A stretch of 64,000 nucleotides of DNA from a virus. A program made the position numbers and the translations under genes. Below are positions 1 through 64,000 of this stretch, in pieces. The notes beneath the pieces were generated by a model. That model saw only the letters and a list, made by a program, of their open reading frames with translations. It made no database searches and was not told the DNA's origin. How positions within the stretch are numbered: the first letter of the stretch is position 1; each line of letters opens with the position of its first letter. The stretch spans positions 1 through 64,000 of IMG/VR virus record IMGVR_UViG_3300032093_000021; one strand, written 5' to 3'.

Positions 1-357
1 AAACGCCGTGACGTAGTAATCATGAAGACCACTTATAGAAACTGATGACCCATCCGAATTATTCAAGGTCAAAGTATTCGCACTATAATTTAATGTCCCT
101 CCTGTCACAGTTGTCCCACCTGTTCCACCTGAAATAGGTTGCCAACTAGCATTTCCACTGGCGTCAGATGTTAAAACATACCCGTTACTCTCTGATCCAT
201 CTTGGTATCTGAATGAATTGAGAATCGTCAATCCCGAAGAAAAAATTGGATTAATCGGAATCGCACCACCAATCCTATAAACAACACCGGTTGTTAGATC
301 CGATTGTAAAACGTAATTAAACGAATCCTTAATTAATTGACCTGAAATATTAGACAT
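1..357 (-). CDS. Tail fibre-like protein, N-terminal part (runs off window)
   Basis: Manual translation MSNISGQLIK...GYVLTSDASGNASWQPISGGTGG, a motif typical of phage fibres; no stop before the edge; TATTTATC upstream. Confidence 0.6.
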   Translation of the reverse strand, partial: MSNISGQLIKDSFNYVLQSDLTTGVVYRIGGAIPINPIFSSGLTILNSFRYQDGSESNGYVLTSDASGNASWQPISGGTGGTTVTGGTLNYSANTLTLNNSDGSSVSISGLHDYYVTAF

Positions 358-436
358 ACGTAATAAAGATAAATACTTTAGATTCTAAATAAATAAAAGG
401 GGTTGATAAACGTAATTTGAATCATATTTATATGGT

Positions 437-1636
437 ATGAGAAATATTATAATTACAGAATCAAAGTTTAACGAATTAGTTGAATTACTTATGAATGAAG
501 CGGTTGGTGTTCCTGAGAATATTCTTGAAGTATCTGAAGAAATATATAAAAGTTTGTTAGATGAAATTGATAATTTAACATCAGTTGAGGAACAATATGT
601 TTTTAATCTTTCATCCGATTACAGAGTCTCCGATGAAAGTTTTTCAGATTTGAATGTAACACTTATGATTAATTCAGATCCATCGGTTGTGGAACCTTCA
701 ATAGTATCAATGGGACTTGCTTTAAAATCTGCAACCAGAAAAAGTGATTTCAGATTGCAACACGTATTTAACAATTTGGAGGAAATGAGTATCATTCTTT
801 CATTTCCTGAAAATTGGAATTTGGATGATTTAAAAACTTTTTTTATTGAGAACGAATCTGAATTCTTGTCTTCCTTTGCTCACGAGGTTAAACATACTTT
901 TGATTTCAGAAAGAAAAAAGTTGAGAAGTCTGAACCCCACGCTGATTATAAATCCTACGCCGAATTAAGTATCGGAATACCTCCTATAGATAAATTTCTT
1001 TTTTCTTTATATTTCATACATTCTATTGAAAATTTAGTTAGACCTGTAGAGCTTGCATCTTTATTGAAAAGTCATAATGTAACTAGAAAGGAGTTTTATG
1101 ATTATTTTATTGAAACAAAACTTTTTACCACACTAAAAAGAATACAAACTGACACTTACGAAAATTTCAGAGAGGAAATAGGCCAATATTTACCTGACTT
1201 AAGAGATTACCTTAGTACAACCAAAGGACTCAATGATTTAGATCAAATGACAGATGATGAAGTAATTGATATTGTTTTGAATTTAACCTACGAAGCGATT
1301 GCAAACGCAAAATTCAATATAATGATGCAAATGTTACTTGATTCTCCCTTAGAACTAGTAATGGGATTTGCAGGGTCCAAAGATCAATTTTTCAAAAAGT
1401 TTATGAGAAATGTTATTAAATATAAAAACAATCCGAATGAATTTTTTATTTCAGAATTTAATAATTTCAAGATTGTTTCAACAAAAATGATAAAGAAATT
1501 ATCAAAGTTATTTTCAATAGTACCGGTTAAAAAAACTGAGACCACCGAATCAAAGTCAATCAAAAATTGGGACTTACATCATAAGTACAAAGGGACAAAA
1601 AAATTATTCCCTATAAAACGAAAAACCACAACTTAA
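437..1636 (+). CDS. Hypothetical zincin-like (HExxH) protein with IITES leader
   Basis: FAHEVKH motif; N-terminus MRNIIITES; TATTTATA 4 nt before ATG. Confidence 0.55.
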   Translation: MRNIIITESKFNELVELLMNEAVGVPENILEVSEEIYKSLLDEIDNLTSVEEQYVFNLSSDYRVSDESFSDLNVTLMINSDPSVVEPSIVSMGLALKSATRKSDFRLQHVFNNLEEMSIILSFPENWNLDDLKTFFIENESEFLSSFAHEVKHTFDFRKKKVEKSEPHADYKSYAELSIGIPPIDKFLFSLYFIHSIENLVRPVELASLLKSHNVTRKEFYDYFIETKLFTTLKRIQTDTYENFREEIGQYLPDLRDYLSTTKGLNDLDQMTDDEVIDIVLNLTYEAIANAKFNIMMQMLLDSPLELVMGFAGSKDQFFKKFMRNVIKYKNNPNEFFISEFNNFKIVSTKMIKKLSKLFSIVPVKKTETTESKSIKNWDLHHKYKGTKKLFPIKRKTTT

Positions 1637-1652
1637 TGTTGTGGTTCTTTTT
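1624..1652. terminator. Bidirectional intrinsic terminator
   Basis: aaccacaac-ttaat-gttgtggtt flanked by A and T runs between convergent genes. Confidence 0.7.
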
Positions 1653-2108
1653 TTACTTGAGAAATCTCAATTTATATAGTGTGGATTGGATTAACTGAAT
1701 AACGTTATCAATTTGATTATCAAGATAAGAATCTTTAACATCTTTTCTCAATTTTTCTACGAGAGATGCCAGATCTTGGAAATATGTAATTGTCTTTTCA
1801 ACACTTTCAAATTGTTTTACGCCATCGCAAGTGTAGTTTTCTATGATTCCGTATTTGCCTTGGTATGATTCAACAAGATCATCCATAATACCTACAATCC
1901 CGGAATAATAATCTTCATAAGCTTTGTGAGCCGCAAAACTACCGGTCTTAATAACTTGCCAGTGAAATATCTGAACCTGATTTCTTGAAGTTAAAAGTTT
2001 GGATATCATCTTTTCGAATCCTTTAGAACCTTTTTCTGATTGTTCAGAAATCATATCACTTCTCAATTTGAGAGTTAAAATATCTTTTTTTGTCATTTCT
2101 TTTTCCAT
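1653..2108 (-). CDS. Ferritin/Dps-like protein (DUF5856-like)
   Basis: FHWQ...AHKAYEDYY...DDLVESYQG four-helix iron-binding pattern. Confidence 0.75.
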   Translation of the reverse strand: MEKEMTKKDILTLKLRSDMISEQSEKGSKGFEKMISKLLTSRNQVQIFHWQVIKTGSFAAHKAYEDYYSGIVGIMDDLVESYQGKYGIIENYTCDGVKQFESVEKTITYFQDLASLVEKLRKDVKDSYLDNQIDNVIQLIQSTLYKLRFLK

Positions 2109-2129
2109 TTTGTATTTTACTATAAATAT

Positions 2130-2330
2130 CTATTTTATATCTAAAATAAATTTCTCAGTGTCCTTTATTTTTTTCATCACTTCTTCAACAGTATCGTCTG
2201 TGTAAACACCATTACCATCCATAGTGTAAACAACTGTCTGAACTCCCACTTTTCTAATTCTTATGATGAATGTAGGATTAACTAATTCAAAATCATCATT
2301 TCTCTTTAATTTGATAAATTTAGTAGTCAT
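2130..2330 (-). CDS. FlbD/SwrD-like small protein
   Basis: FIKL...LVNPTFI...TVVYTMDG...VEEVMKKI pattern. Confidence 0.5.
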   Translation of the reverse strand: MTTKFIKLKRNDDFELVNPTFIIRIRKVGVQTVVYTMDGNGVYTDDTVEEVMKKIKDTEKFILDIK

Positions 2331-2563
2331 CTTTTTTCAATTATATATTTTCCATTAATATAAACATTTTTTCCTTCTGAGTCAATAAACCTAATACCAT
2401 CAGGAGTTGTCTCAACCTTATCTGTTCTATATCTATGTCTATCCTGATAGATAAAAATATTGTAAGGTTCCATTTTCTTTTCATTCTTTATACCAGCATA
2501 AAGTAAAAATGTAAAAAAACATGTTACAAGGAAAGAAAGAAGTAATTTTTGAATTGTTGTCAT
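2327..2563 (-). CDS. Hypothetical membrane-anchored protein
   Basis: N-terminal hydrophobic helix; ATGA-coupled. Confidence 0.6.
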   Translation of the reverse strand: MTTIQKLLLSFLVTCFFTFLLYAGIKNEKKMEPYNIFIYQDRHRYRTDKVETTPDGIRFIDSEGKNVYINGKYIIEKR

Positions 2564-2564
2564 A

Positions 2565-2960
2565 TTATTTTAATTTTTTGACGTAATATCTAATGTTTAT
2601 CTTATCATTGAACCAAGTGACCGACAACATACTTTCACCATTTTTGAAGTCAACTACATGGATGGTGCATTTAGTTTCTGTGACAAACTCGTAACCGTCA
2701 TATGAGTTTCCCTTGAAAGTGTTCCCGGATATATCCACAGATTCATCATCAACTAGAAAGTAAGCATTTTCCTTTGCTTGAACATGTATAAATCTTTTAT
2801 AGATGTGAATAGGTATATCAACATCTTCGTTGGTTGAACTCAATTTCCAAGTGTTATTTTGCAAGCCATATATCTCTGTTCTATAAGCGCTGTATTTTGA
2901 TTGAGAGAATGTTGCAATTGTAATGAACAACGCGAAAATTAGTGTTGTGATTTTTTTCAT
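2565..2960 (-). CDS. Hypothetical secreted protein
   Basis: Sec signal MKKITTLIFALFITIATFS-Q with Gln at +1, typical of Bacteroidota. Confidence 0.65.
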   Translation of the reverse strand: MKKITTLIFALFITIATFSQSKYSAYRTEIYGLQNNTWKLSSTNEDVDIPIHIYKRFIHVQAKENAYFLVDDESVDISGNTFKGNSYDGYEFVTETKCTIHVVDFKNGESMLSVTWFNDKINIRYYVKKLK

Positions 2961-2965
2961 TTTTT

Positions 2966-4090
2966 TTAATTTGAGAGTGGTATTTTAATTGTTGGATGAC
3001 TTTGATAATTTTCAATTACAAAATCAGTATTATCTAAATGAGTTATAAGTGATAGATCTTCAGATAAGGTTCTATAGAACTCATCTGTCTTCATATGTTT
3101 AAGAGTTGGTAGTTTATATGGTTTTCTTGTTATCTGTTCTTTAACACCATCAATTTGATTATTATAGATATGACAATCACCCATATTTGTAATCAATTCA
3201 TCAGGAACCATATTAACCATTTTCGCAATAATCTCTAACAATAAAGCGTAAGATGCAATGTTAAACGGTGTTCCTAATGGGACATCTTGACTTCTGGCAT
3301 TATACATTAGAGAAATTGCTCGCTGTGGCCCATTTTTGAGTTTTTCTTCTAATGTTAATGTGTCAAAATCATTCAAATCCTTTTTAGTGGGAATCAAGTT
3401 AATTTTCTCATCCATACTCAACTCTCTTGTATAAACTTGGAATCCATAATGACAAGGTGGTAAAACCATTTGATCCAACTCACCTACATTCCAAGCATTA
3501 ACCATCAACCTACGACTATCAGGATTTGTTTTGAGTTCGGAGATTAGGTTTGCGATTTGGTCAATACCCGTTCTATATAAATTTTGATTCCATTTCTCAA
3601 AATTATCTGCATCTTCTTTTGTTAATTTCCATTTACCGTTCCAGTCTCTCCACTGCCTACCATATATCGGTCCTAGTTCACCCCACTTATTTGCAAACTC
3701 ATTATCGGTTTTGATTTTGTTGATGAATTCTTCTTTTGATTCTTTACTATTTAATAACTGTGTAACAGCCCGTTCCTTTGCTTCTGCAGGTTCAATTTTA
3801 ATGGTTTCGTTTAAGTATCTCTTATATGCATCACCATCCCAAATATGACAATCATTGTCTACAAGATATTTGATATTTGTATCACCACGTAGAAACCAAA
3901 GCAACTCAGTTATGATACCTTTGGTATACATTTTCTTTGTAGTTAATAATGGGAATCCTTCTTCCATTCGGTGAACTATTTTCCAACCGAATACAGATCT
4001 AGTACCTGTTTCAGTTCTATCACTCTTATTATTACCAAACACTAATATGTGTTCAAGTAGTTCTTTGTATTGTCTGTCTATATTATTCAT
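2966..4090 (-). CDS. thyA: Thymidylate synthase
   Basis: DRTETGT, ELLWFLRG, LGPIYG, RRLMVNAWN, LPPCH, RSQDVPLGTPFNIASY, GDCHIY. Confidence 0.97.
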   Translation of the reverse strand: MNNIDRQYKELLEHILVFGNNKSDRTETGTRSVFGWKIVHRMEEGFPLLTTKKMYTKGIITELLWFLRGDTNIKYLVDNDCHIWDGDAYKRYLNETIKIEPAEAKERAVTQLLNSKESKEEFINKIKTDNEFANKWGELGPIYGRQWRDWNGKWKLTKEDADNFEKWNQNLYRTGIDQIANLISELKTNPDSRRLMVNAWNVGELDQMVLPPCHYGFQVYTRELSMDEKINLIPTKKDLNDFDTLTLEEKLKNGPQRAISLMYNARSQDVPLGTPFNIASYALLLEIIAKMVNMVPDELITNMGDCHIYNNQIDGVKEQITRKPYKLPTLKHMKTDEFYRTLSEDLSLITHLDNTDFVIENYQSHPTIKIPLSN

Positions 4091-4281
4091 AAATTTTTCA
4101 AATTTTCAATTATATTTTTATTCATCTCTGTGCAGAAATCTCGTTCAAGTATATTCTTTAGTGCTTCTTCCGCATCAACACCTGTTTCGCTTGTTGCCAT
4201 TTCAATACACTCATCATCTGTTTTGTTATGCCAAAAGGATAAATGTTTTAATAACTGATTACCATCTATTTTAAGATTCAT
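4087..4281 (-). CDS. Hypothetical protein
   Basis: ORF coupled to thyA. Confidence 0.55.
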   Translation of the reverse strand: MNLKIDGNQLLKHLSFWHNKTDDECIEMATSETGVDAEEALKNILERDFCTEMNKNIIENLKNL

Positions 4282-4510
4282 TTTCTACCGGATTGTTTTT
4301 ATATACCCACAAGTGATTATAACAATTTAATATGGTTAATTCAAGTTGAAATGCCGGACTATGATCATCTTCGTATCTGTCCCAATTAATATTGAACTTG
4401 AAGATGTTTATACCATCAGAGAATGGTCTGATTACTGCAAATAGTTGTATTTCCCAAAATAGATTCCTTTTCTTTGATAGTGTTCCGAATTTTACGATAC
4501 CTAAATTCAT
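4271..4510 (-). CDS. Hypothetical protein
   Basis: ORF in co-directional array. Confidence 0.55.
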   Translation of the reverse strand: MNLGIVKFGTLSKKRNLFWEIQLFAVIRPFSDGINIFKFNINWDRYEDDHSPAFQLELTILNCYNHLWVYKNNPVENES

Positions 4511-4880
4511 TTTTTTGTTTTAATATCTTTGATAGAAAGAATTAAACCCACAATAATCACTATTGAGAATAAAGTAAAATAAATTATCGTAGGTATGTTC
4601 ATTTAATTGGTTTTTTCTAATTATAGTAAGATCTAAACATAATAACCGCAAAAATTACCAATGAAATTAAAGCCAAGAAAAAAGATACGGTAGACCCTTT
4701 ATCTTTATCCTTGATGAATTTAGGTAATATTTCCGCTAACGCAAGTAGTATATACCCGATCGCTAAAGTTATTATCATATTATTTTATTTTACGAATTTG
4801 TTTTTCAACATCAATTATACCAAAAATACAAATACCAATCAACAGTCCAAATACGGCACCAACAATTATTTCTCCCATAG

Positions 4881-5126
4881 TTATACAATTAAATCATCTA
4901 AATTAATTCCGTGATCATTCATTTCTTGCCACAGTTTTTCAAATACTTTATCAACAGCATCATAGGCATCCAGCTTGTCAAACTCAATTTGGTTGTGAAT
5001 ACTTTTTTTAGTATTGTGAGCCATTTCCCATAACACAAGAGCCATATCCAAGGATTTTACCGCTCTCATGTGAGCTCTTGAGTCGTCCTGATCGTTGAGA
5101 TCAAATTTGAGAATTGCCTTCGCCAT
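4881..5126 (-). CDS. Hypothetical phage protein
   Basis: MAKAILKFDL-type N-terminus common in phage small proteins. Confidence 0.6.
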   Translation of the reverse strand: MAKAILKFDLNDQDDSRAHMRAVKSLDMALVLWEMAHNTKKSIHNQIEFDKLDAYDAVDKVFEKLWQEMNDHGINLDDLIV

Positions 5127-5130
5127 ATAT

Positions 5131-5313
5131 TTATTTTTTCTTTATTCTTATAATTTGAATTTCTTTTACATTTGAACCAATATTACCAGTGGCTCTAATT
5201 TGTCTTTCAGCTTCTGAACTTGAATCAGATTCCATAATGAGAGTGGTTCCTTGTGATAATTTACTATTATTTGCATAAACCAAATAATAACTTACTTCAT
5301 AATGATTTGCCAT
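5131..5313 (-). CDS. Hypothetical protein (start MANHY)
   Basis: A-rich leader before ATG at 5313. Confidence 0.5.
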   Translation of the reverse strand: MANHYEVSYYLVYANNSKLSQGTTLIMESDSSSEAERQIRATGNIGSNVKEIQIIRIKKK

Positions 5314-5551
5314 TTTTTTTCTTTTTTTGTTTTTTATTTTTCTTTTCTGCCAATACCGCAACATCAAAACCCGTTTCTATCCCAGTCTCCCAAAATCTTT
5401 CAATGTTGAACTCCACTGTTGATCCCACTTCTAATCCTTCTACAGATTGATATGGTTGTATCGGTAAGGTGAGGCTCATATATATCTCCGAAGTAATCAA
5501 TGTAAATCTAACCCCCAAACCTGTTCCGTGTTTTTGTATTATTCCTTTCAT
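5297..5551 (-). CDS. Hypothetical protein
   Basis: TATCTTTG promoter 4 nt before ATG; similar N-terminus to 5567..5959. Confidence 0.55.
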   Translation of the reverse strand: MKGIIQKHGTGLGVRFTLITSEIYMSLTLPIQPYQSVEGLEVGSTVEFNIERFWETGIETGFDVAVLAEKKNKKQKKKKNGKSL

Positions 5552-5555
5552 ATCA

Positions 5556-5563
5556 CAAAGATA
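5556..5563 (-). promoter_or_regulatory. Bacteroidota -7 promoter element TATCTTTG
   Basis: Matches TAnnTTTG; the same TATCTTTGTGATATG string occurs at 45648-45662. Confidence 0.7.
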
Positions 5564-5566
5564 AGA

Positions 5567-5959
5567 TTATTTTTTGATATATTGATCTCTCATCCATTTC
5601 GCACCGAGTTTGAACGCATTGATCTTACTTGAAGATTCTATTTTGGTTGACAACTCAACCATCGCCGTTTCTATTTTCCTGTCAGAAATTTCTTCACAAA
5701 GAGTCATGGTCCCTTCCAACTCCGGATAATCAGATTTGATTAATTTAGCGTAGATTTTAGTTTCATCCGCCAAAAATACTTTCATTAATTCAAATTCAAC
5801 TTCCTTCCCATCTTTTAATACTATGATAGGTTGATTCGCGTTCATATCAAAAGTTTCCCTGAAAATCGGTATCTGACCACCTTCACTAGAAAATAGATCT
5901 TTTTCAAATTTATATTCAACAACCCAAGATTCGTCTATTTTGCGTAAAATACCTTTCAT
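5567..5959 (-). CDS. Hypothetical protein
   Basis: 130-aa ORF in array. Confidence 0.6.
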   Translation of the reverse strand: MKGILRKIDESWVVEYKFEKDLFSSEGGQIPIFRETFDMNANQPIIVLKDGKEVEFELMKVFLADETKIYAKLIKSDYPELEGTMTLCEEISDRKIETAMVELSTKIESSSKINAFKLGAKWMRDQYIKK

Positions 5960-5961
5960 AT

Positions 5962-6234
5962 TTACTTTTTTATTGATATTGCCGTTCCATCATACCATCC
6001 AAAAATTTCATGTTGAAACTCATTCGATACTTCAAATTTTTCAAGATCAATTGATACTTCCTCAAAAAAACTTTCGTTCGGAAATCTTACCGAAATTTTT
6101 GAACCGGTATTCTCTATCAGGTTCTTATATTCTTTAATGTCCAAAAATTTAGTTTCTCCATCAGGACTCATAACTGTAGCCCCAGTGATTTTTCGGTTCT
6201 CGATCAAATAACTTAATAAAGATATATTATTCAT
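5962..6234 (-). CDS. Hypothetical protein
   Basis: ORF in array. Confidence 0.55.
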   Translation of the reverse strand: MNNISLLSYLIENRKITGATVMSPDGETKFLDIKEYKNLIENTGSKISVRFPNESFFEEVSIDLEKFEVSNEFQHEIFGWYDGTAISIKK

Positions 6235-6601
6235 TACCTTTTAATTTTTCAGCTTCCATTTTTCCATCATCAGTCAAACTGTAAAGAATATCACCATCTT
6301 CACCCACACCAAGTTGAACCAAATTCTTTTCAACCAAACCGCTTAATGTTTCAGATACAAGTTCTTCGGTCGCTCTTTTGAAAGTTTCTTCAAACTCAAC
6401 TTCATCAAAAACGTAACTTTCGCTTTTACCTGTAATGTATTCAGACCACTTCCTGTTCGCCTCTTTTCTGACAATTTTACACCAAATTTTAGTGAAGTCA
6501 GGATCCATTTGTTGATCCTCCGGAAGTTCTAAATCTGTTTCTAATACTGATTCAATGATCGCGTTTGCGTAGTCGTCTCCGGACATAATGTTTTCTAACA
6601 T
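6227..6601 (-). CDS. Hypothetical protein, possible winged helix
   Basis: LSGLVEKNLV...YSLTDDG C-terminal wHTH-like pattern. Confidence 0.5.
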   Translation of the reverse strand: MLENIMSGDDYANAIIESVLETDLELPEDQQMDPDFTKIWCKIVRKEANRKWSEYITGKSESYVFDEVEFEETFKRATEELVSETLSGLVEKNLVQLGVGEDGDILYSLTDDGKMEAEKLKGNE

Positions 6602-6604
6602 AAT

Positions 6605-8470
6605 TTATTTTTTTATAAGTTTGAATGTAAAATTAGTCATTAAATCGTTATAAACCAAAACTTTTATGAAAAAAAATCCTGAACTTACTAAATTATTGAT
6701 ATTGAGTGTATTTTGACCATTAATAAATTTCCTTTGATCAAATACTAATTTACCGGATGCGTCGTAAATGAATACCTCTTGATCATATTTATATTTTCCG
6801 AAATCTGATATAAGATTTGAACCCTGAAGATAAACGTTTACTTTATTAGTTGAATTTATATTTGGATAGATTGTTCTGGTCTCATTTAGTTCCAAAACAC
6901 CATTAAAACTAAAACCCCATATCCAAAATTTTGAATTCGCCCCTCCATCTCCATCAACAACCAAATAATATGTTTTACCAATTTCAGAAGTAAAACAATG
7001 TTGTTGATTATATTGTGTTCCGGCGGTAGTTCCATATATTGAAGGTCTTGGACAAGAAACAACCTGCCAGTTTGGGTCATTAGTTGGAGTTTTTGATACT
7101 TGAGTGCATGGATCGTTATCATTATCTAAATTCACATCTGTAACAACTATACTTTGTAATGCCACACTAGTTCCACTAATACCACTAATGGATAAACACG
7201 TATTAGATGCTGTCGCAGTATATTTGATCCAAACATCATTATTATTTGCAAAGTTCCAACCACAGGTAGCACCTCCAATGGTTCCAAAACTATTGGTGTT
7301 AGGTCCTCCTAAAGAACCTGGCATCTGTGTGCTACCGGACATTCCCGTTGTGTTGGCACATATCGGAGAAGAACCATCCCATACTATAGGATTGGAGCAA
7401 TTATCTCCGGTTGTTCCTTGTGAAATAATATTAGGATCCCCAAAGAAAAGACGAATATCATCAATACAAGGTGGGAAAGCAGTCGTTTCACTAAATATAA
7501 TTTTCCAAGTTCCATCAGCGTTTCCTGTGAAATTAGAATAATAAGTAGGAGTTCCTTGATATTGAGCATTGAAATATCCATTTTTACCTATCGCAGTTAA
7601 TGGCGCTCCTCCATTAAAATCATTCAAAACATTTGGATTATTCAAACAAGTCGTAAAACTAACAAGATTAAGATAATGGGTTCCTGTTGCAGAGGTTGAT
7701 AATCCTCCACTGTATATACCATAACATGTTCCGTTAGGGGACATTATTCTGATCTGTAAAGCGTCAAAATTTTTAGTCCCGGTCCCACAATCATTAAGTC
7801 CTAAAGAAACTAGTAATAGCTGATTGACAGAAGTCATATTTCCAACACCACTAACAGGAATATTAAATACACTCGGAGATGAAGATCCGGGATTTGCACA
7901 AGAACCTGTAGCGTTATCAAGATTTATTATGGGATTATTATCAAGCGTAAATATTTTTCTCGGGGTAGTTGAAACAGTATATGAGAATATCGTAGCATTT
8001 GAAGCTGGTCTATTTTCAACGGAGCAAAAAGTTCTTGGGGCGTTTCCACAACCATTTCCAAATATTTCATCTCCTCCACCACTATGCCAAGCACTAACGA
8101 TATACTTTACTACAGTTCCCGCAGGTTGAGCCGGTATTGTCCCAAAAACAGCATCAACAACAGGAGAACCAAAGTTATGATCAAATGTTACATTTACAAC
8201 TTGTGTGGTTCCATTTCCAACACCAAAAGCCCCGGATGGATTACTTCCATCAGTTGTATAATAAATTCTTGCTTGATTCCAATAGAACTGAAATTCAATT
8301 TTGAATCCAATCTTTACTGATTGAGTTCTATTTGGTGTCATTACATCTCTGAATTGTAAGGATGTAAGTCCTATGGTATTTGTCGTTGCTTCATGATATA
8401 CATAATCCGCCTCAGCGAAACAAAATAAATGGATAAGAAGTCCTAATAGAAATATGAAAATTTTTTTCAT
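6605..8470 (-). CDS. Secreted multidomain protein with T9SS type A sorting domain
   Basis: Signal peptide; IYYTTDGSNP FN3-like unit; P-domain-like SPNGT...ADGTW; C-terminal IYDASGKLV...SGFFFIKV...FKLIKK. Confidence 0.75.
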   Translation of the reverse strand: MKKIFIFLLGLLIHLFCFAEADYVYHEATTNTIGLTSLQFRDVMTPNRTQSVKIGFKIEFQFYWNQARIYYTTDGSNPSGAFGVGNGTTQVVNVTFDHNFGSPVVDAVFGTIPAQPAGTVVKYIVSAWHSGGGDEIFGNGCGNAPRTFCSVENRPASNATIFSYTVSTTPRKIFTLDNNPIINLDNATGSCANPGSSSPSVFNIPVSGVGNMTSVNQLLLVSLGLNDCGTGTKNFDALQIRIMSPNGTCYGIYSGGLSTSATGTHYLNLVSFTTCLNNPNVLNDFNGGAPLTAIGKNGYFNAQYQGTPTYYSNFTGNADGTWKIIFSETTAFPPCIDDIRLFFGDPNIISQGTTGDNCSNPIVWDGSSPICANTTGMSGSTQMPGSLGGPNTNSFGTIGGATCGWNFANNNDVWIKYTATASNTCLSISGISGTSVALQSIVVTDVNLDNDNDPCTQVSKTPTNDPNWQVVSCPRPSIYGTTAGTQYNQQHCFTSEIGKTYYLVVDGDGGANSKFWIWGFSFNGVLELNETRTIYPNINSTNKVNVYLQGSNLISDFGKYKYDQEVFIYDASGKLVFDQRKFINGQNTLNINNLVSSGFFFIKVLVYNDLMTNFTFKLIKK

Positions 8471-9582
8471 AAATTAACTATTTTTAAGGTTTTGGTGTAA
8501 AATGTATATCTGTAGTAAATTGTTATATTCAAATAATAAAACCCTTTTGGAAGTTGGTAAACCTTATTTCCCCTAAAAATCATTCTTTCAATACCTATCG
8601 ATCTTCCGTCAGAAAGATAAGAAGAAATGTTCACTTGTGTTTCTAAATCGGTATTGAATACTATTGTATTTCCAAAAATTTTATATTGAAACCCGGATGG
8701 TAAACCTGGTCTGATGGTTGTATTATTTTGCAGATCTAAAGTCACATCACATATACAACCTTTTCTAATTGTATCTTGAATCCATATTTGGTTATTAGGG
8801 TTATTGAAAGCCCCGGGTGTTGCTGAAGCCGCAGAACCTGTAATCCAATTAGTAGAGGTATAATACCCACTTAAATCAAGTCCATTGTATGCATAGAATG
8901 TGTTAGCACCATTAGTTGTTGCAACTAAAGGAGCCAAAGAGTTTCCAACCATATTAGCCGCAGCTCCACAAGATGATAAAGTGGTCCTACCGTAAACTAC
9001 CGCATGGACTAAATTGAATGAAGGATCTCTTAATTGTAAACCATCACCGGCATTAGCAGCATTTATTGTATTCCAATTACCAACACCATATGTCAAACAA
9101 TCTGAATATGATAACTTTGTGCTACAACTCAAAGCGGCAGGTGCCGTAGTGCATGATTCCAAAGAAACATGATTTGCAGGTAAAACATAAACACAATCAT
9201 TATTAAAATCGTATGGATCATCAGGAGGAATTGATAAATCACGATCCAAATCATTATAGATTATAATAATAGCACCCACAGGTAATCTTGTCCAAGGCGC
9301 AACATTTTTGAATCTTAAATGACCATTTGCAAACCCACTCCCGAAATTGTTACTCGAAGGTGAAAAGGTTCCATCATTATCATCAATTACCCAACCCGCA
9401 CAATTTAATGAATTGGTAAAACAACCACGAAGGCTTGCCGCAGTTGGTGTAGTTGGAGCTACAAGTAATTCAATCCACTCTTTAGATCCTGATGGACCAT
9501 TTGAAAACTCATTAATTCTTAGCGTCTGTCCAAATATTGTTAAACACAGTATTTGAAATAATATTATTAATTTTAACTTCAT
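8467..9582 (-). CDS. Secreted lamin-tail-domain protein with T9SS-like tail
   Basis: Signal peptide; LRINEF...EWIELL...ATPG; C-terminal LPKGFYYL...TLKIV. Confidence 0.7.
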   Translation of the reverse strand: MKLKLIILFQILCLTIFGQTLRINEFSNGPSGSKEWIELLVAPTTPTAASLRGCFTNSLNCAGWVIDDNDGTFSPSSNNFGSGFANGHLRFKNVAPWTRLPVGAIIIIYNDLDRDLSIPPDDPYDFNNDCVYVLPANHVSLESCTTAPAALSCSTKLSYSDCLTYGVGNWNTINAANAGDGLQLRDPSFNLVHAVVYGRTTLSSCGAAANMVGNSLAPLVATTNGANTFYAYNGLDLSGYYTSTNWITGSAASATPGAFNNPNNQIWIQDTIRKGCICDVTLDLQNNTTIRPGLPSGFQYKIFGNTIVFNTDLETQVNISSYLSDGRSIGIERMIFRGNKVYQLPKGFYYLNITIYYRYTFYTKTLKIVNL

Positions 9583-9732
9583 ACATCATTGGTCATAAGG
9601 ATCCGGACTACAAATATGTTTTCTCCACCATCTACCAAAAACTGTATTCTCATTTTTAGAAACAATTTTCTCCCCTATGATTAAACCAAAAAGATAAATA
9701 AAAATAATAGAAATAATAAACAAAATCATAAA

Positions 9733-10368
9733 TTAATTTTTGAAAATTTTGAAAGTATAATAATCATAAAACTTATTTTGAACATAAACCCTAACATAGT
9801 TCAACCCTTTTGACAAAAAAAGATTTGTATTCAAGGAAAGATTTTTTTTAACTTGACTGAATTGTGAATATGTTAATCTTCCATTATTATCAAAAACGGA
9901 TATATTTACATTTTCCGTCAAAGATCCAAAATCAAAATTCAAAAAACCTTTATCAAAAAAAACTTTATATTGTTGATTTTCTCTTATAAAAACTATTCCC
10001 GGTCTATTTTCCAACGATAGAACACCCAATGTTATAACAACCTCCAAAAACCCCATATCAGGATTAGAAACACAAGATGTCTCAGCTTTCGCCCTGAACT
10101 TAATTTCAGTAAGTGGTAATCTTGGAACCAAAACCCAAATAGAGTCATTAGGTCCAATATTGTGATCAATAGCGGGATCGGTGTCCGCTTTGGTCCTTAT
10201 CACAACCGGACAAGATTGTTTATTTTTAACTGTGAAAATGTAATTCCCATTGTCATACCCGACAACACGAATAAGAACAACATTGTTTTCAAAGAATTGA
10301 CCCCCATTTTGAGAAAATCCAAAAGATGAAAGTAAAGATAAGATGACGGATAAAAATACCTTTTTCAT
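9733..10368 (-). CDS. Secreted protein with T9SS-like sorting tail
   Basis: Signal peptide ending FS-Q; VFDNNGRL...LSKGLNYVRV...FKIFKN. Confidence 0.7.
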   Translation of the reverse strand: MKKVFLSVILSLLSSFGFSQNGGQFFENNVVLIRVVGYDNGNYIFTVKNKQSCPVVIRTKADTDPAIDHNIGPNDSIWVLVPRLPLTEIKFRAKAETSCVSNPDMGFLEVVITLGVLSLENRPGIVFIRENQQYKVFFDKGFLNFDFGSLTENVNISVFDNNGRLTYSQFSQVKKNLSLNTNLFLSKGLNYVRVYVQNKFYDYYTFKIFKN

Positions 10369-10374
10369 AAATTA

Positions 10375-10743
10375 TTATATTACATAATCAATAGAAAAAA
10401 GATCTAAATCTGATTCTGAACCCTCGTTATCAGTATATGTAATACAAGATTTAATATCCTTATCCAAGGATACCAAAAATGATTTGTAATACATTGGGGC
10501 TCTAACCACAATAAGAAGATCTTTATTCTCGTTTATTTGATAATTAACCAATACAGAATTAGGCATATTCTGAAAATACTGGTTATCAATAAACAATTTA
10601 ATAAACCATAATTTTGTTAAGTCTTCTAATGAAGGATGATTAGGATTTTTGGAAAAAAGAGAGTGATATTGATAAACAAATCTCTGAAGTAGATGATATA
10701 ATATTAAATCGTTTGTGTTGATTGATAATGTAATTTTTTTCAT
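10375..10743 (-). CDS. Hypothetical protein
   Basis: 122-aa ORF. Confidence 0.5.
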   Translation of the reverse strand: MKKITLSINTNDLILYHLLQRFVYQYHSLFSKNPNHPSLEDLTKLWFIKLFIDNQYFQNMPNSVLVNYQINENKDLLIVVRAPMYYKSFLVSLDKDIKSCITYTDNEGSESDLDLFSIDYVI

Positions 10744-10784
10744 AATAGGGAAATATAAACATTATTTCCATATAAGTCAAAATA

Positions 10785-11090
10785 TCAATTACCAATAATT
10801 AAATCATCATAATTCAAAGTATCCATCCCTTTTTGTTTGTCCTTAACGTCCTCGTACATATAAGATTTAACGACAGATAATATACTTGATTCTGATTGTG
10901 CAATTTTTGACTCCATCCAATCATCTAATTGTTCTCCTTCCTCCATCATTTCCCACATTTTGTATGCTAAAGTTGCAATGGTAAACAATTGTTGTTTCGC
11001 CATATAACTTCCTTCCTCGTTGGATTCATTAACCATTTGTTGGTCAACGATTCTCTTCAATTGATCCGGACTAATTAAATAATTTTTCAT
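10785..11090 (-). CDS. Hypothetical phage protein, possibly virion-associated
   Basis: YMAKQQL...QLDDWMESKI; TATTTATT upstream. Confidence 0.6.
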   Translation of the reverse strand: MKNYLISPDQLKRIVDQQMVNESNEEGSYMAKQQLFTIATLAYKMWEMMEEGEQLDDWMESKIAQSESSILSVVKSYMYEDVKDKQKGMDTLNYDDLIIGN

Positions 11091-11120
11091 TTCTACTTTT
11101 TTAATAAATATTTATAAAAC

Positions 11121-11147
11121 AAAAAAAGTGAGGAAAATCCTCACTTT
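11121..11147 (-). terminator. Intrinsic terminator
   Basis: AAAGTGAGGA-TTT-TCCTCACTTT followed by T run on minus strand. Confidence 0.75.
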
Positions 11148-11188
11148 AGGGCTGAACCTGGTTTGGGTTCGTTCCACCACCAACTTTA

Positions 11189-11491
11189 TTAAAAGCTGGA
11201 AACTTTTTTTGTTCTCGGTATATTGAAATACAAATCATTAATTTCATCAATTGTAGCAAATGGTAGCACATCATCCCCTCTTCTCGCGAAAAATGATGTT
11301 ACGAATTTATTGGAATCCTTATCAATAACCGCAACTTCAAAGGAAGTTTCGAAGTCACCATAAAGACCTATTCCACCACCAACAATAGAAAGAAGATAAT
11401 TACCAATCTCCATGGTGAACATTCTACCTTCTCTACCTACAGGATGTAAACGGGATTTCCTTTTTATGAAATCAATTGTCAAAGGTTTCAT
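11189..11491 (-). CDS. Hypothetical phage protein
   Basis: LSIVGGGIGLYGD...FEVAV conserved-looking core. Confidence 0.6.
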   Translation of the reverse strand: MKPLTIDFIKRKSRLHPVGREGRMFTMEIGNYLLSIVGGGIGLYGDFETSFEVAVIDKDSNKFVTSFFARRGDDVLPFATIDEINDLYFNIPRTKKVSSF

Positions 11492-11763
11492 GAAGGTTGC
11501 TCAATTTTAGATTTGGTAATTATTTGTTCTGTAAGAGAACTAGAATCAAAAGAAGTTGATATAATAGACTCTTTTAATACTGAATGGGGTATGTTAATCA
11601 AAAAATCCTCCCCATTGAAATATGTCAGATCTTCCTTCAACATCAAACAACCATTGACCATCTTCAAAAACAATTTGAACTGAACCGGATTAACAAAAGT
11701 TTCCTGTAGTAATACACCTAAGGTTAAGTGTTGAATCTTGATTGTTTTTGTTAATAAAGTCAT
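11488..11763 (-). CDS. Hypothetical protein
   Basis: TATCTTTG upstream (caaagata at 11781-11788). Confidence 0.6.
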   Translation of the reverse strand: MTLLTKTIKIQHLTLGVLLQETFVNPVQFKLFLKMVNGCLMLKEDLTYFNGEDFLINIPHSVLKESIISTSFDSSSLTEQIITKSKIEQPS

Positions 11764-11812
11764 ACATTTGATTTAGAAATCAAAGATATGCTTTTTTTTA
11801 GAAATTGAAAAA

Positions 11813-12502
11813 TTAAAACAAAGATTTTTTTCCTCGTTGTTGTATATTTTGTCTATTTTTCATGAAAATATCAAAATCACTTGATCCTTGGCCTCCGTCG
11901 GTTTTAACACCTTGATTTCCATCGGTTTTAACACCTTGATTTCCATCGGTTTTAACACCTTGATTTCCATCGGTTTTAACACCTTGATCTCCATCGGTTT
12001 TATCTCCTTGGTTTTGATCAATTTTTACCTCATTTCCTTTATCGGTTTTATCTCCTGAATTTCCACAGAATGTCAAAGGTGTTTGAGGTGGGTATATGGA
12101 TTGTATAATACAAACCTGAGCCATTACTTGTTCTTTATTTGTACTCAATTGTTTTAATAATTCACTTCTCATGAAATTTTTTACGCATTGGCAGGGATCT
12201 TCTTTTTCACCACAAGGAACCGGATTAGGATTCAAAATTGGTACTTTTGTGGTTGCCATAGTTGGGTTTTTTAAACCGGTTATTGCTTTTTCAATCATAT
12301 CTTTTTCTTCCTTACTCAACTTCTTGTAATCTTCTGTTTTTTGATAACTTTCAAAATCTCCAGCAATTTGGTCACATGTTCTATTGGCCAAATAATAATC
12401 CAAATATGCTTTGATTTCATCTTCTGGAGATTCTCTCAACAATCCGTACATTTTACGAATTTCATTTTTTTCTGACTCTGTAATTATAAATCTTTTTTTC
12501 AT
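11813..12502 (-). CDS. Hypothetical protein with IITESE leader and GVKTDGNQ repeats
   Basis: Leader nearly identical to 12506..13501. Confidence 0.65.
   Translation of the reverse strand: MKKRFIITESEKNEIRKMYGLLRESPEDEIKAYLDYYLANRTCDQIAGDFESYQKTEDYKKLSKEEKDMIEKAITGLKNPTMATTKVPILNPNPVPCGEKEDPCQCVKNFMRSELLKQLSTNKEQVMAQVCIIQSIYPPQTPLTFCGNSGDKTDKGNEVKIDQNQGDKTDGDQGVKTDGNQGVKTDGNQGVKTDGNQGVKTDGGQGSSDFDIFMKNRQNIQQRGKKSLF
11895..12010. repeat. 24-bp coding tandem repeat (about 4-5 copies)
   Basis: Unit ccatcggttttaacaccttgattt encoding GVKTDGNQ. Confidence 0.9.
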
Positions 12503-12505
12503 ATA

Positions 12506-13501
12506 TTATTGTTTTTTTGGATATAATACTATTAATGAGTAAATTCTCGTGTTATTTTCAAATTTACCACCTTTCAACTCTACTGCACCATATTCAGTAT
12601 TTTTACTTATCGTATTTTGACAAGATTGACATGATGACTCTCCAGGTAAATTAAATCTTAGGAAAAGACCATAAACCGGAGTATTTCCTAAATTGACTGA
12701 AAAAGTTTTCTTTTCCATGTCCAACTTGATTGAGGTTAAATCCAAACTTTTTCCTCTAGTTTGGTCTTTAATTTTTGTTTCAAGTTCATCAACAGTTTGT
12801 GCTTGAATATTAATGGTTCCAGATCCACTTTGATTATTTGTATTTTTGTTTGTACTAGATCCCGCTTGAATTGGATAACCTTTAGTTGTTCCTATTTGTA
12901 CACCATTTTTATCTAAAATTGGAGTATCCACGATTTGTCTGTAGTAAAAATAGGTTTCATAAATTGGTGATGATTTACCTCCTTGGGCTACAATAGGGTT
13001 TTGATTTTTTTTGAAAAATGCATATTTTGAAGGATCACTTTGAAATGCAGATGGAATTGCCACCCCTCTATGTCCCCAACCACCTCTACCATCAAAGCTA
13101 GTTATTGCTTTATCCTCAGTCGTTGCACTTAACGGAATTTTTATTTCCAAGAAATTATCATCTTTTGTCATGGTTATACCATCTAAATCAGGAATTACGT
13201 AAGTTCCTGAGTTGTACAATTCCTTGAGGTAATCACCAGTCACTTTTTTAGCAACCGCAGTTGCTTGATGTATTGAATCACCTTTACTACCATCTTTATG
13301 TTGAATACAAAACCCAGTCTCAGGACCATTATATGTTACTTTTACCTCTGAAGCAGTTTTAGAAACATCAACTTTTGGTTTAGTAACTCCATCACCATTC
13401 TGATAATTTTCAAAATCGCACCTTATCTGTTCTGTGATCAGTCCATACATCTTACGAATTTCGTATTTTTCTGACTCAGTAATTATAAATCTTCCTCCCA
13501 T
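12506..13501 (-). CDS. Hypothetical protein with IITESE leader
   Basis: MGGRFIITESEKYEIRKMYGLITEQ; TATTTATG 4 nt before ATG. Confidence 0.65.
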   Translation of the reverse strand: MGGRFIITESEKYEIRKMYGLITEQIRCDFENYQNGDGVTKPKVDVSKTASEVKVTYNGPETGFCIQHKDGSKGDSIHQATAVAKKVTGDYLKELYNSGTYVIPDLDGITMTKDDNFLEIKIPLSATTEDKAITSFDGRGGWGHRGVAIPSAFQSDPSKYAFFKKNQNPIVAQGGKSSPIYETYFYYRQIVDTPILDKNGVQIGTTKGYPIQAGSSTNKNTNNQSGSGTINIQAQTVDELETKIKDQTRGKSLDLTSIKLDMEKKTFSVNLGNTPVYGLFLRFNLPGESSCQSCQNTISKNTEYGAVELKGGKFENNTRIYSLIVLYPKKQ

Positions 13502-13523
13502 AATTCATAAATATCTATGGGCA

Positions 13524-13565
13524 CAAAAAAACCTCCAACTTTTTTCTACAAAAATCAGAGGTTTT
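13524..13565 (-). terminator. Terminator downstream of the large ncRNA
   Basis: AACCTC...GAGGTT stem followed by T run on minus strand. Confidence 0.6.
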
Positions 13566-13595
13566 ACTATATAGCAATAGGGGTATTGAAAAAAA

Positions 13596-14430
13596 CGCTG
13601 AGATTACACGTTAGTTCAGAGAATCTTTCGAAGGATTATTTGGTTCCCTTCTTATCCACTTCCTTTTGAGAAGTAATCCTCAATGACGATTGATTGGGTC
13701 AATCACACCTAAAGGTTTCAATTACTCTCTCATTACTCAACTCTCTTCGAAGATGCCTCCCCGACGCGTCCTTGCGGGACTAGAGGTTTTTGGTAAGAAT
13801 ACACTCAGACTTGCGATCCTTGTGTGCAATGAACGGCTCATTACTATGTAGTCACCTTTCATTGAAACCTGACGAACACTTTTGCTTAATTGATTTAATG
13901 GACTTAAATGCATTAAGTTTTGTGTTGCGAATGTGTCGAAGTAGTGGTTCGTCTTAGGCTTCGTTATCTTTTGAACAACGAAATACCAAACTACTCCGTG
14001 AGATGTCCCCACCTCCTTGCTTCAAGTAAACTTCATAACTCATACCCTTGGTAGGGTTAAGGTTAAGGACTCCAACAGCACCACCTGTACGGGATCATAC
14101 CTTTCGGTTTTAAGCTTACTTTAGTAATGGAGACCGCAATCGTGTTGTCGGATAACAACATATCTTACAGGAATCCTATGGGTTATTCTTATTGATCTTC
14201 CGACCTCAATCCGAGAATTCGCGTCCCCGGATCATCTAACCACTCCCCCTACAGTGTTACCCTCGGTACTAGAGGTTAGATGATATCCCACTTGTATACT
14301 CGAGTTCCATTTCTGAAACCGCAAAGTCATTAACACAGATGACTTCACTTTATCTCACTTTCGTGGTTTATTTAAGGACCATATACGGCCCATTACCTTT
14401 ATCAAATGACCGAAGTCAGATGAACGGATA
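13596..14430 (-). ncRNA. Large ornate structured RNA, GOLLD-like (~830 nt; ends approximate)
   Basis: No credible ORF; GC-richer than flanks; many hairpins with minus-strand UUCG/GNRA loops; 11-bp perfect helix 14231-41/14274-84; next to tRNA; own promoter and terminator. Confidence 0.75.
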
Positions 14431-14439
14431 ATTATTTTA

Positions 14440-14451
14440 ATTCAAAGAACT
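14440..14451 (-). promoter_or_regulatory. boxA-like antitermination element AGTTCTTTGAAT
   Basis: Resembles rRNA-leader boxA; about 10 nt before ncRNA; analogous AGATCTTTAAAA at 14731-14742 before tRNA. Confidence 0.55.
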
Positions 14452-14595
14452 GTTAAGTTAGACAAGAAGAGGAATCTTTACGACCACTCACTAACCTCCA
14501 CTTATAATCACCGGTTTTTGTCTGATTTTAGAGACTCATTCCGGTAGGACTGAGAGTAGTGGAACCTTTACAACCCCTTCTCGTCTTTTGTTTCA

Positions 14596-14627
14596 CAAAG
14601 GTAAGAAAGGTTTTTCAAACTTCCAAA
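14596..14627 (-). promoter_or_regulatory. Bacteroidota consensus promoter for ncRNA
   Basis: TTTG-N20-TACCTTTG. Confidence 0.8.
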
Positions 14628-14650
14628 TCTTTTTTTGAAACTTTTTTTTG

Positions 14651-14722
14651 TTGCGGCGATTGGATTCGAACCAATGATCCCTAGGTTATGAGCCTAGTGA
14701 GATACCACTTCTCCACGCCACG
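14651..14722 (-). tRNA. tRNA-Met(CAT), initiator type
   Basis: Cloverleaf CGTGGCG...CTAGG-CTCATAA-CCTAG...ATTGG-TTCGAAT-CCAAT-CGCCGCAA; C1:A72 mismatch; CCA not encoded. Confidence 0.93.
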
Positions 14723-14793
14723 ATATAATATTTTAAAGATCTTTCAAATTAAGGATGAGTTGAGTATTTCGTCCCTCATCCCCATTTGTTTCA

Positions 14794-14824
14794 CAAAGAT
14801 AAGAAGTCATTTCCAAACTTCAAA
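14794..14824 (-). promoter_or_regulatory. Bacteroidota consensus promoter for tRNA
   Basis: TTTG-N19-TATCTTTG; the block is a near-duplicate of 14588-14648. Confidence 0.8.
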
Positions 14825-15064
14825 ATCTTTTTGAAAAATTTTTTTGGTCATCAAATACAACAGACAATTTATGGACCTCCACTCTTGGGTCAGGTTTGCC
14901 CGGTTATCAGAACCAAAATTTCTCAATTCTTACCGATGAGATTACAAAGATAATGAATTAAGAGATACCAATCTATATATAAGGAAAATTGTGTTATATA
15001 AATATATTCAACTTACTGAAAAATCAATCTTTTTTTTTAATTTTTTTTTACATATTTATATGTA

Positions 15065-15412
15065 ATGAAAATCAGAATTGGAAATAATACATTCAAAGTA
15101 AAAACCTTAATTGATAAGAAATCCCAATCTATCGGAATGATGGGTAAAAGATTTGATGATACCTTTAACGGATTACTTTTTATAATGGGTGGTGATAAAC
15201 AATGTTTTTGGATGAAAAACTGCGTAATTCCTTTAGATATTATTATTATTAAAAATAATGTAATTGTTAATATACATCACGATTGTCCTCCTTGTCATAA
15301 TGATCCCTGCGCGTCTTACTGCGGAAATGGAAACATTGTTTTAGAACTTGAGGGTGGTACTTGTGAAGAGTTGGGTATAGAACCCGGAGATGTGATTAAA
15401 TATTTATTTTAA
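15065..15412 (+). CDS. DUF192 family protein
   Basis: GMMG..GLLF..FWMKN..IPLDII..VLELEGG. Confidence 0.85.
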   Translation: MKIRIGNNTFKVKTLIDKKSQSIGMMGKRFDDTFNGLLFIMGGDKQCFWMKNCVIPLDIIIIKNNVIVNIHHDCPPCHNDPCASYCGNGNIVLELEGGTCEELGIEPGDVIKYLF

Positions 15413-15814
15413 TTATTCCCAATAAACCCAATATTCCAAACCATTATTATCACATTCTATATGTGATCCACCCCATCCATCTATATGTTCAAAATAAACT
15501 TTTGAACCATTTGTAAGTGTTACCAGATCTTCCTTTTTTAGTGACATATTAGTTGTCAACTTGATTTTTTTTCCGTTTTTATCTACTGTCGCTAAACCAT
15601 CAATTTTATAAATTTTGAAAGAATTTTGTTTTGGTACTCCGGTATATTCTTTTGCCTTTTTTTGCATAACATTGATAAGTTTATCTGTACATCCGGCAAC
15701 ATCTGAAGATAAAACTTCTTCATCTTCATTCAATAACCCTCCTCTCTTAAATGATTCATGCATATTCAAGATTCTCTCTCTTTCTGTTTCTGATATAATT
15801 GTCCTACGATTCAT
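15413..15814 (-). CDS. Hypothetical protein with IISE leader
   Basis: MNRRTIISETERERILNMH; TATTTATA upstream. Confidence 0.6.
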   Translation of the reverse strand: MNRRTIISETERERILNMHESFKRGGLLNEDEEVLSSDVAGCTDKLINVMQKKAKEYTGVPKQNSFKIYKIDGLATVDKNGKKIKLTTNMSLKKEDLVTLTNGSKVYFEHIDGWGGSHIECDNNGLEYWVYWE

Positions 15815-15866
15815 AAAATATTTTTTATATAAATATCATATAAATAAAAAAAGAGGTAAAAACCTC

Positions 15867-16718
15867 TCATTTTAATTCTAATTCAATTTGTTTTTTCTTA
15901 TCAACAAACGCCTGAACTCGTTGTCTTGCTATGTCAGTATAGTTTCGAGATAGTTCAATACCGATCCACCTTCTCCCCAATATCTCAGCCGCCACCAAAC
16001 TAGTTCCACTACCGGCAAAAGGATCCAAAACTATTTCATTCTTATATGTTAGGATCTTAATTGCCTTATCCGGGATATCCATTGAGAATGTTGCCTTGGT
16101 TAATGATTTGGTGTCGGCAAAGTATTCCCACCTCCCAAATACCAAATCCATAAACTCTTTCTTATCCTCCGGAGAATAAACCATTTTAGTTTTGATTGTT
16201 CCATCTTCACCTTCCACTTCTGTTGGAATACCGACCCACTGGGGTTCTCCTTTTTCTTTCTTAATTTTAACTTTCTTATATCCGAGTATCACACATTCTT
16301 TCGGGTTATAGATATAAGGTGAAGACGGACTCATCCAAGATCCCCAAGCTGTTTGTCTAACCCGGTGTGGTGAGTTTTCGGTAAGGTCTACTGTTCCAAA
16401 GTAGTTGAATCCTATCTCTTTCATAACTGCGTAGAACTCAGCATTAAATAAGATTCTTCCTCCCCGGTCCTGAACATTCATTTCAATGGGAACATTAACC
16501 GCAATTCTTCCATCATCTTTTAATACCCTCAACGATTCCTTCAACCACTTCCTAGTAAAATCCCAATACTCATCCATTGTTTTGGTATCATCATAGGTAT
16601 CGTAAGCAATTCCCGCGTTATAGGGTGGTGATGTTACAATAAGATCAATACTACCTTCAGGGAATGTTTTCATTACCTCAATACAATCTCCATTTATAAT
16701 TCTATTAGTTTGCAACAT
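15867..16718 (-). CDS. Orphan beta-class N4/N6 DNA methyltransferase
   Basis: TSPPY (motif IV) before DPFAGSGT (motif I). Confidence 0.92.
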   Translation of the reverse strand: MLQTNRIINGDCIEVMKTFPEGSIDLIVTSPPYNAGIAYDTYDDTKTMDEYWDFTRKWLKESLRVLKDDGRIAVNVPIEMNVQDRGGRILFNAEFYAVMKEIGFNYFGTVDLTENSPHRVRQTAWGSWMSPSSPYIYNPKECVILGYKKVKIKKEKGEPQWVGIPTEVEGEDGTIKTKMVYSPEDKKEFMDLVFGRWEYFADTKSLTKATFSMDIPDKAIKILTYKNEIVLDPFAGSGTSLVAAEILGRRWIGIELSRNYTDIARQRVQAFVDKKKQIELELK

Positions 16719-16995
16719 ATTCCCAAGTGTTTTCTTTTTTTATTGGTGTTACTTCTATATCCAAGAACACCGCGTTTTGATCGCCAGCATGAAGACCTAA
16801 TATATTAAAATCATAAAACTCCTCCGCTTCACCCATAGTCATTAAATCTCTTTTTTGAAGTATATCCAATATTTTAGGTTTTGAATAAAGTATTCTCCTT
16901 CCATTACCGAACTCCTCAACAATACCGATGATCGCCTCTTCAAACCCGGTAAGCATTATTGCGCCTTCCGCATACTGATGAATATCAACTAACAT
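16705..16995 (-). CDS. Hypothetical phage protein
   Basis: GFEEAIIG...EAEEFYDFNILG. Confidence 0.6.
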   Translation of the reverse strand: MLVDIHQYAEGAIMLTGFEEAIIGIVEEFGNGRRILYSKPKILDILQKRDLMTMGEAEEFYDFNILGLHAGDQNAVFLDIEVTPIKKENTWEYVAN

Positions 16996-17215
16996 TTTCT
17001 AATAATTTAATTTTTCTTTCCAGATACCATAAAGCCTTTTTAAGATCCTGAAGTTCTTTGTCGGTTTCTTTTTTACCCGCTCTCGCAACATACTTAACTA
17101 CATTGAAGATGTATGCGTCTTTGTGTAGATCCCAAGCTTCACATACCTTAATAACCTCATAAGGATTATTTTCACCACCATAATGATCCGGGTGATTGAT
17201 CATTTCTTTACTCAT
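16985..17215 (-). CDS. DUF3310 family protein
   Basis: INHPDHY, KYVARAGKK, DLKKALWYL. Confidence 0.88.
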   Translation of the reverse strand: MSKEMINHPDHYGGENNPYEVIKVCEAWDLHKDAYIFNVVKYVARAGKKETDKELQDLKKALWYLERKIKLLENVS

Positions 17216-17439
17216 AAAGATCTTTGCTTTTCTTTAAGTTTTTCGCGAGATTGTTGTTTCTTTGATTTAGTTATTTCCTTTTTGGAAACATCTGACATTT
17301 GCTTCTCTGTTGGAGCTGGTCTACCTTTCTTCCATTCGGATTTAGGGATAAATTCCCAACTGATACCTACCATGTTGTCAGCCATCTTGTTATCTACTCT
17401 TTGAATCTCTCCGGTTTTTTTGTTTCTAATTGTTTTCAT
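17212..17439 (-). CDS. Hypothetical basic protein
   Basis: W.FIPKSEWK motif; coupled ORF. Confidence 0.6.
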   Translation of the reverse strand: MKTIRNKKTGEIQRVDNKMADNMVGISWEFIPKSEWKKGRPAPTEKQMSDVSKKEITKSKKQQSREKLKEKQRSL

Positions 17440-17629
17440 TTTTATATTGTTTTAATTTTTCTTGAATTTCTTTTTCAGAAACACCTTCTAACAACCAATC
17501 TAAAACTTTTGCTGATATTTGGTCTTTGAATATTAAAGCATCTGAGTTAAATAATGGTTTTAAAGATTGTTCAGAGTTCAATCTTTTCTCTATTATTTCA
17601 TAACTAATAAATCGTTTGTTGAAACCCAT
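17426..17629 (-). CDS. Hypothetical protein (start MGFNKR)
   Basis: TATATTTG 3 nt before ATG. Confidence 0.55.
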   Translation of the reverse strand: MGFNKRFISYEIIEKRLNSEQSLKPLFNSDALIFKDQISAKVLDWLLEGVSEKEIQEKLKQYKNENN

Positions 17630-17663
17630 TAGCAAATATAAAAAAATAATTTGATAAAAGAAA

Positions 17664-18428
17664 TTATGCTTCTATTGTTGGAATATTTTTGAATTTTTTG
17701 GATTGATAAATATGACCAACCAACTTTCTTTTGAATAAAGGTAATAATGTTTCATTAATTGGATATTCTTTATCCGTTTTGAATTCATAAACCGGGGCTT
17801 TTTTTCTATGTGAATCAGATATGGTTGAAAAATTTTCTATTATTTGATTAAGTGTTAGATCTTTTTTATTTCCATTGTAGATTAGATCTACTTTGATATT
17901 TTGTTCATCTCCAATTGGTTCAATATCACTCAATGTATATTCCCAAACGTGAATCTGATTTTCGGTTTTTTCACCATAAATGACAAATCCACACTTATTA
18001 TCAAATAATTTTTTATTTCTTTTTATAGAGAAAGAAATTGATTCATAAACCATTTGCCAATAAGCTTTAAATAAACTGAAGTATTCATAAAATTTTTTCG
18101 CGGAAAATTTTATTATCTTATCAACCTCATCTTTATCTTGTTCGTTTAATTTCGGTGCCGGTTGAGCTATCAATTCTTTTAATAATACTTCATCATCAAA
18201 TGAAATAAATTTCTTGTTCGTGGATAAAATTATATTTTCTTTGATTAATGTTTGTAGGCTAGCCAATTGAAGGGACACCTCAATAAATGCTGGGTAAATT
18301 TTGTTTTGACTCAAAAAGTCATCCATTTTCTTTAAATAAGCTAATAGAATATATTTTTTGTGTTCAAAATCAATTGGTTCTTGGAAAATCCAATCGTGAT
18401 CTAAATTTAATTTAACTATGTCTTCCAT
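17664..18428 (-). CDS. Conserved hypothetical protein, Bacteroidota-like
   Basis: DWIFQEPIDFEHKKYILLAYL...YPINETLLP; likely start MEDIVK. Confidence 0.6.
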   Translation of the reverse strand: MEDIVKLNLDHDWIFQEPIDFEHKKYILLAYLKKMDDFLSQNKIYPAFIEVSLQLASLQTLIKENIILSTNKKFISFDDEVLLKELIAQPAPKLNEQDKDEVDKIIKFSAKKFYEYFSLFKAYWQMVYESISFSIKRNKKLFDNKCGFVIYGEKTENQIHVWEYTLSDIEPIGDEQNIKVDLIYNGNKKDLTLNQIIENFSTISDSHRKKAPVYEFKTDKEYPINETLLPLFKRKLVGHIYQSKKFKNIPTIEA

Positions 18429-18472
18429 TTTTTTATAAACAAAAGATAAATCAAATAATATAAATTTGAACA

Positions 18473-19846
18473 CTATTCTAATCTGAAAACGTAATAATCT
18501 CTTCCATTAATATTTTCAATATCGTAATCACCATCGTAAGATGACATGGAAGAGTATCCGTCAGAATCAAATATATAATCAACCATTGAGTCTTCATCAA
18601 TGAAGTCTTTGATCTCATAACCCCAATCTTTTAACCAACTTACAGGATCATTTAATGCCCGATCAACAAGTTCTTGGACTTTGTTATCAATCATTTCCTC
18701 AGTAGGTTCTTTATCAGGTTCTATTTCATCAAGTATTTCCTGAAGGTTATCAATTTCTTCTTGAACCTCATCATAAGCATCAGAATAATCACTTGGTTCT
18801 TCTATTTCATGTTCCAAGTTATTTTGTTTTTCCTCAAGTTCGGCAATTTTAGCTTCTATTCTTTCTTTTTCCGCTTCCTGTTCATCCGATAATTCATAAT
18901 CATCATCATCAAAATGACTTTCCGGACTTTCTCTTACATCATTATCGTAAAAATCTCTTGCATAATCTTCCACTCTATCTTTATCAATATTATCCTCTAA
19001 AACCCAATCACTATAACCATCATAACCAACATCATCTATCAGTGATCTAATACTATCTTTAGCACTATCCTCAGCCTCGTCTTCAGTTCCAGCCGCGTAA
19101 CGTTGCCCTTCTAAATCATCATAACCAACAATATCAAAGGCATCCAACTCGTAATGACTTCCATCCGGTATTAAATGATAAACACTGAATTTACCTTCCA
19201 TTTCCTCAATTTGTTGCTCAGTGAGTTCAATTTGACCCTCAATATCTTCAGTATCAATTCCTTGTGACTCTAATTCTTGTTGTCTATCTTCTAAATCCGC
19301 AAGTCCAACATAAAGTTCCAAAAGTCTTTGTTCGCCAGTATTATCTAAATAATCATCTTCACTTAATCCTTCATCTCTTATTATATGTTCAAAAATGGCA
19401 CGAGCCCGGTTTGATTCTGATGTATTAGCTTCAAGGGCATAATCCATTTGTTCTCTTCTATATTTCGCCTCAGCCAATTTTCCATCTTTTATCTTCTTTT
19501 GTTTGATTTTCCATACACCACTATACCAATCGCTGATTCTTCCTTGAACTTGAACTTTGCTTACATCTGCAATATCGGTGTAACTTATATCAAGATCACC
19601 TTCAATATAATCTATCCCTTCCAAAGAATTTATTGGTTTATGTCTAAGATCAAGATTTCCAACTATCCATATTTTTTTATTCTTGAATTTAGGTAATTTA
19701 GAAACCGCCTTAATGTTGTTAGATGTGAATTTGAGTAACTCAAGATATTCTTTACTAGGAATTTTAACCCATTCTTCAGATTGCTCCACAATTGTTCTGA
19801 TTAAATTTTTGAGTTCAGATTCATTGATTCTGTAAACTTTTCTCAT
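18473..19846 (-). CDS. Highly acidic protein with INES leader and short LRR-like segment
   Basis: GNLDL/GDLDI repeats, then D/E-rich coiled region; TATTTATA 4 nt before ATG. Confidence 0.65.
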   Translation of the reverse strand: MRKVYRINESELKNLIRTIVEQSEEWVKIPSKEYLELLKFTSNNIKAVSKLPKFKNKKIWIVGNLDLRHKPINSLEGIDYIEGDLDISYTDIADVSKVQVQGRISDWYSGVWKIKQKKIKDGKLAEAKYRREQMDYALEANTSESNRARAIFEHIIRDEGLSEDDYLDNTGEQRLLELYVGLADLEDRQQELESQGIDTEDIEGQIELTEQQIEEMEGKFSVYHLIPDGSHYELDAFDIVGYDDLEGQRYAAGTEDEAEDSAKDSIRSLIDDVGYDGYSDWVLEDNIDKDRVEDYARDFYDNDVRESPESHFDDDDYELSDEQEAEKERIEAKIAELEEKQNNLEHEIEEPSDYSDAYDEVQEEIDNLQEILDEIEPDKEPTEEMIDNKVQELVDRALNDPVSWLKDWGYEIKDFIDEDSMVDYIFDSDGYSSMSSYDGDYDIENINGRDYYVFRLE

Positions 19847-19950
19847 AAATTATAAATATTCAGAATTAAATAAAATTTTTTAAAATTCCTTTACATCAAA
19901 AGGCAAATATAAGATATTTATATGTAAATAAACTAATCAAATAATTAATT

Positions 19951-20106
19951 ATGGGATGCGGTTGTAAAAACAAATCTAACGAAAGTCAAAATTCTCAATC
20001 ACAGGTTAAAACACAAACTCAAACTCAACCAACTCAACAATCTGTTCAAGAAGCAATTAAAAAAACGATTGAGAAATATTACATAAATAAGAAACCTTCC
20101 AATTAA
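19951..20106 (+). CDS. Small MGCGC-motif protein (51 aa, absent from ORF track)
   Basis: MGCGCKNKSNESQ...KKPSN; TATTTATA upstream and terminator downstream. Confidence 0.65.
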   Translation: MGCGCKNKSNESQNSQSQVKTQTQTQPTQQSVQEAIKKTIEKYYINKKPSN

Positions 20107-20132
20107 TCAAATTGGAAATCTAATTTATATTC

Positions 20133-20162
20133 AAAGGGAAAGTGTTGCTTTCCCTTTTTTTT
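20133..20162 (+). terminator. Intrinsic terminator
   Basis: aaagggaaag-tgttg-ctttcccttt followed by T run. Confidence 0.8.
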
Positions 20163-20176
20163 ATATTTATAATTGT

Positions 20177-21010
20177 ATGTTCAAACTATTCGGCACATTG
20201 AAGACCATAATCTTGGAATCAAGAAAATATGAAATGGATCCCGCAACTTATACAACACTTGCGGTTATGGCAAATGATATATACGAAAAAAGAAAACAAA
20301 AATGGGTCAAACAAACATTTTTTGATTCATTGTTGTTCAAAACAGCCGATGGTACCCAAGGGATGGTTAAAATTTATGTCTCCCCCAATCTATCTGAAAT
20401 AGCCGAGATGTCCACAAGACCTTTTGAATCCAGAGACCCAATGGATTTTGTTATGAAATTAAACCCAAAAAAGATAGGATCAAGAAAAAGTTTATTTCTA
20501 ACAATGTACCATGAAATGATGCACGCCATAGATCCATCACAATCCACAAGAATTAAAGTCAAAAATTCACTCACTTATGATCCATCAAAAGATGAATCAT
20601 ATTGGGGTCATCCGGTAGAATTTTTCGCAATAACCAATGAATTTTTGGAGGCTTTGCAATTGGAAATTGAATTCAGATTAAAAAGAGTTAAAAAAGAAGA
20701 AAGTAAACTTTTGATTATAAATGCTTTAGATAATATTTTGAATTATTTTTCTAAAGGGGAGAAACTTTCAAATTTATCATTAGACATAATTGAAAAAATG
20801 GGAGATGAAAATTCACAAAACAAATTATCAAAAGTACTTGATAGAATATCTTTTGATTTTCCGGAAACATCTGAGTTATTACCAAGAAAAGATGAACCTT
20901 ATTTCTTATATTATATTGAACTTATAAAAAAATATAATCCCGATATATGGAATGAATTTCTAACCATGTTGGTTAAGCACGTAAGAAACTTGAAAAAAAT
21001 TTCTATTTAA
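20177..21010 (+). CDS. Zincin-like (HExxH) protein
   Basis: YHEMMH plus downstream PVEFFA; IILES leader. Confidence 0.55.
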   Translation: MFKLFGTLKTIILESRKYEMDPATYTTLAVMANDIYEKRKQKWVKQTFFDSLLFKTADGTQGMVKIYVSPNLSEIAEMSTRPFESRDPMDFVMKLNPKKIGSRKSLFLTMYHEMMHAIDPSQSTRIKVKNSLTYDPSKDESYWGHPVEFFAITNEFLEALQLEIEFRLKRVKKEESKLLIINALDNILNYFSKGEKLSNLSLDIIEKMGDENSQNKLSKVLDRISFDFPETSELLPRKDEPYFLYYIELIKKYNPDIWNEFLTMLVKHVRNLKKISI

Positions 21011-21040
21011 TATTTCAGACTTTTTAATTAGAATTTAATT

Positions 21041-21853
21041 ATGAAACTGATAAATCCTATTTCAAAAAGAGCTTTTGTAAACCTATTCTCCGATTTTATC
21101 TTACAAAAATTAGGTAAAACAACAAAAACAATAATTCAAACCACTCTTTACGACAACTTCATAGTAATTTATGGAAGAACGAATTCAGATGTGAACTTAA
21201 ACATGGATGAAATCAAATCAGAATTTTTTCTTGAAAATCAAGAACTTTTCAACAAAGTATCAATAAATGAAAATTTGGGCACGTTAAATTTAATTCAATA
21301 TAATCCTGAGTATTTCAAAAATAATTGTTACAGGTACTATCTAAATTTATACAACACAGAAAGACCTTTATACCACAAAAATGTTTTATACTTCCATTTT
21401 AAAGACTTTACTGATTCAGTAAAATGGAAAGAGGGATTATTTTTAGAGGTTCCACACAATTCACTATTACCATCAGAAAAATTTAGATTTTCACCTCTCC
21501 AAATCACATCTGAGTTTCCATATGGGTATAGTTTGAGTATCGGTAGATCATTGATTTATTATGCGGAATATATTTCTCACAACATTTTTAATACAATTTC
21601 AGTGGAAAATATGAAGATGTTGATTACAAATCAGAAAAATGTGAATGATGATCAAATAATTGAGGTTCAAAGTAAATCACCTTTACCCTCCGAAAAAATC
21701 ACTTCACTAATTTTAGATAATTTTGATTTTGATTTAGATAAATTTAATAATTTTTTCAGTGACTATGATCTTTGTGATGAAATAAAAAATGTGACATCAC
21801 CTAAACCTTGGATAATGAAAAATATAATACCTCAAGATTTGTTTGTTTTTTAA
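21041..21853 (+). CDS. Degenerate SAM-synthetase (MetK)-like protein
   Basis: FSDFIL, IVIYGR, RSLIYYAEYISHNI, NFDF and PW segments parallel MetK; catalytic motifs absent. Confidence 0.45.
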   Translation: MKLINPISKRAFVNLFSDFILQKLGKTTKTIIQTTLYDNFIVIYGRTNSDVNLNMDEIKSEFFLENQELFNKVSINENLGTLNLIQYNPEYFKNNCYRYYLNLYNTERPLYHKNVLYFHFKDFTDSVKWKEGLFLEVPHNSLLPSEKFRFSPLQITSEFPYGYSLSIGRSLIYYAEYISHNIFNTISVENMKMLITNQKNVNDDQIIEVQSKSPLPSEKITSLILDNFDFDLDKFNNFFSDYDLCDEIKNVTSPKPWIMKNIIPQDLFVF

Positions 21854-22326
21854 ATAAAAATTCTCTCTTTCTCACTTACCTTTTGCTCATACCATTTACC
21901 ACATTTATCCATCCATACGTAAGGATCTTCAGGATTTTCTATCCACCCATGATCTGAATAATAATTGAAATCTTTACGTAGTAAGTTTGCCCGGTGAGAG
22001 GAATGAAACCTTTCAAACCCTAACCAATGTGGATACTGCACAATATCTGAACTTACTACCTCGGGTTCCATAGTATTTGTAAATCCCCTATCAACCCAAA
22101 CAATTAAAGAAGTGTTAAAATAAACTTTTAAGGCTTCTGTATAGTCTTTCCACATTATAGAACAAGGGTGATTTAACCACCCTTTATATGGTGTTCCATC
22201 TTTTTTGGGTCTTCCTAAAATAGCATTTAAGATCTGAAATGTTTCAACACGTTGTTTCCCTAATCTTTTATTATCTAATGATTCCAAGGACTTTTTGAAG
22301 TCTGGATATGGTAAAAATGTTTGCAT
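21850..22326 (-). CDS. Pyrimidine dimer DNA glycosylase-like (MSMEG_6728 family)
   Basis: MQTFLPY, RLGKQRVE, GWLNHP, HSSHRANLLRK; TATTTTTG 4 nt before ATG. Confidence 0.88.
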   Translation of the reverse strand: MQTFLPYPDFKKSLESLDNKRLGKQRVETFQILNAILGRPKKDGTPYKGWLNHPCSIMWKDYTEALKVYFNTSLIVWVDRGFTNTMEPEVVSSDIVQYPHWLGFERFHSSHRANLLRKDFNYYSDHGWIENPEDPYVWMDKCGKWYEQKVSEKERIFI

Positions 22327-22339
22327 GAAGCAAAAATAC

Positions 22340-23179
22340 CTAAAAAAGTTTACTTTGCCCCATTTCTTTGTTTTTTTTCTTTTCTTTTTTTTCTTTATAA
22401 GTTTCTCTAACAATGTGTAAAGACATCTCATTTTTCATATCTGAAATTTCATCATCACTTAAGTTATCAATTCTATTTAAAGCGAAATCAATATATGACT
22501 TAGAAATATCAATACCGAAGAAATTGTGTCCTAAAAATTTACACGCAACTGCCGAAGTCCCACTACCCATATAAGGATCTATGATAAACTTATCCTTTTC
22601 ATCATCAAAAATTGAATATATACATCTTAATGGTAAATCCAAAGGAAATGGTGCCGGATGATTACCAACTCGTAGTTTACTCATTTCAGGTCTAAAATAC
22701 CAAACAGATGTTAAAAGCGCATGTTTTGACATTAATTCTTTACCATAATCTTTTTTATCTCTAGGTTTGTAAAGCCAATAAATTCTTTCGTCAACTTGCC
22801 AAAACCTCCACCCACGAATATTTGCTGCTAGTTTTCTATCCCAAATTATTTCTTGTTTTGTAGTCCAGTTAGTTTTTGAAATCCACTCCATGGGATGGAT
22901 CATTACTCCTTTTTCCCACCTAATTTTATGGTTATAAAAAAAAGATCCTCCCGGTTTTATAGTTCTATATAATTGATTAAGTATTTCAATTTGTTGGTTT
23001 TGATACACATCTTCATCTAATGAATCATCAATGTCTGAATAATCAATATCTTTAACCAAAATACCACTTTTATTTTTTTTCTTGTTGTAAGGGGGAGATG
23101 TGACTCCCATATCAAAAGTATCATCTGATATTTTTGAGAGCACTTCCAAAACATCGCCATTCCATATTTCATTAATCAT
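22340..23179 (-). CDS. Beta-class N4/N6 DNA methyltransferase
   Basis: TSPPY, HPAPFP, DPYMGSGT. Confidence 0.92.
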   Translation of the reverse strand: MINEIWNGDVLEVLSKISDDTFDMGVTSPPYNKKKNKSGILVKDIDYSDIDDSLDEDVYQNQQIEILNQLYRTIKPGGSFFYNHKIRWEKGVMIHPMEWISKTNWTTKQEIIWDRKLAANIRGWRFWQVDERIYWLYKPRDKKDYGKELMSKHALLTSVWYFRPEMSKLRVGNHPAPFPLDLPLRCIYSIFDDEKDKFIIDPYMGSGTSAVACKFLGHNFFGIDISKSYIDFALNRIDNLSDDEISDMKNEMSLHIVRETYKEKKEKKKNKEMGQSKLF

Positions 23180-23778
23180 ATTGAATTATTTTTTAAATAA
23201 TTAAACAAATCTTTTTGAAAGAATTTAGTATAATTATCTAAATCATTTCTCACAAATTCAATTGTTAACTCAGGACATAACTTTAAGTTATTGAAATTAA
23301 ATGTCGCACTTCTCAAATAAGACCCTGTTACATCTCCATTAGGGAATTTTTTAACTAATTTACTATAAAAATGATTTTGTAAATTATTATATGGGATTTT
23401 CAATACATACATTAACAAACCGTCAATAAAACCTGAAACATGTATATTAGGATTATCTTCAATGTATTTGTTGTGTCGTTTAAAAGTTAAATCAGTATAG
23501 TTACCTCCTGCATCTAACTTTTTTTTGGAGTCCGATCCAATATTTTTTGGTTTGATCTCATCTTTGGATTCATATCCATCATAACCTAATTTATTTGGAT
23601 TGGATTTAATACCAATTACTTCACATGTGATAATTTGCCTAAGTGTTGAGGAGTTTTTATCATTTAAATATAATTCCATTAAATCCATCATAATAGAGTT
23701 ATATTTATGATTAATAAAATTTTTGGTTATAGAACCTTTAGAATATTCTGTTACCAACTTAATAAGATTTTCACTCAT
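23176..23778 (-). CDS. Putative restriction-type PD-(D/E)XK endonuclease
   Basis: GYDG...EIK motif; ATGA overlap with MTase. Confidence 0.5.
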   Translation of the reverse strand: MSENLIKLVTEYSKGSITKNFINHKYNSIMMDLMELYLNDKNSSTLRQIITCEVIGIKSNPNKLGYDGYESKDEIKPKNIGSDSKKKLDAGGNYTDLTFKRHNKYIEDNPNIHVSGFIDGLLMYVLKIPYNNLQNHFYSKLVKKFPNGDVTGSYLRSATFNFNNLKLCPELTIEFVRNDLDNYTKFFQKDLFNYLKNNSI

Positions 23779-23810
23779 AATAATAAAAACTAATCAATTA
23801 TGAGTGAAAA
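23768..23810. repeat. 14-bp perfect inverted repeat covering the endonuclease start codon
   Basis: ttttcactcataat-N15-attatgagtgaaaa. Confidence 0.85.
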
Positions 23811-23818
23811 AACAAATG

Positions 23819-24115
23819 TTATTGAATATTTTTTTTGTACTGTTCTTTAATTATTTGGAGACCCTCTTCAATTTTATTGAAATCTCTTTCCGGAGCATAA
23901 AGACCTGAAATTGTTTTTTTACCATCTGTTTCAATTATCATAAACGCAGGGACAAATTCATTACCTCCAACTGATTTGACAAACATATCGTACTCATCCT
24001 CATGTTCCACTATGTCTCTATCTATAAATTCTATTTTTTGTTCATTCAATGAATTTTTTAACATATCACAAAAAGGACACCCTTTCATTGAAAAAACGAC
24101 AATATATTGTTCCAT
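23819..24115 (-). CDS. Glutaredoxin-like protein
   Basis: CPFC and FVPAF cis-Pro motif. Confidence 0.85.
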   Translation of the reverse strand: MEQYIVVFSMKGCPFCDMLKNSLNEQKIEFIDRDIVEHEDEYDMFVKSVGGNEFVPAFMIIETDGKKTISGLYAPERDFNKIEEGLQIIKEQYKKNIQ

Positions 24116-24119
24116 ATCG

Positions 24120-24434
24120 CTAAACTTTTTCAGCCATTTCCATTATCAATTGGGTATTTTTCAATCCAATCTCTGTGAATATTTCCTTACCGTTAGAAAA
24201 CGCCTTAATTGTTGGGACACTTCTAAGTCCAAGTTCTGATACGTATTCTTTATCATTTTCAATGTTAAATGTGTAAAGCTTAACATCGGAATTAGATTGG
24301 ACTAATTTTTCAGACGCTTGTTCAAACATAGGTTTCATCATTCTACATGGACCACACCACGGGGCCCAAAAATCAACAATTAATTTTTCGCCACTTGCAA
24401 TTTTATCTTTAAGTTCTTGCGTTGTTATTTCCAT
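24120..24434 (-). CDS. trxA: Thioredoxin
   Basis: VDFWAPWCGPC, SVPT. Confidence 0.95.
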   Translation of the reverse strand: MEITTQELKDKIASGEKLIVDFWAPWCGPCRMMKPMFEQASEKLVQSNSDVKLYTFNIENDKEYVSELGLRSVPTIKAFSNGKEIFTEIGLKNTQLIMEMAEKV

Positions 24435-24747
24435 TTTTTAGTTTTTTTAAACTGTTTATAAAAAATTTTACCTCCTCTAATTGATCGGGTTTGTATATAA
24501 TTTTAAATACTTTTAGATCTTCTTTTTTATTGATATATAAAAAAATACCAGAAGTATGTCTTAGAATTATTTCGGTATGTTCAACTTTGTTATTCTCATA
24601 ATCAGAGTTAAAAAACACCGGAACAAATACATTCTTTTTAAAAAAGTAATCTAAATGTAGATCGTTTTCAAGTCTTACATCCATAATAGAATGGATCTTT
24701 TCCAAAGAATTATAAAATTTAGTAAATATATCTATTTGTTGTGTCAT
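24409..24747 (-). CDS. Hypothetical protein (start MTQQ)
   Basis: ORF in array. Confidence 0.55.
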   Translation of the reverse strand: MTQQIDIFTKFYNSLEKIHSIMDVRLENDLHLDYFFKKNVFVPVFFNSDYENNKVEHTEIILRHTSGIFLYINKKEDLKVFKIIYKPDQLEEVKFFINSLKKLKNGNNNART

Positions 24748-24749
24748 AA

Positions 24750-26432
24750 TTAAAACCCAAATTCCATTGAATTTTCTCTTCCCTCCCAAATATATTGTCC
24801 GCTTTTTTCATCAACCTTAGCATCTTCAACTTTTCTGACCTGATTAGCAATCATAGTTTTCAAACTAAAACTTAAAGATTTTGTTGACCTAAAATAATCA
24901 TTAATTCTCATATCTAAAATTGAAATGGTATCGTCCCAATCTTTATTGAGTTGTTGATTAAATCTTCCAAGTGTTTGAACTCTTTGGAAAACCGGACTTT
25001 TATTTTCCAACTTTGACATTCTATATTCTATTGTCGCCCTGTTTTTACCATCATCATTTCTCAATGATATGATAAATGAACTGGCTCTTTGTATGTAAGA
25101 TCTTACACAATTCTGTTGATGTGCGGATTCTCCATTATAATCAGATGTTGTTGTCAATACAACCGGGTTAAATACTTTACCATAAAAATCAACTATCGGC
25201 ATCTGAATACAATCAATTAAACTTTGATCATATTCTCTTTCATATATACCATCAGTATAATAAGAATATTTGTTTGACCAAGCCATATGTTCATCGTGAA
25301 ATTCTTCCATGTTTGTTGACTTCCACTTTATAGGTTCAAACCCTTTTATCTTATTATAAAATCTTGTGTGGTCATAGAAACTATTGAGTAACCTTTGTCC
25401 TTCACCCTCCTTGAGACTTGACACCAATACTTTATAAATGTTCTTTTTTTCTTTAGGTGAAAAATTACAAAAATTAAGATTTGGAACTGAATGATGATCA
25501 TATAAATTAAAATCATAAAGTAATACACAATCTTCAACAGATTGTTGTCTCATAAAATCCTTTCCAAAAAAATTATCATAATAAGTTATCACCTTCGGAT
25601 TATAATTAGTTATTTTATGGAGAATATTTCTCATTTTATCTCCATTCAATTTATTAATATCCATAATGGTATCTACAAGCTTAAACCCGTTGCGTTTCCA
25701 TATGTGTTGTCTTGGCATGGGAACAACGTTCTTAAATGCAAACCAGTTGTTTGGGTACTTGATGCCTTTATTTATCAAATAAAGTTTGTATAAATCGTGA
25801 TCCATACTATGTAGATGACTAAAGGTAAACCCGGGTATAAGTTTAAGAAAAGTCTGAATGAAAAAATCCTTGACAAATAATCCTCCGGTTGAAACAGAAT
25901 GTTTAACTACGTAAGAATCTTTAGATAATAAAATCTCAAAATCCGGAATTGCGCTTAAAAATAACCTAATCGGACTTTCCAAGAAAAAATTCTTCTTGAC
26001 TGTTGATGCCACTCTTTTTGATCCTTCAAATCCTGTTGATTGTCCTCTAAAAAAACATTTTGTTTCTGTATTGTAGGTTAAATATTTCATATATTTTTTT
26101 CTCTTGAAAAACTTGAATCCAGCCCTTCTATACTTCATATAAGAATAAAACTTAACGGAAATTTTTGGTCCGGTTCTTTCTATAACCATTGTGCTTCTAT
26201 ACACCTCAACAGTCGCTAAAGGATTGCCATAATGTTTAATAAACGCATCCTCTGTCTCTGCTTTACTTTCAGGAGTAAATTGGGATCTCAATAACTCATC
26301 CACAGAATCCTCATAAACCTTAAACATAGAATGATAGTTATTTTTTTCGGACTGTGAGATTTCATTATAAGGTTGATTTACAACGACGTGATACCTCTCA
26401 ATAGAAAATTTATACAATGTTTCAACTGACAT
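24750..26432 (-). CDS. PcfJ-domain protein
   Basis: FHDEH...ESAHQQNCVRSY...IISLR...RATIE...QTLGRFN. Confidence 0.8.
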   Translation of the reverse strand: MSVETLYKFSIERYHVVVNQPYNEISQSEKNNYHSMFKVYEDSVDELLRSQFTPESKAETEDAFIKHYGNPLATVEVYRSTMVIERTGPKISVKFYSYMKYRRAGFKFFKRKKYMKYLTYNTETKCFFRGQSTGFEGSKRVASTVKKNFFLESPIRLFLSAIPDFEILLSKDSYVVKHSVSTGGLFVKDFFIQTFLKLIPGFTFSHLHSMDHDLYKLYLINKGIKYPNNWFAFKNVVPMPRQHIWKRNGFKLVDTIMDINKLNGDKMRNILHKITNYNPKVITYYDNFFGKDFMRQQSVEDCVLLYDFNLYDHHSVPNLNFCNFSPKEKKNIYKVLVSSLKEGEGQRLLNSFYDHTRFYNKIKGFEPIKWKSTNMEEFHDEHMAWSNKYSYYTDGIYEREYDQSLIDCIQMPIVDFYGKVFNPVVLTTTSDYNGESAHQQNCVRSYIQRASSFIISLRNDDGKNRATIEYRMSKLENKSPVFQRVQTLGRFNQQLNKDWDDTISILDMRINDYFRSTKSLSFSLKTMIANQVRKVEDAKVDEKSGQYIWEGRENSMEFGF

Positions 26433-26466
26433 AAGAAAAATTAAAGGTTAAAGATAAGAAAAAAAA

Positions 26467-26748
26467 TCAATTCAAACAAATAGGACCATAAATTGTTTCA
26501 TAATATATGGTATCAATTTTATTCTTTCGCTTGAATTCATTATTCATTTCAACCACTAACTCCAATAACTGCTTCCGGGTGAGTTGAGCATCATCCCCTT
26601 TCTTGTGGTTCTTCAAAGATATCTCTTTGATTTTTGTGAAGAAGTCGTCTTTGCTTAAATCCCCAATTAAATTTCTAAGTTCATCGGGGTGTGTTTCAAA
26701 AAATCTTATTACCTGACTAATATAAATGTCAACATCTACACTACTCAT
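26467..26748 (-). CDS. Hypothetical protein
   Basis: 93-aa ORF. Confidence 0.6.
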   Translation of the reverse strand: MSSVDVDIYISQVIRFFETHPDELRNLIGDLSKDDFFTKIKEISLKNHKKGDDAQLTRKQLLELVVEMNNEFKRKNKIDTIYYETIYGPICLN

Positions 26749-26777
26749 AAAAATTTAATTTTTTTTTGTTATTACTA

Positions 26778-28166
26778 TCACTCTTTTCGTTCGTAAAACC
26801 CTGTACCGTTTTCGTCAATAAATATTTCTGTTATTTCCGGACTTAATTTCACATTGGGTGAACCCATAAGATTGATTATGTGTAAATTTGGGATTCCCAA
26901 AACGGAATTAGGTACTATTTTTAAACTTGAGTTCTGAGGTAAAGATAAAAATTCCAAGCTTTTTAGATCTCCCAATGAATCTGGAACAGACTTAACACAA
27001 TTTTGTAATAAAATTGCTTCCAAGTTTTTAAATCTAGAGATAGTACTTGGTATGTCCAAATTCAACGAGGAACTTGATTTATTATTGAAAATAAGACTAA
27101 CTATGTCTTCAGGTAAACTATTAAACAACTCTTCAAAACCATATAAAGCCACATACTTTGATGCTGAACTATTTGGATATTCTATCTCTACCCTTTTTCC
27201 ATTACCGGAAGTTAAACCTTTAGCAAATTCAGGTTTAAAATAATCTTTAAGTTCCGCCATTGGACCATTCAAATATTCAACCAGTTCAATTCTTTGGTCT
27301 AAACGATCCATGAATTGATTAGATGGAAAATGAAATTGAAATCTTTCTTGAGGTAAACCGGTCCTTTTGCCGACAGATCCCTTATCATCATTAGCCATGA
27401 CAACGTAAAGTGGACCATCCTTCAAATATCCCATAGTATAACTTGCGTCCGGAGGAGAAGTACACCATCTACTCTCACCATTCTTATAATCATAGTAACC
27501 TCCAAACCAACTAGCAGCTTCTTGCGCTAATTTACCTGCTGACTTATCAATTTTTATGACAGTCCAAGTAGGTCCTTGGAATTCTATAGTTGATCCAGGA
27601 TGATTGAACCCTTCTCTACTTTTTCTGACTTCTTTCTTTAATTCTGTCTTTTCTAATTTCTTTTTTATATTTTCAGGTAATTCAAAACTTTGTAAGAACA
27701 AGAATAAACTATTAGGAGTAAACTTATTGATGTCTCTTTTATCTTCTGGTAGATATTGCTTGTATTTTGTAAAGAATTTAAGATCATCAGTGGTTTTGAA
27801 AAGATCCTCTAAAAACAAAGATCTAGCATCTTTAATCGCCCTTTCATAAGAAGGCGTTCCGAATTGAGCATTTGCTGCTGTTTCAGCATCCAAAGCCGGT
27901 TTCTCATAACTTTTCAAAAGCCAGTTACGATACATACCGGGTTTGATATTTTTTAAATTCTCATCACTCAAATCGGTTTGATCAAAACCTTCGGGAACTT
28001 TAGTTGTAGGATCAGCCATCAATATCTGAACAAAGATACCTTTATCCATTATTGGTTTGATCTTCTTACCTTCTTTATCTTTTTTTGGTTCTACATATTT
28101 TTTATATAATTCCTCAAAACTTGTAGACTCTACAATGATCGTTCTAAGTGTACTGAATATCTTCAT
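26778..28166 (-). CDS. Protein with C-terminal leucine-rich repeats and IIVES leader
   Basis: RWCTS..GPLYV..FQFHF core; IPSTISRFKNLEAILL/VPDSLGDLKSLEFLSL LRRs. Confidence 0.7.
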   Translation of the reverse strand: MKIFSTLRTIIVESTSFEELYKKYVEPKKDKEGKKIKPIMDKGIFVQILMADPTTKVPEGFDQTDLSDENLKNIKPGMYRNWLLKSYEKPALDAETAANAQFGTPSYERAIKDARSLFLEDLFKTTDDLKFFTKYKQYLPEDKRDINKFTPNSLFLFLQSFELPENIKKKLEKTELKKEVRKSREGFNHPGSTIEFQGPTWTVIKIDKSAGKLAQEAASWFGGYYDYKNGESRWCTSPPDASYTMGYLKDGPLYVVMANDDKGSVGKRTGLPQERFQFHFPSNQFMDRLDQRIELVEYLNGPMAELKDYFKPEFAKGLTSGNGKRVEIEYPNSSASKYVALYGFEELFNSLPEDIVSLIFNNKSSSSLNLDIPSTISRFKNLEAILLQNCVKSVPDSLGDLKSLEFLSLPQNSSLKIVPNSVLGIPNLHIINLMGSPNVKLSPEITEIFIDENGTGFYERKE

Positions 28167-28209
28167 CTCAATTATTTTACAATAAATATATTGATAATTG
28201 CAAATATAA

Positions 28210-29049
28210 CTAATAATTCAATATCAATAATTCTTCACCCATATTTTGTTTTGTACCTTTTTTAGCCGCAGCGGCTTTTGCAAATGATTTTTTCTCCCAT
28301 CTATATTGATTTTCAGGAAACCAAGTGTGTAATAAATCAAAATCATAATAAGACAATGAAAACTTACCTTTAACATTTTGTAACGTATTTGCAAGTCTTT
28401 CGTGGTCCTGTCTGTCAAAATCGTGGTTTGAGTAGTAGTTTTCAGTTTTCCAATATGGAGGATCTAAGTAAATATATGTATTTTCTGAGTCATATTTTTC
28501 TATTACATCCTGAAAATCCATATTTTCTACGTCAGTTATCTTTAGGAAATGTTCCACCCAATCCGGTTTACTTAACTTGTCTCTAAATGCTAGATATTTT
28601 GACCTATACTTACCCTTCAAATCGATAAAAGAAGACGTTTCAGGTTTACTACCGCTGAAGACCTGAGTGACCACATACACATATTTAGCGGCAGTCATAT
28701 AATCAGGTGTATTAGTTGTAAATCCTGAATTAAATATCTCTCTTTGGAAGTCCTCAAATCTAGTTCTAAATATGGGATCTGTATTATCAACCCCCAATTG
28801 CTGAACCGGGATAATATCTAAATGTCTCTGTAGTTCAGACGGATTCTGAACACACTTAAATAAATTGTAATTAAGGGGATTAAAGTCGTTATAAACGACC
28901 TTCTTTAGATTTGGATACTTAGATAGGTCCATATTAAAAAAACACCAGAACATACCTCCAAAGGTCTCTACATACGTTTCCATATCTTTGAGGTAATATG
29001 GGACTATCCACTTACCAATTTTACTTTTACCACCAATATAACTCAACAT
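28210..29049 (-). CDS. Dam-like (D12 class) adenine methyltransferase
   Basis: YIGGKS, YVETFGG, VYND, YLDPPY. Confidence 0.9.
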   Translation of the reverse strand: MLSYIGGKSKIGKWIVPYYLKDMETYVETFGGMFWCFFNMDLSKYPNLKKVVYNDFNPLNYNLFKCVQNPSELQRHLDIIPVQQLGVDNTDPIFRTRFEDFQREIFNSGFTTNTPDYMTAAKYVYVVTQVFSGSKPETSSFIDLKGKYRSKYLAFRDKLSKPDWVEHFLKITDVENMDFQDVIEKYDSENTYIYLDPPYWKTENYYSNHDFDRQDHERLANTLQNVKGKFSLSYYDFDLLHTWFPENQYRWEKKSFAKAAAAKKGTKQNMGEELLILNY

Positions 29050-29116
29050 TTAAATTTAATTTTGTATGTAAATGATAATACTTTTTTTCTATATTTAAAA
29101 GTATAAATTTTATTTT

Positions 29117-29347
29117 ATGGAATATAATTACGAAAACAAAATTATGAAATCAAACGCAGTTGATGTTGACCACATTGAAAAACAAGTATCCGGATGTAAA
29201 ACTTGTAAACAAAAAAAGAAAAAATGTAGAACTTGTAAATCTTCAAAAATTAAAATTAATTGGATGTTGTTTTTATCGTTTTACTTTTTAATATTCATAA
29301 TTTGGGGTCATATAGAATTTATAAAATTCTTAAGAAGTTTATTCTAA
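29117..29347 (+). CDS. Small membrane protein with two CxxC
   Basis: CKTC..CRTC then hydrophobic helix. Confidence 0.55.
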
Positions 29348-30300
29348 CTTCTATCAAACTTAACTTCCATTTTAACGTATAAATCACCTACCTCATTTCC
29401 TCTGAAACCTTTACCTCTTAATCTTAATGGTATTTCTGTATTGAATTGATTGGGTATTTTGACAGAAAGTTTACCATCAGGGTGTGGTATTTCAAACGAG
29501 TCATTATTTAGTTCTTGAAGATTGAAATGTTTATGATATACTAAATTAATTCCGTCTTTAGAGAAACCATTTGAATTTTTTATATTGAATCTGACTATCA
29601 AATCACCAACAACCCCTTCATAAAAATCTCCCATTGCCGGTAATTTTATCATTTGACCACTTTCAATTCCGTGAGGTATTCTAATTCTTAATCTTTCCAT
29701 GATTGACTTAGTAGACTCACCATTACAGGAATGACATTTATTTATAATTCTGTGTCCCTTACCATTACAATCTGGACATACTACTTGATGTATCTGTGTG
29801 AAGAATCCTGTCCCAATACTCTGTGTTATGAATCCTTGAGTTCCACAAGTTATACATCCGGTTCTTTCTCCCCCTTTACCAGCACAAACATCACAAGCAA
29901 CTTTTTTTGTAAAATGGATGTCTTTCTCAACACTCATGAATGTATCAACAACATTCACATCAACATCAATTAATTTTTCAGGTGCTCTTCTCCTTTGTTG
30001 TCCAAAATTTGAATTGAACTTACCACCAAACATTTGACTCAAGATGTCATTTATATCCGCACCAAAAGGATTTCCACCGGGATTACCCCTCATGTGTGGA
30101 TTTTCTAATCTGTAATTATATTCATTTCTCTTATTGGGATCTGATAATACATCATAAGCCTCCGCAATATCCTTGAACTTTTCAGCGCCATCAGGATTTT
30201 TATCAGGATGGTATTGGAGCGCCAGCTTTCTATAAACTTTTTTTATTTCCTCAGCGGATGCGTCTTTACTTACACCCAAAATTTCATAATAATTTTTCAT
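29344..30300 (-). CDS. dnaJ: DnaJ chaperone
   Basis: J domain with HPD, four CxxCxGxG-type repeats, C-terminal domain. Confidence 0.95.
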
Positions 30301-30948
30301 ATGAACAATAATTATACTATTATTTTATTTAAGAATAAAGTAAGATATAAAATATTAAAAAAATATAAAACATTCAAAAAAGCTGAAAATTTTTTTAAAA
30401 ATAAAATGGATGAAAGCAACAACGTAAAATTTAATATTGAGTATGAGGGAGGAAAAAAAGTAGATTACGAACTTGCACTAATAGAAAAAAACTCAAATAA
30501 ATTGATACCTTTATTTAAAACAGATGAATTAGGTAGAAATATAAAAATAAAATCAGACAATGATATTATGACCATCATTAAGTTAGAAAAATATAACTTA
30601 ACAGAAAAAATTCAGGACCTGAATAAAAAAAAGAAGATTGATTTCAATAATTTCTTATCTGAATATTTGAACACCGATAATTTGAAAATGGTTTCAAAAA
30701 TAAATAATAAGATATTTTTACAAGATGAAGATGAAATAAATTTGTTTTCACTAAAAAATGAAGAAGACGCCGAAAGATTTTTAATTTGTTTAGAAGAAAA
30801 AATATTCCAATCTAATAAAATAAATTGCATACTAATCAGAGATACTGACAAAGCTCAAAAGAAATACATATATAAGTTGCTTGAAGAAAAGGGATTTAAT
30901 AAAGATTTTTTATATAGAAAAAGTACTACTCACTCAAAAGATAAATAA
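30301..30948 (+). CDS. Hypothetical protein (start MNNNY)
   Basis: Long AT-rich ORF; the upstream ATG at 30208 would overlap the dnaJ J domain. Confidence 0.6.
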
Positions 30949-31147
30949 ATTCAATTCCTGAAATGTCTATTTTGAATTTGTCCTTATCCTCTGATATATT
31001 TTTGATTAAATCACGAGTTTTAATAAATTCGTCTTTCGGTAAATCAAAAATTACCGCCTTTGTTCCGGGATGTAATAAATCAATCCCTTCCGAAATCAAT
31101 GCCAATTTTTCTAGATACCCATCAACACTTTCTTGATTCTCTGCCAT
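30926..31147 (-). CDS. Hypothetical protein
   Basis: ORF in array. Confidence 0.55.
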   Translation of the reverse strand: MAENQESVDGYLEKLALISEGIDLLHPGTKAVIFDLPKDEFIKTRDLIKNISEDKDKFKIDISGIEFIYLLSE

Positions 31148-31308
31148 AATGTATATTTTTTGGGTTTTAATGTTTCAATTATATTTTCTCTATTAGTATT
31201 TTTAATTTTATTTAAAAATTTTTTTTTCTCAACTTCCAATTCTATATTATCTCTTTGGATTTCATTCTGATACCAACTTAATATTTTCTCTGTCCTCTGA
31301 TTGTTCAT
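31111..31308 (-). CDS. Hypothetical protein
   Basis: C-terminal TLWQRIKKVLMG amphipathic helix. Confidence 0.55.
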   Translation of the reverse strand: MNNQRTEKILSWYQNEIQRDNIELEVEKKKFLNKIKNTNRENIIETLKPKKYTLWQRIKKVLMGI

Positions 31309-31699
31309 CTTCGTCAAAATTTACATTATAAATATTTTTAATATTAAATTCCAAATTTTTGAGATCATTTAGTTTACTATGATCAAAAAGTTCTTTTAAT
31401 TCCTTTATTTTTACTTCAAATAAACTTTCTTTTTCTTCTCTTTCTCTATTATATTTAACAATACCAATTATATTATTAAATAACTTTTCCATCAATTCTT
31501 CGTTGAACTCTACTGCGAATGAAAAACATCTGAAGTTATCTTTTGAACTGGGTTGTTCTAAAATCGTTTTTTCATCTACATATTTTTTTGGTATTTTCCA
31601 TGTTTTAGGAAACTCAATATCAATAGACAAATAGTTTTGAAGTTTTCTTATTGATATGAGATAAGGAAAGAAATCTAAGAGTAATTTGTATAAGTTCAT
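31262..31699 (-). CDS. Hypothetical protein
   Basis: 145-aa ORF. Confidence 0.6.
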   Translation of the reverse strand: MNLYKLLLDFFPYLISIRKLQNYLSIDIEFPKTWKIPKKYVDEKTILEQPSSKDNFRCFSFAVEFNEELMEKLFNNIIGIVKYNREREEKESLFEVKIKELKELFDHSKLNDLKNLEFNIKNIYNVNFDEDEQSEDRENIKLVSE

Positions 31700-31885
31700 T
31701 TATATGTTTTTAATTATATAAGTTATAAAATACGATAAAAAAATACCATGTATTATAAGTTCCCTACCCCTTAATATTTTTTCTTCCGGATGGAGTAGGG
31801 CACTTATAAATTTTGTTAACAATCTCAAAGTCACTAAGATTGAAAATACAAAAACGTACAAAAAAATAGTTTCAACATTAAGCAT
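31700..31885 (-). CDS. Small two-TM membrane protein
   Basis: Two hydrophobic segments. Confidence 0.55.
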   Translation of the reverse strand: MLNVETIFLYVFVFSILVTLRLLTKFISALLHPEEKILRGRELIIHGIFLSYFITYIIKNI

Positions 31886-32069
31886 TTTTTTCTGACTTTC
31901 TGTCTTCCAATATCTCTTGTCTAAGAGTTTGTAATAAACTTTTGAGTTCTTGTGCTAATTTTCTAGCTCTAGTACCTGCGCTTTTGTTTCCCTTTTGGAA
32001 TTTAAGTGTATCTACAGATAACTCTTCAGTTTTAACTTTGATTTGTTCAATAGTTGATAATTCTGACAT
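31878..32069 (-). CDS. Histone H1-like Hc1 family protein
   Basis: KFQKGNKSAGTRARK signature. Confidence 0.85.
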   Translation of the reverse strand: MSELSTIEQIKVKTEELSVDTLKFQKGNKSAGTRARKLAQELKSLLQTLRQEILEDRKSEKNA

Positions 32070-32132
32070 TTTTTTAAATTTTATCGTTTATTGTATATAA
32101 CAATAGGGTTTTTTTGATTTCAAGTAAATACA

Positions 32133-32606
32133 TTATGAATAATCACTCATGTTTTTATCTAATAATTTATAAACCTCAGTAAAAAGATCTAGGTCAGGTT
32201 TAGTAAATGGAAAATCTCTATCAAATAACTCTTCAAAAAACTTTCCCAAAGAGTTTCTTATTGACATATTTTTTTGATTATAAAACACTTCAGTCAAAAA
32301 AACTAAAAAATAATCATAATGATCTCCTCTATCATTGAATTCAATATTTTCTTTTTTAAATGAATTTATTGTTGTTTCCCAACACCAATCAAAATGTTTT
32401 TTTTTATCTTCATCAGACAAAATTATCTTGGTTTCATTTGGTAAACTCTCGTCACCCAAATAAGTTTCGCTAATCAACATTATCAATGATGTACAAAAAT
32501 CGTAAAAAAGTTCACATTTTTCAGTAATAATGTTGTTAACATTCATCCAAACTTGCACTTCATCTTCCGGTATAGGTTTCATCACCCAAGAAAAAAAATT
32601 CTCCAT
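32133..32606 (-). CDS. Hypothetical protein
   Basis: 157-aa ORF. Confidence 0.6.
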   Translation of the reverse strand: MENFFSWVMKPIPEDEVQVWMNVNNIITEKCELFYDFCTSLIMLISETYLGDESLPNETKIILSDEDKKKHFDWCWETTINSFKKENIEFNDRGDHYDYFLVFLTEVFYNQKNMSIRNSLGKFFEELFDRDFPFTKPDLDLFTEVYKLLDKNMSDYS

Positions 32607-32627
32607 AGAAATTTATCTATGGAGAAT
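32591..32627 (-). terminator. Terminator hairpin overlapping next start codon
   Basis: ATTCTCCATAGA-N6-TCTATGGAGAAT then T run; ATG of 32133..32606 lies in the stem. Confidence 0.65.
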
Positions 32628-32655
32628 ATAATCAATTAATTACTTTTTTTGTAGG

Positions 32656-34551
32656 TTATTGTGTTCTTTTATCGTAATTCATTAAATTCTTGATCTTGTT
32701 AAATTCTTCTGATAGTAAAATATCATTTTTTTCCTCAGTTGACTCAAGTTGATTCAGAATTTTTGTCGCCTTTGATGCGGCATCCTTACCATAATTTTGT
32801 TTGAATTTTGCCGCACGACCTGAATTTCCTTTAACAATTTCAGCAGGTTGTGGAGCTTTGTTGTAAGCTATGTCCTTAACCGCCCCCAACAAATTATCCT
32901 TTCTAATCTGATTTCTTTTTTTATTTACACCTGTTTCAACCGCATTTGCCCATTTTGGATTGTTACCTGTTTTAGAGGATCCTTCTATGTTAGAAGTTAT
33001 TCTATCCTCATCCGGGTGAATTTCATCATAGACGAGATTTTCTTGACCCGCAGCCGTAAAATTATCAATATATTCAGAAGTCGCATTGTCAGGTTGGTAT
33101 GCCATTTTTTCCATTTTAGCTAATTCACCATTACCTTTAGGAAAATGTTTGGGACTTGTTTCGTATCCCCCTTTAGATCCGTCTTTCAGATAATCTTTTA
33201 ACTTTTGCGTTACACTTTTGATATAATCATCATTTTCTTTTTTAGAACCTTTCAGGGCTTTTTCAGTTTCAGCCCATCCTTTAGGTTTTTTACCTCCGAA
33301 ATACTTATCACTTTTTTGCTCCAAAACAATCTGTTCAATTAAATTGATCATTTCTGACTCAGTTAATTCAATTGATTCTTTAACACTTTTCTTTTTATGT
33401 TCCACCCCTTTATAAGCTTTTATATTTTTTGCGAAATTAGCTTTTTTAACTAATTTAGGATCTCCACTTTTCATCGCTTTATCTATACAAGATTTAGTAA
33501 CTTCACCACCACAATATTCTTTGAATGAACCTTCAGTTCCTTTTTTCTCCATTTTTTTCACTGCTTTTTGGATGAATTTTTCGGCTTCATCCAAGTTTGA
33601 TCTATCTGTATAAGTTTTTCCACCTAACTTAAATTTTCCACCTTTTTTTGTTTTTCTTAAAGCATTTGTAAAAGCGTTTCCCTCTTCCATCTCATCAGTT
33701 TCACCTAAACCTAATTTACCTTTTATTTTGTTTAAAAAAGAACTTTTTTTAGGTTCTTCAAATTCAATATCTTCAACACCATTATATCTTCTTTTACCTA
33801 ATGGAACGTCTTCAGATTCAATATCCTGAAAATCATAATCAGTTTTTTTACCTCTGTCGTACATACCACCTGTTTTCTCATGAAAATGATCAGAATCAAT
33901 ATTATCGTAATATCCAATTCCTTCTTCTAATTCATCATCAAAATCAGACACAAAACGTTCAACATCTTTATCACCCATTAAATGACTTCCAGCTTTTTTA
34001 CCTCTGAAAGAGTGCATTGGTTCTCCTTCTCCCGGATATTCGTCTGTATATTCCAAGTCATCTTCAAATGAAGGTGACTTGAATTTGTATTTTCCACCTT
34101 TTTTCAATTTAGAAAGTTCAATTTCACCAACCTCTTTTTTCTTTTTTGATCCACGAAGAAGTTTGAAATCTTCTTTATCTAATCTACCATTTTTATTTCT
34201 ATCTAATCTTTTCTGACCACCATGTAATCTTTCAGTAATGCTTCCTTTACAAAACATTTGTGTTCTTTCATCGTCAGGTCCAAAGTTAGCCATATGATAT
34301 TTACAAGTTTCATCATTGTCACCTGTAGATTTATCAGTTATGTCCGTTTCCCCACCATCCATTTCAGATTCATCTTCCTCAGATATATCTGTCCCTGAAA
34401 TAGTCACAGGACCTTGTGGATTCCAATCTTCTGATGTTGCCGCTTGAGGTCCAGTCCAACCGGCAGCATCAATTTTATTACTCAATTCTTCTGTTTTTTC
34501 CTCTAAAGATTCTTTCATAGCAACTTTTATTAATTTATCAATATGATTCAT
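32656..34551 (-). CDS. Large modular charged protein, probable internal head protein
   Basis: Start MNHIDK after TATTTATT; EF-hand-like LDRNKNGRLDKED; internal LTESEMINLIE; many I/L-x-E sites. Confidence 0.6.
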   Translation of the reverse strand: MNHIDKLIKVAMKESLEEKTEELSNKIDAAGWTGPQAATSEDWNPQGPVTISGTDISEEDESEMDGGETDITDKSTGDNDETCKYHMANFGPDDERTQMFCKGSITERLHGGQKRLDRNKNGRLDKEDFKLLRGSKKKKEVGEIELSKLKKGGKYKFKSPSFEDDLEYTDEYPGEGEPMHSFRGKKAGSHLMGDKDVERFVSDFDDELEEGIGYYDNIDSDHFHEKTGGMYDRGKKTDYDFQDIESEDVPLGKRRYNGVEDIEFEEPKKSSFLNKIKGKLGLGETDEMEEGNAFTNALRKTKKGGKFKLGGKTYTDRSNLDEAEKFIQKAVKKMEKKGTEGSFKEYCGGEVTKSCIDKAMKSGDPKLVKKANFAKNIKAYKGVEHKKKSVKESIELTESEMINLIEQIVLEQKSDKYFGGKKPKGWAETEKALKGSKKENDDYIKSVTQKLKDYLKDGSKGGYETSPKHFPKGNGELAKMEKMAYQPDNATSEYIDNFTAAGQENLVYDEIHPDEDRITSNIEGSSKTGNNPKWANAVETGVNKKRNQIRKDNLLGAVKDIAYNKAPQPAEIVKGNSGRAAKFKQNYGKDAASKATKILNQLESTEEKNDILLSEEFNKIKNLMNYDKRTQ

Positions 34552-34573
34552 AGTTTTTTTTTTAATAAATATT

Positions 34574-35506
34574 TCAATAGTTTGGTTTATTTCTCTTAGT
34601 TTCCAATTCATTTTGGATAATTGATTTAATCACATCAGGAGAAACATTATATTTTAAACTTACGTCTTCAATTACTTTTTTTACTTTTTCATTTTCATAT
34701 ATTTTTAAAGCTTTAATATCTCCCTGATTACAATAAGGGAAAGTTTTACATTTTTTCTTTATTGTTACAAAATTTCCACCCGGTATTTGGGTTTTTGACC
34801 TCCCTCTCCAATCTTTTTTTGAGGTTGATTTTGCCCAAGCTGCGGTTGTTACGTAAGATCCTGATGAACCAGACCCAGTGGCTTCCTTGGTTTCAGTTTT
34901 TTTCCCTTTTTTTTTCTTCTTTGATTGTTCTTCTTTTTCTTTAAATTCGTCTAACATGTTTTTTACTTTTGATAAAGTCTCATCAGAAACTTTATCACTC
35001 CTTTTGATATACCCATATAAATCTTCAAAACTGAAAGCATACGCATCCATTATCAAAAATAAAAGTTGTCTATATAAATCTCTATCTTCATTTTTTAAGA
35101 TTTTTAAAACTTCATCTGCCTTCTCATATTCATCAACTTTCATAACCTCTTCTAAATTAGTTTTTTCTGTTGATATTGGAGGTGCGAATGATCCTGCCGC
35201 GGAAGCTGAAGTTGCTTCTTTATTCTCAATTTTTTTTAACTTGTTATAATATTCTAAATCTTCATACAAATGATCCATGGCTATTTTTTTAGCCACTTGT
35301 TTGTTATCAGTATGTTCCATTTCAATTTTAGTCCCTTGAATAATTGCGTCCTTAACTTTTTTTTCAACCAAAGAAATGTCTTTCCCTTTTTTATGATTTT
35401 TCTTAACAATCTCATCAAAGGTTTTGTTTTTGATTGAAGATTTCTTCAATGCTTTTTCTATTAAATAATTTAAAACTTTACTCATTTTTTTAATTTGATT
35501 TTCCAA
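34574..35506 (-). CDS. DUF5661-like protein
   Basis: GTKIEMEHT...IAMDHL.E...YYNKL. Confidence 0.7.
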   Translation of the reverse strand: MENQIKKMSKVLNYLIEKALKKSSIKNKTFDEIVKKNHKKGKDISLVEKKVKDAIIQGTKIEMEHTDNKQVAKKIAMDHLYEDLEYYNKLKKIENKEATSASAAGSFAPPISTEKTNLEEVMKVDEYEKADEVLKILKNEDRDLYRQLLFLIMDAYAFSFEDLYGYIKRSDKVSDETLSKVKNMLDEFKEKEEQSKKKKKGKKTETKEATGSGSSGSYVTTAAWAKSTSKKDWRGRSKTQIPGGNFVTIKKKCKTFPYCNQGDIKALKIYENEKVKKVIEDVSLKYNVSPDVIKSIIQNELETKRNKPNY

Positions 35507-36129
35507 TATATTCCTCCCTGTATTGAAGGCACCAAAGCGTTTGTAATCCCAATTCCTAAACTATACATGTTATCAGATTTTGTTTTCAAAACAAAATTAG
35601 GTCCGAAAAAGTTGAACCCTTGTCTAGTAACCCCAACTAATCCTCCTACATAAACCTGATTAACAGGTAGCTTAACAACAATAATACTATCTTTTATTAC
35701 AATTTGATTGATGTCAGATTTTAAAGTCCTACCTTTTATCTTGTTCTCTTGAACTGTATCAACCAATGTTATGGTACCCAAACTATCCTCCAATTTTATC
35801 GTATCTTTATAAACTCTTTTAGAATAGTAATCTTTCAATATAGCGGCAGTATCTACATCGGCGGGGACATCAATATAAACAGGAGTTTCAACGTAAATAG
35901 TTTGACCTGGTTTATACACTGTTTGAGTTTTTGGAATATACTGTGTATCTATAACTCTTTGGATTACAGTATATTTTTTTCCTCCAACCTTTATTGTATC
36001 TCCCGGTTTTACAGGTGGTTTAGGCGTACAAAGTTTCAATAAAAGAATGACAATAATTAAACAAATTATCATCAAGGTTTTCAAATCCAAGTATTCATAA
36101 AATTTTTTAGAGTTCTTCTTCATCTTCAC
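35482..36129 (-). CDS. Membrane-anchored protein, possible spanin-like lysis component
   Basis: N-terminal TM ending in Cys, Pro-rich linker, beta-rich C-terminus. Confidence 0.45.
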   Translation of the reverse strand: MKMKKNSKKFYEYLDLKTLMIICLIIVILLLKLCTPKPPVKPGDTIKVGGKKYTVIQRVIDTQYIPKTQTVYKPGQTIYVETPVYIDVPADVDTAAILKDYYSKRVYKDTIKLEDSLGTITLVDTVQENKIKGRTLKSDINQIVIKDSIIVVKLPVNQVYVGGLVGVTRQGFNFFGPNFVLKTKSDNMYSLGIGITNALVPSIQGGIYWKIKLKK

Positions 36130-36730
36130 CTCCTTTTTGCATAGTTTTTTTCCTTGATGCCAATACCTTAGCCCATTTAGATTTGAACTTTTCGTAATAA
36201 GCCTGTAACTTTCTCATTGTTTCCAAAAAGTTTTCATCAACTTTCATCATCGTCCCGTTTATATAAATTCCATTGTTTTCACCAATTGTGAAATAAAATT
36301 CCATGTCAAAATCTATAATCTTTCCACCCCATTCTACATCCTTTGTATATACATTCAAGTTTTCAAAATCTACGAGATCAGATACTTCATTGATAAATTC
36401 ATCCATAGTTTCCTGAAACGCCACTTTTTCATCTGTCGTTAGTTCCAAATCACTTTGGTCTCTACCATGTAAAGTTATCATTCCACCTGAAATTCTATAA
36501 GCTTGTTGCTTATCGTCTTTCATTTTTTCTTTTTCCGAATCAATTTTTTCTTCAGTACTTTTAATTGGATTAATTTTTTGGAATACATCGGATCCTGATT
36601 TTTCATCATCTTGTTCCATTAAAATACCATACTTTTTTTTAATTGAGTAATTTTCCTCATTTAAATTAGATTTAAGCATCTTGTTAGATGCCTTCAATAA
36701 CTTTTTTATTTCATCATACGAATTGCTCAT
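36107..36730 (-). CDS. Hypothetical protein
   Basis: Start MSNSYDEIKK; LNE/LME sites; TATTTATA upstream. Confidence 0.6.
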   Translation of the reverse strand: MSNSYDEIKKLLKASNKMLKSNLNEENYSIKKKYGILMEQDDEKSGSDVFQKINPIKSTEEKIDSEKEKMKDDKQQAYRISGGMITLHGRDQSDLELTTDEKVAFQETMDEFINEVSDLVDFENLNVYTKDVEWGGKIIDFDMEFYFTIGENNGIYINGTMMKVDENFLETMRKLQAYYEKFKSKWAKVLASRKKTMQKGGEDEEEL

Positions 36731-37319
36731 TCTCAAAATATTTTATAAATAAATCAAAATCAAATGCCGGACTTAAATCTGTAGATTTGGAGTTGAAATT
36801 ACTTTTTGATATTATACCATTATATCTTTCAACACCTTCCACTTTTGTATTATGACCGACACATTTTTTATCAATAGAGAAATCATCCGTTAACTTATTA
36901 CACAATTCAGCACAACTTTTAAGTTGTTCTTCAGTATAAGGTTGCCAAAAGAAATAATCTCTCCATTTTCTTTCAAAAATTTCTCCTTTATAAATATCAC
37001 CAATCCAGTTAACGTAATAATCTGTTAGTGGTCTTTTTTCTAACCAACCCAAATTTTCAAGAACCACTATAATTGAGTTCTTATTTATAGATTCTTTTTT
37101 GAAAAATGAAGAATAAGTGTCGTCCGGAATCAAGTTATATATAATTCCCTCTCTACTTATTACATAATTAGGAATTTTATTGTATTTTTTGTTGTGTCTT
37201 TCTTTTAATGAGGTAATATAATATCTAATATCACGTGAAGTGTTAGCCAAAATAATTTGTTTTTTTTTCTTATTTTGACTGATATAACTTAAATTTTCAA
37301 TTTTTTCAATATTAAACAT
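36714..37319 (-). CDS. N-acetylmuramoyl-L-alanine amidase (Amidase_2)-like
   Basis: PNYVISREG.I, NSI.V.LEN, YTEEQL, GH, DLSPAF; first Zn-ligand His missing. Confidence 0.7.
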   Translation of the reverse strand: MFNIEKIENLSYISQNKKKKQIILANTSRDIRYYITSLKERHNKKYNKIPNYVISREGIIYNLIPDDTYSSFFKKESINKNSIIVVLENLGWLEKRPLTDYYVNWIGDIYKGEIFERKWRDYFFWQPYTEEQLKSCAELCNKLTDDFSIDKKCVGHNTKVEGVERYNGIISKSNFNSKSTDLSPAFDFDLFIKYFENEQFV

Positions 37320-37320
37320 T

Positions 37321-38010
37321 CTATTTTGTGTAAACTAATCTTTTTACTTTTTCATCTTCAATATTTTCCTGTTCTTTTGTTTCTTGATCCGATTCTTTTT
37401 TACCTAGTAAAATTTCTTCAGCTTTATCTATCTCCTCTTTACTTGGCATATTAACAATTAAATCTTTATCATAGTTCTCCTTTTCTATTTTTCCGGCGAT
37501 TTTACTCAACTCTTCAATATCAACATCAGTTGTTTTTTTCTTATTTTTTTCCTCTTCTTCAAACTTAACTAACATGTGTAAAAACGATAAAGATATTAGC
37601 GGCAACATTCCCCCCGAGAAGAAAGCCAAGAATCTTTTATGACCTATTAAATCTCCGGATTCAACCCCCATCAAACTAACCAACGGATCTACAAGATCAA
37701 CCCAGTCCCTAAAAATAGGATTGTTTATATCAATAAACTGATATGCAAAAAATATGTTTCCTATGAACTGAATGAGTGTTACAATACCGAATGGGAAGTA
37801 AACCTTTCTACCCATATTTGCGGATATAGCCGCTAATGCAGATAAGGCGGCAATCTCAATACCTACTGAAAGATATATAGCCCAACTAAACGGATTAGAT
37901 ATTCCATACCATTTTGTTACGTGAGATATTGACACCAACGCAACCAAAATTATCGGAACTAAAAATGAAACATATATAATGTTTTTAATATTTCTTTGAA
38001 ACCAATTCAT
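37321..38010 (-). CDS. Four-TM membrane protein, holin candidate
   Basis: Four hydrophobic helices and charged tail; adjacent to amidase. Confidence 0.5.
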   Translation of the reverse strand: MNWFQRNIKNIIYVSFLVPIILVALVSISHVTKWYGISNPFSWAIYLSVGIEIAALSALAAISANMGRKVYFPFGIVTLIQFIGNIFFAYQFIDINNPIFRDWVDLVDPLVSLMGVESGDLIGHKRFLAFFSGGMLPLISLSFLHMLVKFEEEEKNKKKTTDVDIEELSKIAGKIEKENYDKDLIVNMPSKEEIDKAEEILLGKKESDQETKEQENIEDEKVKRLVYTK

Positions 38011-38291
38011 TATTTACTTCTTAATCTTTTTATCTCCTCATCTATTTGAGTTTGTCTTTGAACGTCGAGGATCTTTCTGTCAGTAGCTTGGATCATTCTT
38101 TTTTCCGCTTCCAATCCACTAATTCTTAATTCAACTTCCAACTCCTTTTTTGTATAAGTAGAATCTTTAATCAGTTGAATCTCTTTTCTGATTTTAGTTA
38201 ACTCTCTTGAGTCTCCACATGTCTTAACTAATGTTAATAATGAAATAGCTAAGATTATGTTTGCAAAATTTTCAGTTATAAATTTTTTCAT
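38010..38291 (-). CDS. Membrane-anchored coiled-coil protein (spanin/lipoprotein-like)
   Basis: TM followed by KTCG and coiled coil. Confidence 0.5.
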   Translation of the reverse strand: MKKFITENFANIILAISLLTLVKTCGDSRELTKIRKEIQLIKDSTYTKKELEVELRISGLEAEKRMIQATDRKILDVQRQTQIDEEIKRLRSK

Positions 38292-38317
38292 ATTTAAAAG
38301 TTTTATTATAATAAAAT

Positions 38318-38350
38318 AAAAAAAAATGGACTATTATAAATAGTCCATTC
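38318..38350 (-). terminator. Terminator after sigma gene, containing TATTTATA
   Basis: AATGGACTATT-TAT-AATAGTCCATT plus T run. Confidence 0.75.
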
Positions 38351-38355
38351 TCATA

Positions 38356-39156
38356 TTAAAGGTAATCAAAGAGTACCGAACTCTCATTCCTGAGCTTCCT
38401 TAGTGCTTTTTCTTTAATTTGTCTAACTCTTTCTTTGGTTAAATCAAAATCAGTTCCAATATCTTCTAAAGTTCTATTGTTTCCGGTAAGTCCGAAGTAA
38501 TCCTCAATAATAATTCTTTCTCTATCATCTAAAACATTGAGGATATCAATCAGTTTTTGTTTTAGAATATCTTGGTTATTAAAAGATTCATCAGGTGAAA
38601 CCGCATTTGGGTTTGTAACAATATCCATTAATGTGTCTCCCTCCTCATTTATAGAATTATCAATTTGGAGAATTGATGGGAGATTTGCGAACTTGTCAGA
38701 CAATTCAGTAATACCTTGTTCTACCGCCTTCTTTTCCTTATGAAGTTCTTGAACAATATTCACCGGGAGACGGATTGTTCTTGCGTTTTCATTCAGAGAT
38801 TGAAGAATTGATTGTCTAACCCACCAAACAGCGTAAGATATAAATCTGAGGTTTTTGGTCCAATCAAAGTTCTTGATTGCTTTGATGAGTCCAAGATTAC
38901 CTTCGGCGATAAGATCATTCAGATCTAACCCTTGGTTTTGGTATTGCTTTGCCACGGTAATAACGAATCGGAGATTACCCTCAACTATTTCCTTTTCAAT
39001 TTCTTCCTTAACTTGTTTGGACACTCTACCTGAAGACATAATAGAGGATAACTCTCTTTCTCTTTCAGGTGTCATAACCTTAATCTTGCGAAGGTCTTTC
39101 AAATAGGAATAGATTTCTTCCTGATTAATCGGTGCACTTTCTGTTTTTTCTTTCAT
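38356..39156 (-). CDS. rpoD: RNA polymerase sigma factor, RpoD/SigA family (Bacteroidota type)
   Basis: NLRFVITVAKQYQNQGL, DLIAEGNLGLIKA, FISYAVWWVRQ, TLEDIG..LTKERVRQI; no region 1.1. Confidence 0.93.
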   Translation of the reverse strand: MKEKTESAPINQEEIYSYLKDLRKIKVMTPERERELSSIMSSGRVSKQVKEEIEKEIVEGNLRFVITVAKQYQNQGLDLNDLIAEGNLGLIKAIKNFDWTKNLRFISYAVWWVRQSILQSLNENARTIRLPVNIVQELHKEKKAVEQGITELSDKFANLPSILQIDNSINEEGDTLMDIVTNPNAVSPDESFNNQDILKQKLIDILNVLDDRERIIIEDYFGLTGNNRTLEDIGTDFDLTKERVRQIKEKALRKLRNESSVLFDYL

Positions 39157-39158
39157 TC

Positions 39159-39695
39159 TTATTTTATTTTATGTAAAAAGTTTTTCTCATCTTCAGTTAA
39201 CGAATCCAACCCGGAATCGTTTATCTTATCCAAAATATCATTTAAATTATATTCCTCAACGAATTTTGGTTTTAAGTAATCATAATAATCATCATCTTCA
39301 TCTTCTTCACTTTCAATTATATCTAATAATTCCTCAAGTAATGGATCATATTGATCGTTACTAGTTTGAAAAACCAAATTTGCAGTTTCTAAACACAAAA
39401 AATCTTCCATAATTAATTTTTCATCCTCTTTGTTGTTGGATAGAAAATTTAATGTGATTTTGTCGTCATTTTGACATAGAATATAATTATACTGACATTT
39501 TGTCATTATACTATCTATGGACTCTTTCGCAAAACTCTGATTGAAAGTAGTTGCAAAATGTAGAACAAAAGATGCATTAACAATTCTATACTTGATTAGT
39601 GGTGCGGAATTTAGTTCCACGATTTCATTTGCCACATTTTGGATCTGTTCAAGTGTAAGATCCGGTTCTAATACGATTAGAAAATACTTTGTCAT
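39159..39695 (-). CDS. Hypothetical protein with DUF6576-like C-terminus
   Basis: LNDILDKINDSGLDSLTEDEKNFL. Confidence 0.65.
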   Translation of the reverse strand: MTKYFLIVLEPDLTLEQIQNVANEIVELNSAPLIKYRIVNASFVLHFATTFNQSFAKESIDSIMTKCQYNYILCQNDDKITLNFLSNNKEDEKLIMEDFLCLETANLVFQTSNDQYDPLLEELLDIIESEEDEDDDYYDYLKPKFVEEYNLNDILDKINDSGLDSLTEDEKNFLHKIK

Positions 39696-42067
39696 TGAAT
39701 TACTTTACTGATGTTATCAATTTTTGTTATCTTGACCACACTGTTCGCCCAGTTGGATATTAGTGGGTTATGCGAAATTACGAATATTTTCTCAAAGTAT
39801 TCTTTTATTTTCACAAAAAATTCTCCAACTAAATCCAAATTTTCATTAGAAATTTTCCCGAATACCTCATCCATCACAATTATGTTTGGTTTAGGTAATG
39901 AACAAACCTTACTCAATACTGATCTTAAAGCCAGTGACGCTATCGTTCTTTCATAACCGGATCCGGAGGACATGAGTTTCTCAACACCGGTCGAGTTATC
40001 AATCATCCAAAACTCAACCTCATTTTTATCTGAGATCTTAATTTCCATTCTGAAGTAACAACTATCCTGAAGAAGTCGTTGTAGTTCTGAATTTATAAAT
40101 GGCATCATCGTTTTAAGGATTGTTTTGGTGATACCATTCTTTCCAAATATCTCAAGATAAATTTTGTAGATCTTTTCCTTCTCCGACTCTTCTTTTATCT
40201 TCTCAATAAAATCTTTGTTTTGTTGTATTTTGCGTTCGTCATTTTTAATGAAGTTGTTATTGGTTATGATACCTGCCTCATACTTTCTTCTTTCTTGTTC
40301 CAACTCATCCAATCTAACATTTGATTTAACGATCTTACTATCAATTTCATTGTTCTTCTTGATCTTTTCTTGAGCGTCGTTATATCTTTTTACTTTATCA
40401 TTTGACCTCTCCAACTTCAACTCATATGATTCTATCTCAAGGTCCAACTTACCTTTAACCAATTTGTTTCTTTCGTAGTTATCAAATTGTGTTTTAAGAA
40501 CCGCTAGATCACTTTCTTTAGCGTTCAGATCTGATAGTTTGGACTCAAGAGTTTCCTTTTCGTCCTTGATATCTTTTAACTGGTCTATCTTTTTCTTGGT
40601 CAATTCCGCATCTATCAACTTGATACCACAATGATCACACTTGAGTCCATCCTTAAACTTGTTAATGAGCTCTTCTATTTCAGATATCTTATTCTCTAAA
40701 CCACCGATCTTCAATCTCAAATCAAGAATTTCTTCTTTTATCTTATCGTGAACTGTTTCTTCATAAAAACTTGATGGTTCAACCAGTTCAACCTCATTTG
40801 ATTGTTTGGTCAGTTGTTGAATTTTACCTTCAAAGTTTCTAATGTCTGACTGAACAGATTCCAAGTTCATAATAATCAAGTCCGGATCAATATCGGTATG
40901 TTTTGAACCCTGAAGATTCTCCTTATACTCCTTACCCTTACTAATCCTGTCATTAACATCCTCAACACTATTTTGTAAAGATGTAATCTCTTGTCTCAAT
41001 TCACCAATCTTGGTTTCACACTCCTCTATTTCCTGTTTTAATTTCTCAGAATTATAGATGTTAGAAATCATTGTCTTGGAGAAGTCAGAATAAAGTTCTT
41101 TACAGGTCTCTTCTTTTCTTTTGAGATACTCCAACCCTAAAAACTTAGTAAGGATCTGTCCTCTTGCAGTTGGTTTAGAATCAATCAGGTCCTCCAAGTT
41201 TGTAGCCGTGGTAAGAATGGTTGATAAGAAATCCTCTTGTTCTCCGATTGAAGATTTGATAAACTTCTCGGTTTCTTTTCTCTGTTCCCCGGTGAAATTA
41301 AGTAATTGTCCATCGGGTAATTTCTTAAAGAAATCAAGATCTGTTTTAACATTCCATTCACCGGACTTAGCCTTCTTTCTTTCAATAGTCCGGGCGATGA
41401 TATAGTCCTCACCATCAATGGTAATCTCACCTCTTACGGATACCTTGTTCTTGTCAGTAAATCTATTAAAGATCTCCTCAGCTTTCTGTGTTTTAGTCGT
41501 AGTGTTGAAAAATAAGAACATCAACAGATCAACAGATAAAACAGTCTTACCACCGAAGTTTGGTGGGTCAGATTCAACTACTGTAATACCATTACACTTT
41601 TCAAAGTCAATAACCTGATTCTCACCATAAGATAAGAAGTTAGAAAACTCAATCCTCCGGATATACCACCTCTTAAATGCCGTTGATTCATCTGATTCGG
41701 CAATAAGTTTGTTCTCCACCGCAACATCCAAGTTAAGAATATTATCAAGGTGTTTGTCCTGACCCTTTGACTTCAAGTGTGACTTAACAAGTTCTATCTG
41801 ATAGTTCTTATCCATCACATTGAATGTTACATCAACGGTCTGAACTCCTTCTTCAGCGGCGGTCTTAACCTTTGTAATTACATTTACATTGGTTGTCGCA
41901 TACTTCTTTTGAAAGTATTGTTTAACACTTCTGATCTTCTCTTGAGAAAAGTTTTCTACATAATCCTCCCAAATAATTTGGATATAAGGATTATCTAATG
42001 TATCTACTTTTAAGTTGTGTGCCATTTTTTTATATTCAAAAACTGGTGGTGGATTGAATAAATCCAT
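39692..42067 (-). CDS. sbcC: SbcC/Rad50/gp46-like ATPase
   Basis: NFLSYG, NFGGKT Walker A, coiled coil with CDHC hook, SGYE, MDEVFG, ISH. Confidence 0.92.
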   Translation of the reverse strand: MDLFNPPPVFEYKKMAHNLKVDTLDNPYIQIIWEDYVENFSQEKIRSVKQYFQKKYATTNVNVITKVKTAAEEGVQTVDVTFNVMDKNYQIELVKSHLKSKGQDKHLDNILNLDVAVENKLIAESDESTAFKRWYIRRIEFSNFLSYGENQVIDFEKCNGITVVESDPPNFGGKTVLSVDLLMFLFFNTTTKTQKAEEIFNRFTDKNKVSVRGEITIDGEDYIIARTIERKKAKSGEWNVKTDLDFFKKLPDGQLLNFTGEQRKETEKFIKSSIGEQEDFLSTILTTATNLEDLIDSKPTARGQILTKFLGLEYLKRKEETCKELYSDFSKTMISNIYNSEKLKQEIEECETKIGELRQEITSLQNSVEDVNDRISKGKEYKENLQGSKHTDIDPDLIIMNLESVQSDIRNFEGKIQQLTKQSNEVELVEPSSFYEETVHDKIKEEILDLRLKIGGLENKISEIEELINKFKDGLKCDHCGIKLIDAELTKKKIDQLKDIKDEKETLESKLSDLNAKESDLAVLKTQFDNYERNKLVKGKLDLEIESYELKLERSNDKVKRYNDAQEKIKKNNEIDSKIVKSNVRLDELEQERRKYEAGIITNNNFIKNDERKIQQNKDFIEKIKEESEKEKIYKIYLEIFGKNGITKTILKTMMPFINSELQRLLQDSCYFRMEIKISDKNEVEFWMIDNSTGVEKLMSSGSGYERTIASLALRSVLSKVCSLPKPNIIVMDEVFGKISNENLDLVGEFFVKIKEYFEKIFVISHNPLISNWANSVVKITKIDNISKVIQ

Positions 42068-42076
42068 TGTGAAAAA

Positions 42077-42322
42077 TTAAAGGTGTGGATCTACACTTGG
42101 TGCCGCTAAATTAAGTTGCACTGATTCTGATGTTTCTACCGGTTCTTGTTCTTGATCTTCGGTCATACCTGAGAAACTTTCTCTCATTTTTTCAAGTTGT
42201 TCCATCATAGCATCGTTGAACATCTTTTCTGTCTTTTTTCTCAAACCTGCAATTTTGTTATTGCGATTTTTTACTCTTCTTCTGTGGGCCTTTGCTCCAC
42301 CTCTTTTAGCTGATTTCGCCAT
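42077..42322 (-). CDS. Hypothetical protein
   Basis: Basic N-terminus, acidic tail. Confidence 0.6.
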   Translation of the reverse strand: MAKSAKRGGAKAHRRRVKNRNNKIAGLRKKTEKMFNDAMMEQLEKMRESFSGMTEDQEQEPVETSESVQLNLAAPSVDPHL

Positions 42323-42627
42323 TTTGTTGTATCTTTTGTTTTGTTTATAAGTTCTTTTATATGTTCACTTTTTCCGAATATTAAATCGTGAATTCTCAAA
42401 CTACCTTCCAATCGTTTATATCTCTGGTAAAGATCTTCGTGTATGTTCTTAAAAAATATGTCAATTTTTTTTTCTTGAAAACCTTTTAAGATTACACACT
42501 CTTTATTAAAATCATTCTCACCCACCAAAGATAAGACAAAAAAGAATTCATCGGCATTTATTTGGTTTTTTTCGTTAATTTTTTTCTTTGCTAATTTGTA
42601 AGCAATTTCTGACCAATCAACCGCCAT
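42271..42627 (-). CDS. Hypothetical protein
   Basis: 118-aa ORF. Confidence 0.5.
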   Translation of the reverse strand: MAVDWSEIAYKLAKKKINEKNQINADEFFFVLSLVGENDFNKECVILKGFQEKKIDIFFKNIHEDLYQRYKRLEGSLRIHDLIFGKSEHIKELINKTKDTTKWRNQLKEVEQRPTEEE

Positions 42628-42629
42628 GA

Positions 42630-42989
42630 TTAAATAATGTTGTTCTGATTTGGTCTGTTTTCTTCAAACCATTCAACCACCGCATTTATCGCCCAAACGG
42701 CTCCGGATGATAATATACCATCAAAAAACCAAGAAACTAACGGTGATACACCCAATAATTCTTGTACTGGTGAGTAAACAAACCAACCCAAGAAAAATCC
42801 ACCCCACGTAGAAAAACACATAGGACAGGATAAGATCCCGGAAATGAACTCTCCAACACTTTGTAAAGGAGCATTCTCATTTTCACCCCATTTTCTAATT
42901 CCATCTCTGAGTCCCTGAAAGATTGATCCATAAACCATAATGTTCATAAGACCATAACTCATAATAAACCATAATAATAATTGTGTCAT
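42630..42989 (-). CDS. DUF1360-like membrane protein
   Basis: LSCPMCFSTW within a three-TM protein. Confidence 0.65.
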   Translation of the reverse strand: MTQLLLWFIMSYGLMNIMVYGSIFQGLRDGIRKWGENENAPLQSVGEFISGILSCPMCFSTWGGFFLGWFVYSPVQELLGVSPLVSWFFDGILSSGAVWAINAVVEWFEENRPNQNNII

Positions 42990-43001
42990 AATTTGTATAT
43001 T

Positions 43002-43544
43002 TTAGAAAGTTTGTGATAAATTTGAACCGACCATATATCTTGATTTAAGGAACTCCGGACTTGGAGCCATAACCACAGATTCAAGATCGGATATTTTTTT
43101 GTCTTTGTCAACTAACTGTCCCCTCAAACTCTGAAGAGTTTCTGATAACATTGAGTTCTTTTTTTGGAGATCTTGGAAATTTTTTTCCAATTCTTGTATT
43201 TTAGTGGAAAATTTTTGTCTTTCTTCCTCCAATTGTTGATTTTCTTGGAAAATTTTCGCTTGTTCCTCTATTTTTAATAGATATTGTTTTCTTTCTTCCT
43301 GCCAAAAAGAGTCGTCAACAACCACTTTTTCCACAATTTTCTCTACCGGAACTTCTACGATCTTGTCAATGAAAACCGGTTCACTATTTCCATAAAGCCC
43401 ATACTTCTCAATATACAGACCTTTTTTGAAACAAGAAAAAAGAAAATTATCAATGTTTTCTATTTCATTTAATTTACAAAAAGCAATTACATCATCCCCA
43501 TCTATCTTGGGTATATTAAGCGTTAACAAGTCGTTCTGTTCCAT
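43002..43544 (-). CDS. Coiled-coil hypothetical protein
   Basis: IVEVPVEKIVEKVV repeat then heptads. Confidence 0.6.
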   Translation of the reverse strand: MEQNDLLTLNIPKIDGDDVIAFCKLNEIENIDNFLFSCFKKGLYIEKYGLYGNSEPVFIDKIVEVPVEKIVEKVVVDDSFWQEERKQYLLKIEEQAKIFQENQQLEEERQKFSTKIQELEKNFQDLQKKNSMLSETLQSLRGQLVDKDKKISDLESVVMAPSPEFLKSRYMVGSNLSQTF

Positions 43545-44295
43545 TTTCTAAATTATCAAAAGAGTTTATATAAAAAGATAAGAAAGGTTTTGGATTTTCC
43601 AAATCTGTGAAAGTATATTTATCTTTTTCCACATCGTAAAGACCAAATCCGTGTTTGGAGATTGTCTCACCGAAATTCTGTTGAATGGTTGACCCGATCA
43701 TATATGCCTTCTTTCCTCCCGGAATATCAAACACCTGTCTTTTGTGGATATCGCCACACAGTACTAGATCACATCCTTTGAACTTGTCAGAATCAAATCC
43801 CTCGTCAAACTTATATCCGATGTCTGTTGATAACCCTCTAACAGGTCCGTGAAATAAACCGATCTTTCTTTTGTCAGATGGTTCAATAACTGGTGGGAGG
43901 TTGTGTTCTGTTAAGGAATATACAACCCATTCAATATTGTCGTCTACATACACACCTCTGTCCTTGTAATAAACTATATTCTCGTTATCAAGAGAGTCAA
44001 TGATCGGTGTAAGAGCATCAAGTCGGGACATATTATTCTCCAAGAAGTCGTGGTTCCCTATGATGAGGACTGTCTTTGCAATTTTGGAACATTCTGTTAG
44101 GACCCAAGATACCATCTCAATAAGTTCAGGTGTCATTTGGTTTTTGGAATGAACAAGGTCTCCGGTGAATACGATTCTATCCGGGGCAATTTCTCCAAAC
44201 TGTTTTAACATCTTACCTATAATGCCCCGGTATAGATCGTGATCTTTGAATAATCTGATATGAAGATCAGAGAAGTGAACTATTTTGTTAATCAT
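43516..44295 (-). CDS. sbcD: SbcD/Mre11/gp47-like metallophosphoesterase nuclease
   Basis: SDLH, TGD, GNHD, FHG, GDIH, GS..Q..FGE. Confidence 0.9.
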   Translation of the reverse strand: MINKIVHFSDLHIRLFKDHDLYRGIIGKMLKQFGEIAPDRIVFTGDLVHSKNQMTPELIEMVSWVLTECSKIAKTVLIIGNHDFLENNMSRLDALTPIIDSLDNENIVYYKDRGVYVDDNIEWVVYSLTEHNLPPVIEPSDKRKIGLFHGPVRGLSTDIGYKFDEGFDSDKFKGCDLVLCGDIHKRQVFDIPGGKKAYMIGSTIQQNFGETISKHGFGLYDVEKDKYTFTDLENPKPFLSFYINSFDNLENGTERLVNA

Positions 44296-44478
44296 TTTAA
44301 TTTTTTTATAGTTTCTTAAAATAAGTTTGTGGCAAATTTACATCATTTTTTTTAATATAAAATGAGTTCATATTCATCCACCTTTGTTGTTTATTGTTTT
44401 CACAAATGAAATATAACTTTGAAAGTGTATGAAATACAATATCTCCGACTATGATCATTTATTAATAATTTTAATTGG

Positions 44479-45138
44479 TTATTCAAATATCCATTCTCCT
44501 TTCATCACTCCGTTGATGATTTTTGTTTTAACACAACCGCAATTATGTCCTGGTGCGTCCATAAAACAACCATTATTGTCATTACCAGTACATTCAACTT
44601 CTATTTCACAATTAAATCCAACAGGTAGTTTTGATTGTGATATGGATTGTATTGTTTTTTCTACTAGATCTTTTATTAAAGATTCTTCTACTAGATCTTT
44701 TATTAAAGATTCTGTTACTGTTTTTCCAATCATATTCCAACAAGCTATTTCAACAGCATCTCTCATATCCTCCTCTGTGAATTTATATTTCTCTTTGGCT
44801 TTGTTGTAACCTATTCCAAATCCAAAAGACCAATCACCTCTGTTTACAGAAACCTCTTGACCACCCGTAAGTTCTTCCCATAAATTATCTCCTATACACT
44901 CAATAGTAGGGAATGTCATCGGTAATGGTGGTAGTAAATCTACTCCATCTAAAATTGGTGAGTTGTTTAGCGATAGGTGGGCAATTATTTTTTTGCAGTC
45001 TCCGAATACTTTTTGACATGGATTATCGTTAGCGTATCTAAATACACCATAACTATCTGTCACCCAATCCCCTTCTTTAATCTCCTCATCAGAAGTGATT
45101 AGTATGTAGTTGTTTGTTTTGATAACTAAATGTGTCAT
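44479..45138 (-). CDS. Hypothetical phage protein
   Basis: ITSDEEIKEGDW...CKKIIAH; internal 9-aa duplication. Confidence 0.6.
   Translation of the reverse strand: MTHLVIKTNNYILITSDEEIKEGDWVTDSYGVFRYANDNPCQKVFGDCKKIIAHLSLNNSPILDGVDLLPPLPMTFPTIECIGDNLWEELTGGQEVSVNRGDWSFGFGIGYNKAKEKYKFTEEDMRDAVEIACWNMIGKTVTESLIKDLVEESLIKDLVEKTIQSISQSKLPVGFNCEIEVECTGNDNNGCFMDAPGHNCGCVKTKIINGVMKGEWIFE
44659..44712. repeat. Exact 27-bp tandem duplication
   Basis: ttctactagatcttttattaaagattc twice (ESLIKDLVE x2). Confidence 0.9.
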
Positions 45139-45650
45139 TTATTAAGGATTTTGATAAGTTTTTCTTTTATTCCTGTCTGTTTGATTCCTTCATTCTCTTT
45201 GGGTGTTAATACAAAGTTATCACCCAAAAATAAACTCATATCCAAATCATCCACACTAACCCAACTTGTGACATTTTTATTATTATCTAACCATTGTTGG
45301 ATTTCCAATGACCTGAGAAGTTCTAATGTGCCGGACTGATCAACTATTGGAGTAAAATCCAAGGGTTTTTTGACAACACCCATAAGATCATAATATACAC
45401 CCATATCTTCCAATGATCCGTGAAGTTTCCAATCAGAACTAACAACGATTTCAGCCCCGGTTTCAGTTAAAACTTCGTTAAGAACTTTAACCGCCTTTTT
45501 ATCAAAATTATCAAATCTATGTTCTACGGGAACTTCTCTTAATGTCATAGACATTTTTCTCCCACCCCACTTCTTTTGTTTTTTGAGTCGGGAACCCCAA
45601 TTGTTTGACAAGCAAACAACACCATCGTGATCTAAAAATAGGACTTTCAT
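45135..45650 (-). CDS. HAD-family phosphatase (RNA-repair-associated type)
   Basis: FLDHDGV, VVSSDW, EIQQWL, VDD. Confidence 0.82.
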   Translation of the reverse strand: MKVLFLDHDGVVCLSNNWGSRLKKQKKWGGRKMSMTLREVPVEHRFDNFDKKAVKVLNEVLTETGAEIVVSSDWKLHGSLEDMGVYYDLMGVVKKPLDFTPIVDQSGTLELLRSLEIQQWLDNNKNVTSWVSVDDLDMSLFLGDNFVLTPKENEGIKQTGIKEKLIKILNK

Positions 45651-45670
45651 ATCACAAAGATAAGGATTTT

Positions 45671-45985
45671 TTATATTGAAAATATATTTTCTTTTGGATT
45701 ATAATCAAAAACACTTTTGGAACCACCATTTGTGGCTTTGACATTAATATAAGGATTGGTCCCGCTACTTTGTATACTGATACCAGTATGCGTTGTTAAT
45801 TTATTATTCAATATCTCGCCAATCGCATCATAAACTCCTTTAAGTTCATCCGGTGTCATGCGAACTGTCAATGTCTCATCTTGTTTTGTAAGATTTATAA
45901 ATCCAGTGTCTTCATTTACACCAACCACAACAACCGATTCGTCTATAATAATTCGTTTGTCAATTAGTTTTGATTCTTTTTTCAT
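45671..45985 (-). CDS. Hypothetical protein
   Basis: ORF in small-gene array. Confidence 0.5.
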   Translation of the reverse strand: MKKESKLIDKRIIIDESVVVVGVNEDTGFINLTKQDETLTVRMTPDELKGVYDAIGEILNNKLTTHTGISIQSSGTNPYINVKATNGGSKSVFDYNPKENIFSI

Positions 45986-46318
45986 TGTTTTCTTTTTATA
46001 AATCTAAAATATATAGTAGCTATTCCTAATCCTATTGTTAATACTTTTTTATATTCATAATAATCTGTGGATTGATACCCAATACCTAAATCAAACCACC
46101 ATTCTTTATGATCTAAAGTATTCCAAGCAATTTCAATTTTCATCTCAGTCATTGTTTTGAATTTGTAAAAGGTTTACCTTTTTTTTCTATCCATAAGTTT
46201 AACTCATTGTATAAAACAATATCATCATTAAATGTTGGCCCGAATCCTCTGAACATATACAATAATTGTTTCGCCCACCACAGTTTGAACTTGAATGGTA
46301 ATTTATAATAATATTTTT

Positions 46319-46645
46319 TCATTGTTTTTCTTTTAATTTATCAATATACCATTCAATACCTTCAATGAAACCATCTGCATATTGGACACTTTCAATCTGA
46401 GATCTAAACTTAGCTTCCTCTTCAATTTCTTCTAAATTTATTTTATTAGGTTTACCCATATTATATCCCCTCATAAATCCATTTATGAAAAAATGCTTAT
46501 CCTCTTCTGTGCAACCATCACATCCTTCCCAAGATTCCATGGCAAGGTCATATACTTCTTTCATATTACCAATCATTTTATCCACCTTCTCTGCTATGTG
46601 TGGCGGCATCCCATCTAATAATCTTTCATTCAATTTGTCATTCAT
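46319..46645 (-). CDS. Hypothetical protein
   Basis: ORF in array. Confidence 0.55.
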   Translation of the reverse strand: MNDKLNERLLDGMPPHIAEKVDKMIGNMKEVYDLAMESWEGCDGCTEEDKHFFINGFMRGYNMGKPNKINLEEIEEEAKFRSQIESVQYADGFIEGIEWYIDKLKEKQ

Positions 46646-46648
46646 AAT

Positions 46649-46855
46649 TTACCAATTTTCGTAATCTGTTAAATTAATGTCAAGTTCCGGAACATCTTCT
46701 CTGCCTGCCATTACGATAGTTCCAATACCGGTGGGGATGAACTTAAACCAATACCCACCGCCAGCAGCTCCAAAATGTCCTTCAGGAATAATCGGTAAAG
46801 AATTTTTCCAAACACGATATCTAGCTTCTTGATCTTCTGTTAATTCAAATTTCAT
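46649..46855 (-). CDS. Hypothetical phage protein
   Basis: GAAGG...FIPTGIG...LTDYENW motif. Confidence 0.65.
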   Translation of the reverse strand: MKFELTEDQEARYRVWKNSLPIIPEGHFGAAGGGYWFKFIPTGIGTIVMAGREDVPELDINLTDYENW

Positions 46856-47115
46856 AACTTTTCAATTTCTTCTTTTACTAATCTCCAATAAGATTTATAA
46901 TTCCGGTGCGTCTCTGAAAATACTGTTGATTTCAAATGAACATCATCTTCAGCAATTTCAATTAACTTATCAACCGCAATTAAAGCACATTCTTTAGCAT
47001 ATTGATTTTTATACATTGGATAATCTTCTCCACCGGTATAATTGGTCGCCCACGATGTTGAGATTCCCATGCTACTTACTAAATAAATTGCTTGCGCTTT
47101 CGGTGTCATACTCAT
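46852..47115 (-). CDS. Hypothetical phage protein
   Basis: MTPK...AKECALIAVD...YW..VKEEIEKL. Confidence 0.65.
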   Translation of the reverse strand: MSMTPKAQAIYLVSSMGISTSWATNYTGGEDYPMYKNQYAKECALIAVDKLIEIAEDDVHLKSTVFSETHRNYKSYWRLVKEEIEKL

Positions 47116-47365
47116 TTTTTTTGATTAATTCAAACAATTCTTCGGTTTCATCAGGTATCTCAAGAAACCTAATATGATGGTGTTTTCCTTCCACCTCCAA
47201 GAATTCATACCAAGGACCTGATGCAAAGTTGATACCTGTTTTCTCCCTCATTTCCTCACCACTGACCACATCTATAACGTGATAGATTGATCCTTTATGG
47301 GTACGGATACTACCATAACCTTCTTCATCAACACATAAGGAATTCTCAATACAGATTACTCTCAT
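47072..47365 (-). CDS. Hypothetical protein
   Basis: MRVICI N-terminus. Confidence 0.55.
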   Translation of the reverse strand: MRVICIENSLCVDEEGYGSIRTHKGSIYHVIDVVSGEEMREKTGINFASGPWYEFLEVEGKHHHIRFLEIPDETEELFELIKKNEYDTESASNLFSK

Positions 47366-47367
47366 AG

Positions 47368-47580
47368 TTATAACTTTATTTTAATTTCAGTATTGATTTT
47401 TTCTCTCCATGATTCGTCTTCAGGTAGTTTTATATTTTCCAGATATTCTTGTAAATACAAATTTAACACTCTCAAATGATAGATATACTCTTCACTATTT
47501 GAAGAATTTAATTGTGTGGTTGAAATTGCCGTATCAAATATATGTCTAACAATTTGACTACTTAATTCTTTATCTTTCAT
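47368..47580 (-). CDS. Hypothetical protein
   Basis: ORF in array. Confidence 0.5.
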   Translation of the reverse strand: MKDKELSSQIVRHIFDTAISTTQLNSSNSEEYIYHLRVLNLYLQEYLENIKLPEDESWREKINTEIKIKL

Positions 47581-47903
47581 ATCTTTTCCAAATCTTCTTT
47601 TAATCTTTTAAGAAATGTTTCCTCCCCATCATCACCGGACAGAAGCCAGTCAATCCTATGAGCATAAACCTCAGCCTTACGAAGAATATCTACCGCTTCT
47701 TTGAACTTCTCAATTACCTCATCGGGATATTTGTAATGATACATATCCTCCGGATACTTCACATACCAGTCCGGATCTCTCCAACCTTCGTCTTTGAGTT
47801 CTCTTTCAGTTTTCTTTGCTCCGTTTTTTTCAATAACGGATTCAATAGAATCGGAAATATTCCTAATTCTGTATTGATCGTAGTCGAATCTTCCTCCTGA
47901 CAT
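47577..47903 (-). CDS. Hypothetical phage protein
   Basis: MSGGRFDY...IDWLLSGDDGEE; TATATTTG upstream. Confidence 0.65.
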   Translation of the reverse strand: MSGGRFDYDQYRIRNISDSIESVIEKNGAKKTERELKDEGWRDPDWYVKYPEDMYHYKYPDEVIEKFKEAVDILRKAEVYAHRIDWLLSGDDGEETFLKRLKEDLEKI

Positions 47904-47932
47904 AAAATTTGTTTTAGATTACAAATATATGA

Positions 47933-48130
47933 CTATTTCTTTTCCTGAAAAAATATTTCTTCACAAATAATTCTTTTGTCCGGGTCCAATAATATACCCT
48001 CAAAGAACTTTTTGAGATTGTTTCTACCTAAAAGAGTGATTTTTTCTTGTAAATCCTGCTCAGTGGAGTCAGGTCTCATTGTAACGTCCTCTAACTTGAT
48101 CTTTACTGTATATTCTGCTTCATATTTCAT
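47933..48130 (-). CDS. Hypothetical protein
   Basis: Coupled ORF. Confidence 0.5.
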   Translation of the reverse strand: MKYEAEYTVKIKLEDVTMRPDSTEQDLQEKITLLGRNNLKKFFEGILLDPDKRIICEEIFFQEKK

Positions 48131-48375
48131 ACAGATTCAATTTTTGATTCTTCATCGTTGTTATCAAACAACTTGAAGTCATCGTTCACATATCCACAAG
48201 AATCACATTTGTAAGTTGGAAATGGAACAAGTGTATCTTCCGAAGAACCGGTTAGTAATTTTGATACTTTTTTTAGAATAACAACTTCTCTGAAGTAAGT
48301 GTGACCACAAGATTCACAAGCTACCGTAGGTTGTTGTCTTAAATCAATTTTGGGTTTTAATAAATCGTTGCTCAT
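48127..48375 (-). CDS. Zinc-ribbon protein
   Basis: CESCG...CDSCG. Confidence 0.7.
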   Translation of the reverse strand: MSNDLLKPKIDLRQQPTVACESCGHTYFREVVILKKVSKLLTGSSEDTLVPFPTYKCDSCGYVNDDFKLFDNNDEESKIESV

Positions 48376-48412
48376 ATTTTTTATTTTAAAGATAATAAAT
48401 TTATTTGACTTT

Positions 48413-49255
48413 TCAAATTAAATATTTTTTCATATCCATTTCAAGGACTGTCCCCATAATTTGTTTGGGTATTCTATACTCCTTGAAATCAGAATCATCC
48501 TGTAGTAATACTATGATACCCCCAAACACCCTCATATTCTCATATTTGGTTCCTTTCATCATCTCAAGGAATAACTTCACATATAAAGGTAATTGAACGT
48601 AATAGTGACCAAGAGCCGTGTCATCAACATCAGTGAATGGATCTTTCATTTTCTTTGTAAATCTATTTGATTCAAAGTTCTTGGGTTTGTTTGTCTTCCA
48701 ATCAGTTATAAGAAGTCCATATTCGGTCTTATCTTTGCTTTCAACTAACCACAACTTATCAGGCTGTCCGGTATATCCCAAATCAGGATGTCCCAAGACA
48801 GTTTCTGTATCAAGTAATGCTACATTCCTCTCTTTCATTAGTTTCAAATACTTTGACCCAGCAGAAATCATACTATCACTTTTCATCATCTGAATTACAT
48901 CACACTCAAATATCGGTTCTCTCACATCTTTGTAGTTATCATACTGCTCAATAAGTTTCTTTTCCAAAACGTAGTGAACCCTTGATCCCATATTTGTTGC
49001 ATATCTTCCGGATGCCGCCCATTCAGCTATTAACTCCTCTTGTTTCTGTGGATCTCCCCCGGATTTATTATATGCCGCTTGTTCAGTTGGAAACTCAGTA
49101 TAAAACTTCTTTAATACCTTTGATACCGATGGATAGTCAGTCCTACCATTCATAGTATAGATATGATCTTCCTCCTTAAAGGTTAGCCCAAACTCCTTTT
49201 GCTTCATGGCAATTGTTTCCCTAATGTCTTTTGCAATTTCGTGTAAATCTCTCAT
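48413..49255 (-). CDS. PD-(D/E)XK exonuclease
   Basis: SVSKVL, GSRVH, GQPD, DWKT, QL.LY; start MRDLH overlaps primase stop. Confidence 0.85.
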   Translation of the reverse strand: MRDLHEIAKDIRETIAMKQKEFGLTFKEEDHIYTMNGRTDYPSVSKVLKKFYTEFPTEQAAYNKSGGDPQKQEELIAEWAASGRYATNMGSRVHYVLEKKLIEQYDNYKDVREPIFECDVIQMMKSDSMISAGSKYLKLMKERNVALLDTETVLGHPDLGYTGQPDKLWLVESKDKTEYGLLITDWKTNKPKNFESNRFTKKMKDPFTDVDDTALGHYYVQLPLYVKLFLEMMKGTKYENMRVFGGIIVLLQDDSDFKEYRIPKQIMGTVLEMDMKKYLI

Positions 49256-50148
49256 CTCATTTTGTAATAATAATCGTTTATGTTTCCCCTCAGATCGCAT
49301 ACATCCTTATCCTCGGGTAGTTTAACTATTTTGACTCTATCATATAACGCCCCGCCATTCAGTTCCCTATAAAGCTTAGTAGCGTTCGTCCAGGCGTCAC
49401 CATCAAGACAAATTATAACATTTTTTTTTGACTTCGTATATAAGGACTCAAAAAGATATTCTGATAAATGTTTTCCAAGCATTGGGATTGGATTAGGTAG
49501 GAAGAACGCATCAAACACACCCTCAACAATGTAAATGTCTTCATCCCAATTTATTAGATGTTCGTTGAATATGATCTTGTCTTTCTCAGCTTGAGGGTTC
49601 TTATATTTGAACTTTGTATTACCCCAACTTCTTGCAACATAATAGTTTAGAACATTATTCTGATCATAGGACGGCACAATAATCCTTCCGGAACATTCTC
49701 CTTTATCACAGAATCCGATCTGATACTTCTCAATAATTTCGTCTGTAATACCCCGACTTGATAAATAATTTTTGGCCTGCTTATACACAGGATAGATGGG
49801 GTTTGAATCTTTGAATTTGGTATATCCTTCCGGTAGTGTGAGTTTCTTTGCTTTCTTCTCCCTGACCTTAATCTCTTCAGGCCTTACAAGGAGATATAAC
49901 TTCTTTTGTTTCTTGGTCCCATAGGTGTCAAACAACTTACCCAAAGGTCCGTGAGTTCCTTCAGTATCACCACAACTCCAGCAGTGATAAACCGATTTAT
50001 CCAAGTTAACCTCAAAATTACCTTTACCCCTACCCGCATCACAAACCGGACAGTTATAGGAATACTGGTGAGTGGAGTTATTGGTCTTTTTAGGATCACC
50101 CAAGACCTCTTCCAATAAATTTAATATTACTTCAATTTCTTGTTCCAT
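49252..50148 (-). CDS. dnaG: DNA primase (Zn finger plus TOPRIM)
   Basis: CPVC..HCWSC, RIIVP, KYKNP, VEGVFD, LDGD. Confidence 0.9.
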   Translation of the reverse strand: MEQEIEVILNLLEEVLGDPKKTNNSTHQYSYNCPVCDAGRGKGNFEVNLDKSVYHCWSCGDTEGTHGPLGKLFDTYGTKKQKKLYLLVRPEEIKVREKKAKKLTLPEGYTKFKDSNPIYPVYKQAKNYLSSRGITDEIIEKYQIGFCDKGECSGRIIVPSYDQNNVLNYYVARSWGNTKFKYKNPQAEKDKIIFNEHLINWDEDIYIVEGVFDAFFLPNPIPMLGKHLSEYLFESLYTKSKKNVIICLDGDAWTNATKLYRELNGGALYDRVKIVKLPEDKDVCDLRGNINDYYYKMR

Positions 50149-50188
50149 TTGTGGATATACACCACAAAAATAAGTATTGTTTGGTAAA

Positions 50189-50782
50189 TTACCAAATCCC
50201 TTTTTCTTTCATATAACCCAAAGCACAAGTGTAAGCATCGCTTTGGTCAAAGTTCTCTTTCTTTAATGTATTATTTTTTGTATAGTGCCAAACGATCTGT
50301 GGTTCCCTTTTCGCCACAAGTTCCCAAATAATCATCTTCTTATCAATATCTTTTGGAAACCCTCCGAATAGAACAAACTTGTTTGCATCATTCTTCTTGA
50401 CAAGATGGGGAAATGCAAATTTTCTTGAATTGTATGTGGATATAAATTGGGGGATAATACCCAACACGTCATATATCTCTCTAAATATTAAAGTATTATA
50501 TCTAAGTAGTGTTCCTACTGTATAAACGTTGTTTGAGTTAAGTAACGGTTCCTCTATTACAACATCAGTAATTCCAAGTTCCTTATACCCGATCAATTTA
50601 CTTCTGAACATCTCGGCTTTTACCAAAAGTTCTTCCATTTTGTTTTCTCTTTTAGGTTTGGGAATTGGTGAAATGTGTGTAAGTTCCAATAGTTCTTTTG
50701 TCTCCATATCAAATAGAGCCCATCCAATAGTTTTGGTTGAAATGTCAAGACCCAATACCTTGGGGTTGTTTTTTATTTCCAT
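50189..50782 (-). CDS. RuvC-like Holliday junction resolvase
   Basis: LGLDIS..IGW, VIEE, DQSDA; likely start MEIKNN. Confidence 0.8.
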   Translation of the reverse strand: MEIKNNPKVLGLDISTKTIGWALFDMETKELLELTHISPIPKPKRENKMEELLVKAEMFRSKLIGYKELGITDVVIEEPLLNSNNVYTVGTLLRYNTLIFREIYDVLGIIPQFISTYNSRKFAFPHLVKKNDANKFVLFGGFPKDIDKKMIIWELVAKREPQIVWHYTKNNTLKKENFDQSDAYTCALGYMKEKGIW

Positions 50783-50807
50783 ATTGTAAAATACTAAACT
50801 ATCAAGA

Positions 50808-53024
50808 TTAGAAGTCAAGTTTAACTGCAATTTGTTGAGTGCCTTGCCTTAACACCGGTGATTGAAGTTTTGTCACAACTACTAAGTCTTTATCAACATC
50901 ATATAATCCAACTTCTGAAATATAAGAAGGTGAACCAGATTTCCATGTAGGGTTACTTGTATTTGTGAATTGAGTTTGTGAAAGATTCACTAAGAACTTC
51001 ATCTCATAAATTGTAGCTTGAATATCGGTCTCTATATTTCCATAGAAAAAATATTCGTCACCAAATGTTAATTTGTCCTTTTCTAACGGGAAAGGATCTG
51101 GTAAATCAATAAAATTATCTAAATTATAAGTTGGTGCGTTTTGATAAGCATTGTGACTTATTGTAAAAGTCGTACCGGTCATCCCACTCACCGTGATATA
51201 ACCATTAATACTTGAACCTGAAAGTTGATTTGTGAAATCAAGTAATTTCCAAGATGAAGAATTTGGTCTTGTTTTTGTGTCACCTGTTTGAACTAATATT
51301 TGAAACTGTTGAGCATTGAATCCTTGCATACAACAATCAGTCAAAAATGGAAACTCATTTCCAAATTTAACCGTTACGTCTTGTCTTTGGTTGGTGTAAC
51401 ATGTCTGTGGACCGGTTATTTTACTATAATAATTACAATGTAGTGAATTAGTGAATGCGGAGGAACTGAATCTATAGGTAAGATACAAAACCTGATTTTC
51501 ATTACCAAGTAAGCCTATGTCGTCATTATTATCATCACATACATTAGGAACAACTAAAGACAATTTTGGAGCTGGTAAAGTCCAGTTTCTGTTTGATTTA
51601 TAACTCATCGCGGCAATTATTTCATCATCATCAAAAACAATTTGTTTCAAATCAGGAAATACTTTACCTACTCTACTTGGATTACCATCACCATTAAGAT
51701 GGGTATCCCAAAGATGGAAATATCTCAATCCGGGTTCGTTCATATCATTGTTTTTGGATGATTGAAGATATCTTACATCAAAATAATTTGCATTACCAAC
51801 ATTAGGATCAACATAAAAAGTTTCGCCTATCGTTTTAGTAGATGATTTATGCCACATCAACCATGGTATTGTTACCTTGAAGTTTCTCGCCATTCCCAAA
51901 GTATCCACTGCTAAAGGATCAAAAGGCTCCATTGCAAATTTCTCACCATAAAAACTATCAATCGCATTGTTTGTATAATGCACTATAGCAATTGATTTTT
52001 GTTCTTCAGGTTCCAAATAAATTTTTTCATCATATGAGTTATAAAAAAATGTATCCGTACTCTGAGCATTCAAGGTGTTGTTAATATAAAAAGTTTGTCC
52101 TGACTTATTTTGGTATCCGAAATATTCTTTACTCCCAATATACTCTCTTGACCCGAAATTTCTAAAATCTTCATTTAATGATGGGTTGATGCCAGCCGGG
52201 TTTTCCGACCAAACGATGTTCATATTCCAAATTTTAACGTCAGTGTTTCCCAAATCACATATTGACTCAAAATTAATAACATCAGGAGGCCAATAACCCA
52301 TTGGGGTGTTATAGTCATAAATTTCAGTAATTCCCGACGGATAAAATAATATTTTCGCATCTTTGCAACATGTTGCTGAGTTATAATATTTTGGTATTTC
52401 TCTATCAAATTTTACAATAGTTCCTCCTGTAGTTGCACTCACCTCTTGAACTTTATAAGTGAGTATTGGTATGTTCTTATTTATGTTACCACAATGTCCG
52501 GATGCATCAAAATATATGACCGCAAAATCTCCAACTTTTGGTGTTCCTGTTGTTGGACTACAAAATGAATTTTGAAGATAATATCCGTTAACATTACAAT
52601 TCAAACATGAATTTATTTTATAATTTGAATTAACAGTATACGCAGAGGTTGTTTTTGCACTCCAAGGTATTGTATTACCTGTTTCAAAAAAACCTCTGGG
52701 TGCCGCTGTATTGTAAACTGAATCAATCTGCGAATCCATGGTGGCAATTCCATAAGTAGAACCTGTTGCACCATTAACATAATAAGGATACTTGACATTC
52801 ATCTTATTGGCTTGTGGTTCTTGTGTAATGTTTTGAGCGTTGTAGGCCGCCTCCAAAATTACATTATTAGCCTGATCATAACCGGGTATTGAGTTATATG
52901 AAAGTTCACTATCTCCAACCTGAAAGTATCTTATATCTAATTTACCTTGTGAAAGTTTTTGTCTACCTACATCTGTAAATCTTGTATTTAATAATCCTGA
53001 TGTATTTTTAATGATGTACGCCAT
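50808..53024 (-). CDS. Baseplate/tail-collar-type structural protein
   Basis: N-terminal FTDVGRQKL..FQVGD and C-terminal ISEVGLYD..LVVV..L..PV. Confidence 0.6.
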   Translation of the reverse strand: MAYIIKNTSGLLNTRFTDVGRQKLSQGKLDIRYFQVGDSELSYNSIPGYDQANNVILEAAYNAQNITQEPQANKMNVKYPYYVNGATGSTYGIATMDSQIDSVYNTAAPRGFFETGNTIPWSAKTTSAYTVNSNYKINSCLNCNVNGYYLQNSFCSPTTGTPKVGDFAVIYFDASGHCGNINKNIPILTYKVQEVSATTGGTIVKFDREIPKYYNSATCCKDAKILFYPSGITEIYDYNTPMGYWPPDVINFESICDLGNTDVKIWNMNIVWSENPAGINPSLNEDFRNFGSREYIGSKEYFGYQNKSGQTFYINNTLNAQSTDTFFYNSYDEKIYLEPEEQKSIAIVHYTNNAIDSFYGEKFAMEPFDPLAVDTLGMARNFKVTIPWLMWHKSSTKTIGETFYVDPNVGNANYFDVRYLQSSKNNDMNEPGLRYFHLWDTHLNGDGNPSRVGKVFPDLKQIVFDDDEIIAAMSYKSNRNWTLPAPKLSLVVPNVCDDNNDDIGLLGNENQVLYLTYRFSSSAFTNSLHCNYYSKITGPQTCYTNQRQDVTVKFGNEFPFLTDCCMQGFNAQQFQILVQTGDTKTRPNSSSWKLLDFTNQLSGSSINGYITVSGMTGTTFTISHNAYQNAPTYNLDNFIDLPDPFPLEKDKLTFGDEYFFYGNIETDIQATIYEMKFLVNLSQTQFTNTSNPTWKSGSPSYISEVGLYDVDKDLVVVTKLQSPVLRQGTQQIAVKLDF

Positions 53025-53041
53025 ATTGGATAAATATTATG

Positions 53042-54367
53042 TTATTGAAAAATTTGTGGACTCTGATTTATGATAACTTGATTTTCTTCCATCTCACAAC
53101 AATCACAACTATATTCAATTTCATCAAAATATGATAGAATTCCAAGTTGAGCCTTCGTAAAACATGGCCCAACTAAAGAACCACTTTGTTGTGTATCTAT
53201 TCCGTAAACAAATCTAACAAGAAAAGAGTCATTTTTTTCTAGTGTAATTTGCCCAGTACTATACTGTCGGACACCGGACAATACAGAATATGTTGGATTA
53301 CAATCGGAGGGGAATACAACGCTTAATGGTTGATTCAAAATTTCATTTACCGGTTGATTAATACTATTTTTTTGGACAGTGTTTCCTGTAGTGTCAAAAT
53401 AAGCAACACCAGGTTGAGAATATGATAAATCATATTGAATCACATAATTAAAAGTGATATTCTCACCTACCGGGATCAAAGATGTATCATAAACTACCTC
53501 CGCCTCATAGTATTGTATAAATCCTATTTTTGAAAGTTGTTTGAGGGTAGTTGATTGCGATTGAACAGAAAATTTATTTACCGGAGGTGAATCAACAACC
53601 ACAACCTCACTCAATAATGTATTATTTGAGCTTTTAGCATATACTGTGTATGTACCAGGTAATAAACTGTTAAAAACACCTAAATTTTGGAAATTACTAT
53701 TATCCAAGGAATATTGCCAGCTACCGGTACTCCCCAATGCTGTTGCAAAAATTGAACCATTTGCCGATTTACAATCAGCATCATAACTTATCGCATTAAG
53801 AAAACTGAATGTTGATACAAAAGAACTACAAGTCCCCGTTTGCGATACCACAACAAAATCGCCTGATGAAGAACCTACAGCATTCCAATTTGTTTGAGGT
53901 ATCTCATCAAAATCAGTGGATCTGAAAACACACCCTTTATTCGTATATCCAGAAAAATCCCAATAACCATTAGTATTCCATACCAAACTACCTGAGTTTC
54001 CGGAATACACAGGTTTTGTATTTATCGTAGTATTATTATAACAAAAATCAAAGTTAGATTGTGTTGAATTTTCCAAGTCAAATATCAATAAACAAATACA
54101 CGGATAAACGTTATCCTCGGGCTCTAGTTCAAAAACAACTTGATTTTTACATTTTTTACCATTGTTGTATAAAATTAAACTATTTACATTGCTTGGAGTT
54201 TTCACTAATACACCTGTTGTTGATAGTAAACTTAAGGACAATCCCGATAAGTTTGCATTAGTTGGGTACTCTTTCGCTATGAATGCCGGATTTACTATAT
54301 CATAATATATTGAGTATAATCCTGGCGACGTTCCTCCTGTAATTTTTATTTGATAAAATCTATCCAT
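53042..54367 (-). CDS. Tail-associated protein with SprB-like repeat
   Basis: C..ANGSI..ALG..WQYSLD..FNSLLPGTYTVY. Confidence 0.6.
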   Translation of the reverse strand: MDRFYQIKITGGTSPGLYSIYYDIVNPAFIAKEYPTNANLSGLSLSLLSTTGVLVKTPSNVNSLILYNNGKKCKNQVVFELEPEDNVYPCICLLIFDLENSTQSNFDFCYNNTTINTKPVYSGNSGSLVWNTNGYWDFSGYTNKGCVFRSTDFDEIPQTNWNAVGSSSGDFVVVSQTGTCSSFVSTFSFLNAISYDADCKSANGSIFATALGSTGSWQYSLDNSNFQNLGVFNSLLPGTYTVYAKSSNNTLLSEVVVVDSPPVNKFSVQSQSTTLKQLSKIGFIQYYEAEVVYDTSLIPVGENITFNYVIQYDLSYSQPGVAYFDTTGNTVQKNSINQPVNEILNQPLSVVFPSDCNPTYSVLSGVRQYSTGQITLEKNDSFLVRFVYGIDTQQSGSLVGPCFTKAQLGILSYFDEIEYSCDCCEMEENQVIINQSPQIFQ

Positions 54368-54371
54368 GTTA

Positions 54372-56153
54372 TTATATTAAACCATTATCTATTATTATCC
54401 AATTATTAGGTGCCGAAGTTAAAATACTTTTAGCAGAACTTGCGATGTTGTTGTAGTTCTGTGAAACATTCATCTGAACATTCGGTTTCAGAGTCAATAC
54501 TGACCAATCTATTAACAGATTATTGTAGTTTGTTATACTAAAACTACTTCCTGATAAAAATCCACTCAAGTTTGTAACATTTATTGGTTTCCATGTTTGT
54601 AAAGTTTGGTTAAAATTTGAAGAATTTCTAAACATATCCTCCATTGTAGTTACACCTGTGACATTCCAAGTTGATAGATCTTTGTTAAATTGTGAAGCTC
54701 CTTCAAACATACTTTCCATAGTCGTAACTTTAGATACATCCCACGATCCAATTGGTTGATTAAATGAAACAGCATTTGTAAATACCCCTTCCATCAAAGT
54801 GACAGCACTTGTAGTCCAACCACTTATATTGGGGGATCCTAAATTATTAAAGATTGATGCCCCATTAAACATATTTCTGAATGTTTTAACATTACTTACA
54901 TCCCAATTACTCAAATCCTGATTAAACATAACCGCACTTCCAAACATTGATCTCAAACCTTGACTGAAACCACAACAAGTATTCACTTTTTTTACATTCC
55001 AATTACCTAATGGTTGATTAAATTTGTCTGTTGAGAAAAACATATGTCCCATCTCTTCAGCCGATGAAGTATTCCAATTATTTATAGTTGGAGACGAATT
55101 ATTGTTGAATTTTTTTGCATCATGGAACATATAACCAAAGAATTTTACTTTTGAAACATTCCATTTTCCAATGTTCCTATTAAAGTTATATGCATTATAA
55201 AACATATAATTCATTTTAGTTACACTTGATGTGTCCCAATCATTTATTGTATCACTTCCGTTATTGTCAAAATTTGTTGCCCCTGCAAACATAAATTGCA
55301 TATCAGCACAAAATAATGTTTTCCAATTCCCTATATTTTTATTAAATTGAGTTGCACTTTCAAACATGCTTTGCATCGTGGTTACATTGTTTGTTGTCCA
55401 ACCACTTAAGTCTGAATTGAAAACAGTTGCATTTTTGAAGGTATAACTCATGTTATTTACCTTTGAAGTGTCCCATTGGCTTACCTTATTTATACTTGAT
55501 AGACTTGTACACGACTCAAATAAACTTGAAAACGATGTCATACCTGAAGTGTTTAGGGTATCAACAACATTCGGAATATTGAGATTGGTACAAGCCGAAA
55601 AATGCCCTGTTGAATTCCCGAGCTGTATGGGTCCCCACTTTAAAATTTCCAATAATTTTAATCTATCGGAAGGATCTATTTTATAGTTCCACCCTATAAA
55701 GTTACCCGGAAAACTATAAATTTTTATTTCATATACACCAGTTGATGCATAGGTATGTGTTTTTTTAACATCATTCCAATTTTTTATATTATCCCAAGGC
55801 CCCCCATCTCCCCAATCAACATATATGTCGTAAATACCTGAAGATATTAGTGGTAATTTCACTTGATTATTACTGGTTGTTCCGGGTTTGGTTGTATCTA
55901 TTTTGAAATGAAAATATTGCGGTTCTTCAATTTCTATTTCAGCGCATAGATTGTTATTGTCTACAATTTTGAGTTTTGTGGTGCCAATAGGTATATTATT
56001 TAAGATCAATGGACAATTTGGTAACGTCAATTGAGAAACAGTCGTTGAGGTTATTTCAGAGATATAATAATCCTGATTGCCATAAATGACTATAGGATCT
56101 ACCAAGTTATTGGCACCAATATCATCCAAACAAATTGCAACTTCAAATGTCAT
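54372..56153 (-). CDS. BspA/DUF285-repeat surface or tail protein
   Basis: VDWGDG PKD-like unit and many W.TS.V..M..MF...FN repeats. Confidence 0.88.
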   Translation of the reverse strand: MTFEVAICLDDIGANNLVDPIVIYGNQDYYISEITSTTVSQLTLPNCPLILNNIPIGTTKLKIVDNNNLCAEIEIEEPQYFHFKIDTTKPGTTSNNQVKLPLISSGIYDIYVDWGDGGPWDNIKNWNDVKKTHTYASTGVYEIKIYSFPGNFIGWNYKIDPSDRLKLLEILKWGPIQLGNSTGHFSACTNLNIPNVVDTLNTSGMTSFSSLFESCTSLSSINKVSQWDTSKVNNMSYTFKNATVFNSDLSGWTTNNVTTMQSMFESATQFNKNIGNWKTLFCADMQFMFAGATNFDNNGSDTINDWDTSSVTKMNYMFYNAYNFNRNIGKWNVSKVKFFGYMFHDAKKFNNNSSPTINNWNTSSAEEMGHMFFSTDKFNQPLGNWNVKKVNTCCGFSQGLRSMFGSAVMFNQDLSNWDVSNVKTFRNMFNGASIFNNLGSPNISGWTTSAVTLMEGVFTNAVSFNQPIGSWDVSKVTTMESMFEGASQFNKDLSTWNVTGVTTMEDMFRNSSNFNQTLQTWKPINVTNLSGFLSGSSFSITNYNNLLIDWSVLTLKPNVQMNVSQNYNNIASSAKSILTSAPNNWIIIDNGLI

Positions 56154-56155
56154 AT

Positions 56156-57523
56156 TTATCCTATTTTGAAAACATATCCGTTTATTCCTGTTGAATTATT
56201 ACAACTCAAATGTTTCTTTTGGTTGATTGATGCTTTGAAGTCGCAATTCACAATTTCAATAATAGTACAAAATTCTTTCTTAATGAAATCTCCATACTTG
56301 TCAATTACTTCAATCAAATATGTCCCTTCAGGTTGTCCGACCAAGGTTTTTTGGTTTACTTTGTCTCCTGATGGTGTTGTCCAAGTGTAACTATAAGGCT
56401 GTGTCCCACCTGTGACATTTACTGATAATACACCTAAAGTTGTGCTTGTTTGGTTAATAACATTACAACTAATCCCCATTTCAAGAATTGTTATAATTTC
56501 ACACCCTGTTGCTGTAGATCCTGGTGGTATTGGAGATGGTGCTGATGAGCAATCTTGACACTCCAAATCATTACAATCTGATGTGATTATAACACCACCT
56601 ATGTCATTTAGGTTAATTACCTTTGTTTGTGGTGATGGTTCGGGTATAACAGTATAACAGAAATTAGATGGATTTATACTTAAAGTAAATCCAATATTAT
56701 ATTTGGTTCCTGATACTAATTTATATATTAAATTATCACAACAACCTGAAACATAATTACTTTTTGGAATAACAGGGATAACTGGATTACAGACTGAGTT
56801 ATTACATCCGTTCGCCAAAATACTGCCGGCGGTTGCAATGGATGGAGATGGTGAATCAGCCGCTATTAGAGAATAACATTGTCCACTCAATAAAACAGTG
56901 TCACCAATTTTATAAACATTAGATTCCGGTATACTAAGTATAACAATATCATTTGTCTTACAATTTTCAAATGGGTGATCTCCTTCCGCAACGTAACAAT
57001 TTGTATTATCTTGAAGACAAGAATCACAATCCTTAAATCCGTATTTACCTATTACATTATTTACCGATAAAGTCGGAACTGATACCACAACAGGTGTCAC
57101 AACTTCAAAGCATTGAGTAAATACATTAAAATTTTGATCGGTAACTTGTAAGTTCAATACCATTCCAACAGGTGCCGCAAAACCCAAAATTGTTGTTAAA
57201 TTATTAGCCTTAAAAATGGTTATTTCATCACCACAACATTTTTTCAAATATACACTCGTTGAACAAAAATCAACTTGATACAAAGCTGGATTTGGAGTAC
57301 TCAAAGAATATGGTCTGAATTTATTTTCAGAAGCAAGGTATCCTGATTCACCTAATGTTATTGTGCATGCCGAATTAGTAAAAGCTGTGCAGTTTACTAT
57401 CAAATTAGGATCGTCATCAAAATTACAACTCAAATAATAGTCATATGAATTAACCCAATAGTTAACGCACGCAACTTGTTGTGAATCTATGTCAAACCCT
57501 AACTTTGTTTTAATACACGACAT
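56156..57523 (-). CDS. Cys-rich tail-associated protein with SprB repeat
   Basis: CC..C..C modules; VTGGTQPYSYTW..GTY...VID. Confidence 0.6.
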   Translation of the reverse strand: MSCIKTKLGFDIDSQQVACVNYWVNSYDYYLSCNFDDDPNLIVNCTAFTNSACTITLGESGYLASENKFRPYSLSTPNPALYQVDFCSTSVYLKKCCGDEITIFKANNLTTILGFAAPVGMVLNLQVTDQNFNVFTQCFEVVTPVVVSVPTLSVNNVIGKYGFKDCDSCLQDNTNCYVAEGDHPFENCKTNDIVILSIPESNVYKIGDTVLLSGQCYSLIAADSPSPSIATAGSILANGCNNSVCNPVIPVIPKSNYVSGCCDNLIYKLVSGTKYNIGFTLSINPSNFCYTVIPEPSPQTKVINLNDIGGVIITSDCNDLECQDCSSAPSPIPPGSTATGCEIITILEMGISCNVINQTSTTLGVLSVNVTGGTQPYSYTWTTPSGDKVNQKTLVGQPEGTYLIEVIDKYGDFIKKEFCTIIEIVNCDFKASINQKKHLSCNNSTGINGYVFKIG

Positions 57524-57744
57524 TATATGTTAACTTTGTTTTTTATTTCACACTCGTTATTATCAATCACTTTTATACCGACCTCAGTTAATGATAAATA
57601 GGGTGCTGGTACTAAAAATTGATATGGAATATTCACATTGTTTATAGTTGAAATGAAAATACAATTACCATATGTATTATCGCACAAATAGACATCGTAA
57701 GGTGATGATCCGCTTAAAGATGTTATGGTTATTAATTTTGACAT
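57523..57744 (-). CDS. Small structural protein
   Basis: SGSSPYDVY..KVIDNNEC; same style as neighbouring N-terminal domains. Confidence 0.55.
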   Translation of the reverse strand: MSKLITITSLSGSSPYDVYLCDNTYGNCIFISTINNVNIPYQFLVPAPYLSLTEVGIKVIDNNECEIKNKVNI

Positions 57745-57757
57745 ATTTTATAATTTT

Positions 57758-60700
57758 TTATACACAAGGTATACATGTTCCTCCGTAAGAGAAGAATCCA
57801 ACCGCATCTATTGTTCCATAGTTACAACTTGTGTTTTCTCCTAAACTCAAATAAGAGGTTCCATCAAATAGAGTCCCATTACTATTGTAATATGTTTCGC
57901 CAGGTTGTAAACCAGCAATTGGGGTGTAAGTATAAAGTGTTACAGTACCTGATCCACTATTTCCACAACCCGCAGTTGGGTTAATATAAGCAATGAAAGA
58001 AAATGATGGTAGATTGTTTTGTGTTGGTGTTTGTGTGGGAGTTGGCGTCGGTACCGGTACTGAACAACAAGGACCATAGATTAAGGATGAAATTGGTCCT
58101 GATACCGATCCTTTCAAAATGCAACCTGCAATAACATCAGGTCCTATTGACACTGACTGATTTTGTGGTGTTCCATCACAATCTATCCAAGATACCGTAC
58201 CGGGTGTATCTACATCAAAACTAGCACCATTAGCACAAGAACATGTAGTTGGTGTCGGTGTTTGTGTTGGAGTTTTTGTTTGAGTTGGAGTATTAGTAGG
58301 AGTTTTAGTATTAGTTGGAGTATTTGTTGGCGTTTGAGTATTAGTAGCGGTATTGGTAGGCGTATTACTATTAGTTGGCGTATTTGTTGGCGTTTGAGTA
58401 TTAGTAGCGGTATTGGTAGGCGTTTGAGTATTAGTAGCGGTATTGGTAGGCGTATTACTATTAGTTGGCGTATTAGTAGGAGTTTGGGTGCTTGTAGGTG
58501 TTAAGCTTGGACAAGGTCCTGAAATTGAATTTAATATTCCAAATGATCCGCTTGGTATCAAAACTTGTACCCATGTGTAAACACCTGAAACTACAGGAGA
58601 TATTGGGTTTTCATTATATTGATATAAAATTCCGGAACCTAAACTTGATCTTAATTCCCATCTATTATTTGATATTGACCAAAACACATTGAATGTAAAT
58701 ACGGATGATTGGTCTGTAAAAGTAAATGATTGTTTTCCATTTACTACAGATCCCGGACTCACATTAATTGATTGTGATCCAACAAAAGTCTCTGATGCGA
58801 TTTGGAAACAGATTCCGCCTAAAGTATTTGATGGAGTATTCGTTTGTGTTGGTGTAGGAGTGCTTGTTGGTGTGTTTGATGGATCAGGAGGACAAGACGA
58901 ACAATCTGTTCCAAGTATAGATACGACGGAATTCAATACCGCATTAGTTGATATTGATTTTTTGCCCTCATAATACACACAATATGATTGATTATCAATA
59001 ATCGCATTCATCGTGTATCCCGAATCTATAGTAATTCCTGAAATTTGAACTTCTTCCGCCACGTAGAAATAAGCATTTGTTGCACAATTTCTCAAAGAGT
59101 TGACCTGACTACATTCAAGTTTTTCATCAAAAATCTCATAATTAACAGAACCTGTAAAACACAAACCTCTATAGATGTTTGTTGGTGTTACTGATGGGGT
59201 TGGTGTTGGTGAGGCGGTTGGTAGAGTAGTTGCACTCAGCGTCATACCTATACCAAAGCATTTTTGTGTTATTGTGGGTGTTTGCGTATTTGTTGGTGTT
59301 GGAGTTTGGGTGGTGGTAGGTGTAGGAGTGTTAGATGGACCCGGGATATTACAATCAAATATCGCATCAAAGTCAAAAACATCACATGGATTAACCGGCG
59401 GAATTGGTGGACAAACTCCTTGTGTAAGTTCGTCACATAAATCAGGACAAGAACTATTACATGGTGTTTTTCCGAATAGTATACAACTTCCACCTAATGA
59501 GCTTGATAGACACCATTTATTGATACTATAATATATGTATCCTACTGACGTAGTTCCTCCGGTATAAAAGTCATAAGTTAAATATGTTCCGGCTATTACG
59601 TATTCACCATCAAACGGAGTTACACCATTTGTGTTCAAACAATAAACATTTGGACACTGATCAGTCGGACTTGGTGTTGGAGTATTAGTAGGTGTTTCTG
59701 TAGGAGTTGAAGTATTAGTGGGAGTATTGGTTGGAGTTTCAGTATTAGTGGGAGTTGGGGTGTTAGTTGGTGTGTTTGTTGATGTTTCGGTGTTTGTTTG
59801 AGTTTGAGTATTGGTTGGAGTGTTAGTTGATGTTTCGGTGTTTGTTTGAGTTTGAGTATTTGTTGGAGTATTAGTTGGGGTTTCTGTCGGAGTTTCAGTA
59901 TTAGTGGGAGTATTGGTTGGAGTTTCAGTATTAGTGGGAGTATTGGTTGGAGTTTCAGTATTAGTGGGAGTATTGGTTGGAGTTTCAGTATTAGTGGGTG
60001 TATTGGTTGGAGTTTCATCCGGGGTAGGTGTATTAGTTGGAGTTTCAGTATTAGTGGGAGTATTGGTTGGAGTTTCAGTATTAGTAGGGGTATTGGTTGG
60101 AGTTTCAGTATTAGTAGGGGTATTGGTTGGAGTTTCAGTGGGTGTATTTGTGGGCGTTTCTGTTGCAGTTGGAGTATTAGTCGGAGTTTCGGTTGGAGTT
60201 TCAGTATTAGTAGGTGTGTTAGTAGGTGTTGGTGTAGGACAAGTTATAGATTCACTTGTTAAGCAGTTAACACAAGATGAATAAAAAGTTGATGATATTG
60301 AGGTGTATAACGGTAACCCTATTTCATTAGTTATAACCTCAGCACAACCTGAAAATGATGTGGTATCCAAATAATAAACTTCTCCGACTGAAAGTTCTCC
60401 GGGTATGTTTGATACATTAAATTTATTATTTTCATCACAACAATCCTTAAACGAATAAAAAAAAGGTAGTGGCGATTCTGTTGGGGTTGGTGTGTTAGTA
60501 GGTGTATTAGTTGGAGTTTCAGTATTAGTAGGTGTGTTAGTAGGTGTCGGTGTAGGACACGGACCAATTGCCGAAAATAAAATATCCCCCGTAAGAGTGC
60601 TCGGAGATCCAAAGTCGTCGCAGTTACAAAAATACTGAGTTTCAAGTGGTCCAATCGTTAATAAACCTATAACGCCAGGATCACAACCATAATATTGACC

Positions 60701-61069
60701 TGTAGAAGTACTTCCGAGTTGATTTTGGGCAGAATATTCAGTACATGTGTTACATACCGGAGTTACTGTGGGTGTCGGTGTCGGAGTAGATGACGGACAA
60801 GAACCACCATCAGAGTAAAAACTTGCAGATGCGGTTGTCTTGAAATCGGATGTATAGTAATATATATCAGGAATTCCAAAGTCCGAGTCGTAACATTGGG
60901 ACGCTTGGTACAAACCTGCAGAATCAAAGTATTCTGTCACTAAAACTCCCAAACAATTATAATAATCAATATAAACACGTCCGTTTATAAAAGGAGGAGT
61001 TCCACTATTCAAGACCGCAGCGGATATATCTGCAGAATCTATAGAAATATTCAATATATTACATGCCAT
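57758..61069 (-). CDS. Mucin-like Thr/Pro-repeat, Cys-rich protein (probable fibre/adhesin)
   Basis: Long TPTNTETP tracts separating Cys-rich globular modules. Confidence 0.75.
59670..60240. repeat. Coding tandem repeats (30-bp [10 protein letters not shown] unit, degenerate)
   Basis: Repeated ggagtttcagtattagtgggagtattggtt; further tracts near 58250-58500 and 60480-60555. Confidence 0.9.
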
Positions 61070-61085
61070 AAATTAAACTTCAATA

Positions 61086-62066
61086 TTATAAATAATCCGA
61101 ATTTTGTTTTTGAAATAAAGATTTCAAAACTTCAGTATATTTTATTGTGGAACTTCTTTTATCAACGTATTCAAAAAAGTTTTCATTTTCCCTAAGTTTT
61201 TGAATAGGGTCACATTCAATAAATTCTCCTTTAAAAAATTTATTATTTTTTTCTATTTCAAGGACTCCAGCCATATGTAATATTGGTTTTTTATAGTAAA
61301 TATCAATATCATCTGTAGCCCACGAAAAATCCAAATCCTCAATTATTTTTGTTTCTTTTTTTAAACACCATAAATTCCAAATCAATGCCCACATTTCAGC
61401 AGTCCAAACTTGGATCCCTTTAGATACCGGATGAGTATTTGTAAACTCCACTAAATAGTTATACAGGCTATTTGAATCATTATATATTTTGAACCAATTT
61501 TTATAATTTGTTTTTTTTATTATATACTGACCACCTCCTGTATTATCATTATTTTTAATTACACAATCCAATCCGATACCAAAAATATCTATCATTCCAT
61601 TGATGAATTCATTACTTTTCAATCCATAATTTTTTGAATACAGGTCATCGCAATATTTAAGATAATCGTAAGATAAATAAGATTTTGTGTCGGCTAAATA
61701 ACATACATTGTCTTTCAGGTATTTTTCATAATTAGGTTTTTCCCGGAAAATAATGTCCGCATCATGTAAAAAAAAACACTCACCATATTTTGGAAAACTT
61801 TTTAACCATTGTGAAATCAAATATGGTTTTATACTTGGAATATAATTTTTAGTGTCTCGTTTATCTTCATAAAAATGAACATTGAACCCTTCTTTTCTTA
61901 ATTCCATAGCTCTTTTGGATGGTTTGTTTGTGTTTACCATACCAAAAATCATATGTATATCTGATGGGTTTACACCTTTTTCAACAAAATTATGACTATA
62001 AACTTCGCACTGCCAATGAAAATACTGAACATCAGGTTGTGCGGTTACATAAATTAATTTGGACAT
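61086..62066 (-). CDS. Glycosyltransferase resembling peptidyl-Ser galactosyltransferase / Hyp arabinosyltransferase
   Basis: YFHWQ, YIPSIKP..WL, LHDADIIF (DxD), GG.YI, WTAEMW. Confidence 0.7.
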   Translation of the reverse strand: MSKLIYVTAQPDVQYFHWQCEVYSHNFVEKGVNPSDIHMIFGMVNTNKPSKRAMELRKEGFNVHFYEDKRDTKNYIPSIKPYLISQWLKSFPKYGECFFLHDADIIFREKPNYEKYLKDNVCYLADTKSYLSYDYLKYCDDLYSKNYGLKSNEFINGMIDIFGIGLDCVIKNNDNTGGGQYIIKKTNYKNWFKIYNDSNSLYNYLVEFTNTHPVSKGIQVWTAEMWALIWNLWCLKKETKIIEDLDFSWATDDIDIYYKKPILHMAGVLEIEKNNKFFKGEFIECDPIQKLRENENFFEYVDKRSSTIKYTEVLKSLFQKQNSDYL

Positions 62067-62132
62067 ATAAACTAAAAAATAATATTTTATGTTTCAATCT
62101 AAATAGAATATTCTATGATATATTTATGATAT

Positions 62133-62312
62133 ATGAAACTTTTGAAAACTATACAAAAATTAGTTGAAGACGCAGAAAGAGATTATTATATCGCTTGTGA
62201 TAGGTGTGCTGATGAAAAAACAATTAAGAGATTAGAAAAAAATTATTTAGATAGTCTAAAACTGATGGAAAAAATAAATAAAATAGATACACCAAAAAAA
62301 GAAAATCTATAA
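62133..62312 (+). CDS. Small hypothetical protein (59 aa, absent from ORF track)
   Basis: MKLLKTIQKLVED...; TATTTATG 4 nt before ATG. Confidence 0.6.
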   Translation: MKLLKTIQKLVEDAERDYYIACDRCADEKTIKRLEKNYLDSLKLMEKINKIDTPKKENL

Positions 62313-64000
62313 TCCCCCATCTATTATAACCCAATTATAAGGACTTCCTGTAAGAGTGTTTCTACCTGATTGTCCTGCAACAGTATACTTTATAGTTCCA
62401 AAATTTATAGTCAATCCGGATTTTAATATCTTGCTTGACCAACTATTTAATAAACTATCATAATTTGCAGTTGAATAGTTTGAGAATGTTTTACCTGTCA
62501 TAAATCCTGTAAACGCAGTAACAGAAGATGCTGACCAACCACTTATAGGTTGGTTGAAAGCGATTGCATCATTGAACATATTAGTCATGTCCCTAACATT
62601 ACTAACATTCCAAGAATCTATTGGTTGATTGAATAATGAAGCACCCCTAAACATAGAAGTCATGTCTGTAACATTTGAGACGTTCCAACCGGATATTGAG
62701 GTAGATCCGGAATTGTTGAAAGATGAGTTTGATGCAAACATGGAATTCATGTTTGTTGCGGCAGATGTATTCCAACTACCGATATTTTGGTTAAACCCTG
62801 AACATGAAAGCATGGATGAAAAATTAGTCACCTTAGAAGTATTCCAGCTACCAATCGGTTGATTGAAACTTGTCCCTAAAAAAGTTGACCCAAAATCAAC
62901 AACGTTGCCCGTACTCCATCCACTTATTGAAGGGCTTCCTCCATTATTAAACGCAGATCCGAATGTTCTTCTAAAAAAAGTTGCCGCGGAAACATTCCAA
63001 GCTCCGATATCTTGATTGAATGGTGAACTGGCAAATGTGCTATGAAATCCATTACTGTTTGCAAACGAAGTTGTGACATTTCTTACATCCCAACTACCTA
63101 TGGGTTGATTAAAAGATGTTGCATAAAACATATGACCCATTTGAGTTGCCGCGGATGTTGTCCAACCACTAATAGAAGGGTTATTATTATTGTTAAATAA
63201 TGTTGCTTGTCCAAACATATAACCGAAAGCCTGAACTTTGGATACATTCCAAGAACCAACATTCCTATTGAATTTGACCGCATTGAAAAACATATAATTC
63301 ATGGCAGTGGCCGCAGAAGTAACCCAATTGTTAATTGAATTATTACCAGCATTATCAAAATTTGCAGCATTTTCAAACATCGTATTGAAGGTTGTGACTT
63401 TTGATGTATCCCAATTACCGATATTTTTATTAAACGTATTACAAGATGAAAACATTGATGCCATGGTTGTTACCGCGGATGTTGTCCATCCACTCAAATC
63501 GTCGTTAAAGAATGTACATCCTTGAAACATATTGCTCATGTTTGTAACATTTGAAGTGTTCCAAGAATTGACATTATTTATTGTAGTGAGACTTGTACAT
63601 GATCTAAACATTTGGGTCAGGTTTGTAGATCCACTTAAATTTATTACATCTGTTGTTCCTGTAAGTCTTAAATTGGAACAACCATAAAAGTAAGACCCCA
63701 AAAATGTCGCCCCTGTTGATTGAAGTTGTACAGGTCCCCACCTATTAACATGTAACATTTTTAACCTATCTCCCGAGTTATTAAATCTGAAACCTCTGAA
63801 ATTTCCCGGATAAGCGTATACCGTAACGTCATAAATTCCGGGAGTTGTATATGTATGTGCGGTTAATGGACTATTCCAAGTTGTTATATAATCTGTAGGG
63901 CCCGAATCTCCCCAATCAACTATCATATTATAAGTTCCCGCACTAACTAATGGAAGTGCAAACTGATTTGATGGCGAACTACCGACACTAGTTAATGTTG
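62307..64000 (-). CDS. BspA/DUF285-repeat protein, 5'-truncated by window edge
   Basis: Frame stays open past 63926 (..FALPLVSAGTYNMIVDWGD); paralogue of 54372..56153. Confidence 0.88.
   Translation of the reverse strand, partial: TLTSVGSSPSNQFALPLVSAGTYNMIVDWGDSGPTDYITTWNSPLTAHTYTTPGIYDVTVYAYPGNFRGFRFNNSGDRLKMLHVNRWGPVQLQSTGATFLGSYFYGCSNLRLTGTTDVINLSGSTNLTQMFRSCTSLTTINNVNSWNTSNVTNMSNMFQGCTFFNDDLSGWTTSAVTTMASMFSSCNTFNKNIGNWDTSKVTTFNTMFENAANFDNAGNNSINNWVTSAATAMNYMFFNAVKFNRNVGSWNVSKVQAFGYMFGQATLFNNNNNPSISGWTTSAATQMGHMFYATSFNQPIGSWDVRNVTTSFANSNGFHSTFASSPFNQDIGAWNVSAATFFRRTFGSAFNNGGSPSISGWSTGNVVDFGSTFLGTSFNQPIGSWNTSKVTNFSSMLSCSGFNQNIGSWNTSAATNMNSMFASNSSFNNSGSTSISGWNVSNVTDMTSMFRGASLFNQPIDSWNVSNVRDMTNMFNDAIAFNQPISGWSASSVTAFTGFMTGKTFSNYSTANYDSLLNSWSSKILKSGLTINFGTIKYTVAGQSGRNTLTGSPYNWVIIDGGL

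Follow-up and report, generated by a model that had tools for sequence, protein, structure and literature searches.

[quoted passage not shown]

Introduction

[quoted passage not shown] Whether a phage may in turn send proteins of its own through the same system is the question raised by three neighbouring genes, here termed A, B and C, in the window analysed, i.e. positions 1 to 64,000 (64,000 nucleotides) of IMG/VR virus record IMGVR_UViG_3300032093_000021. A preliminary description made from the nucleotide sequence had read the three genes as phage-encoded T9SS cargo carrying Sec signal peptides and C-terminal type A sorting tails (CTDs). This reading was followed up by computational analysis of the signal peptides, passengers, tails and relatives of the three proteins.

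Results

Locus and phage context

Genes A, B and C were found at exactly the positions and on the strand previously given, and their features are listed in Table 1. The stop codon of B and the start codon of A share an ATGA, resulting in an overlap of 4 nt. The contig on which they lie is a 140-kb virus record of about 155 genes from an uncultured freshwater phage and carries thyA, SbcC, baseplate wedge, RNR, DnaB and head-tail adaptor genes. The neighbourhood of A–C is made up of small ORFan genes with thyA nearby, and the baseplate gene is distant, at roughly 81–83 kb. Comparison of the A, B and C passengers with every other gene on the contig revealed no similarity and no paralogues. A match to PorV was absent from the 140-kb contig, which represents 47% of the phage genome as estimated by CheckV. 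Related IMG/VR contigs of 121–287 kb have other genes in common with it, at up to 93% amino-acid identity.

Table 1. Features of genes A, B and C. Positions are those of the window and residues those of the encoded protein.
Feature	Positions	Strand	Residues	Description
Gene A	6605-8470	minus	621 aa	ORF: signal peptide, D1, D2, D3 and CTD-like tail
A signal peptide	8414-8470	minus	1-19	Predicted cleavage between CFA and EADY; heuristic
A domain D1	7967-8341	minus	44-168	CBM34-like / amylase N-domain-like beta-sandwich, mobile N-terminal module
A domain D2	7436-7963	minus	170-345	Proprotein-convertase P-domain fold
A domain D3	6905-7432	minus	347-522	PPC / collagenase collagen-binding-domain fold
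A tail	6608-6859	minus	538-621	Diverged T9SS type A-like CTD, YPN motif, terminal FKLIKK
Gene B	8467-9582	minus	371 aa	ORF: signal peptide, lamin-tail-domain passenger and deviant CTD-like tail
B signal peptide	9529-9582	minus	1-18	Predicted cleavage between IFG and QTLRINEF; heuristic
B passenger	8728-9528	minus	19-285	LTD-like domain, then Cys-rich stretch
B tail	8470-8727	minus	286-371	Probable CTD, weakest evidence among the three tails
Gene C	9733-10368	minus	211 aa	ORF: signal peptide, FN3-like passenger and CTD-like tail
C signal peptide	10312-10368	minus	1-19	Predicted cleavage between GFS and QNGGQ; leaves N-terminal Gln
C passenger	10003-10311	minus	20-122	FN3/Ig-like beta-sandwich, invariant C53 and C99
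C tail	9736-9996	minus	125-211	Diverged T9SS type A-like CTD

Signal peptides

A heuristic scan for n- and h-regions marked 7 of the approximately 155 genes, four of which, including A, B and C, looked cleavable by eye. The N-termini of all three proteins consist of a basic n-region followed by an uncharged hydrophobic stretch of 13–16 residues, and the n/h/c layout is kept across hundreds of homologues. The scan and this layout thus bear out the Sec signal peptides proposed earlier, as predictions. The signal regions of A and C are helical in the AF2 models (residues 2–15 and 2–16, respectively). The Gln that cleavage would expose is invariant in B (Q19, 27 homologues), and in C the entire mature N-terminus Q20, N21, G22, G23 and Q24 is invariant among 44 homologues. 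Unlike B and C, A has no Gln at its predicted cleavage site; its homologues keep the motif (A/G/S)E(A/P)(D/N)YVYHE. Gln at +1, the Q-rule, is specific to Bacteroidota (PMC5837995) and has been seen in phages of P. gingivalis (PMC10367356).

Passenger domains

Gene A has 178 homologues, and its AF2 model had a mean pLDDT of 78.3. D1, a domain absent from the preliminary description, matched 8jnx (Z 12.9, rmsd 1.8, 107 aa aligned, 28% identity), gave weak matches to Fn3_assoc and CHB_HEX_C_1 and shares 50–74% identity with the N-terminal regions of further T9SS cargo, one of them a Spirosoma protein. D2 matched furin (4omc; Z 10.9, 117 aa aligned, 15% identity) and Aeromonas ASP (3wqb; Z 8.6), and D3 matched the ColH/ColG CBD (3jqw, Z 10.9; 1nqd, Z 10.8) and the PPC domain 5sv5 (Z 8.6). 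The P-domain and PPC assignments in A are predictions from fold matches only, as neither gave a Pfam match. Many Cys residues of A are invariant. MAGs contributed 36 loci with homologues of the D2–D3 core, and the genomes are in nearly every case labelled Bacteroidota (Chitinophagales, Sphingobacteriales, Saprospiraceae and Flavobacteriales). The A core shares 37–59% identity with bacterial cargo, and the bacterial homologues of A are annotated as T9SS cargo.

The B passenger scored 15.8 bits (E 0.019) against the Lamin Tail Domain (LTD, PF00932), short of the Pfam gathering score of 34.3 bits. The same domain was matched by 21 of the 27 family-B members at E ≤ 0.01 (best 5.3e-8), and P0084 reached 33.0 bits, slightly below the cut-off. 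On these matches B is probably a diverged LTD. Residues G275, C276 and C278 are nearly invariant.

The C passenger was modelled at a pLDDT of 87–94 and matched generic FN3 and Big_2 domains, with a best VIA-align Z of 8.7. None of its 76 homologues carries a Pfam domain or annotation, and 25 columns, including the mature N-terminus, are invariant among 44 of them. Loci encoding C numbered 14 in IMG/VR, and a homologue was present in all five related phage records, making C the most widely kept of the three. A pattern scan of 185,579 prokaryote species genomes found no relatives; as far as found, C appears to be confined to phage contigs. The P-domain/PPC, lamin-tail and Ig-like modules guessed for the three passengers agree with the folds of A and C and with the PF00932 matches of family B. 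No catalytic domain was found in the passengers of A, B or C.

Tails

The three tails are about 85 aa long and extend to the final or penultimate residue, following in A and C a linker of low pLDDT (residues 525–540 and approximately 110–125, respectively). A tail HMM, built from homologues of A, B and C themselves, matched solely these three genes on the 140-kb contig (86.6, 78.1 and 44.5 bits), the next best match scoring 8 bits. In the HMM check put forward with the preliminary description, no tail reached the curated cut-offs of TIGR04183 (23 bits) and PF18962 (27 bits). The A tail scored 20.6 bits with TIGR04183, 20.5 bits with PF18962 and 24.7 bits with NF033708, each under its own cut-off; the C tail scored 20.8 bits with TIGR04183 and 15.7 bits with PF18962; and the B tail gave no Pfam or NCBIfam match. 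The tail motif initially described, IYD..G..V...G.Y.I.V...K.IK, fits A and C but not B, which deviates from it (SYLSDGRSIG...PKGFYYLNITI...LKIVNL). Of the YPNP motif, A retains only YPN, and B and C lack it altogether.

Relatives of the three proteins scored higher in part. PF18962 was matched by 24 of the 47 family-A members at E ≤ 0.01 (best 1.2e-11), TIGR04183 by just 8 of the 44 members of family C at the same E, and the tail of G004, a homologue of C, scored 24.3 bits, above the TIGR04183 cut-off. Distant family-B members carry PF18962 or CHU_C at the tail position, and of the 30 ESM Atlas clusters nearest to the B tail, 19 were PF18962 (Por_Secre_tail; score 0.95–0.96). Profile-profile comparison by hhalign gave 96% (A), 93% (C) and 87% (B) against PF18962-positive tails, and 99.0% (A), 98.5% (C) and 89–92% (B) against canonical CTD tails from the profile search, versus 0.4% for passenger controls; the scores against the canonical tails are somewhat inflated because the canonical set (73/77 TIGR04183-positive) was picked by similarity to the phage tails. 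With the B family omitted, no similarity between the B tail and the A and C tails was detectable (hhalign 3.7%, HMM 0.4 bits).

Run against 1.84 billion proteins, the tail profile returned 156 matches, and 109 of the 142 re-scored end at the C-terminus. Only 22 clusters were obtained at E ≤ 1e-10, making this a narrow tail variant, and its nearest outsiders were predominantly TIGR04183-positive (73 of 77 weaker matches, E ≤ 1e-3). The A tail model matched the mirolase CTD 8qb1 (Z 8.4, rmsd 2.0, 71 aa aligned, 22% identity) and the NucA CTD within the T9SS translocon (8glk_D; Z 8.1, 70/75 aa aligned), and the C tail model matched 8qb1 (Z 7.6, rmsd 2.0, 71 aa aligned, 20% identity), although a Z of 7.6–8.4 is in the range given by any Ig-like sandwich and many unrelated FN3/Ig domains score alike. 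A lysine is found at position −5 in all three proteins (FKLIKK in A, LKIVNL in B, FKIFKN in C). This column is at least 90% conserved in alignment A3, and 119 of 137 related tails have a lysine within the last 8 residues. Lauber et al. 2024 (PMC10994853) report that the translocon reads the CTD fold and a near-invariant, functionally important near-C-terminal lysine, not sequence motifs.

Because profile-profile comparison, reciprocal search, the fold matches of A and C, the lysine and the module swaps described below point the same way, placement of the A and C tails in the type A CTD superfamily, as a diverged subfamily, is well supported by sequence and modelling, and a type A CTD-like nature of the B tail is moderately supported. 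By sequence, the three tails are a narrow, diverged subfamily, not standard type A tails. As a prediction, the earlier claim of Sec- and T9SS-exported phage cargo is therefore supported in part: the support is good for A and C and moderate for B, but the tails stay below the curated HMM thresholds.

Module swaps and host lineage

Identical passenger types occurred with PF18962, CHU_C or the variant tail. One such pair consists of P0058 and a gene from a Chitinophagaceae MAG, which share 97.4% identity across 350 aa and differ in signal peptide and tail, such that a near-identical passenger is joined either to the variant tail or to a canonical CTD. Conversely, tails of families C and B reached 77% identity over 66 aa. 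The variant tail was also found on a bacterial chromosomal gene adjoining recA. A Lacibacter MAG holding an A-core homologue has at least 54 canonical CTD genes, and the variant tail occurs on a single gene in this T9SS-rich genome. As the subfamily is narrow and restricted to one gene in Lacibacter, the variant tail is maybe handled unlike ordinary CTDs. The host is probably a member of the Bacteroidota, probably from freshwater, for which a Chitinophagales-type bacterium is the best lead from sequence relatives.

Discussion

Proposed export route

We consider it likely, from sequence, that A, B and C are non-enzymatic binding proteins of a large phage of a Bacteroidota host, exported via Sec and the host T9SS. 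The Sec/SPI signal peptide would direct each protein to the periplasm, the cut in B and C leaving an N-terminal Gln. The passengers would fold there; their numerous conserved cysteines fit an oxidising environment. By homology to known cargo, the CTD sandwich with its lysine would dock on the host SprA/Sov–PorV and the outer membrane would be crossed. Either PorU would then cut the tail and the passenger be fixed at the surface, or the protein would be released. Speculatively, the surface of the infected cell may thereby be re-dressed, for example so that phage adsorption is blocked or adhesion changed, which would be likelier than degradation because the passengers are binding modules alone. 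Receptor masking, T9SS clogging and adhesion change, as suggested in the preliminary description, are speculation at this point.

Alternative readings

The tails may be read differently. Export by Sec only, after which the proteins would stay in the periplasm or outer membrane with no part played by the T9SS and the tail would serve as a structural or anchoring Ig-like domain, would fit HMM scores that are all sub-threshold. Sandwiches of the Bacteroides DUF3244 type moreover rival the CTDs, at 14.7 versus 15.7 bits in Pfam for C and with the structures 4g5a and 3d33 matching at Z 7.5–9.0. This is unlikely in our estimate, as the nearest outsiders of the tail profile are bona fide type A CTDs in 73 of 77 cases and most matches end C-terminally; the domain is always terminal, follows a low-confidence linker and keeps its C-terminal lysine; and on one and the same passenger type it takes the place of a canonical CTD of type A or type B. 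Far less credible, and highly improbable, is that A, B and C are virion or cytoplasmic proteins, such as Ig-like decorations or fibre modules, with hydrophobic N-termini that are not signal peptides. Ig-like, FN3 and PPC-type modules are indeed common on phage particles, and generic fold matches included tail-tip proteins of T5 and lambda. The conserved n/h/c layout in hundreds of homologues, the position of the genes among ORFans near thyA and far from the baseplate gene, the annotation of bacterial homologues as T9SS cargo and the lack of passenger paralogues among the other contig genes all speak against it.

Within T9SS-dependent readings, the tail could count for more than the passengers: a diverged tail might dock on SprA–PorV and compete with or block host cargo, shutting down or re-prioritising secretion and gliding. 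A tail subfamily that is distinct, narrow and unlike the 54 or more ordinary CTDs of the candidate host lineage is in line with such a role, as are its shifts between unrelated passengers (C versus B) and the retention of the small protein C in all five related phages. The passengers are nevertheless strongly conserved, as seen from the invariant columns of C and invariant Cys of A, and this conservation therefore argues for a passenger function; the same tail on the chromosomal gene next to recA would be unexpected for a poison, and the sequence holds no predictor of stalling. Translocon blocking is accordingly judged a decidedly slim prospect. Only a little less doubtful is that the tail constitutes a separate sorting signal, common to this group of phages and to a small number of Chitinophagaceae genes, that gives its cargo a distinct fate such as translocon priority or blockage or a different anchor; C would then be a conserved core effector that alters the surface of the infected cell, for example to exclude other phages.

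Comparison with known systems

Several known systems resemble the locus. Cellular type A CTD cargo, e.g. F. johnsoniae NucA/RemZ on SprA–PorV (PMC10994853) and T. forsythia mirolase (8qb1; PMC11285876), has the same order of signal peptide, passenger, linker and terminal beta-sandwich of about 80 aa with a near-C-terminal lysine, and the A and C tails match its CTD folds at Z 7.6–8.4, rmsd 2.0–2.2 and 14–22% identity, values of Z that other Ig-like sandwiches also give. In contrast to cellular cargo, A, B and C are phage-encoded, their HMM scores are sub-threshold and their secretion is predicted.

Phage-encoded T9SS cargo is already published (2020, PMC7468147), and A, B and C are a further example. 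The Cryophage (Bellas et al. 2020, Nat Commun, PMC7468147; GenBank MT820023) has three variable genes with T9SS type A sorting domains, from which its authors inferred hijack of the host secretion system on metagenomic evidence only (PMC7468147). A Bacteroidota host, probable for the present phage, a cold freshwater-type habitat and the metagenomic basis are common to both. The Cryophage is however 76 kb in size, and the present phage much larger (140 kb at 47% completeness). Its cargo includes endoglucanase and GH39 enzymes and a PA14 protein, whereas the passengers of A, B and C are binding modules only. Its sorting domains are recognisably type A, unlike the diverged, sub-threshold tails described here. 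A, B and C lie next to one another.

De Jonge et al. (2019, PMC6949934) also mention ORFs with a T9SS sorting domain in crAss-like phages, and UniProt entries A0A6J5L910 and A0A6J5M2J1 are named 'Secretion system C-terminal sorting domain [uncultured Caudovirales phage]', the former heading the BFVD structural matches of the C model (E 9.7e-6, 17% identity). Their resemblance to A, B and C lies in phage origin, small size and a T9SS sorting domain, but they belong to different phage groups with different passengers, are known from automatic annotation or brief mention only and come without a described gene cluster or tail subfamily. Among phages of Proteobacteria, T5 Llp, T4 Imm/Sp and lambdoid Cor are Sec-exported superinfection-exclusion or surface-modifying proteins, being small lipoproteins or inner-membrane proteins. 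They too are phage-encoded and envelope-targeted and alter the surface or receptors of the infected cell; they are not T9SS cargo, and a functional parallel to A, B and C is a guess.

Implications

In lakes, much of the degradation of polymers is due to Bacteroidota. Were it routine for large lytic phages to send binding proteins of their own through the host T9SS, the surface of the infected cell would be of the phage's choosing, with effects on superinfection, on attachment to particles and possibly on carbon turnover. The locus provides three compact and clearly bounded test cases, including protein C of 211 aa, found in phage contigs only, and a natural swap pair, in which one passenger is joined to a canonical CTD in one case and to the variant tail in the other. 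Taken together, they could tell an equivalent T9SS signal from a special one.

Organization of the locus and predicted export signals

Positions 6605–10368 were found to hold exactly three minus-strand ORFs, encoding proteins A, B and C, of which the B and A frames overlap by four bases (see table). Each protein starts with a basic n-region that is followed by 13–16 uncharged hydrophobic residues. A crude scan of the contig marked signal-peptide-like N-termini in 7 of roughly 155 likely genes, and only four of these, including A, B and C, looked cleavable by eye. A tail HMM, built from homologues of A, B and C themselves, matched these three proteins only. The ORFs, the scan and the tail HMM thus agree with the preliminary description of three neighbouring genes with signal-peptide-like N-termini and C-terminal tails.

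Cleavage was predicted between IFG and QTLRINEF in B and between GFS and QNGGQ in C, leaving a glutamine at +1 that is invariant in 27 homologues of B and 44 homologues of C. Glutamine at this position, the Q-rule, is specific to Bacteroidota (PMC5837995) and was previously seen in exported proteins of P. gingivalis phages (PMC10367356). A fourth exported-looking protein in the window, P0229, also follows the Q-rule (predicted cleavage between TFS and QSKY) and has neither a CTD-like tail nor a Pfam hit, and could be a phage protein located in the periplasm or the outer membrane.

Coordinates of the features discussed in the text
Feature	Sequence	Position	Strand	Length
DUF5856-matching protein	window	1653–2108	−	151 aa
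P0229	window	2565–2960	−	131 aa
Thymidylate synthase	window	2966–4090	−	374 aa
A	window	6605–8470	−	621 aa
B	window	8467–9582	−	371 aa
C	window	9733–10368	−	211 aa
Repeat protein	window	11813–12502	−	229 aa
tRNA-Met (CAU) gene	window	14650–14722	−	
Gene of a Chitinophagaceae MAG	L032	1796–3442	+	
A homologue, Lacibacter sp. MAG	L033 (JBMLSG010000023.1)	4911–6344	+	

Relationship of the tails to type A sorting domains

The search proposed in the preliminary description, with the curated type A CTD models TIGR04183 and PF18962 (Por_Secre_tail), gave a negative outcome. The A tail scored 20.6 bits against TIGR04183 (cut-off 23), 20.5 bits against PF18962 (cut-off 27) and 24.7 bits against the type C model (cut-off 40), the C tail scored 20.8 and 15.7 bits against the first two, and the B tail had no hit. 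Only 8 of 44 family-C members matched TIGR04183 at E ≤ 0.01. The C-homologue tail of a complete relative (G004, 179.6 kb) reached 24.3 bits, which is above the TIGR04183 cut-off.

Profile-profile comparison, reciprocal search, fold, a conserved lysine, positional equivalence and this relative nevertheless place the tails in the type A CTD superfamily. Comparison by hhalign with Pfam-marked PF18962 tails gave 93% for C, 96% for A and 87% for B. In the reciprocal search, a profile of 14 tail sequences was run against 1.84 billion representative proteins and returned 156 hits at E ≤ 1e-3 and just 22 at E ≤ 1e-10; so few strong hits in a collection of this size indicate that the variant tail, a diverged domain of about 85 residues, is a narrow subfamily. 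The best match ended six residues or fewer from the C-terminus in 109 of 142 re-scored hits, and 73 of the 77 weaker C-terminal hits matched TIGR04183 at E ≤ 1e-3 (best 2.5e-29). Against the canonical tails from this search hhalign gave 99.0% for A, 98.5% for C and 89–92% for B, compared to 0.4% for passenger-domain controls, figures that are somewhat generous as the canonical set was picked by similarity to the phage tails.

In AlphaFold models (pLDDT 83.8 for C, 78.3 for A) the tail domains align with solved CTDs. The CTD of T. forsythia mirolase (8qb1) was matched at Z 7.6 by C and Z 8.4 by A (rmsd 2.0, 71 residues, 20–22% identity), and the NucA CTD in the F. johnsoniae translocon (8glk_D) at Z 8.1 by A, with 70 of 75 residues aligned. 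As such Z values are ordinary among Ig-like sandwiches, the modelled fold is consistent with a CTD and not decisive. According to Lauber et al. (2024) the translocon reads the shape of the CTD rather than sequence motifs, the sole near-invariant and functionally important residue being a lysine near the C-terminus (PMC10994853). A lysine is present at position −5 in A, B and C, in an alignment column that is at least 90% conserved.

The tail motif put forward in the preliminary description fits A and C but not B, whose tail deviates. B is the weakest CTD case of the three, since its tail showed no similarity to those of A and C with family B left out (hhalign 3.7%, HMM 0.4 bits). Support for the B tail came from the hhalign value of about 90%, from canonical CTDs at the same place in distant relatives and from the ESM Atlas neighbours of residues 283–371, 19 of 30 of which were Por_Secre_tail clusters (score 0.95–0.96).

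Exchange of tails and passengers

Canonical CTDs occupy the position of the variant tail in homologous proteins. PF18962 was found there in 24 of 47 family-A members at E ≤ 0.01, or else CHU_C, and distant family-B members carry PF18962 (two) or CHU_C (one). The homologue P0058, which has the variant tail, and the gene of the Chitinophagaceae locus L032 share passenger cores that are 97.4% identical over 350 residues; in the latter an additional domain and a typical YPNP-type CTD take the place of the variant tail, and the signal peptides differ as well. A very recent exchange of modules seems likely for this pair. The P0058 contig was sought in IMG/VR and the metagenome collection and was not found.

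Metagenomic fusion forms combine the first domain of A (D1) with the lamin tail domain (LTD) of B and a tail (P0084), or the LTD of B with the D2-D3 domains of A and a tail (P0028). Tails are also exchanged between families, those of families C and B being up to 77% identical over 66 residues in other genomes. Within this phage the tails are mutually 12–26% identical; concerted evolution of the three was rejected, as the A tail is 26% identical to that of C and 12% to that of B.

The variant tail also occurs in bacteria. An A homologue at L033 in a Lacibacter sp. MAG scored 66.9 bits with the phage-tail HMM and sits between yitT and recA, a plainly chromosomal context. Canonical CTDs number at least 54 in this MAG; the variant tail of the L033 gene was missed by TIGR04183. 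The GC content of this gene is lower in the tail (39%) than in the passenger (46%). The variant tail is therefore a rare CTD subtype common to these phages and some Chitinophagaceae rather than one confined to phages. Chitinophagaceae are the best host lead, though only a lead.

Passenger domains

The resemblance of the passengers to P-domain/PPC, lamin-tail and Ig-like modules, as first described, was borne out. In A, domain-wise structure matching related D1 (residues 44–168) to the N-domain of amylase Amy703 (8jnx: Z 12.9, rmsd 1.8, 28% identity) and CBM34-type N-domains, D2 (170–345) to the furin P-domain (Z 10.9) and D3 (347–522) to collagenase collagen-binding (Z 10.9) and PPC (Z 8.6) domains, and found no catalytic domain. 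These matches were obtained with VIA-align; whole-model Foldseek returned generic tandem Ig/FN3 matches only. D1 and its signal peptide form a mobile module. Many further cargo proteins have N-termini that share 50–74% identity with it, among them a Spirosoma protein named 'T9SS type A sorting domain-containing protein' by NCBI.

Homologues of the D2-D3 core were found at 36 MAG loci. Almost all of these carry a Bacteroidota label (Chitinophagales, Sphingobacteriales, Saprospiraceae and Flavobacteriales), and lakes are the source of many. A quick tree placed the main variant-tail clade (SH-aLRT 100) as sister to such bacterial genes. Two homologues of the A core, L037 and L053, come from MAGs labelled Bifidobacterium and Akkermansia; as the tree nests both among Bacteroidota sequences, these contigs are probably mis-binned.

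PF00932 (LTD) matched 21 of 27 family-B members and B itself only at E = 0.019, by which B would be a diverged lamin-tail-domain protein. The passenger of C is an FN3-like sandwich, in which the mature N-terminus QNGGQ and a cysteine pair are invariant. Homologues of C were found at 14 IMG/VR loci and in all five related phage records (two are rated complete); none was found in 185,579 prokaryote species genomes by a pattern-based scan, which is no proof of absence. PDB sequences searched with family-C and family-B profiles yielded nothing useful, and the C passenger had no usable match in the ESM Atlas. The idea that the passengers are decoys copied from the receptor-binding domains of this phage was rejected, as the 140-kb contig (47% of the genome) holds no passenger-domain paralogue.

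The phage contig

The window is the initial 64 kb of one 140,164-bp contig of 32.5% GC, whose genes almost all lie on the minus strand. It is phage DNA, given its IMG/VR virus record status and its genes for thymidylate synthase and an SbcC-like nuclease and, farther along, baseplate wedge, ribonucleotide reductase, DnaB helicase and head-tail adaptor. CheckV completeness of 47% corresponds to a genome of about 300 kb. Several other genes are shared with IMG/VR contigs of 121–287 kb, the amino-acid identity reaching 93%; GenBank phages gave no DNA or protein match to the locus or to a large neighbouring gene.

Ten neighbour genes of A–C had no Pfam hit and are all ORFans. Promoter and terminator scans, whose model does not include Bacteroidota promoters, found sites no more numerous than in shuffled sequence. 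No phage-encoded PorV was found on the contig (47% of the genome); the search there for a PorP/SprF shuttle gave no match and was uninformative, as its control also matched nowhere. Elsewhere in the window, the thymidylate synthase has a full-length phrog_160 match covering 279 profile positions (29–307 of 335), which, given its length, suggests an insertion. The window also encodes a DUF5856 match (67.9 bits, cut-off 34.6), a protein with six or seven tandem 8-residue units (GNQGVKTD / GDKTD...) near its C-terminus and no Pfam hit, and a lone tRNA gene.

Discussion

The principle of phage-encoded T9SS cargo is known already, as a proposal. Three genes with T9SS type A sorting domains were reported from the 76-kb 'Cryophage' by Bellas et al. 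(2020), who proposed that they hijack the host system (PMC7468147), and de Jonge et al. (2019) found T9SS sorting-domain ORFs in crAss-like contigs (PMC6949934). UniProt likewise labels small proteins of uncultured Caudovirales as T9SS sorting domain, one of which gave the top viral match to the structural model of C. The locus adds three adjacent genes for non-enzymatic cargo, a CTD subfamily that is narrow and falls under curated cut-offs, direct evidence that variant tail and canonical CTDs interchange on nearly identical passengers, and family C, seen only in phage contigs, as the conserved member of the set.

Overall, the observation is confirmed and its interpretation as T9SS cargo partly supported. 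Gene structure, signal-peptide-like N-termini, CTD-like terminal domains and apparent binding-module passengers can be read from the sequence. By homology, A, B and C would be exported by Sec, cleaved by SPI with formation of pyroglutamate, and their tails would be recognised by the SprA-PorV translocon of the host. More speculatively, the passengers may then remodel the infected cell surface, with a role in superinfection exclusion or in adhesion.

Follow-up and report, generated by a model that had tools for sequence, protein, structure and literature searches.

The large noncoding RNA encoded on the minus strand at positions 13595–14449 of the window, the 64-kb stretch of viral DNA analyzed here, is with high confidence a GOLLD RNA (Rfam RF02032). 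It is of the same two-domain type as env-38 GOLLD (JCVI_SCAF_1096627009515/1239-410), which cryo-EM resolved as a 14-mer (PDB 9MEE; Kretsch et al. 2025, PMC12286853), and its carrier is an uncultured jumbo phage with a probable Bacteroidota host. We demonstrate that both halves of the RNA belong to the GOLLD family, that its fold is supported by covariation, and that it sits in a phage genome beside a tRNA gene. GOLLD RNAs are among the few natural RNAs known to make a large cage without protein. The family, its association with phages and tRNAs, and its architecture are already in print, and the window copy is a canonical member, not a new class. All that stands out locally is an enlarged 5' stem-loop and a conserved 5' extension beyond the solved construct. 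Its value is as a well-delimited example with candidate promoter, 5' hairpin and terminators, carried by a jumbo phage whose host is probably a member of the Bacteroidota.

The RNA comprises the following parts:

14449–13595, minus strand: GOLLD RNA, conserved span, a large structured noncoding RNA
13595–13998, minus strand: GOLLD 3' domain, the universally conserved half (Rfam RF02032)
13999–14393, minus strand: GOLLD 5' domain, env-38 type (collinearity by eye, nhmmer homology, covariation)
14394–14449, minus strand: conserved 5' extension, ahead of the first base of the env-38 cryo-EM construct (conservation in relatives)
14448–14441, minus strand: UCUUUGAA box in the 5' extension
14432–14427 with 14397–14392, minus strand: outer helix of the 5' extension (folding, weak support, z = -1.2)
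14418–14407, minus strand: variable UGAC-UUCG-GUCA hairpin (read from the sequence)
14365–14356, minus strand: CAC-GAAA-GUG stem (read from the sequence)
about 14319–14304, minus strand: GUUUCA-GAAA-UGGAAC stem (read from the sequence)
about 14285–14233, minus strand: 11-bp perfect helix, AUCAUCUAACC with GGUUAGAUGAU (read from the sequence)
14205–14194, minus strand: GGUC-GGAA-GAUC stem (read from the sequence)
14108–14099, minus strand: ACC-GAAA-GGU stem (read from the sequence)
13974–13968 and 13669–13663, minus strand: two UCAAAAG loops (read from the sequence)
about 13935–13880, minus strand: variable interior linker of the 3' domain

All of the motifs picked out by an earlier, sequence-only reading were found on the minus strand, at the positions it gave or neighboring ones. 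Of the ends it proposed, 13596 lies within 1 nt of the Rfam 3' end and 14430 falls inside the outermost 5' helix. Alignment of relatives with MAFFT gives a conserved span of ~800–860 nt, and ~700–850 nt is expected for the family.

Rfam identifies the 3' half. Scanning the whole window with Rfam 15 at gathering thresholds produced two matches, GOLLD at 13595–13998 and a tRNA at 14651–14722 (61 bits). The GOLLD match scored 324.1 bits (E = 4.7e-92; cut-off 150 bits) and spanned model positions 1–416 of 416 without truncation. The score under this structure-aware model is the structural support for the 3' domain. That domain also contains CGCAAG and CCGCAAGG loops which match, by motif, the self-kissing bridges B8 and B9 of env-38. 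A permissive scan of 13400–15100 at E up to 1 revealed no family beyond GOLLD and tRNA. ROOL, OLE, group I/II introns and other large Rfam RNAs are absent from that interval at the same threshold and were ruled out. The sequence-only reading had wavered between GOLLD and a new giant RNA class, and had named GOLLD, ROOL, OLE and intron models for comparison. Only GOLLD matched, at full length and with more than twice the gathering score; with an env-38-type 5' half, this decides for GOLLD and against the new class, and the strength of the match removes the novelty.

The Rfam model describes only the universally conserved 3' half, and the 5' half, from 13999 to ~14393, lies outside it. A motif scan of IMG/VR returned 119 loci, and nhmmer recognizes a complete GOLLD 3' domain in ~36 of these. 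Every such locus that reaches far enough also matches the 800 nt that precede the 3' domain in the window, and the 5' domain is common to all ~27 distinct GOLLD loci fetched, each from a distinct phage contig. Identity to the window in the MAFFT alignment climbs at ~14449 and reaches ~0.8 from 14398. RNAalifold analysis of 27 distinct 5' domains yielded 94 pairs in 20 helices, 66 of them with compensatory changes. Across this fold 96.9% of cells were paired, compared to 37–41% when partners were slid by 1–3 columns, and double changes occurred at 66 pairs, compared to 17–25 when slid; none of 500 shuffles reached the observed values. The covariation among homologs that the sequence-only reading had proposed as a check is thus present. 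Given the Rfam match of the 3' half and the homology and covariation of the 5' half, both halves therefore fall within the definition of the GOLLD family.

Two other identities for this stretch have little to recommend them. Confinement of the Rfam model to 13595–13998, with no database match of its own for the 5' 450 nt, would suit a new giant RNA class merely resembling GOLLD, or a GOLLD 3' domain fused to a novel 5' domain. We consider this very improbable, as residues 1–420 of env-38 line up by eye with the 5' half, which accompanies the 3' domain in each of the ~27 distinct loci. That the stretch is instead protein-coding or a decayed gene deserves next to no credence. Its best candidate would be a 91-codon GTG frame at 13737–14012, minus strand, the longest in the stretch, and this frame sits within the Rfam match. 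Among 37 related copies the longest frames run from 52 to 141 codons and switch strands, and base-pairing, not codons, governs the substitutions. The earlier statement that the stretch holds no credible ORF was correct: no open frame is conserved, and the longest ones vary in length and strand across copies. The window copy and its ~27 distinct relatives with an env-38-type 5' domain are useful for comparative work and leave the picture of the family unchanged.

The following elements surround the conserved span:

14794–14824, minus strand: tRNA-Met promoter, Bacteroidota-type (TTTG, ~19 nt, TATCTTTG), a role suggested by the consensus
14650–14722, minus strand: tRNA-Met, anticodon CAT (Rfam tRNA, 61 bits; ARAGORN on the window and the whole record)
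14596–14627, minus strand: candidate GOLLD promoter (TTTG at -33, 20 nt, TACCTTTG at -7, then TGAAACAAA; consensus and relatives)
14460–14586, minus strand: 127-nt stem-loop at the transcript 5' end with a 13-bp closing stem (folding)
13589–13595, minus strand: seven-U run, first candidate 3' end, directly after the last GOLLD hairpin
13522–13565, minus strand: intrinsic terminator, a 16-bp hairpin (13565–13528) and U-run (folding, z = -3.2)

The promoter units of GOLLD and tRNA-Met are near-identical, with TGAAACAAA after each. In most relatives TTG or TTTG, a spacer of ~19–21 nt, and TAnnTTTG precede the conserved 5' end of GOLLD (the UCUUUGAA box) by ~45 nt, with a short covarying hairpin between promoter and box. 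This promoter type (TTTG, spacer, TAnnTTTG) marks the Bacteroidota. A sigma-70 promoter scan and a simple terminator scan found nothing above chance; the relevant promoter type is Bacteroidota-like. The dedicated promoter and terminator claimed by the earlier reading are partly borne out: nothing of sigma-70 type exceeds chance, a Bacteroidota-type promoter lies farther upstream (14627–14596), and a strong terminator hairpin occupies 13565–13528. Over the whole window TANNTTTG is modestly enriched (127 observed, 102 expected) and its spaced form, TTG-N19-TANNTTTG, is not (3 versus 2.5 expected). With window-wide enrichment this weak, the promoter call depends on the near-identity of the two units and on the conservation seen in relatives. 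Within the 140-kb record the extended form (TTTG, spacer, TAnnTTTG, TGAAACAAA) is confined to the two RNA-gene units, whereas many protein genes have ATATTTAT directly before the start codon. These distinct motifs suggest that its RNA genes and protein genes may use different polymerases or sigma factors.

At the other end of the gene, relatives keep the U-run at the GOLLD 3' end except where a tRNA follows at once. The terminator at 13522–13565, found by folding and missed by the simple terminator scan, precedes the next ORF (start codon at 13501). We infer from these sequence elements that the RNA is expressed, where it starts, and both of its candidate 3' ends. Host RNA polymerase would start near 14590 at the Bacteroidota-type promoter, run through the 5' stem-loop and then the ~860-nt conserved RNA, and stop at the U-run (13595–13589) or the terminator (13565–13528).

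Further small units lie near promoters of this kind. A third TATCTTTG promoter-like box occurs at 14952–14945 on the minus strand, followed by a 106-nt unit (14940–14835, minus strand), which closes with an A/U-rich run immediately ahead of the tRNA promoter. This unit has no Rfam match, appears among the fetched loci only in L099, and could be a small unfamiliar RNA. Some relatives (e.g. L108, L112, L028, L038 and L111) carry two tandem promoters upstream of GOLLD, separated by a ~50-nt unit of the form AGGUUG...GUAAAA...UUUCCUAA-CCUC, then an A-run. Within the 5' stem-loop of the window, a comparable GUAAAG-UUCC motif appears at two places.

Apart from this tRNA-Met, the 140-kb record encodes no tRNA. 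The gene sits upstream of GOLLD at a distance of 220 nt from the conserved start, in accord with the earlier remark that GOLLD RNAs occur near tRNAs. No other tRNA-like element was detected in 13400–15100 at E up to 1. Unlike the window, where the CAT tRNA is upstream of GOLLD, many relatives (e.g. L108, L112, L055, L100, L033 and L097) have a CAT tRNA downstream, 5–20 nt past the last GOLLD hairpin. Relatives that lack an intervening U-run suggest that GOLLD and tRNA are co-transcribed and that the GOLLD end is formed by tRNA processing.

The window makes up the initial 64 kb of a linear IMG/VR virus record of 140,164 bases with an estimated completeness of 47%, and the full phage genome would therefore be ~300 kb. 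PHROG matches are phage-like and include a thymidylate synthase, an SbcC-like nuclease, a DNA methyltransferase and, weakly, a tail fibre, while most ORFs have no match. Of 56 ORFs, just 2 have a Shine-Dalgarno-like 4-mer upstream. Among GenBank phages the closest matches are LR756502.1 (642 kb) and LR745206.1 (634 kb), both with a GOLLD adjoining tRNAs, and Al-Shayeb et al. 2020 predicted Bacteroidetes hosts for those of their phages whose genomes exceed 634 kb (PMC7162821). Promoter type, scarce Shine-Dalgarno sites and the related 634/642-kb phages indicate that the host is probably a member of the Bacteroidota, in support of the earlier assignment to a Bacteroidota phage. The C-terminus of a 621-aa protein (6605–8470, minus strand) matches the T9SS sorting domain Por_Secre_tail at 20.5 bits, below the cut-off of 27; this sub-threshold match agrees with a Bacteroidota host. 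Other genes in the window include two encoding paralogous large proteins (54372–56153 and 62307–63926, minus strand) that match, over several repeated stretches, PHROG families 17273, 22899, 3649 and 35701 in common, all of unknown function. A DUF192 (COG1430) protein (15065–15412; 74 bits) is encoded by one of the few plus-strand genes and diverges from the RNA cluster.

Scanning 185,579 bacterial species genomes for a 5'-domain motif returned eight places, two of them real GOLLD 5' domains. Both lie on short contigs of metagenome-assembled genomes (MAGs), one from Bacteroidetes (2 kb) and one from Methylocystis (0.5 kb), and such MAG-binned copies are weak evidence of host. As these are the only true copies, env-38-type GOLLD seems to reside on phage genomes rather than in prophages. 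A literature search joining GOLLD to jumbo-phage or Bacteroidota terms found no work naming GOLLD, a weak negative.

The env-38 structure is a closed cage of 14 copies with D7 symmetry, whose caps are built from 5' domains and whose rings are built from 3' domains, with the variable linker pointing inward (PMC12286853). Its supplement prints the construct sequence and the residues of the inter-subunit bridges (PMC12286853). We compared the window with env-38 by eye and by motif rather than by computed alignment; a stand-in for env-38 was sought among the fetched loci and not found. The following loops correspond:

14362–14359, minus strand: bridge B1, GAAA loop (motif match to env-38)
14201–14198, minus strand: bridge B3, GGAA loop (motif match to env-38)
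14154–14150 with 14009–14006, minus strand: bridge B4, kissing pair of UAUCC with GGGA (motif match to env-38)
14105–14102, minus strand: L11a, GAAA, conserved, non-contacting and near-invariant (motif match to env-38)

The first UCAAAAG loop, which is A-rich, is the counterpart of bridge B6, and the two GCAA-type loops are those of B8 and B9, again by motif. The window thus holds the motifs of B1, B3, B6, B8, B9 and L11a, in a mapping made by motif only that leaves B7 and B10 without a confident placement. The earlier guess that the repeated loops mediate intermolecular contacts agrees with the env-38 structure, where the counterpart of the first UCAAAAG loop is a bridge (PMC12286853). The B4 kissing pair is shorter than its model, with ~3 Watson-Crick pairs (a GGA/UCC core) versus 5–6 in env-38. 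Of the 27 copies, 25 keep the L11a GAAA unchanged; in the other two, L038 and L033, a hairpin of ~14 nt is inserted within it. In the solved env-38 cage this loop faces the central opening (PMC12286853).

We predict by analogy with env-38 that the window RNA would fold into 5' and 3' domains, and that GNRA/A-minor contacts and kissing loops would link copies of it into a closed homo-oligomeric cage with the linker inward. Formation of such an env-38-like cage is likely. Its copy number would most plausibly be 14, as in env-38, and we rate exactly 14 at slightly better than an even chance; the number is a prediction because published GOLLDs vary among 10, 12 and 14 copies, set by small helices (PMC12990946). 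The RNA might alternatively be a true GOLLD that forms no closed 14-copy cage, existing as another oligomer (10 or 12), a monomer or a protein-bound scaffold, with the 5' stem-loop altering assembly. The dependence of published copy number on small helices leaves room for this, as do the reduced B4 complementarity and the added 127-nt 5' arm of this lineage, which has no counterpart in solved structures. Even the near-identical L099 (IMGVR_UViG_3300008107_008696, 1–4320), from another sample, lacks the 23 nt that make up the B1 GAAA-capped hairpin, either as a natural variant or through an assembly error. The remaining bridge loops and env-38-specific elements nevertheless appear present, and the 5' domain is near env-38 length (~395 versus 420 nt), so we judge the alternative unlikely and favor the closed cage. 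Published proposals for GOLLD include encapsulating or sequestering tRNAs, ribosomes or other cargo (PMC12286853, PMC12990946). Our best guess, offered tentatively, is that during infection the cage would hold or sequester cargo linked to translation, such as tRNA.

The 127-nt stem-loop (-42.3 kcal/mol, z = -3.2) occupies the place of a ~16-nt stem-loop in relatives. The record has one copy of it, of the 130 loci only L099 shares it, and Rfam has no match to it. The stem-loop could interfere with assembly or be removed. That it stays on the mature RNA and adds 14 extra arms to the GOLLD cage seems distinctly improbable. If it is retained, it would be a natural "payload" or adaptor insertion and could show what the cage binds.

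Known systems resemble the window RNA to different degrees. Like ROOL and OLE, it is a large and ornate noncoding RNA from a self-assembling family, and ROOL is also phage-associated and found near tRNAs, but their sequences and folds are unrelated to those of the window RNA. Streptococcus agalactiae GOLLD, a 12-mer (PDB 9L0R; PMC12990946), shares both the family and the conserved 3' domain. However, it is ~700 nt long and lacks several 5' and 3' helices (P9, P11a-c and P21b; PMC12990946), whereas the window RNA has the full env-38-like length.

The closest counterpart is env-38 itself. By eye the two are colinear from the first base of env-38, equivalent to window ~14393, onward. Shared landmarks begin in the 5' part with the hairpin GGCCG...GGUC, AAAUAAA, a GAAA-capped stem, GAUAAAGUG, GCGGUUUCA and GAGGGUAACAC, and continue with a GGAA-capped stem, AAUAAGAAUAAC, the UAUCC loop, a GAAA-capped stem, GGUGGUGC and the GGGA loop. 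They differ in that the cage of env-38 was seen by cryo-EM while the window RNA is known from sequence alone, and in that the window core is ~30 nt shorter, its 5' domain being ~395 nt as opposed to 420. The solved construct includes neither the conserved 55-nt 5' extension of the window RNA nor its 127-nt 5' stem-loop, which is specific to this lineage. In other respects the two agree: both have the two-domain layout with 3' domains that match one Rfam model, GAAA, GGAA, UCAAAAG and GCAA-type loops occupy, by motif, corresponding places, and both RNAs lie downstream of a tRNA-Met in phages of aquatic or metagenomic origin.

What the first reader, a model, noticed from the sequence alone, without database searches (positions are those of the whole stretch)
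57758..62066. Candidate phage protein O-glycosylation system: SGT1/HPAT-like transferase next to a mucin-like fibre
Seen: the 326-aa ORF has YFHWQ, Y.P.IKP...WL, DAD (DxD) and WTAEMW, and it ends 16 bp upstream of a 1103-aa protein with hundreds of residues of TPTNTETP repeats. Known (motifs recalled from memory): this motif order matches plant peptidyl-serine alpha-galactosyltransferase SGT1 (GT96) and Hyp O-arabinosyltransferase (GT95), which modify Pro-rich repeats. Inference: the phage glycosylates Thr in its own virion fibre stalks, giving a stiff, protease-resistant mucin-like fibre or a glycan shield.
Basis: partly seen in the sequence, partly recalled or inferred. Interest (0 to 1): 0.88.

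Follow-up and report, generated by a model that had tools for sequence, protein, structure and literature searches.

The report
Phage sugar-transferase beside threonine-rich virion proteins
A large Bacteroidota-type phage encodes an unannotated sugar-transferring enzyme wedged between proteins with long Pro/Thr repeats, and in many unrelated phages the same enzyme sits beside capsid or tail proteins ending in threonine runs, so it most likely sugar-coats the virus particle, though no experiment has shown this.

Summary
A 326-aa ORF (61086-62066, minus) with the quoted motifs ends 16 bp before a 1103-aa protein. That protein has 361 residues of Pro/Thr repeats in five tracts.

The small protein has no Pfam or NCBIfam hit and belongs to phrog_4417 (unknown function). 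Its model (pLDDT 97) is a GT-A glycosyltransferase, closest to GT8-type retaining enzymes (glycogenin, Z 15.5). Among predicted structures it lies close to clusters carrying the plant HPAT domain.

Single-domain relatives sit next to poly-Thr or PT tracts:
- 82% of downstream neighbours in 84 related viral loci;
- 26 of 38 prophage loci, against 0 of 42 for fused chromosomal forms;
- most of 13 isolate-phage lineages, usually as C-terminal tails on capsid or tail-tube proteins.

Orthologous tail proteins in phages without the enzyme lack the tail.

Best reading (about 0.7): a cytoplasmic enzyme that O-glycosylates threonine tracts of virion proteins. Glycosylation itself, the sugar and the "fibre" identity are unproven. 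GT95/GT96 membership is not established.

The only precedent I found is mycobacteriophage virion glycosylation, whose phages did not match this family. This scan has already reached the same reading on at least 13 other genomes.

The parts
61086..62066 (-). 326-aa soluble GT-A glycosyltransferase of family phrog_4417 (no Pfam or NCBIfam name)
   Evidence: phrog_4417 matches at E 5e-64. There is no Pfam or NCBIfam hit. The AF2 model has pLDDT 97.3. Best solved matches: glycogenin Z 15.5, LgtC 14.6, Skp1 alpha-GalT 14.5, GlyE 13.7. There is no hydrophobic segment (maximum KD over 19 residues is 1.15).
61755..61763 (-). Codons of D102-A-D104, the DxD motif that follows the strand FFLH
   Evidence: Invariant in 57 relatives and >=90% conserved in 150 representatives. 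The motif lies just after strand E97-100 in the model.
61275..61277 (-). Codon of H264 in LHMAG. Candidate third metal ligand, as in the GT8 H-x-x-G...K motif
   Evidence: H264, G267 and K279 are invariant. Equivalence with the GT8 histidine is inferred from motif order only; no residue-level superposition was done.
57758..61069 (-). 1103-aa beads-on-a-string protein: eight small Cys-rich globular modules joined by Pro/Thr tracts. Candidate acceptor.
   Evidence: It has 45 Cys. Module D4 (aa 470-576) recurs in 54 related loci, while the other modules are patchy. phrog_15511 (unknown function) matches at E 2e-18.
59663..60247 (-). Largest PT tract (aa 275-469), built mostly from a 10-aa unit [10 protein letters not shown]
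   Evidence: Tandem repeats of period 30/60/90 lie at 59676-60214.
58235..58507 (-). PT tract, aa 855-945
   Evidence: Tandem repeats lie at 58266-58486.
60473..60559 (-). PT tract, aa 171-199
59261..59341 (-). PT tract, aa 577-603
58823..58879 (-). PT tract, aa 731-749
62307..64000 (-). Upstream neighbour: a DUF285/BspA-type repeat protein, 754 aa in the full record (it runs to 64571, beyond the window). Its N-terminal PT tract (aa 55-181) lies just outside the window.
   Evidence: PF03382 matches at E 4e-98. The full ORF and its tract are shown.
57523..57744 (-). 73-aa ORF directly downstream. A 73-aa ORF holds the same +2 position in the closest related viral loci.
   Evidence: L005-L008 have a 73-aa ORF at +2. 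No family match. Role unknown.

Best explanation
The 326-aa protein is a soluble, cytoplasmic, metal-dependent GT-A glycosyltransferase. During late infection it most likely transfers a sugar from a host nucleotide-sugar onto threonine hydroxyls in the Pro/Thr tracts of the neighbouring large structural-module proteins (+1, -1, -2), and probably of other tract-bearing virion proteins, before or during assembly.

Shown: the fold, the conserved DxD/His/Lys set, the lack of membrane segments, and the tight genomic linkage to Thr-rich tracts in many phage lineages.

Inferred:
- That threonine is the acceptor.
- That the enzyme initiates the glycan rather than extending it. My odds for this are about 0.5, because small siphophages carry this enzyme without the GT60-type enzyme.
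- That the chemistry is retaining and gives an alpha-linked hexose, by analogy with GT8 and SGT1.
- That the product coats exposed parts of the virion.

In this phage it probably works with a second gene cluster at 127-134 kb of the record. That cluster holds a GT60-type enzyme, an FkbM methyltransferase-HtrL fusion and further open reading frames.
For: 1. Fold. The model has pLDDT 97.3. Best solved matches are retaining GT8-type enzymes: glycogenin Z 15.5 (rmsd 3.5, 229 aligned), LgtC 14.6, Skp1 alpha-GalT 14.5, UGGT 14.1 and the serine-rich-repeat glycosylase GlyE 13.7. D102, D104, H264, G267 and K279 are invariant.

2. Local linkage. The only T-rich ORF in the window is the +1 gene. In the record, the -1 and -2 genes also carry tracts.

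3. Related viral contigs. 543 contigs encode a relative. Across the 80 loci fetched from them, the four loci fetched earlier and the window, 69 of 84 genes at +1 and 50 of 74 at +2 carry tracts, against 0% at +7 to +10.

4. Distant lineages at 25-38% identity. The gene lies inside head or tail modules. Poly-Thr C-terminal tails occur on major capsid, major tail or decoration proteins in phiFL1A, iLp84, the Sextaecvirus vB-SscS-F1 and TPWB06, phiCTP1, Iacchus, VPE25, P1046, bIL285, LP65 and MA9V-3.

5. Bacterial genomes. Tract density is 2.3 per 10 kb within 1.5 kb of the gene, against 0.05-0.08 per 10 kb at 3-10 kb. Single-domain forms have a same-strand tract within 3 kb in 26 of 38 loci, fused forms in 0 of 42 (p = 3.5e-12).

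6. Presence and absence. Among orthologous SPP1-type tail-tube proteins, the two phages with the enzyme have poly-Thr tails on both capsid and tail proteins. Seven phages without it have none.

7. Fusions. Partners are other glycosyltransferases and a sugar methyltransferase (GT60, GT2, Glyco_transf_7C, GT4, GT6, GT25, O-FucT, FkbM). No DNA-related domain was found. The same phage encodes a separate GT60-type enzyme (PF11397, E 1e-69) and an FkbM-HtrL fusion.
Against: - No direct evidence shows that any of these tracts is glycosylated.
- The 80 viral loci are related to one another (51-60% identity), so their synteny is largely inherited.
- Exceptions exist. Planchet has only a weak Thr-rich C-terminus five genes away. 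My ORF scan of the 521B locus found no tract. 12 of 38 single-domain prophage loci show none within 3 kb, some of them on short contigs.
- Long fused relatives in Chitinophaga, Sphingobacterium and Pedobacter chromosomes have no Thr-rich neighbours, so the family is not confined to this role.
- Among the best structural matches, LgtC and WbbM act on polysaccharides.
- PT tracts are also ordinary flexible linkers.
- The 1103-aa protein has not been shown to be in virions.
Confidence: 0.7

Rival explanations
1. This is the same virion-glycosylation pathway, but the enzyme extends the glycan rather than starting it. The GT60-type enzyme at 132870-134138 of the record would put the first GlcNAc on threonine, and this GT8-like enzyme would add a later alpha-hexose. 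GlyE in serine-rich-repeat proteins and the Skp1 alpha-galactosyltransferase act in this way.
For: The record encodes a PF11397 (GT60-type) enzyme at E 1e-69. In other organisms the family domain is fused to PF11397 (P0158, P0161, P0191). Several of the closest solved structures are extending enzymes (GlyE, Skp1 alpha-GalT, XXYLT1, LARGE1).
Against: Homologues of the GT60-type enzyme occur in only four Xanthomonas and Stenotrophomonas jumbo phages. By organism, none of the 77 isolate records carrying this family is among them. In 36-40-kb siphophages the gene lies alone beside the tailed proteins, which fits an initiating enzyme there. I did not search those genomes exhaustively for other glycosyltransferases.
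Confidence: 0.18
2. The adjacency has no functional meaning. The PT tracts are plain flexible linkers, and the enzyme acts on a host envelope glycan (wall polysaccharide, teichoic acid, LPS or capsule), for example to block superinfection or alter receptors.
For: LgtC and WbbM, which act on polysaccharides, are among the best fold matches. Fused relatives in Bacteroidota chromosomes have no Thr-rich neighbours and may well be polysaccharide enzymes. PT linkers are common in secreted bacterial proteins (general knowledge).
Against: Linkage to Thr tracts recurs across lineages that share only 25-38% identity and have different module positions. The tails come and go with the gene among orthologous tail and capsid proteins. 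The gene lies in late structural operons, also in strictly lytic Herelleviridae. The protein has no membrane segment.
Confidence: 0.08
3. It is a DNA base glycosyltransferase that protects phage DNA from restriction, like the T4 glucosyltransferases.
For: Phage glycosyltransferases are often assumed to modify DNA (as discussed in PMC12619734). The window encodes a thymidylate-synthase-family enzyme and several DNA methyltransferases.
Against: In small temperate siphophages the homologues lie between capsid or tail genes, not among nucleotide-metabolism genes. Fusion partners are sugar-pathway enzymes, none of them DNA-related. The thymidylate-synthase homologue matches PF00303 over its full length at E 3e-88. 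That match does not separate a true synthase from a hydroxymethylase.
Confidence: 0.04

Closest known systems
Mycobacteriophage virion glycosylation (Che8, Corndog, Myrna; Freeman et al. 2023, Cell Host Microbe 31:1216). The paper itself is not held; I cite it as described in PMC12619734 and PMC12363180.
   Same: Phage-encoded glycosyltransferases modify the phage's own virion proteins. Glycans sit at the C-termini of capsid and tail-tube subunits. Methyltransferase genes accompany the transferases (PMC12894461, PMC13313380). In relatives of the gene studied here, the putative acceptors are likewise C-terminal tails of capsid and tail-tube proteins.
   Different: No Mycobacterium phage record matches this protein at E <= 1e-5, so at this level it is a different enzyme family. 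The putative acceptor is a recognisable poly-Thr or PT tag. Hosts are Bacillota, Bacteroidota and others. In this phage the tracts are long internal linkers of large modular proteins rather than short tails. Nothing has been shown experimentally.
GT8-type retaining GT-A enzymes: glycogenin, LgtC, the Skp1 alpha-galactosyltransferase, the UGGT catalytic domain, and GlyE of the pneumococcal serine-rich-repeat pathway
   Same: Best solved fold matches, Z 13.7-15.5 over 210-245 residues. The order of conserved elements is the same: a DxD after a hydrophobic strand, an N-(S/T)-G-G segment, then H-x-x-G and a later Lys. Several of these enzymes act on proteins or protein-bound glycans in the cytoplasm.
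   Different: Identity is 6-11% and there is no match to any Pfam model, PF01501 included. The region between the His and the Lys is longer than I recall for GT8. Donor and acceptor are unknown.
Plant and algal hydroxyproline O-arabinosyltransferases (Pfam PF23452 HPAT, CAZy GT95) and peptidyl-serine alpha-galactosyltransferase SGT1 (GT96)
   Same: These enzymes put the first sugar on hydroxyl groups in Pro-rich repeats (general knowledge). A Chlorophyta cluster in which 99% of members carry HPAT aligns at TM 0.73 over 294 residues. 18 of the 30 nearest language-model clusters belong to the set in which 10-58% of members carry PF23452.
   Different: The query does not match PF23452, and only 2 of 57 relatives give E 0.09. 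The plant enzymes are Golgi membrane proteins acting on Hyp or Ser, whereas this protein is soluble and its putative acceptor is Thr. No GT96 profile was available to test.
GT60 polypeptide alpha-GlcNAc transferases (Pfam PF11397; Skp1 Gnt1 and the mucin-type initiating enzymes of Dictyostelium and Trypanosoma)
   Same: They are cytoplasmic or Golgi enzymes that start O-glycans on Thr or Hyp of proteins (general knowledge). A member is encoded in the same phage record. In other organisms it is fused to the family studied here.
   Different: It is a different domain and a different gene, at 132870-134138 of the record and outside the window.

Membership tests
GT-A fold nucleotide-sugar glycosyltransferases | Single Rossmann-like alpha/beta/alpha domain matching solved GT-A enzymes | tested here: met
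   The model has pLDDT 97.3. 95 solved chains score Z >= 8, and the top of the list is exclusively GT-A glycosyltransferases. Foldseek gives 310 matches at E <= 0.001, led by GT-A enzymes.
GT-A fold nucleotide-sugar glycosyltransferases | DxD metal-binding motif at the end of a hydrophobic beta-strand | tested here: met
   FFLH-D102-A-D104 follows strand 97-100. Both Asp are invariant in 57 relatives and >=90% conserved in 150 representatives.
CAZy GT8 (Pfam PF01501 Glyco_transf_8) | Sequence match to the family profile | tested here: not met
   No Pfam family matches at E <= 0.1. No PDB sequence match comes from the profile of 57 relatives.
CAZy GT8 (Pfam PF01501 Glyco_transf_8) | Fold and catalytic-motif order (DxD ... 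N-S/A-G ... H-x-x-G-x-x-K) | tested here: inconclusive
   The best fold matches are GT8 members at Z 13.4-15.5. D102/D104, the G177-G178-Q180 segment, H264, G267 and K279 are conserved in that order. No residue-by-residue superposition was done.
CAZy GT95 HPAT (Pfam PF23452) | Sequence match to PF23452 above its cut-off | tested here: not met
   The query has no hit in the Pfam scan or in a targeted six-frame search of the whole record (that search also found nothing in the control genomes). 2 of 57 relatives reach only E 0.09.
CAZy GT95 HPAT (Pfam PF23452) | Structural and remote similarity to HPAT-domain proteins | tested here: inconclusive
   An Atlas cluster of Chlorophyta proteins (HPAT in 99% of members) aligns at TM 0.73. 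The nearest feature-space clusters carry PF23452 in 10-58% of members. No profile-profile comparison could be run because no HPAT sequences were on hand.
CAZy GT95 HPAT (Pfam PF23452) | Type II membrane anchor (Golgi enzyme) | tested here: not met
   No hydrophobic segment (maximum Kyte-Doolittle mean over 19 residues is 1.15). The model is fully globular from residue 4.
CAZy GT96 (SGT1 peptidyl-serine alpha-galactosyltransferase) | Homology to SGT1 | not tested
No SGT1 sequence or profile was available in the tools.
Phage virion O-glycosylation systems (mycobacteriophage type) | Glycosyltransferase gene inside or beside virion structural genes | tested here: met
   In this phage the gene lies in a co-directional block downstream of a baseplate wedge gene. 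In relatives it lies directly after the major capsid or major tail gene.
Phage virion O-glycosylation systems (mycobacteriophage type) | Acceptor segments at C-termini of capsid and tail-tube subunits | tested here: inconclusive
   Candidate poly-Thr tails occur at these C-termini in relatives. In this phage the tracts are internal linkers, and the capsid protein was not identified.
Phage virion O-glycosylation systems (mycobacteriophage type) | Homology of the transferase to those of Che8, Corndog or Myrna | tested here: not met
   tblastn against 50,697 phage records at E <= 1e-5 finds 77 records, none from Mycobacterium phages. More remote homology was not tested.
Phage virion O-glycosylation systems (mycobacteriophage type) | Glycans detected on virion proteins | not testable with these tools
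   Needs mass spectrometry or glycostaining of purified virions.

The most novel reading that the evidence does not exclude
One unannotated enzyme family plus a short, portable poly-Thr or PT "glyco-tag" forms a widespread self-glycosylation module of tailed phages. It occurs in phages of Bacillota and Bacteroidota, is labelled in at least one phage of Actinomycetota, and is found on contigs binned with Pseudomonadota and archaea. The tag can be appended to any exposed virion protein. The enzyme is a distant relative of the plant and algal enzymes (HPAT, SGT1) that start O-glycans on Pro-rich cell-wall proteins. That would link phage and eukaryotic peptide O-glycosylation.
Probability: 0.35. 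Interest if true: 0.85.

Novelty: new variant of a known kind. Interest (0 to 1): 0.7.

Why it matters
If true, sugar-coated virions are not a peculiarity of mycobacteriophages. They would be common in phages of enterococci, staphylococci, lactobacilli, lactococci, Listeria, Bacillaceae, and soil and freshwater Bacteroidota. The module would be recognisable from sequence alone: this gene plus threonine-rich tags.

This bears on how phage particles meet antibodies, mucus, proteases and host surfaces, and on the annotation of hundreds of "hypothetical" genes inside structural modules. A soluble enzyme with a short peptide tag would also be a simple tool for site-directed protein glycosylation in bacterial cytoplasm.

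It makes the question directly testable, because several cultured phages and prophages carry the pair.

Tried and rejected
- Sequence searches gave no named family. Pfam and NCBIfam scans of both proteins found nothing. A PDB search with the single protein gave only a spurious low-complexity-like match to Aar2 at the C-terminus. The PDB search with the 57-sequence profile gave nothing either.
- A targeted search for PF23452 in the record found nothing, and the control genomes did not ring either, so that search says little.
- megablast of 20 kb of the window against phage records gave no match.
- The "fibre" claim could not be tested. I folded the best-conserved module of the 1103-aa protein (aa 470-576, pLDDT 82). 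The best solved match is Z 4.4, and BFVD returns only uncharacterised phage proteins. This says nothing either way about a fibre.
- The operon could not be defined. No terminator-like site lies in 56-64 kb, and sigma-70-like sites are no more frequent than in shuffles (45 against 37.9 +/- 6.1). Bacteroidota promoters are not covered by that scan.
- My first near/far gene count in 13 isolate loci (11 of 52 against 14 of 226, p = 0.002) understates the link. The greedy ORF picker lost the poly-Thr ORFs of Iacchus, and most "far" tracts are themselves tails of capsid or portal-region proteins of the same phages.
- Eight literature searches found no paper on this family or on poly-Thr tails as phage glycosylation tags. 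The Freeman 2023 paper itself is not held.
- I did not run complex prediction, because an enzyme with a low-complexity substrate is a poor case for it.


Full report
**What is there**

The window is the first 64 kb of a 140,164-bp IMG/VR virus record that CheckV rates 47% complete. It is a tailed phage. The window holds a thymidylate-synthase homologue, three DNA methyltransferases, a sigma factor, SbcCD, primase, an exonuclease and a RuvC-like resolvase. The rest of the record holds a tail sheath, a baseplate wedge protein, DNA polymerase, ribonucleotide reductase and a DnaB-type helicase.

G+C is about 31-35%. SprB and DUF285 repeats point to a Bacteroidota host. This fits the large aquatic Bacteroidota phages described in PMC12619734, whose core genes include several glycosyltransferases. 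I did not test membership of that lineage.

The finding's two ORFs are exactly as described. The 326-aa ORF at 61086-62066 carries YFHWQ, YIPSIKP...WL, D102-A-D104 and WTAEMW. It ends 16 bp before the 1103-aa ORF at 57758-61069.

The large protein is 21.8% Thr and 11.6% Pro. It has 361 residues in five PT tracts, and DNA-level tandem repeats of period 30/60/90 encode them. Eight small Cys-rich modules (45 Cys in all) lie between the tracts. Related phages share some modules and not others.

**The enzyme**

It has no Pfam or NCBIfam match. It matches phrog_4417, a family of unknown function, at E 5e-64. The family is large: more than 1000 clusters in the 5.8-billion-protein set, 804 representatives at 50% clustering, and 543 IMG/VR contigs.

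With 57 relatives the AlphaFold model reaches pLDDT 97.3. It is a GT-A glycosyltransferase. The best solved matches are:
- human glycogenin (Z 15.5, rmsd 3.5, 229 residues aligned);
- LgtC (14.6);
- the Skp1 alpha-galactosyltransferase (14.5);
- the UGGT catalytic domain (14.1);
- WbbM (14.0);
- GlyE, which decorates the pneumococcal serine-rich-repeat adhesin (13.7);
- LARGE1 (13.2).

All of these are GT8-like retaining enzymes. D102, D104, H264, G267 and K279 are invariant across relatives of 30-68% identity. Their order fits the GT8 pattern of DxD followed by H-x-x-G and a Lys. I did not superpose residues, so the equivalence is an inference. The protein has no hydrophobic segment, so it should act in the cytoplasm, where phage particles assemble.

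A green-algal cluster in which 99% of members carry Pfam PF23452 (HPAT) aligns at TM 0.73. 18 of the 30 nearest language-model clusters belong to the set in which 10-58% of members carry PF23452. Against this, the protein itself does not match PF23452, and only 2 of 57 relatives give E 0.09.

**Linkage to threonine-rich tracts**

This is the main evidence.

1. In the window, the 1103-aa neighbour is the only ORF of about 90 with a tract. In the whole record six ORFs have one. Three of them flank the enzyme at +1, -1 and -2. A fourth is an insertion in the tail sheath, a definite virion protein.

2. Across the 80 loci fetched from related viral contigs, the four loci fetched earlier and the window, 69 of 84 genes at +1 and 50 of 74 at +2 have tracts, against none at +7 to +10. 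The 80 viral loci are 51-60% identical in the enzyme, so much of this is inherited synteny.

3. The independent evidence comes from distant lineages at 25-38% identity:
   - In Enterococcus phage phiFL1A the gene directly follows the major tail gene. Both the tail protein and the putative capsid protein end in long poly-Thr tails.
   - In Lacticaseibacillus phage iLp84 it follows a capsid protein ending TTTTTTTSK and a small protein that is mostly poly-Thr.
   - The same holds for the Staphylococcus Sextaecvirus vB-SscS-F1, the closely similar "Arcanobacterium" phage TPWB06, Clostridium phage phiCTP1, Lactococcus phages P1046 and bIL285, Enterococcus phage VPE25, the Herelleviridae Iacchus and LP65, and Chryseobacterium phage MA9V-3.
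   - Planchet is a weak case. My ORF scan of the 521B locus found no tract.

4. In 80 loci from bacterial genomes, tract density is 2.3 per 10 kb within 1.5 kb of the gene and 1.4 at 1.5-3 kb. It falls to 0.08 and 0.05 per 10 kb further out. The split by architecture is sharp. Single-domain forms are prophage-like and occur in Bacillaceae, Lacticaseibacillus, Listeria, Enterococcus, S. aureus and Flavobacteriales. They have a same-strand tract within 3 kb in 26 of 38 loci (23 of 29 with full flanks). Long fused forms in Chitinophaga, Sphingobacterium, Pedobacter and Acidimicrobiia have one in 0 of 42 (p = 3.5e-12).

5. Presence and absence. I took tail-tube proteins orthologous to phiFL1A gp50 (36-60% identity). 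Only the two phages that carry the enzyme (phiFL1A and R3.3) have poly-Thr tails, on both capsid and tail proteins. The seven others have none, and no copy of the gene nearby: two streptococcal prophages, phiJL-1, cIP1, Silenus, SPP1 and "Aeromonas" AS1. The capsid C-termini align up to ...EGVVEATI. After that point only phiFL1A continues with the Thr tail. For phiJL-1 and Silenus, absence of the gene was checked only within 2.5 kb.

**Pathway context**

Fusion partners of the domain in other organisms are further sugar-pathway enzymes:
- PF11397 (GT60-type), O-FucT and an F5/8 type C lectin-like domain;
- Glyco_transf_7C in six proteins, GT2 in three, GT25 and GT1 in one each;
- one 1915-aa protein with GT4, an FkbM methyltransferase and GT2, and one with GT6.

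Two fused proteins carry a radical-SAM/SPASM domain. None of the partners found is DNA-related.

The same record has a second cluster at 127-134 kb. It holds a GT60-type enzyme (PF11397, E 1e-69) and an 800-aa FkbM-methyltransferase/HtrL fusion. These lie beside another PT-tract protein and a virion structural protein.

Homologues of the GT60-type enzyme occur in only four jumbo phages of Xanthomonas and Stenotrophomonas. By organism, none of the 77 isolate records carrying phrog_4417 is among them. This suggests that in small siphophages the enzyme works alone, which fits an initiating role.

**Interpretation**

The best-supported reading is that the enzyme glycosylates threonine-rich tracts of the phage's own structural proteins.
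- Shown: fold, conserved catalytic-type residues, solubility, and genomic linkage including co-variation.
- Inferred: threonine as acceptor, initiation rather than extension, retaining alpha-hexose chemistry, and presence of the products on the virion surface.
- Not shown: that the 1103-aa protein is a fibre. It lies in a co-directional block of large adhesin-like proteins downstream of a baseplate wedge gene. Its best-conserved module has no informative fold match.

Rivals are an extending role in the same pathway, action on a host glycan with coincidental linkers, and DNA glycosylation. The last is disfavoured by gene position and fusion partners.

**Comparison with what is known**

The only described precedent I could find is mycobacteriophage virion glycosylation. 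There, glycans sit at the C-termini of capsid and tail-tube subunits (Freeman et al. 2023, as summarised in PMC12619734 and PMC12363180).

The present family does not match any Mycobacterium phage record at E <= 1e-5. Its putative acceptor is a recognisable poly-Thr/PT tag, and it spans other host phyla. I found no paper on it in eight full-text searches. I therefore class it as a new variant of a known kind.

Earlier agents of this scan reached the same reading on at least 13 other genomes. Those notes are not independent evidence. One of them prompted the presence/absence test that I then ran myself.

Noticed in passing
record G000 127126-134138 (L093:9126-16138), outside the window: A second glycosylation cluster. 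It holds a 422-aa PF11397 (GT60-type) enzyme (E 1e-69) and an 800-aa FkbM methyltransferase + HtrL fusion, with four unassigned ORFs between them. It lies next to a 354-aa PT-tract protein (126035-127099) and a phrog_1645 virion structural protein (134620-135840).
   Followed up: partly
record G000 109377-112715 (L092:10377-13715): The tail sheath (1112 aa, phrog_23) carries a short insertion reading ...HTTTTTTAAPTPP... at aa 284-307. This is a Thr tract in a definite virion protein.
   Followed up: no
window 57758-61069: The PT-repeat protein has 45 cysteines in eight small modules. Module D4 (aa 470-576, with 10 conserved Cys) recurs in 54 related loci, often in a gene on the opposite strand 6-7 kb away, while the other modules are patchy. 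This suggests domain shuffling between PT linkers. So many Cys is odd for a protein made in the cytoplasm.
   Followed up: partly
L085:9714-9920 and L086:9557-9919: In TPWB06 and Staphylococcus phage vB-SscS-F1 a small, almost pure poly-Thr ORF lies at the 3' end of the major tail gene. In TPWB06 it overlaps that end. It may be a frameshift extension of the tail-tube protein rather than a separate gene.
   Followed up: no
L085 (PQ358086.1) and L187 (PV831789.1): Host labels look doubtful. In "Arcanobacterium" phage TPWB06 the last 39 residues of the capsid protein are identical to those of a Staphylococcus Sextaecvirus. "Aeromonas" phage AS1 has a tail-tube protein 53% identical to that of Enterococcus phage phiFL1A, with gene order like the Lactobacillus Coetzeevirus phages.
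   Followed up: no
L107, L119, L120, L126 and other genome-contig loci: Chromosomal relatives in Chitinophaga, Sphingobacterium, Pedobacter and Mucilaginibacter are 450-700 aa two-domain proteins without Thr-rich neighbours. Some similar long representatives from the metagenome search carry Glyco_transf_7C or GT2. They probably have another acceptor.
   Followed up: partly
window 15867-16718, 22340-23179, 28210-29049: Three DNA methyltransferase genes (phrog_67, phrog_67, phrog_56) lie within 13 kb, and a 374-aa thymidylate-synthase homologue lies at 2966-4090.
   Followed up: no
window 56000-64000: No terminator-like hairpin lies in 8 kb of co-directional large genes, and sigma-70-like promoter matches are not above chance. 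A 240-bp AT-rich gap lies upstream of the enzyme gene (62067-62306).
   Followed up: partly
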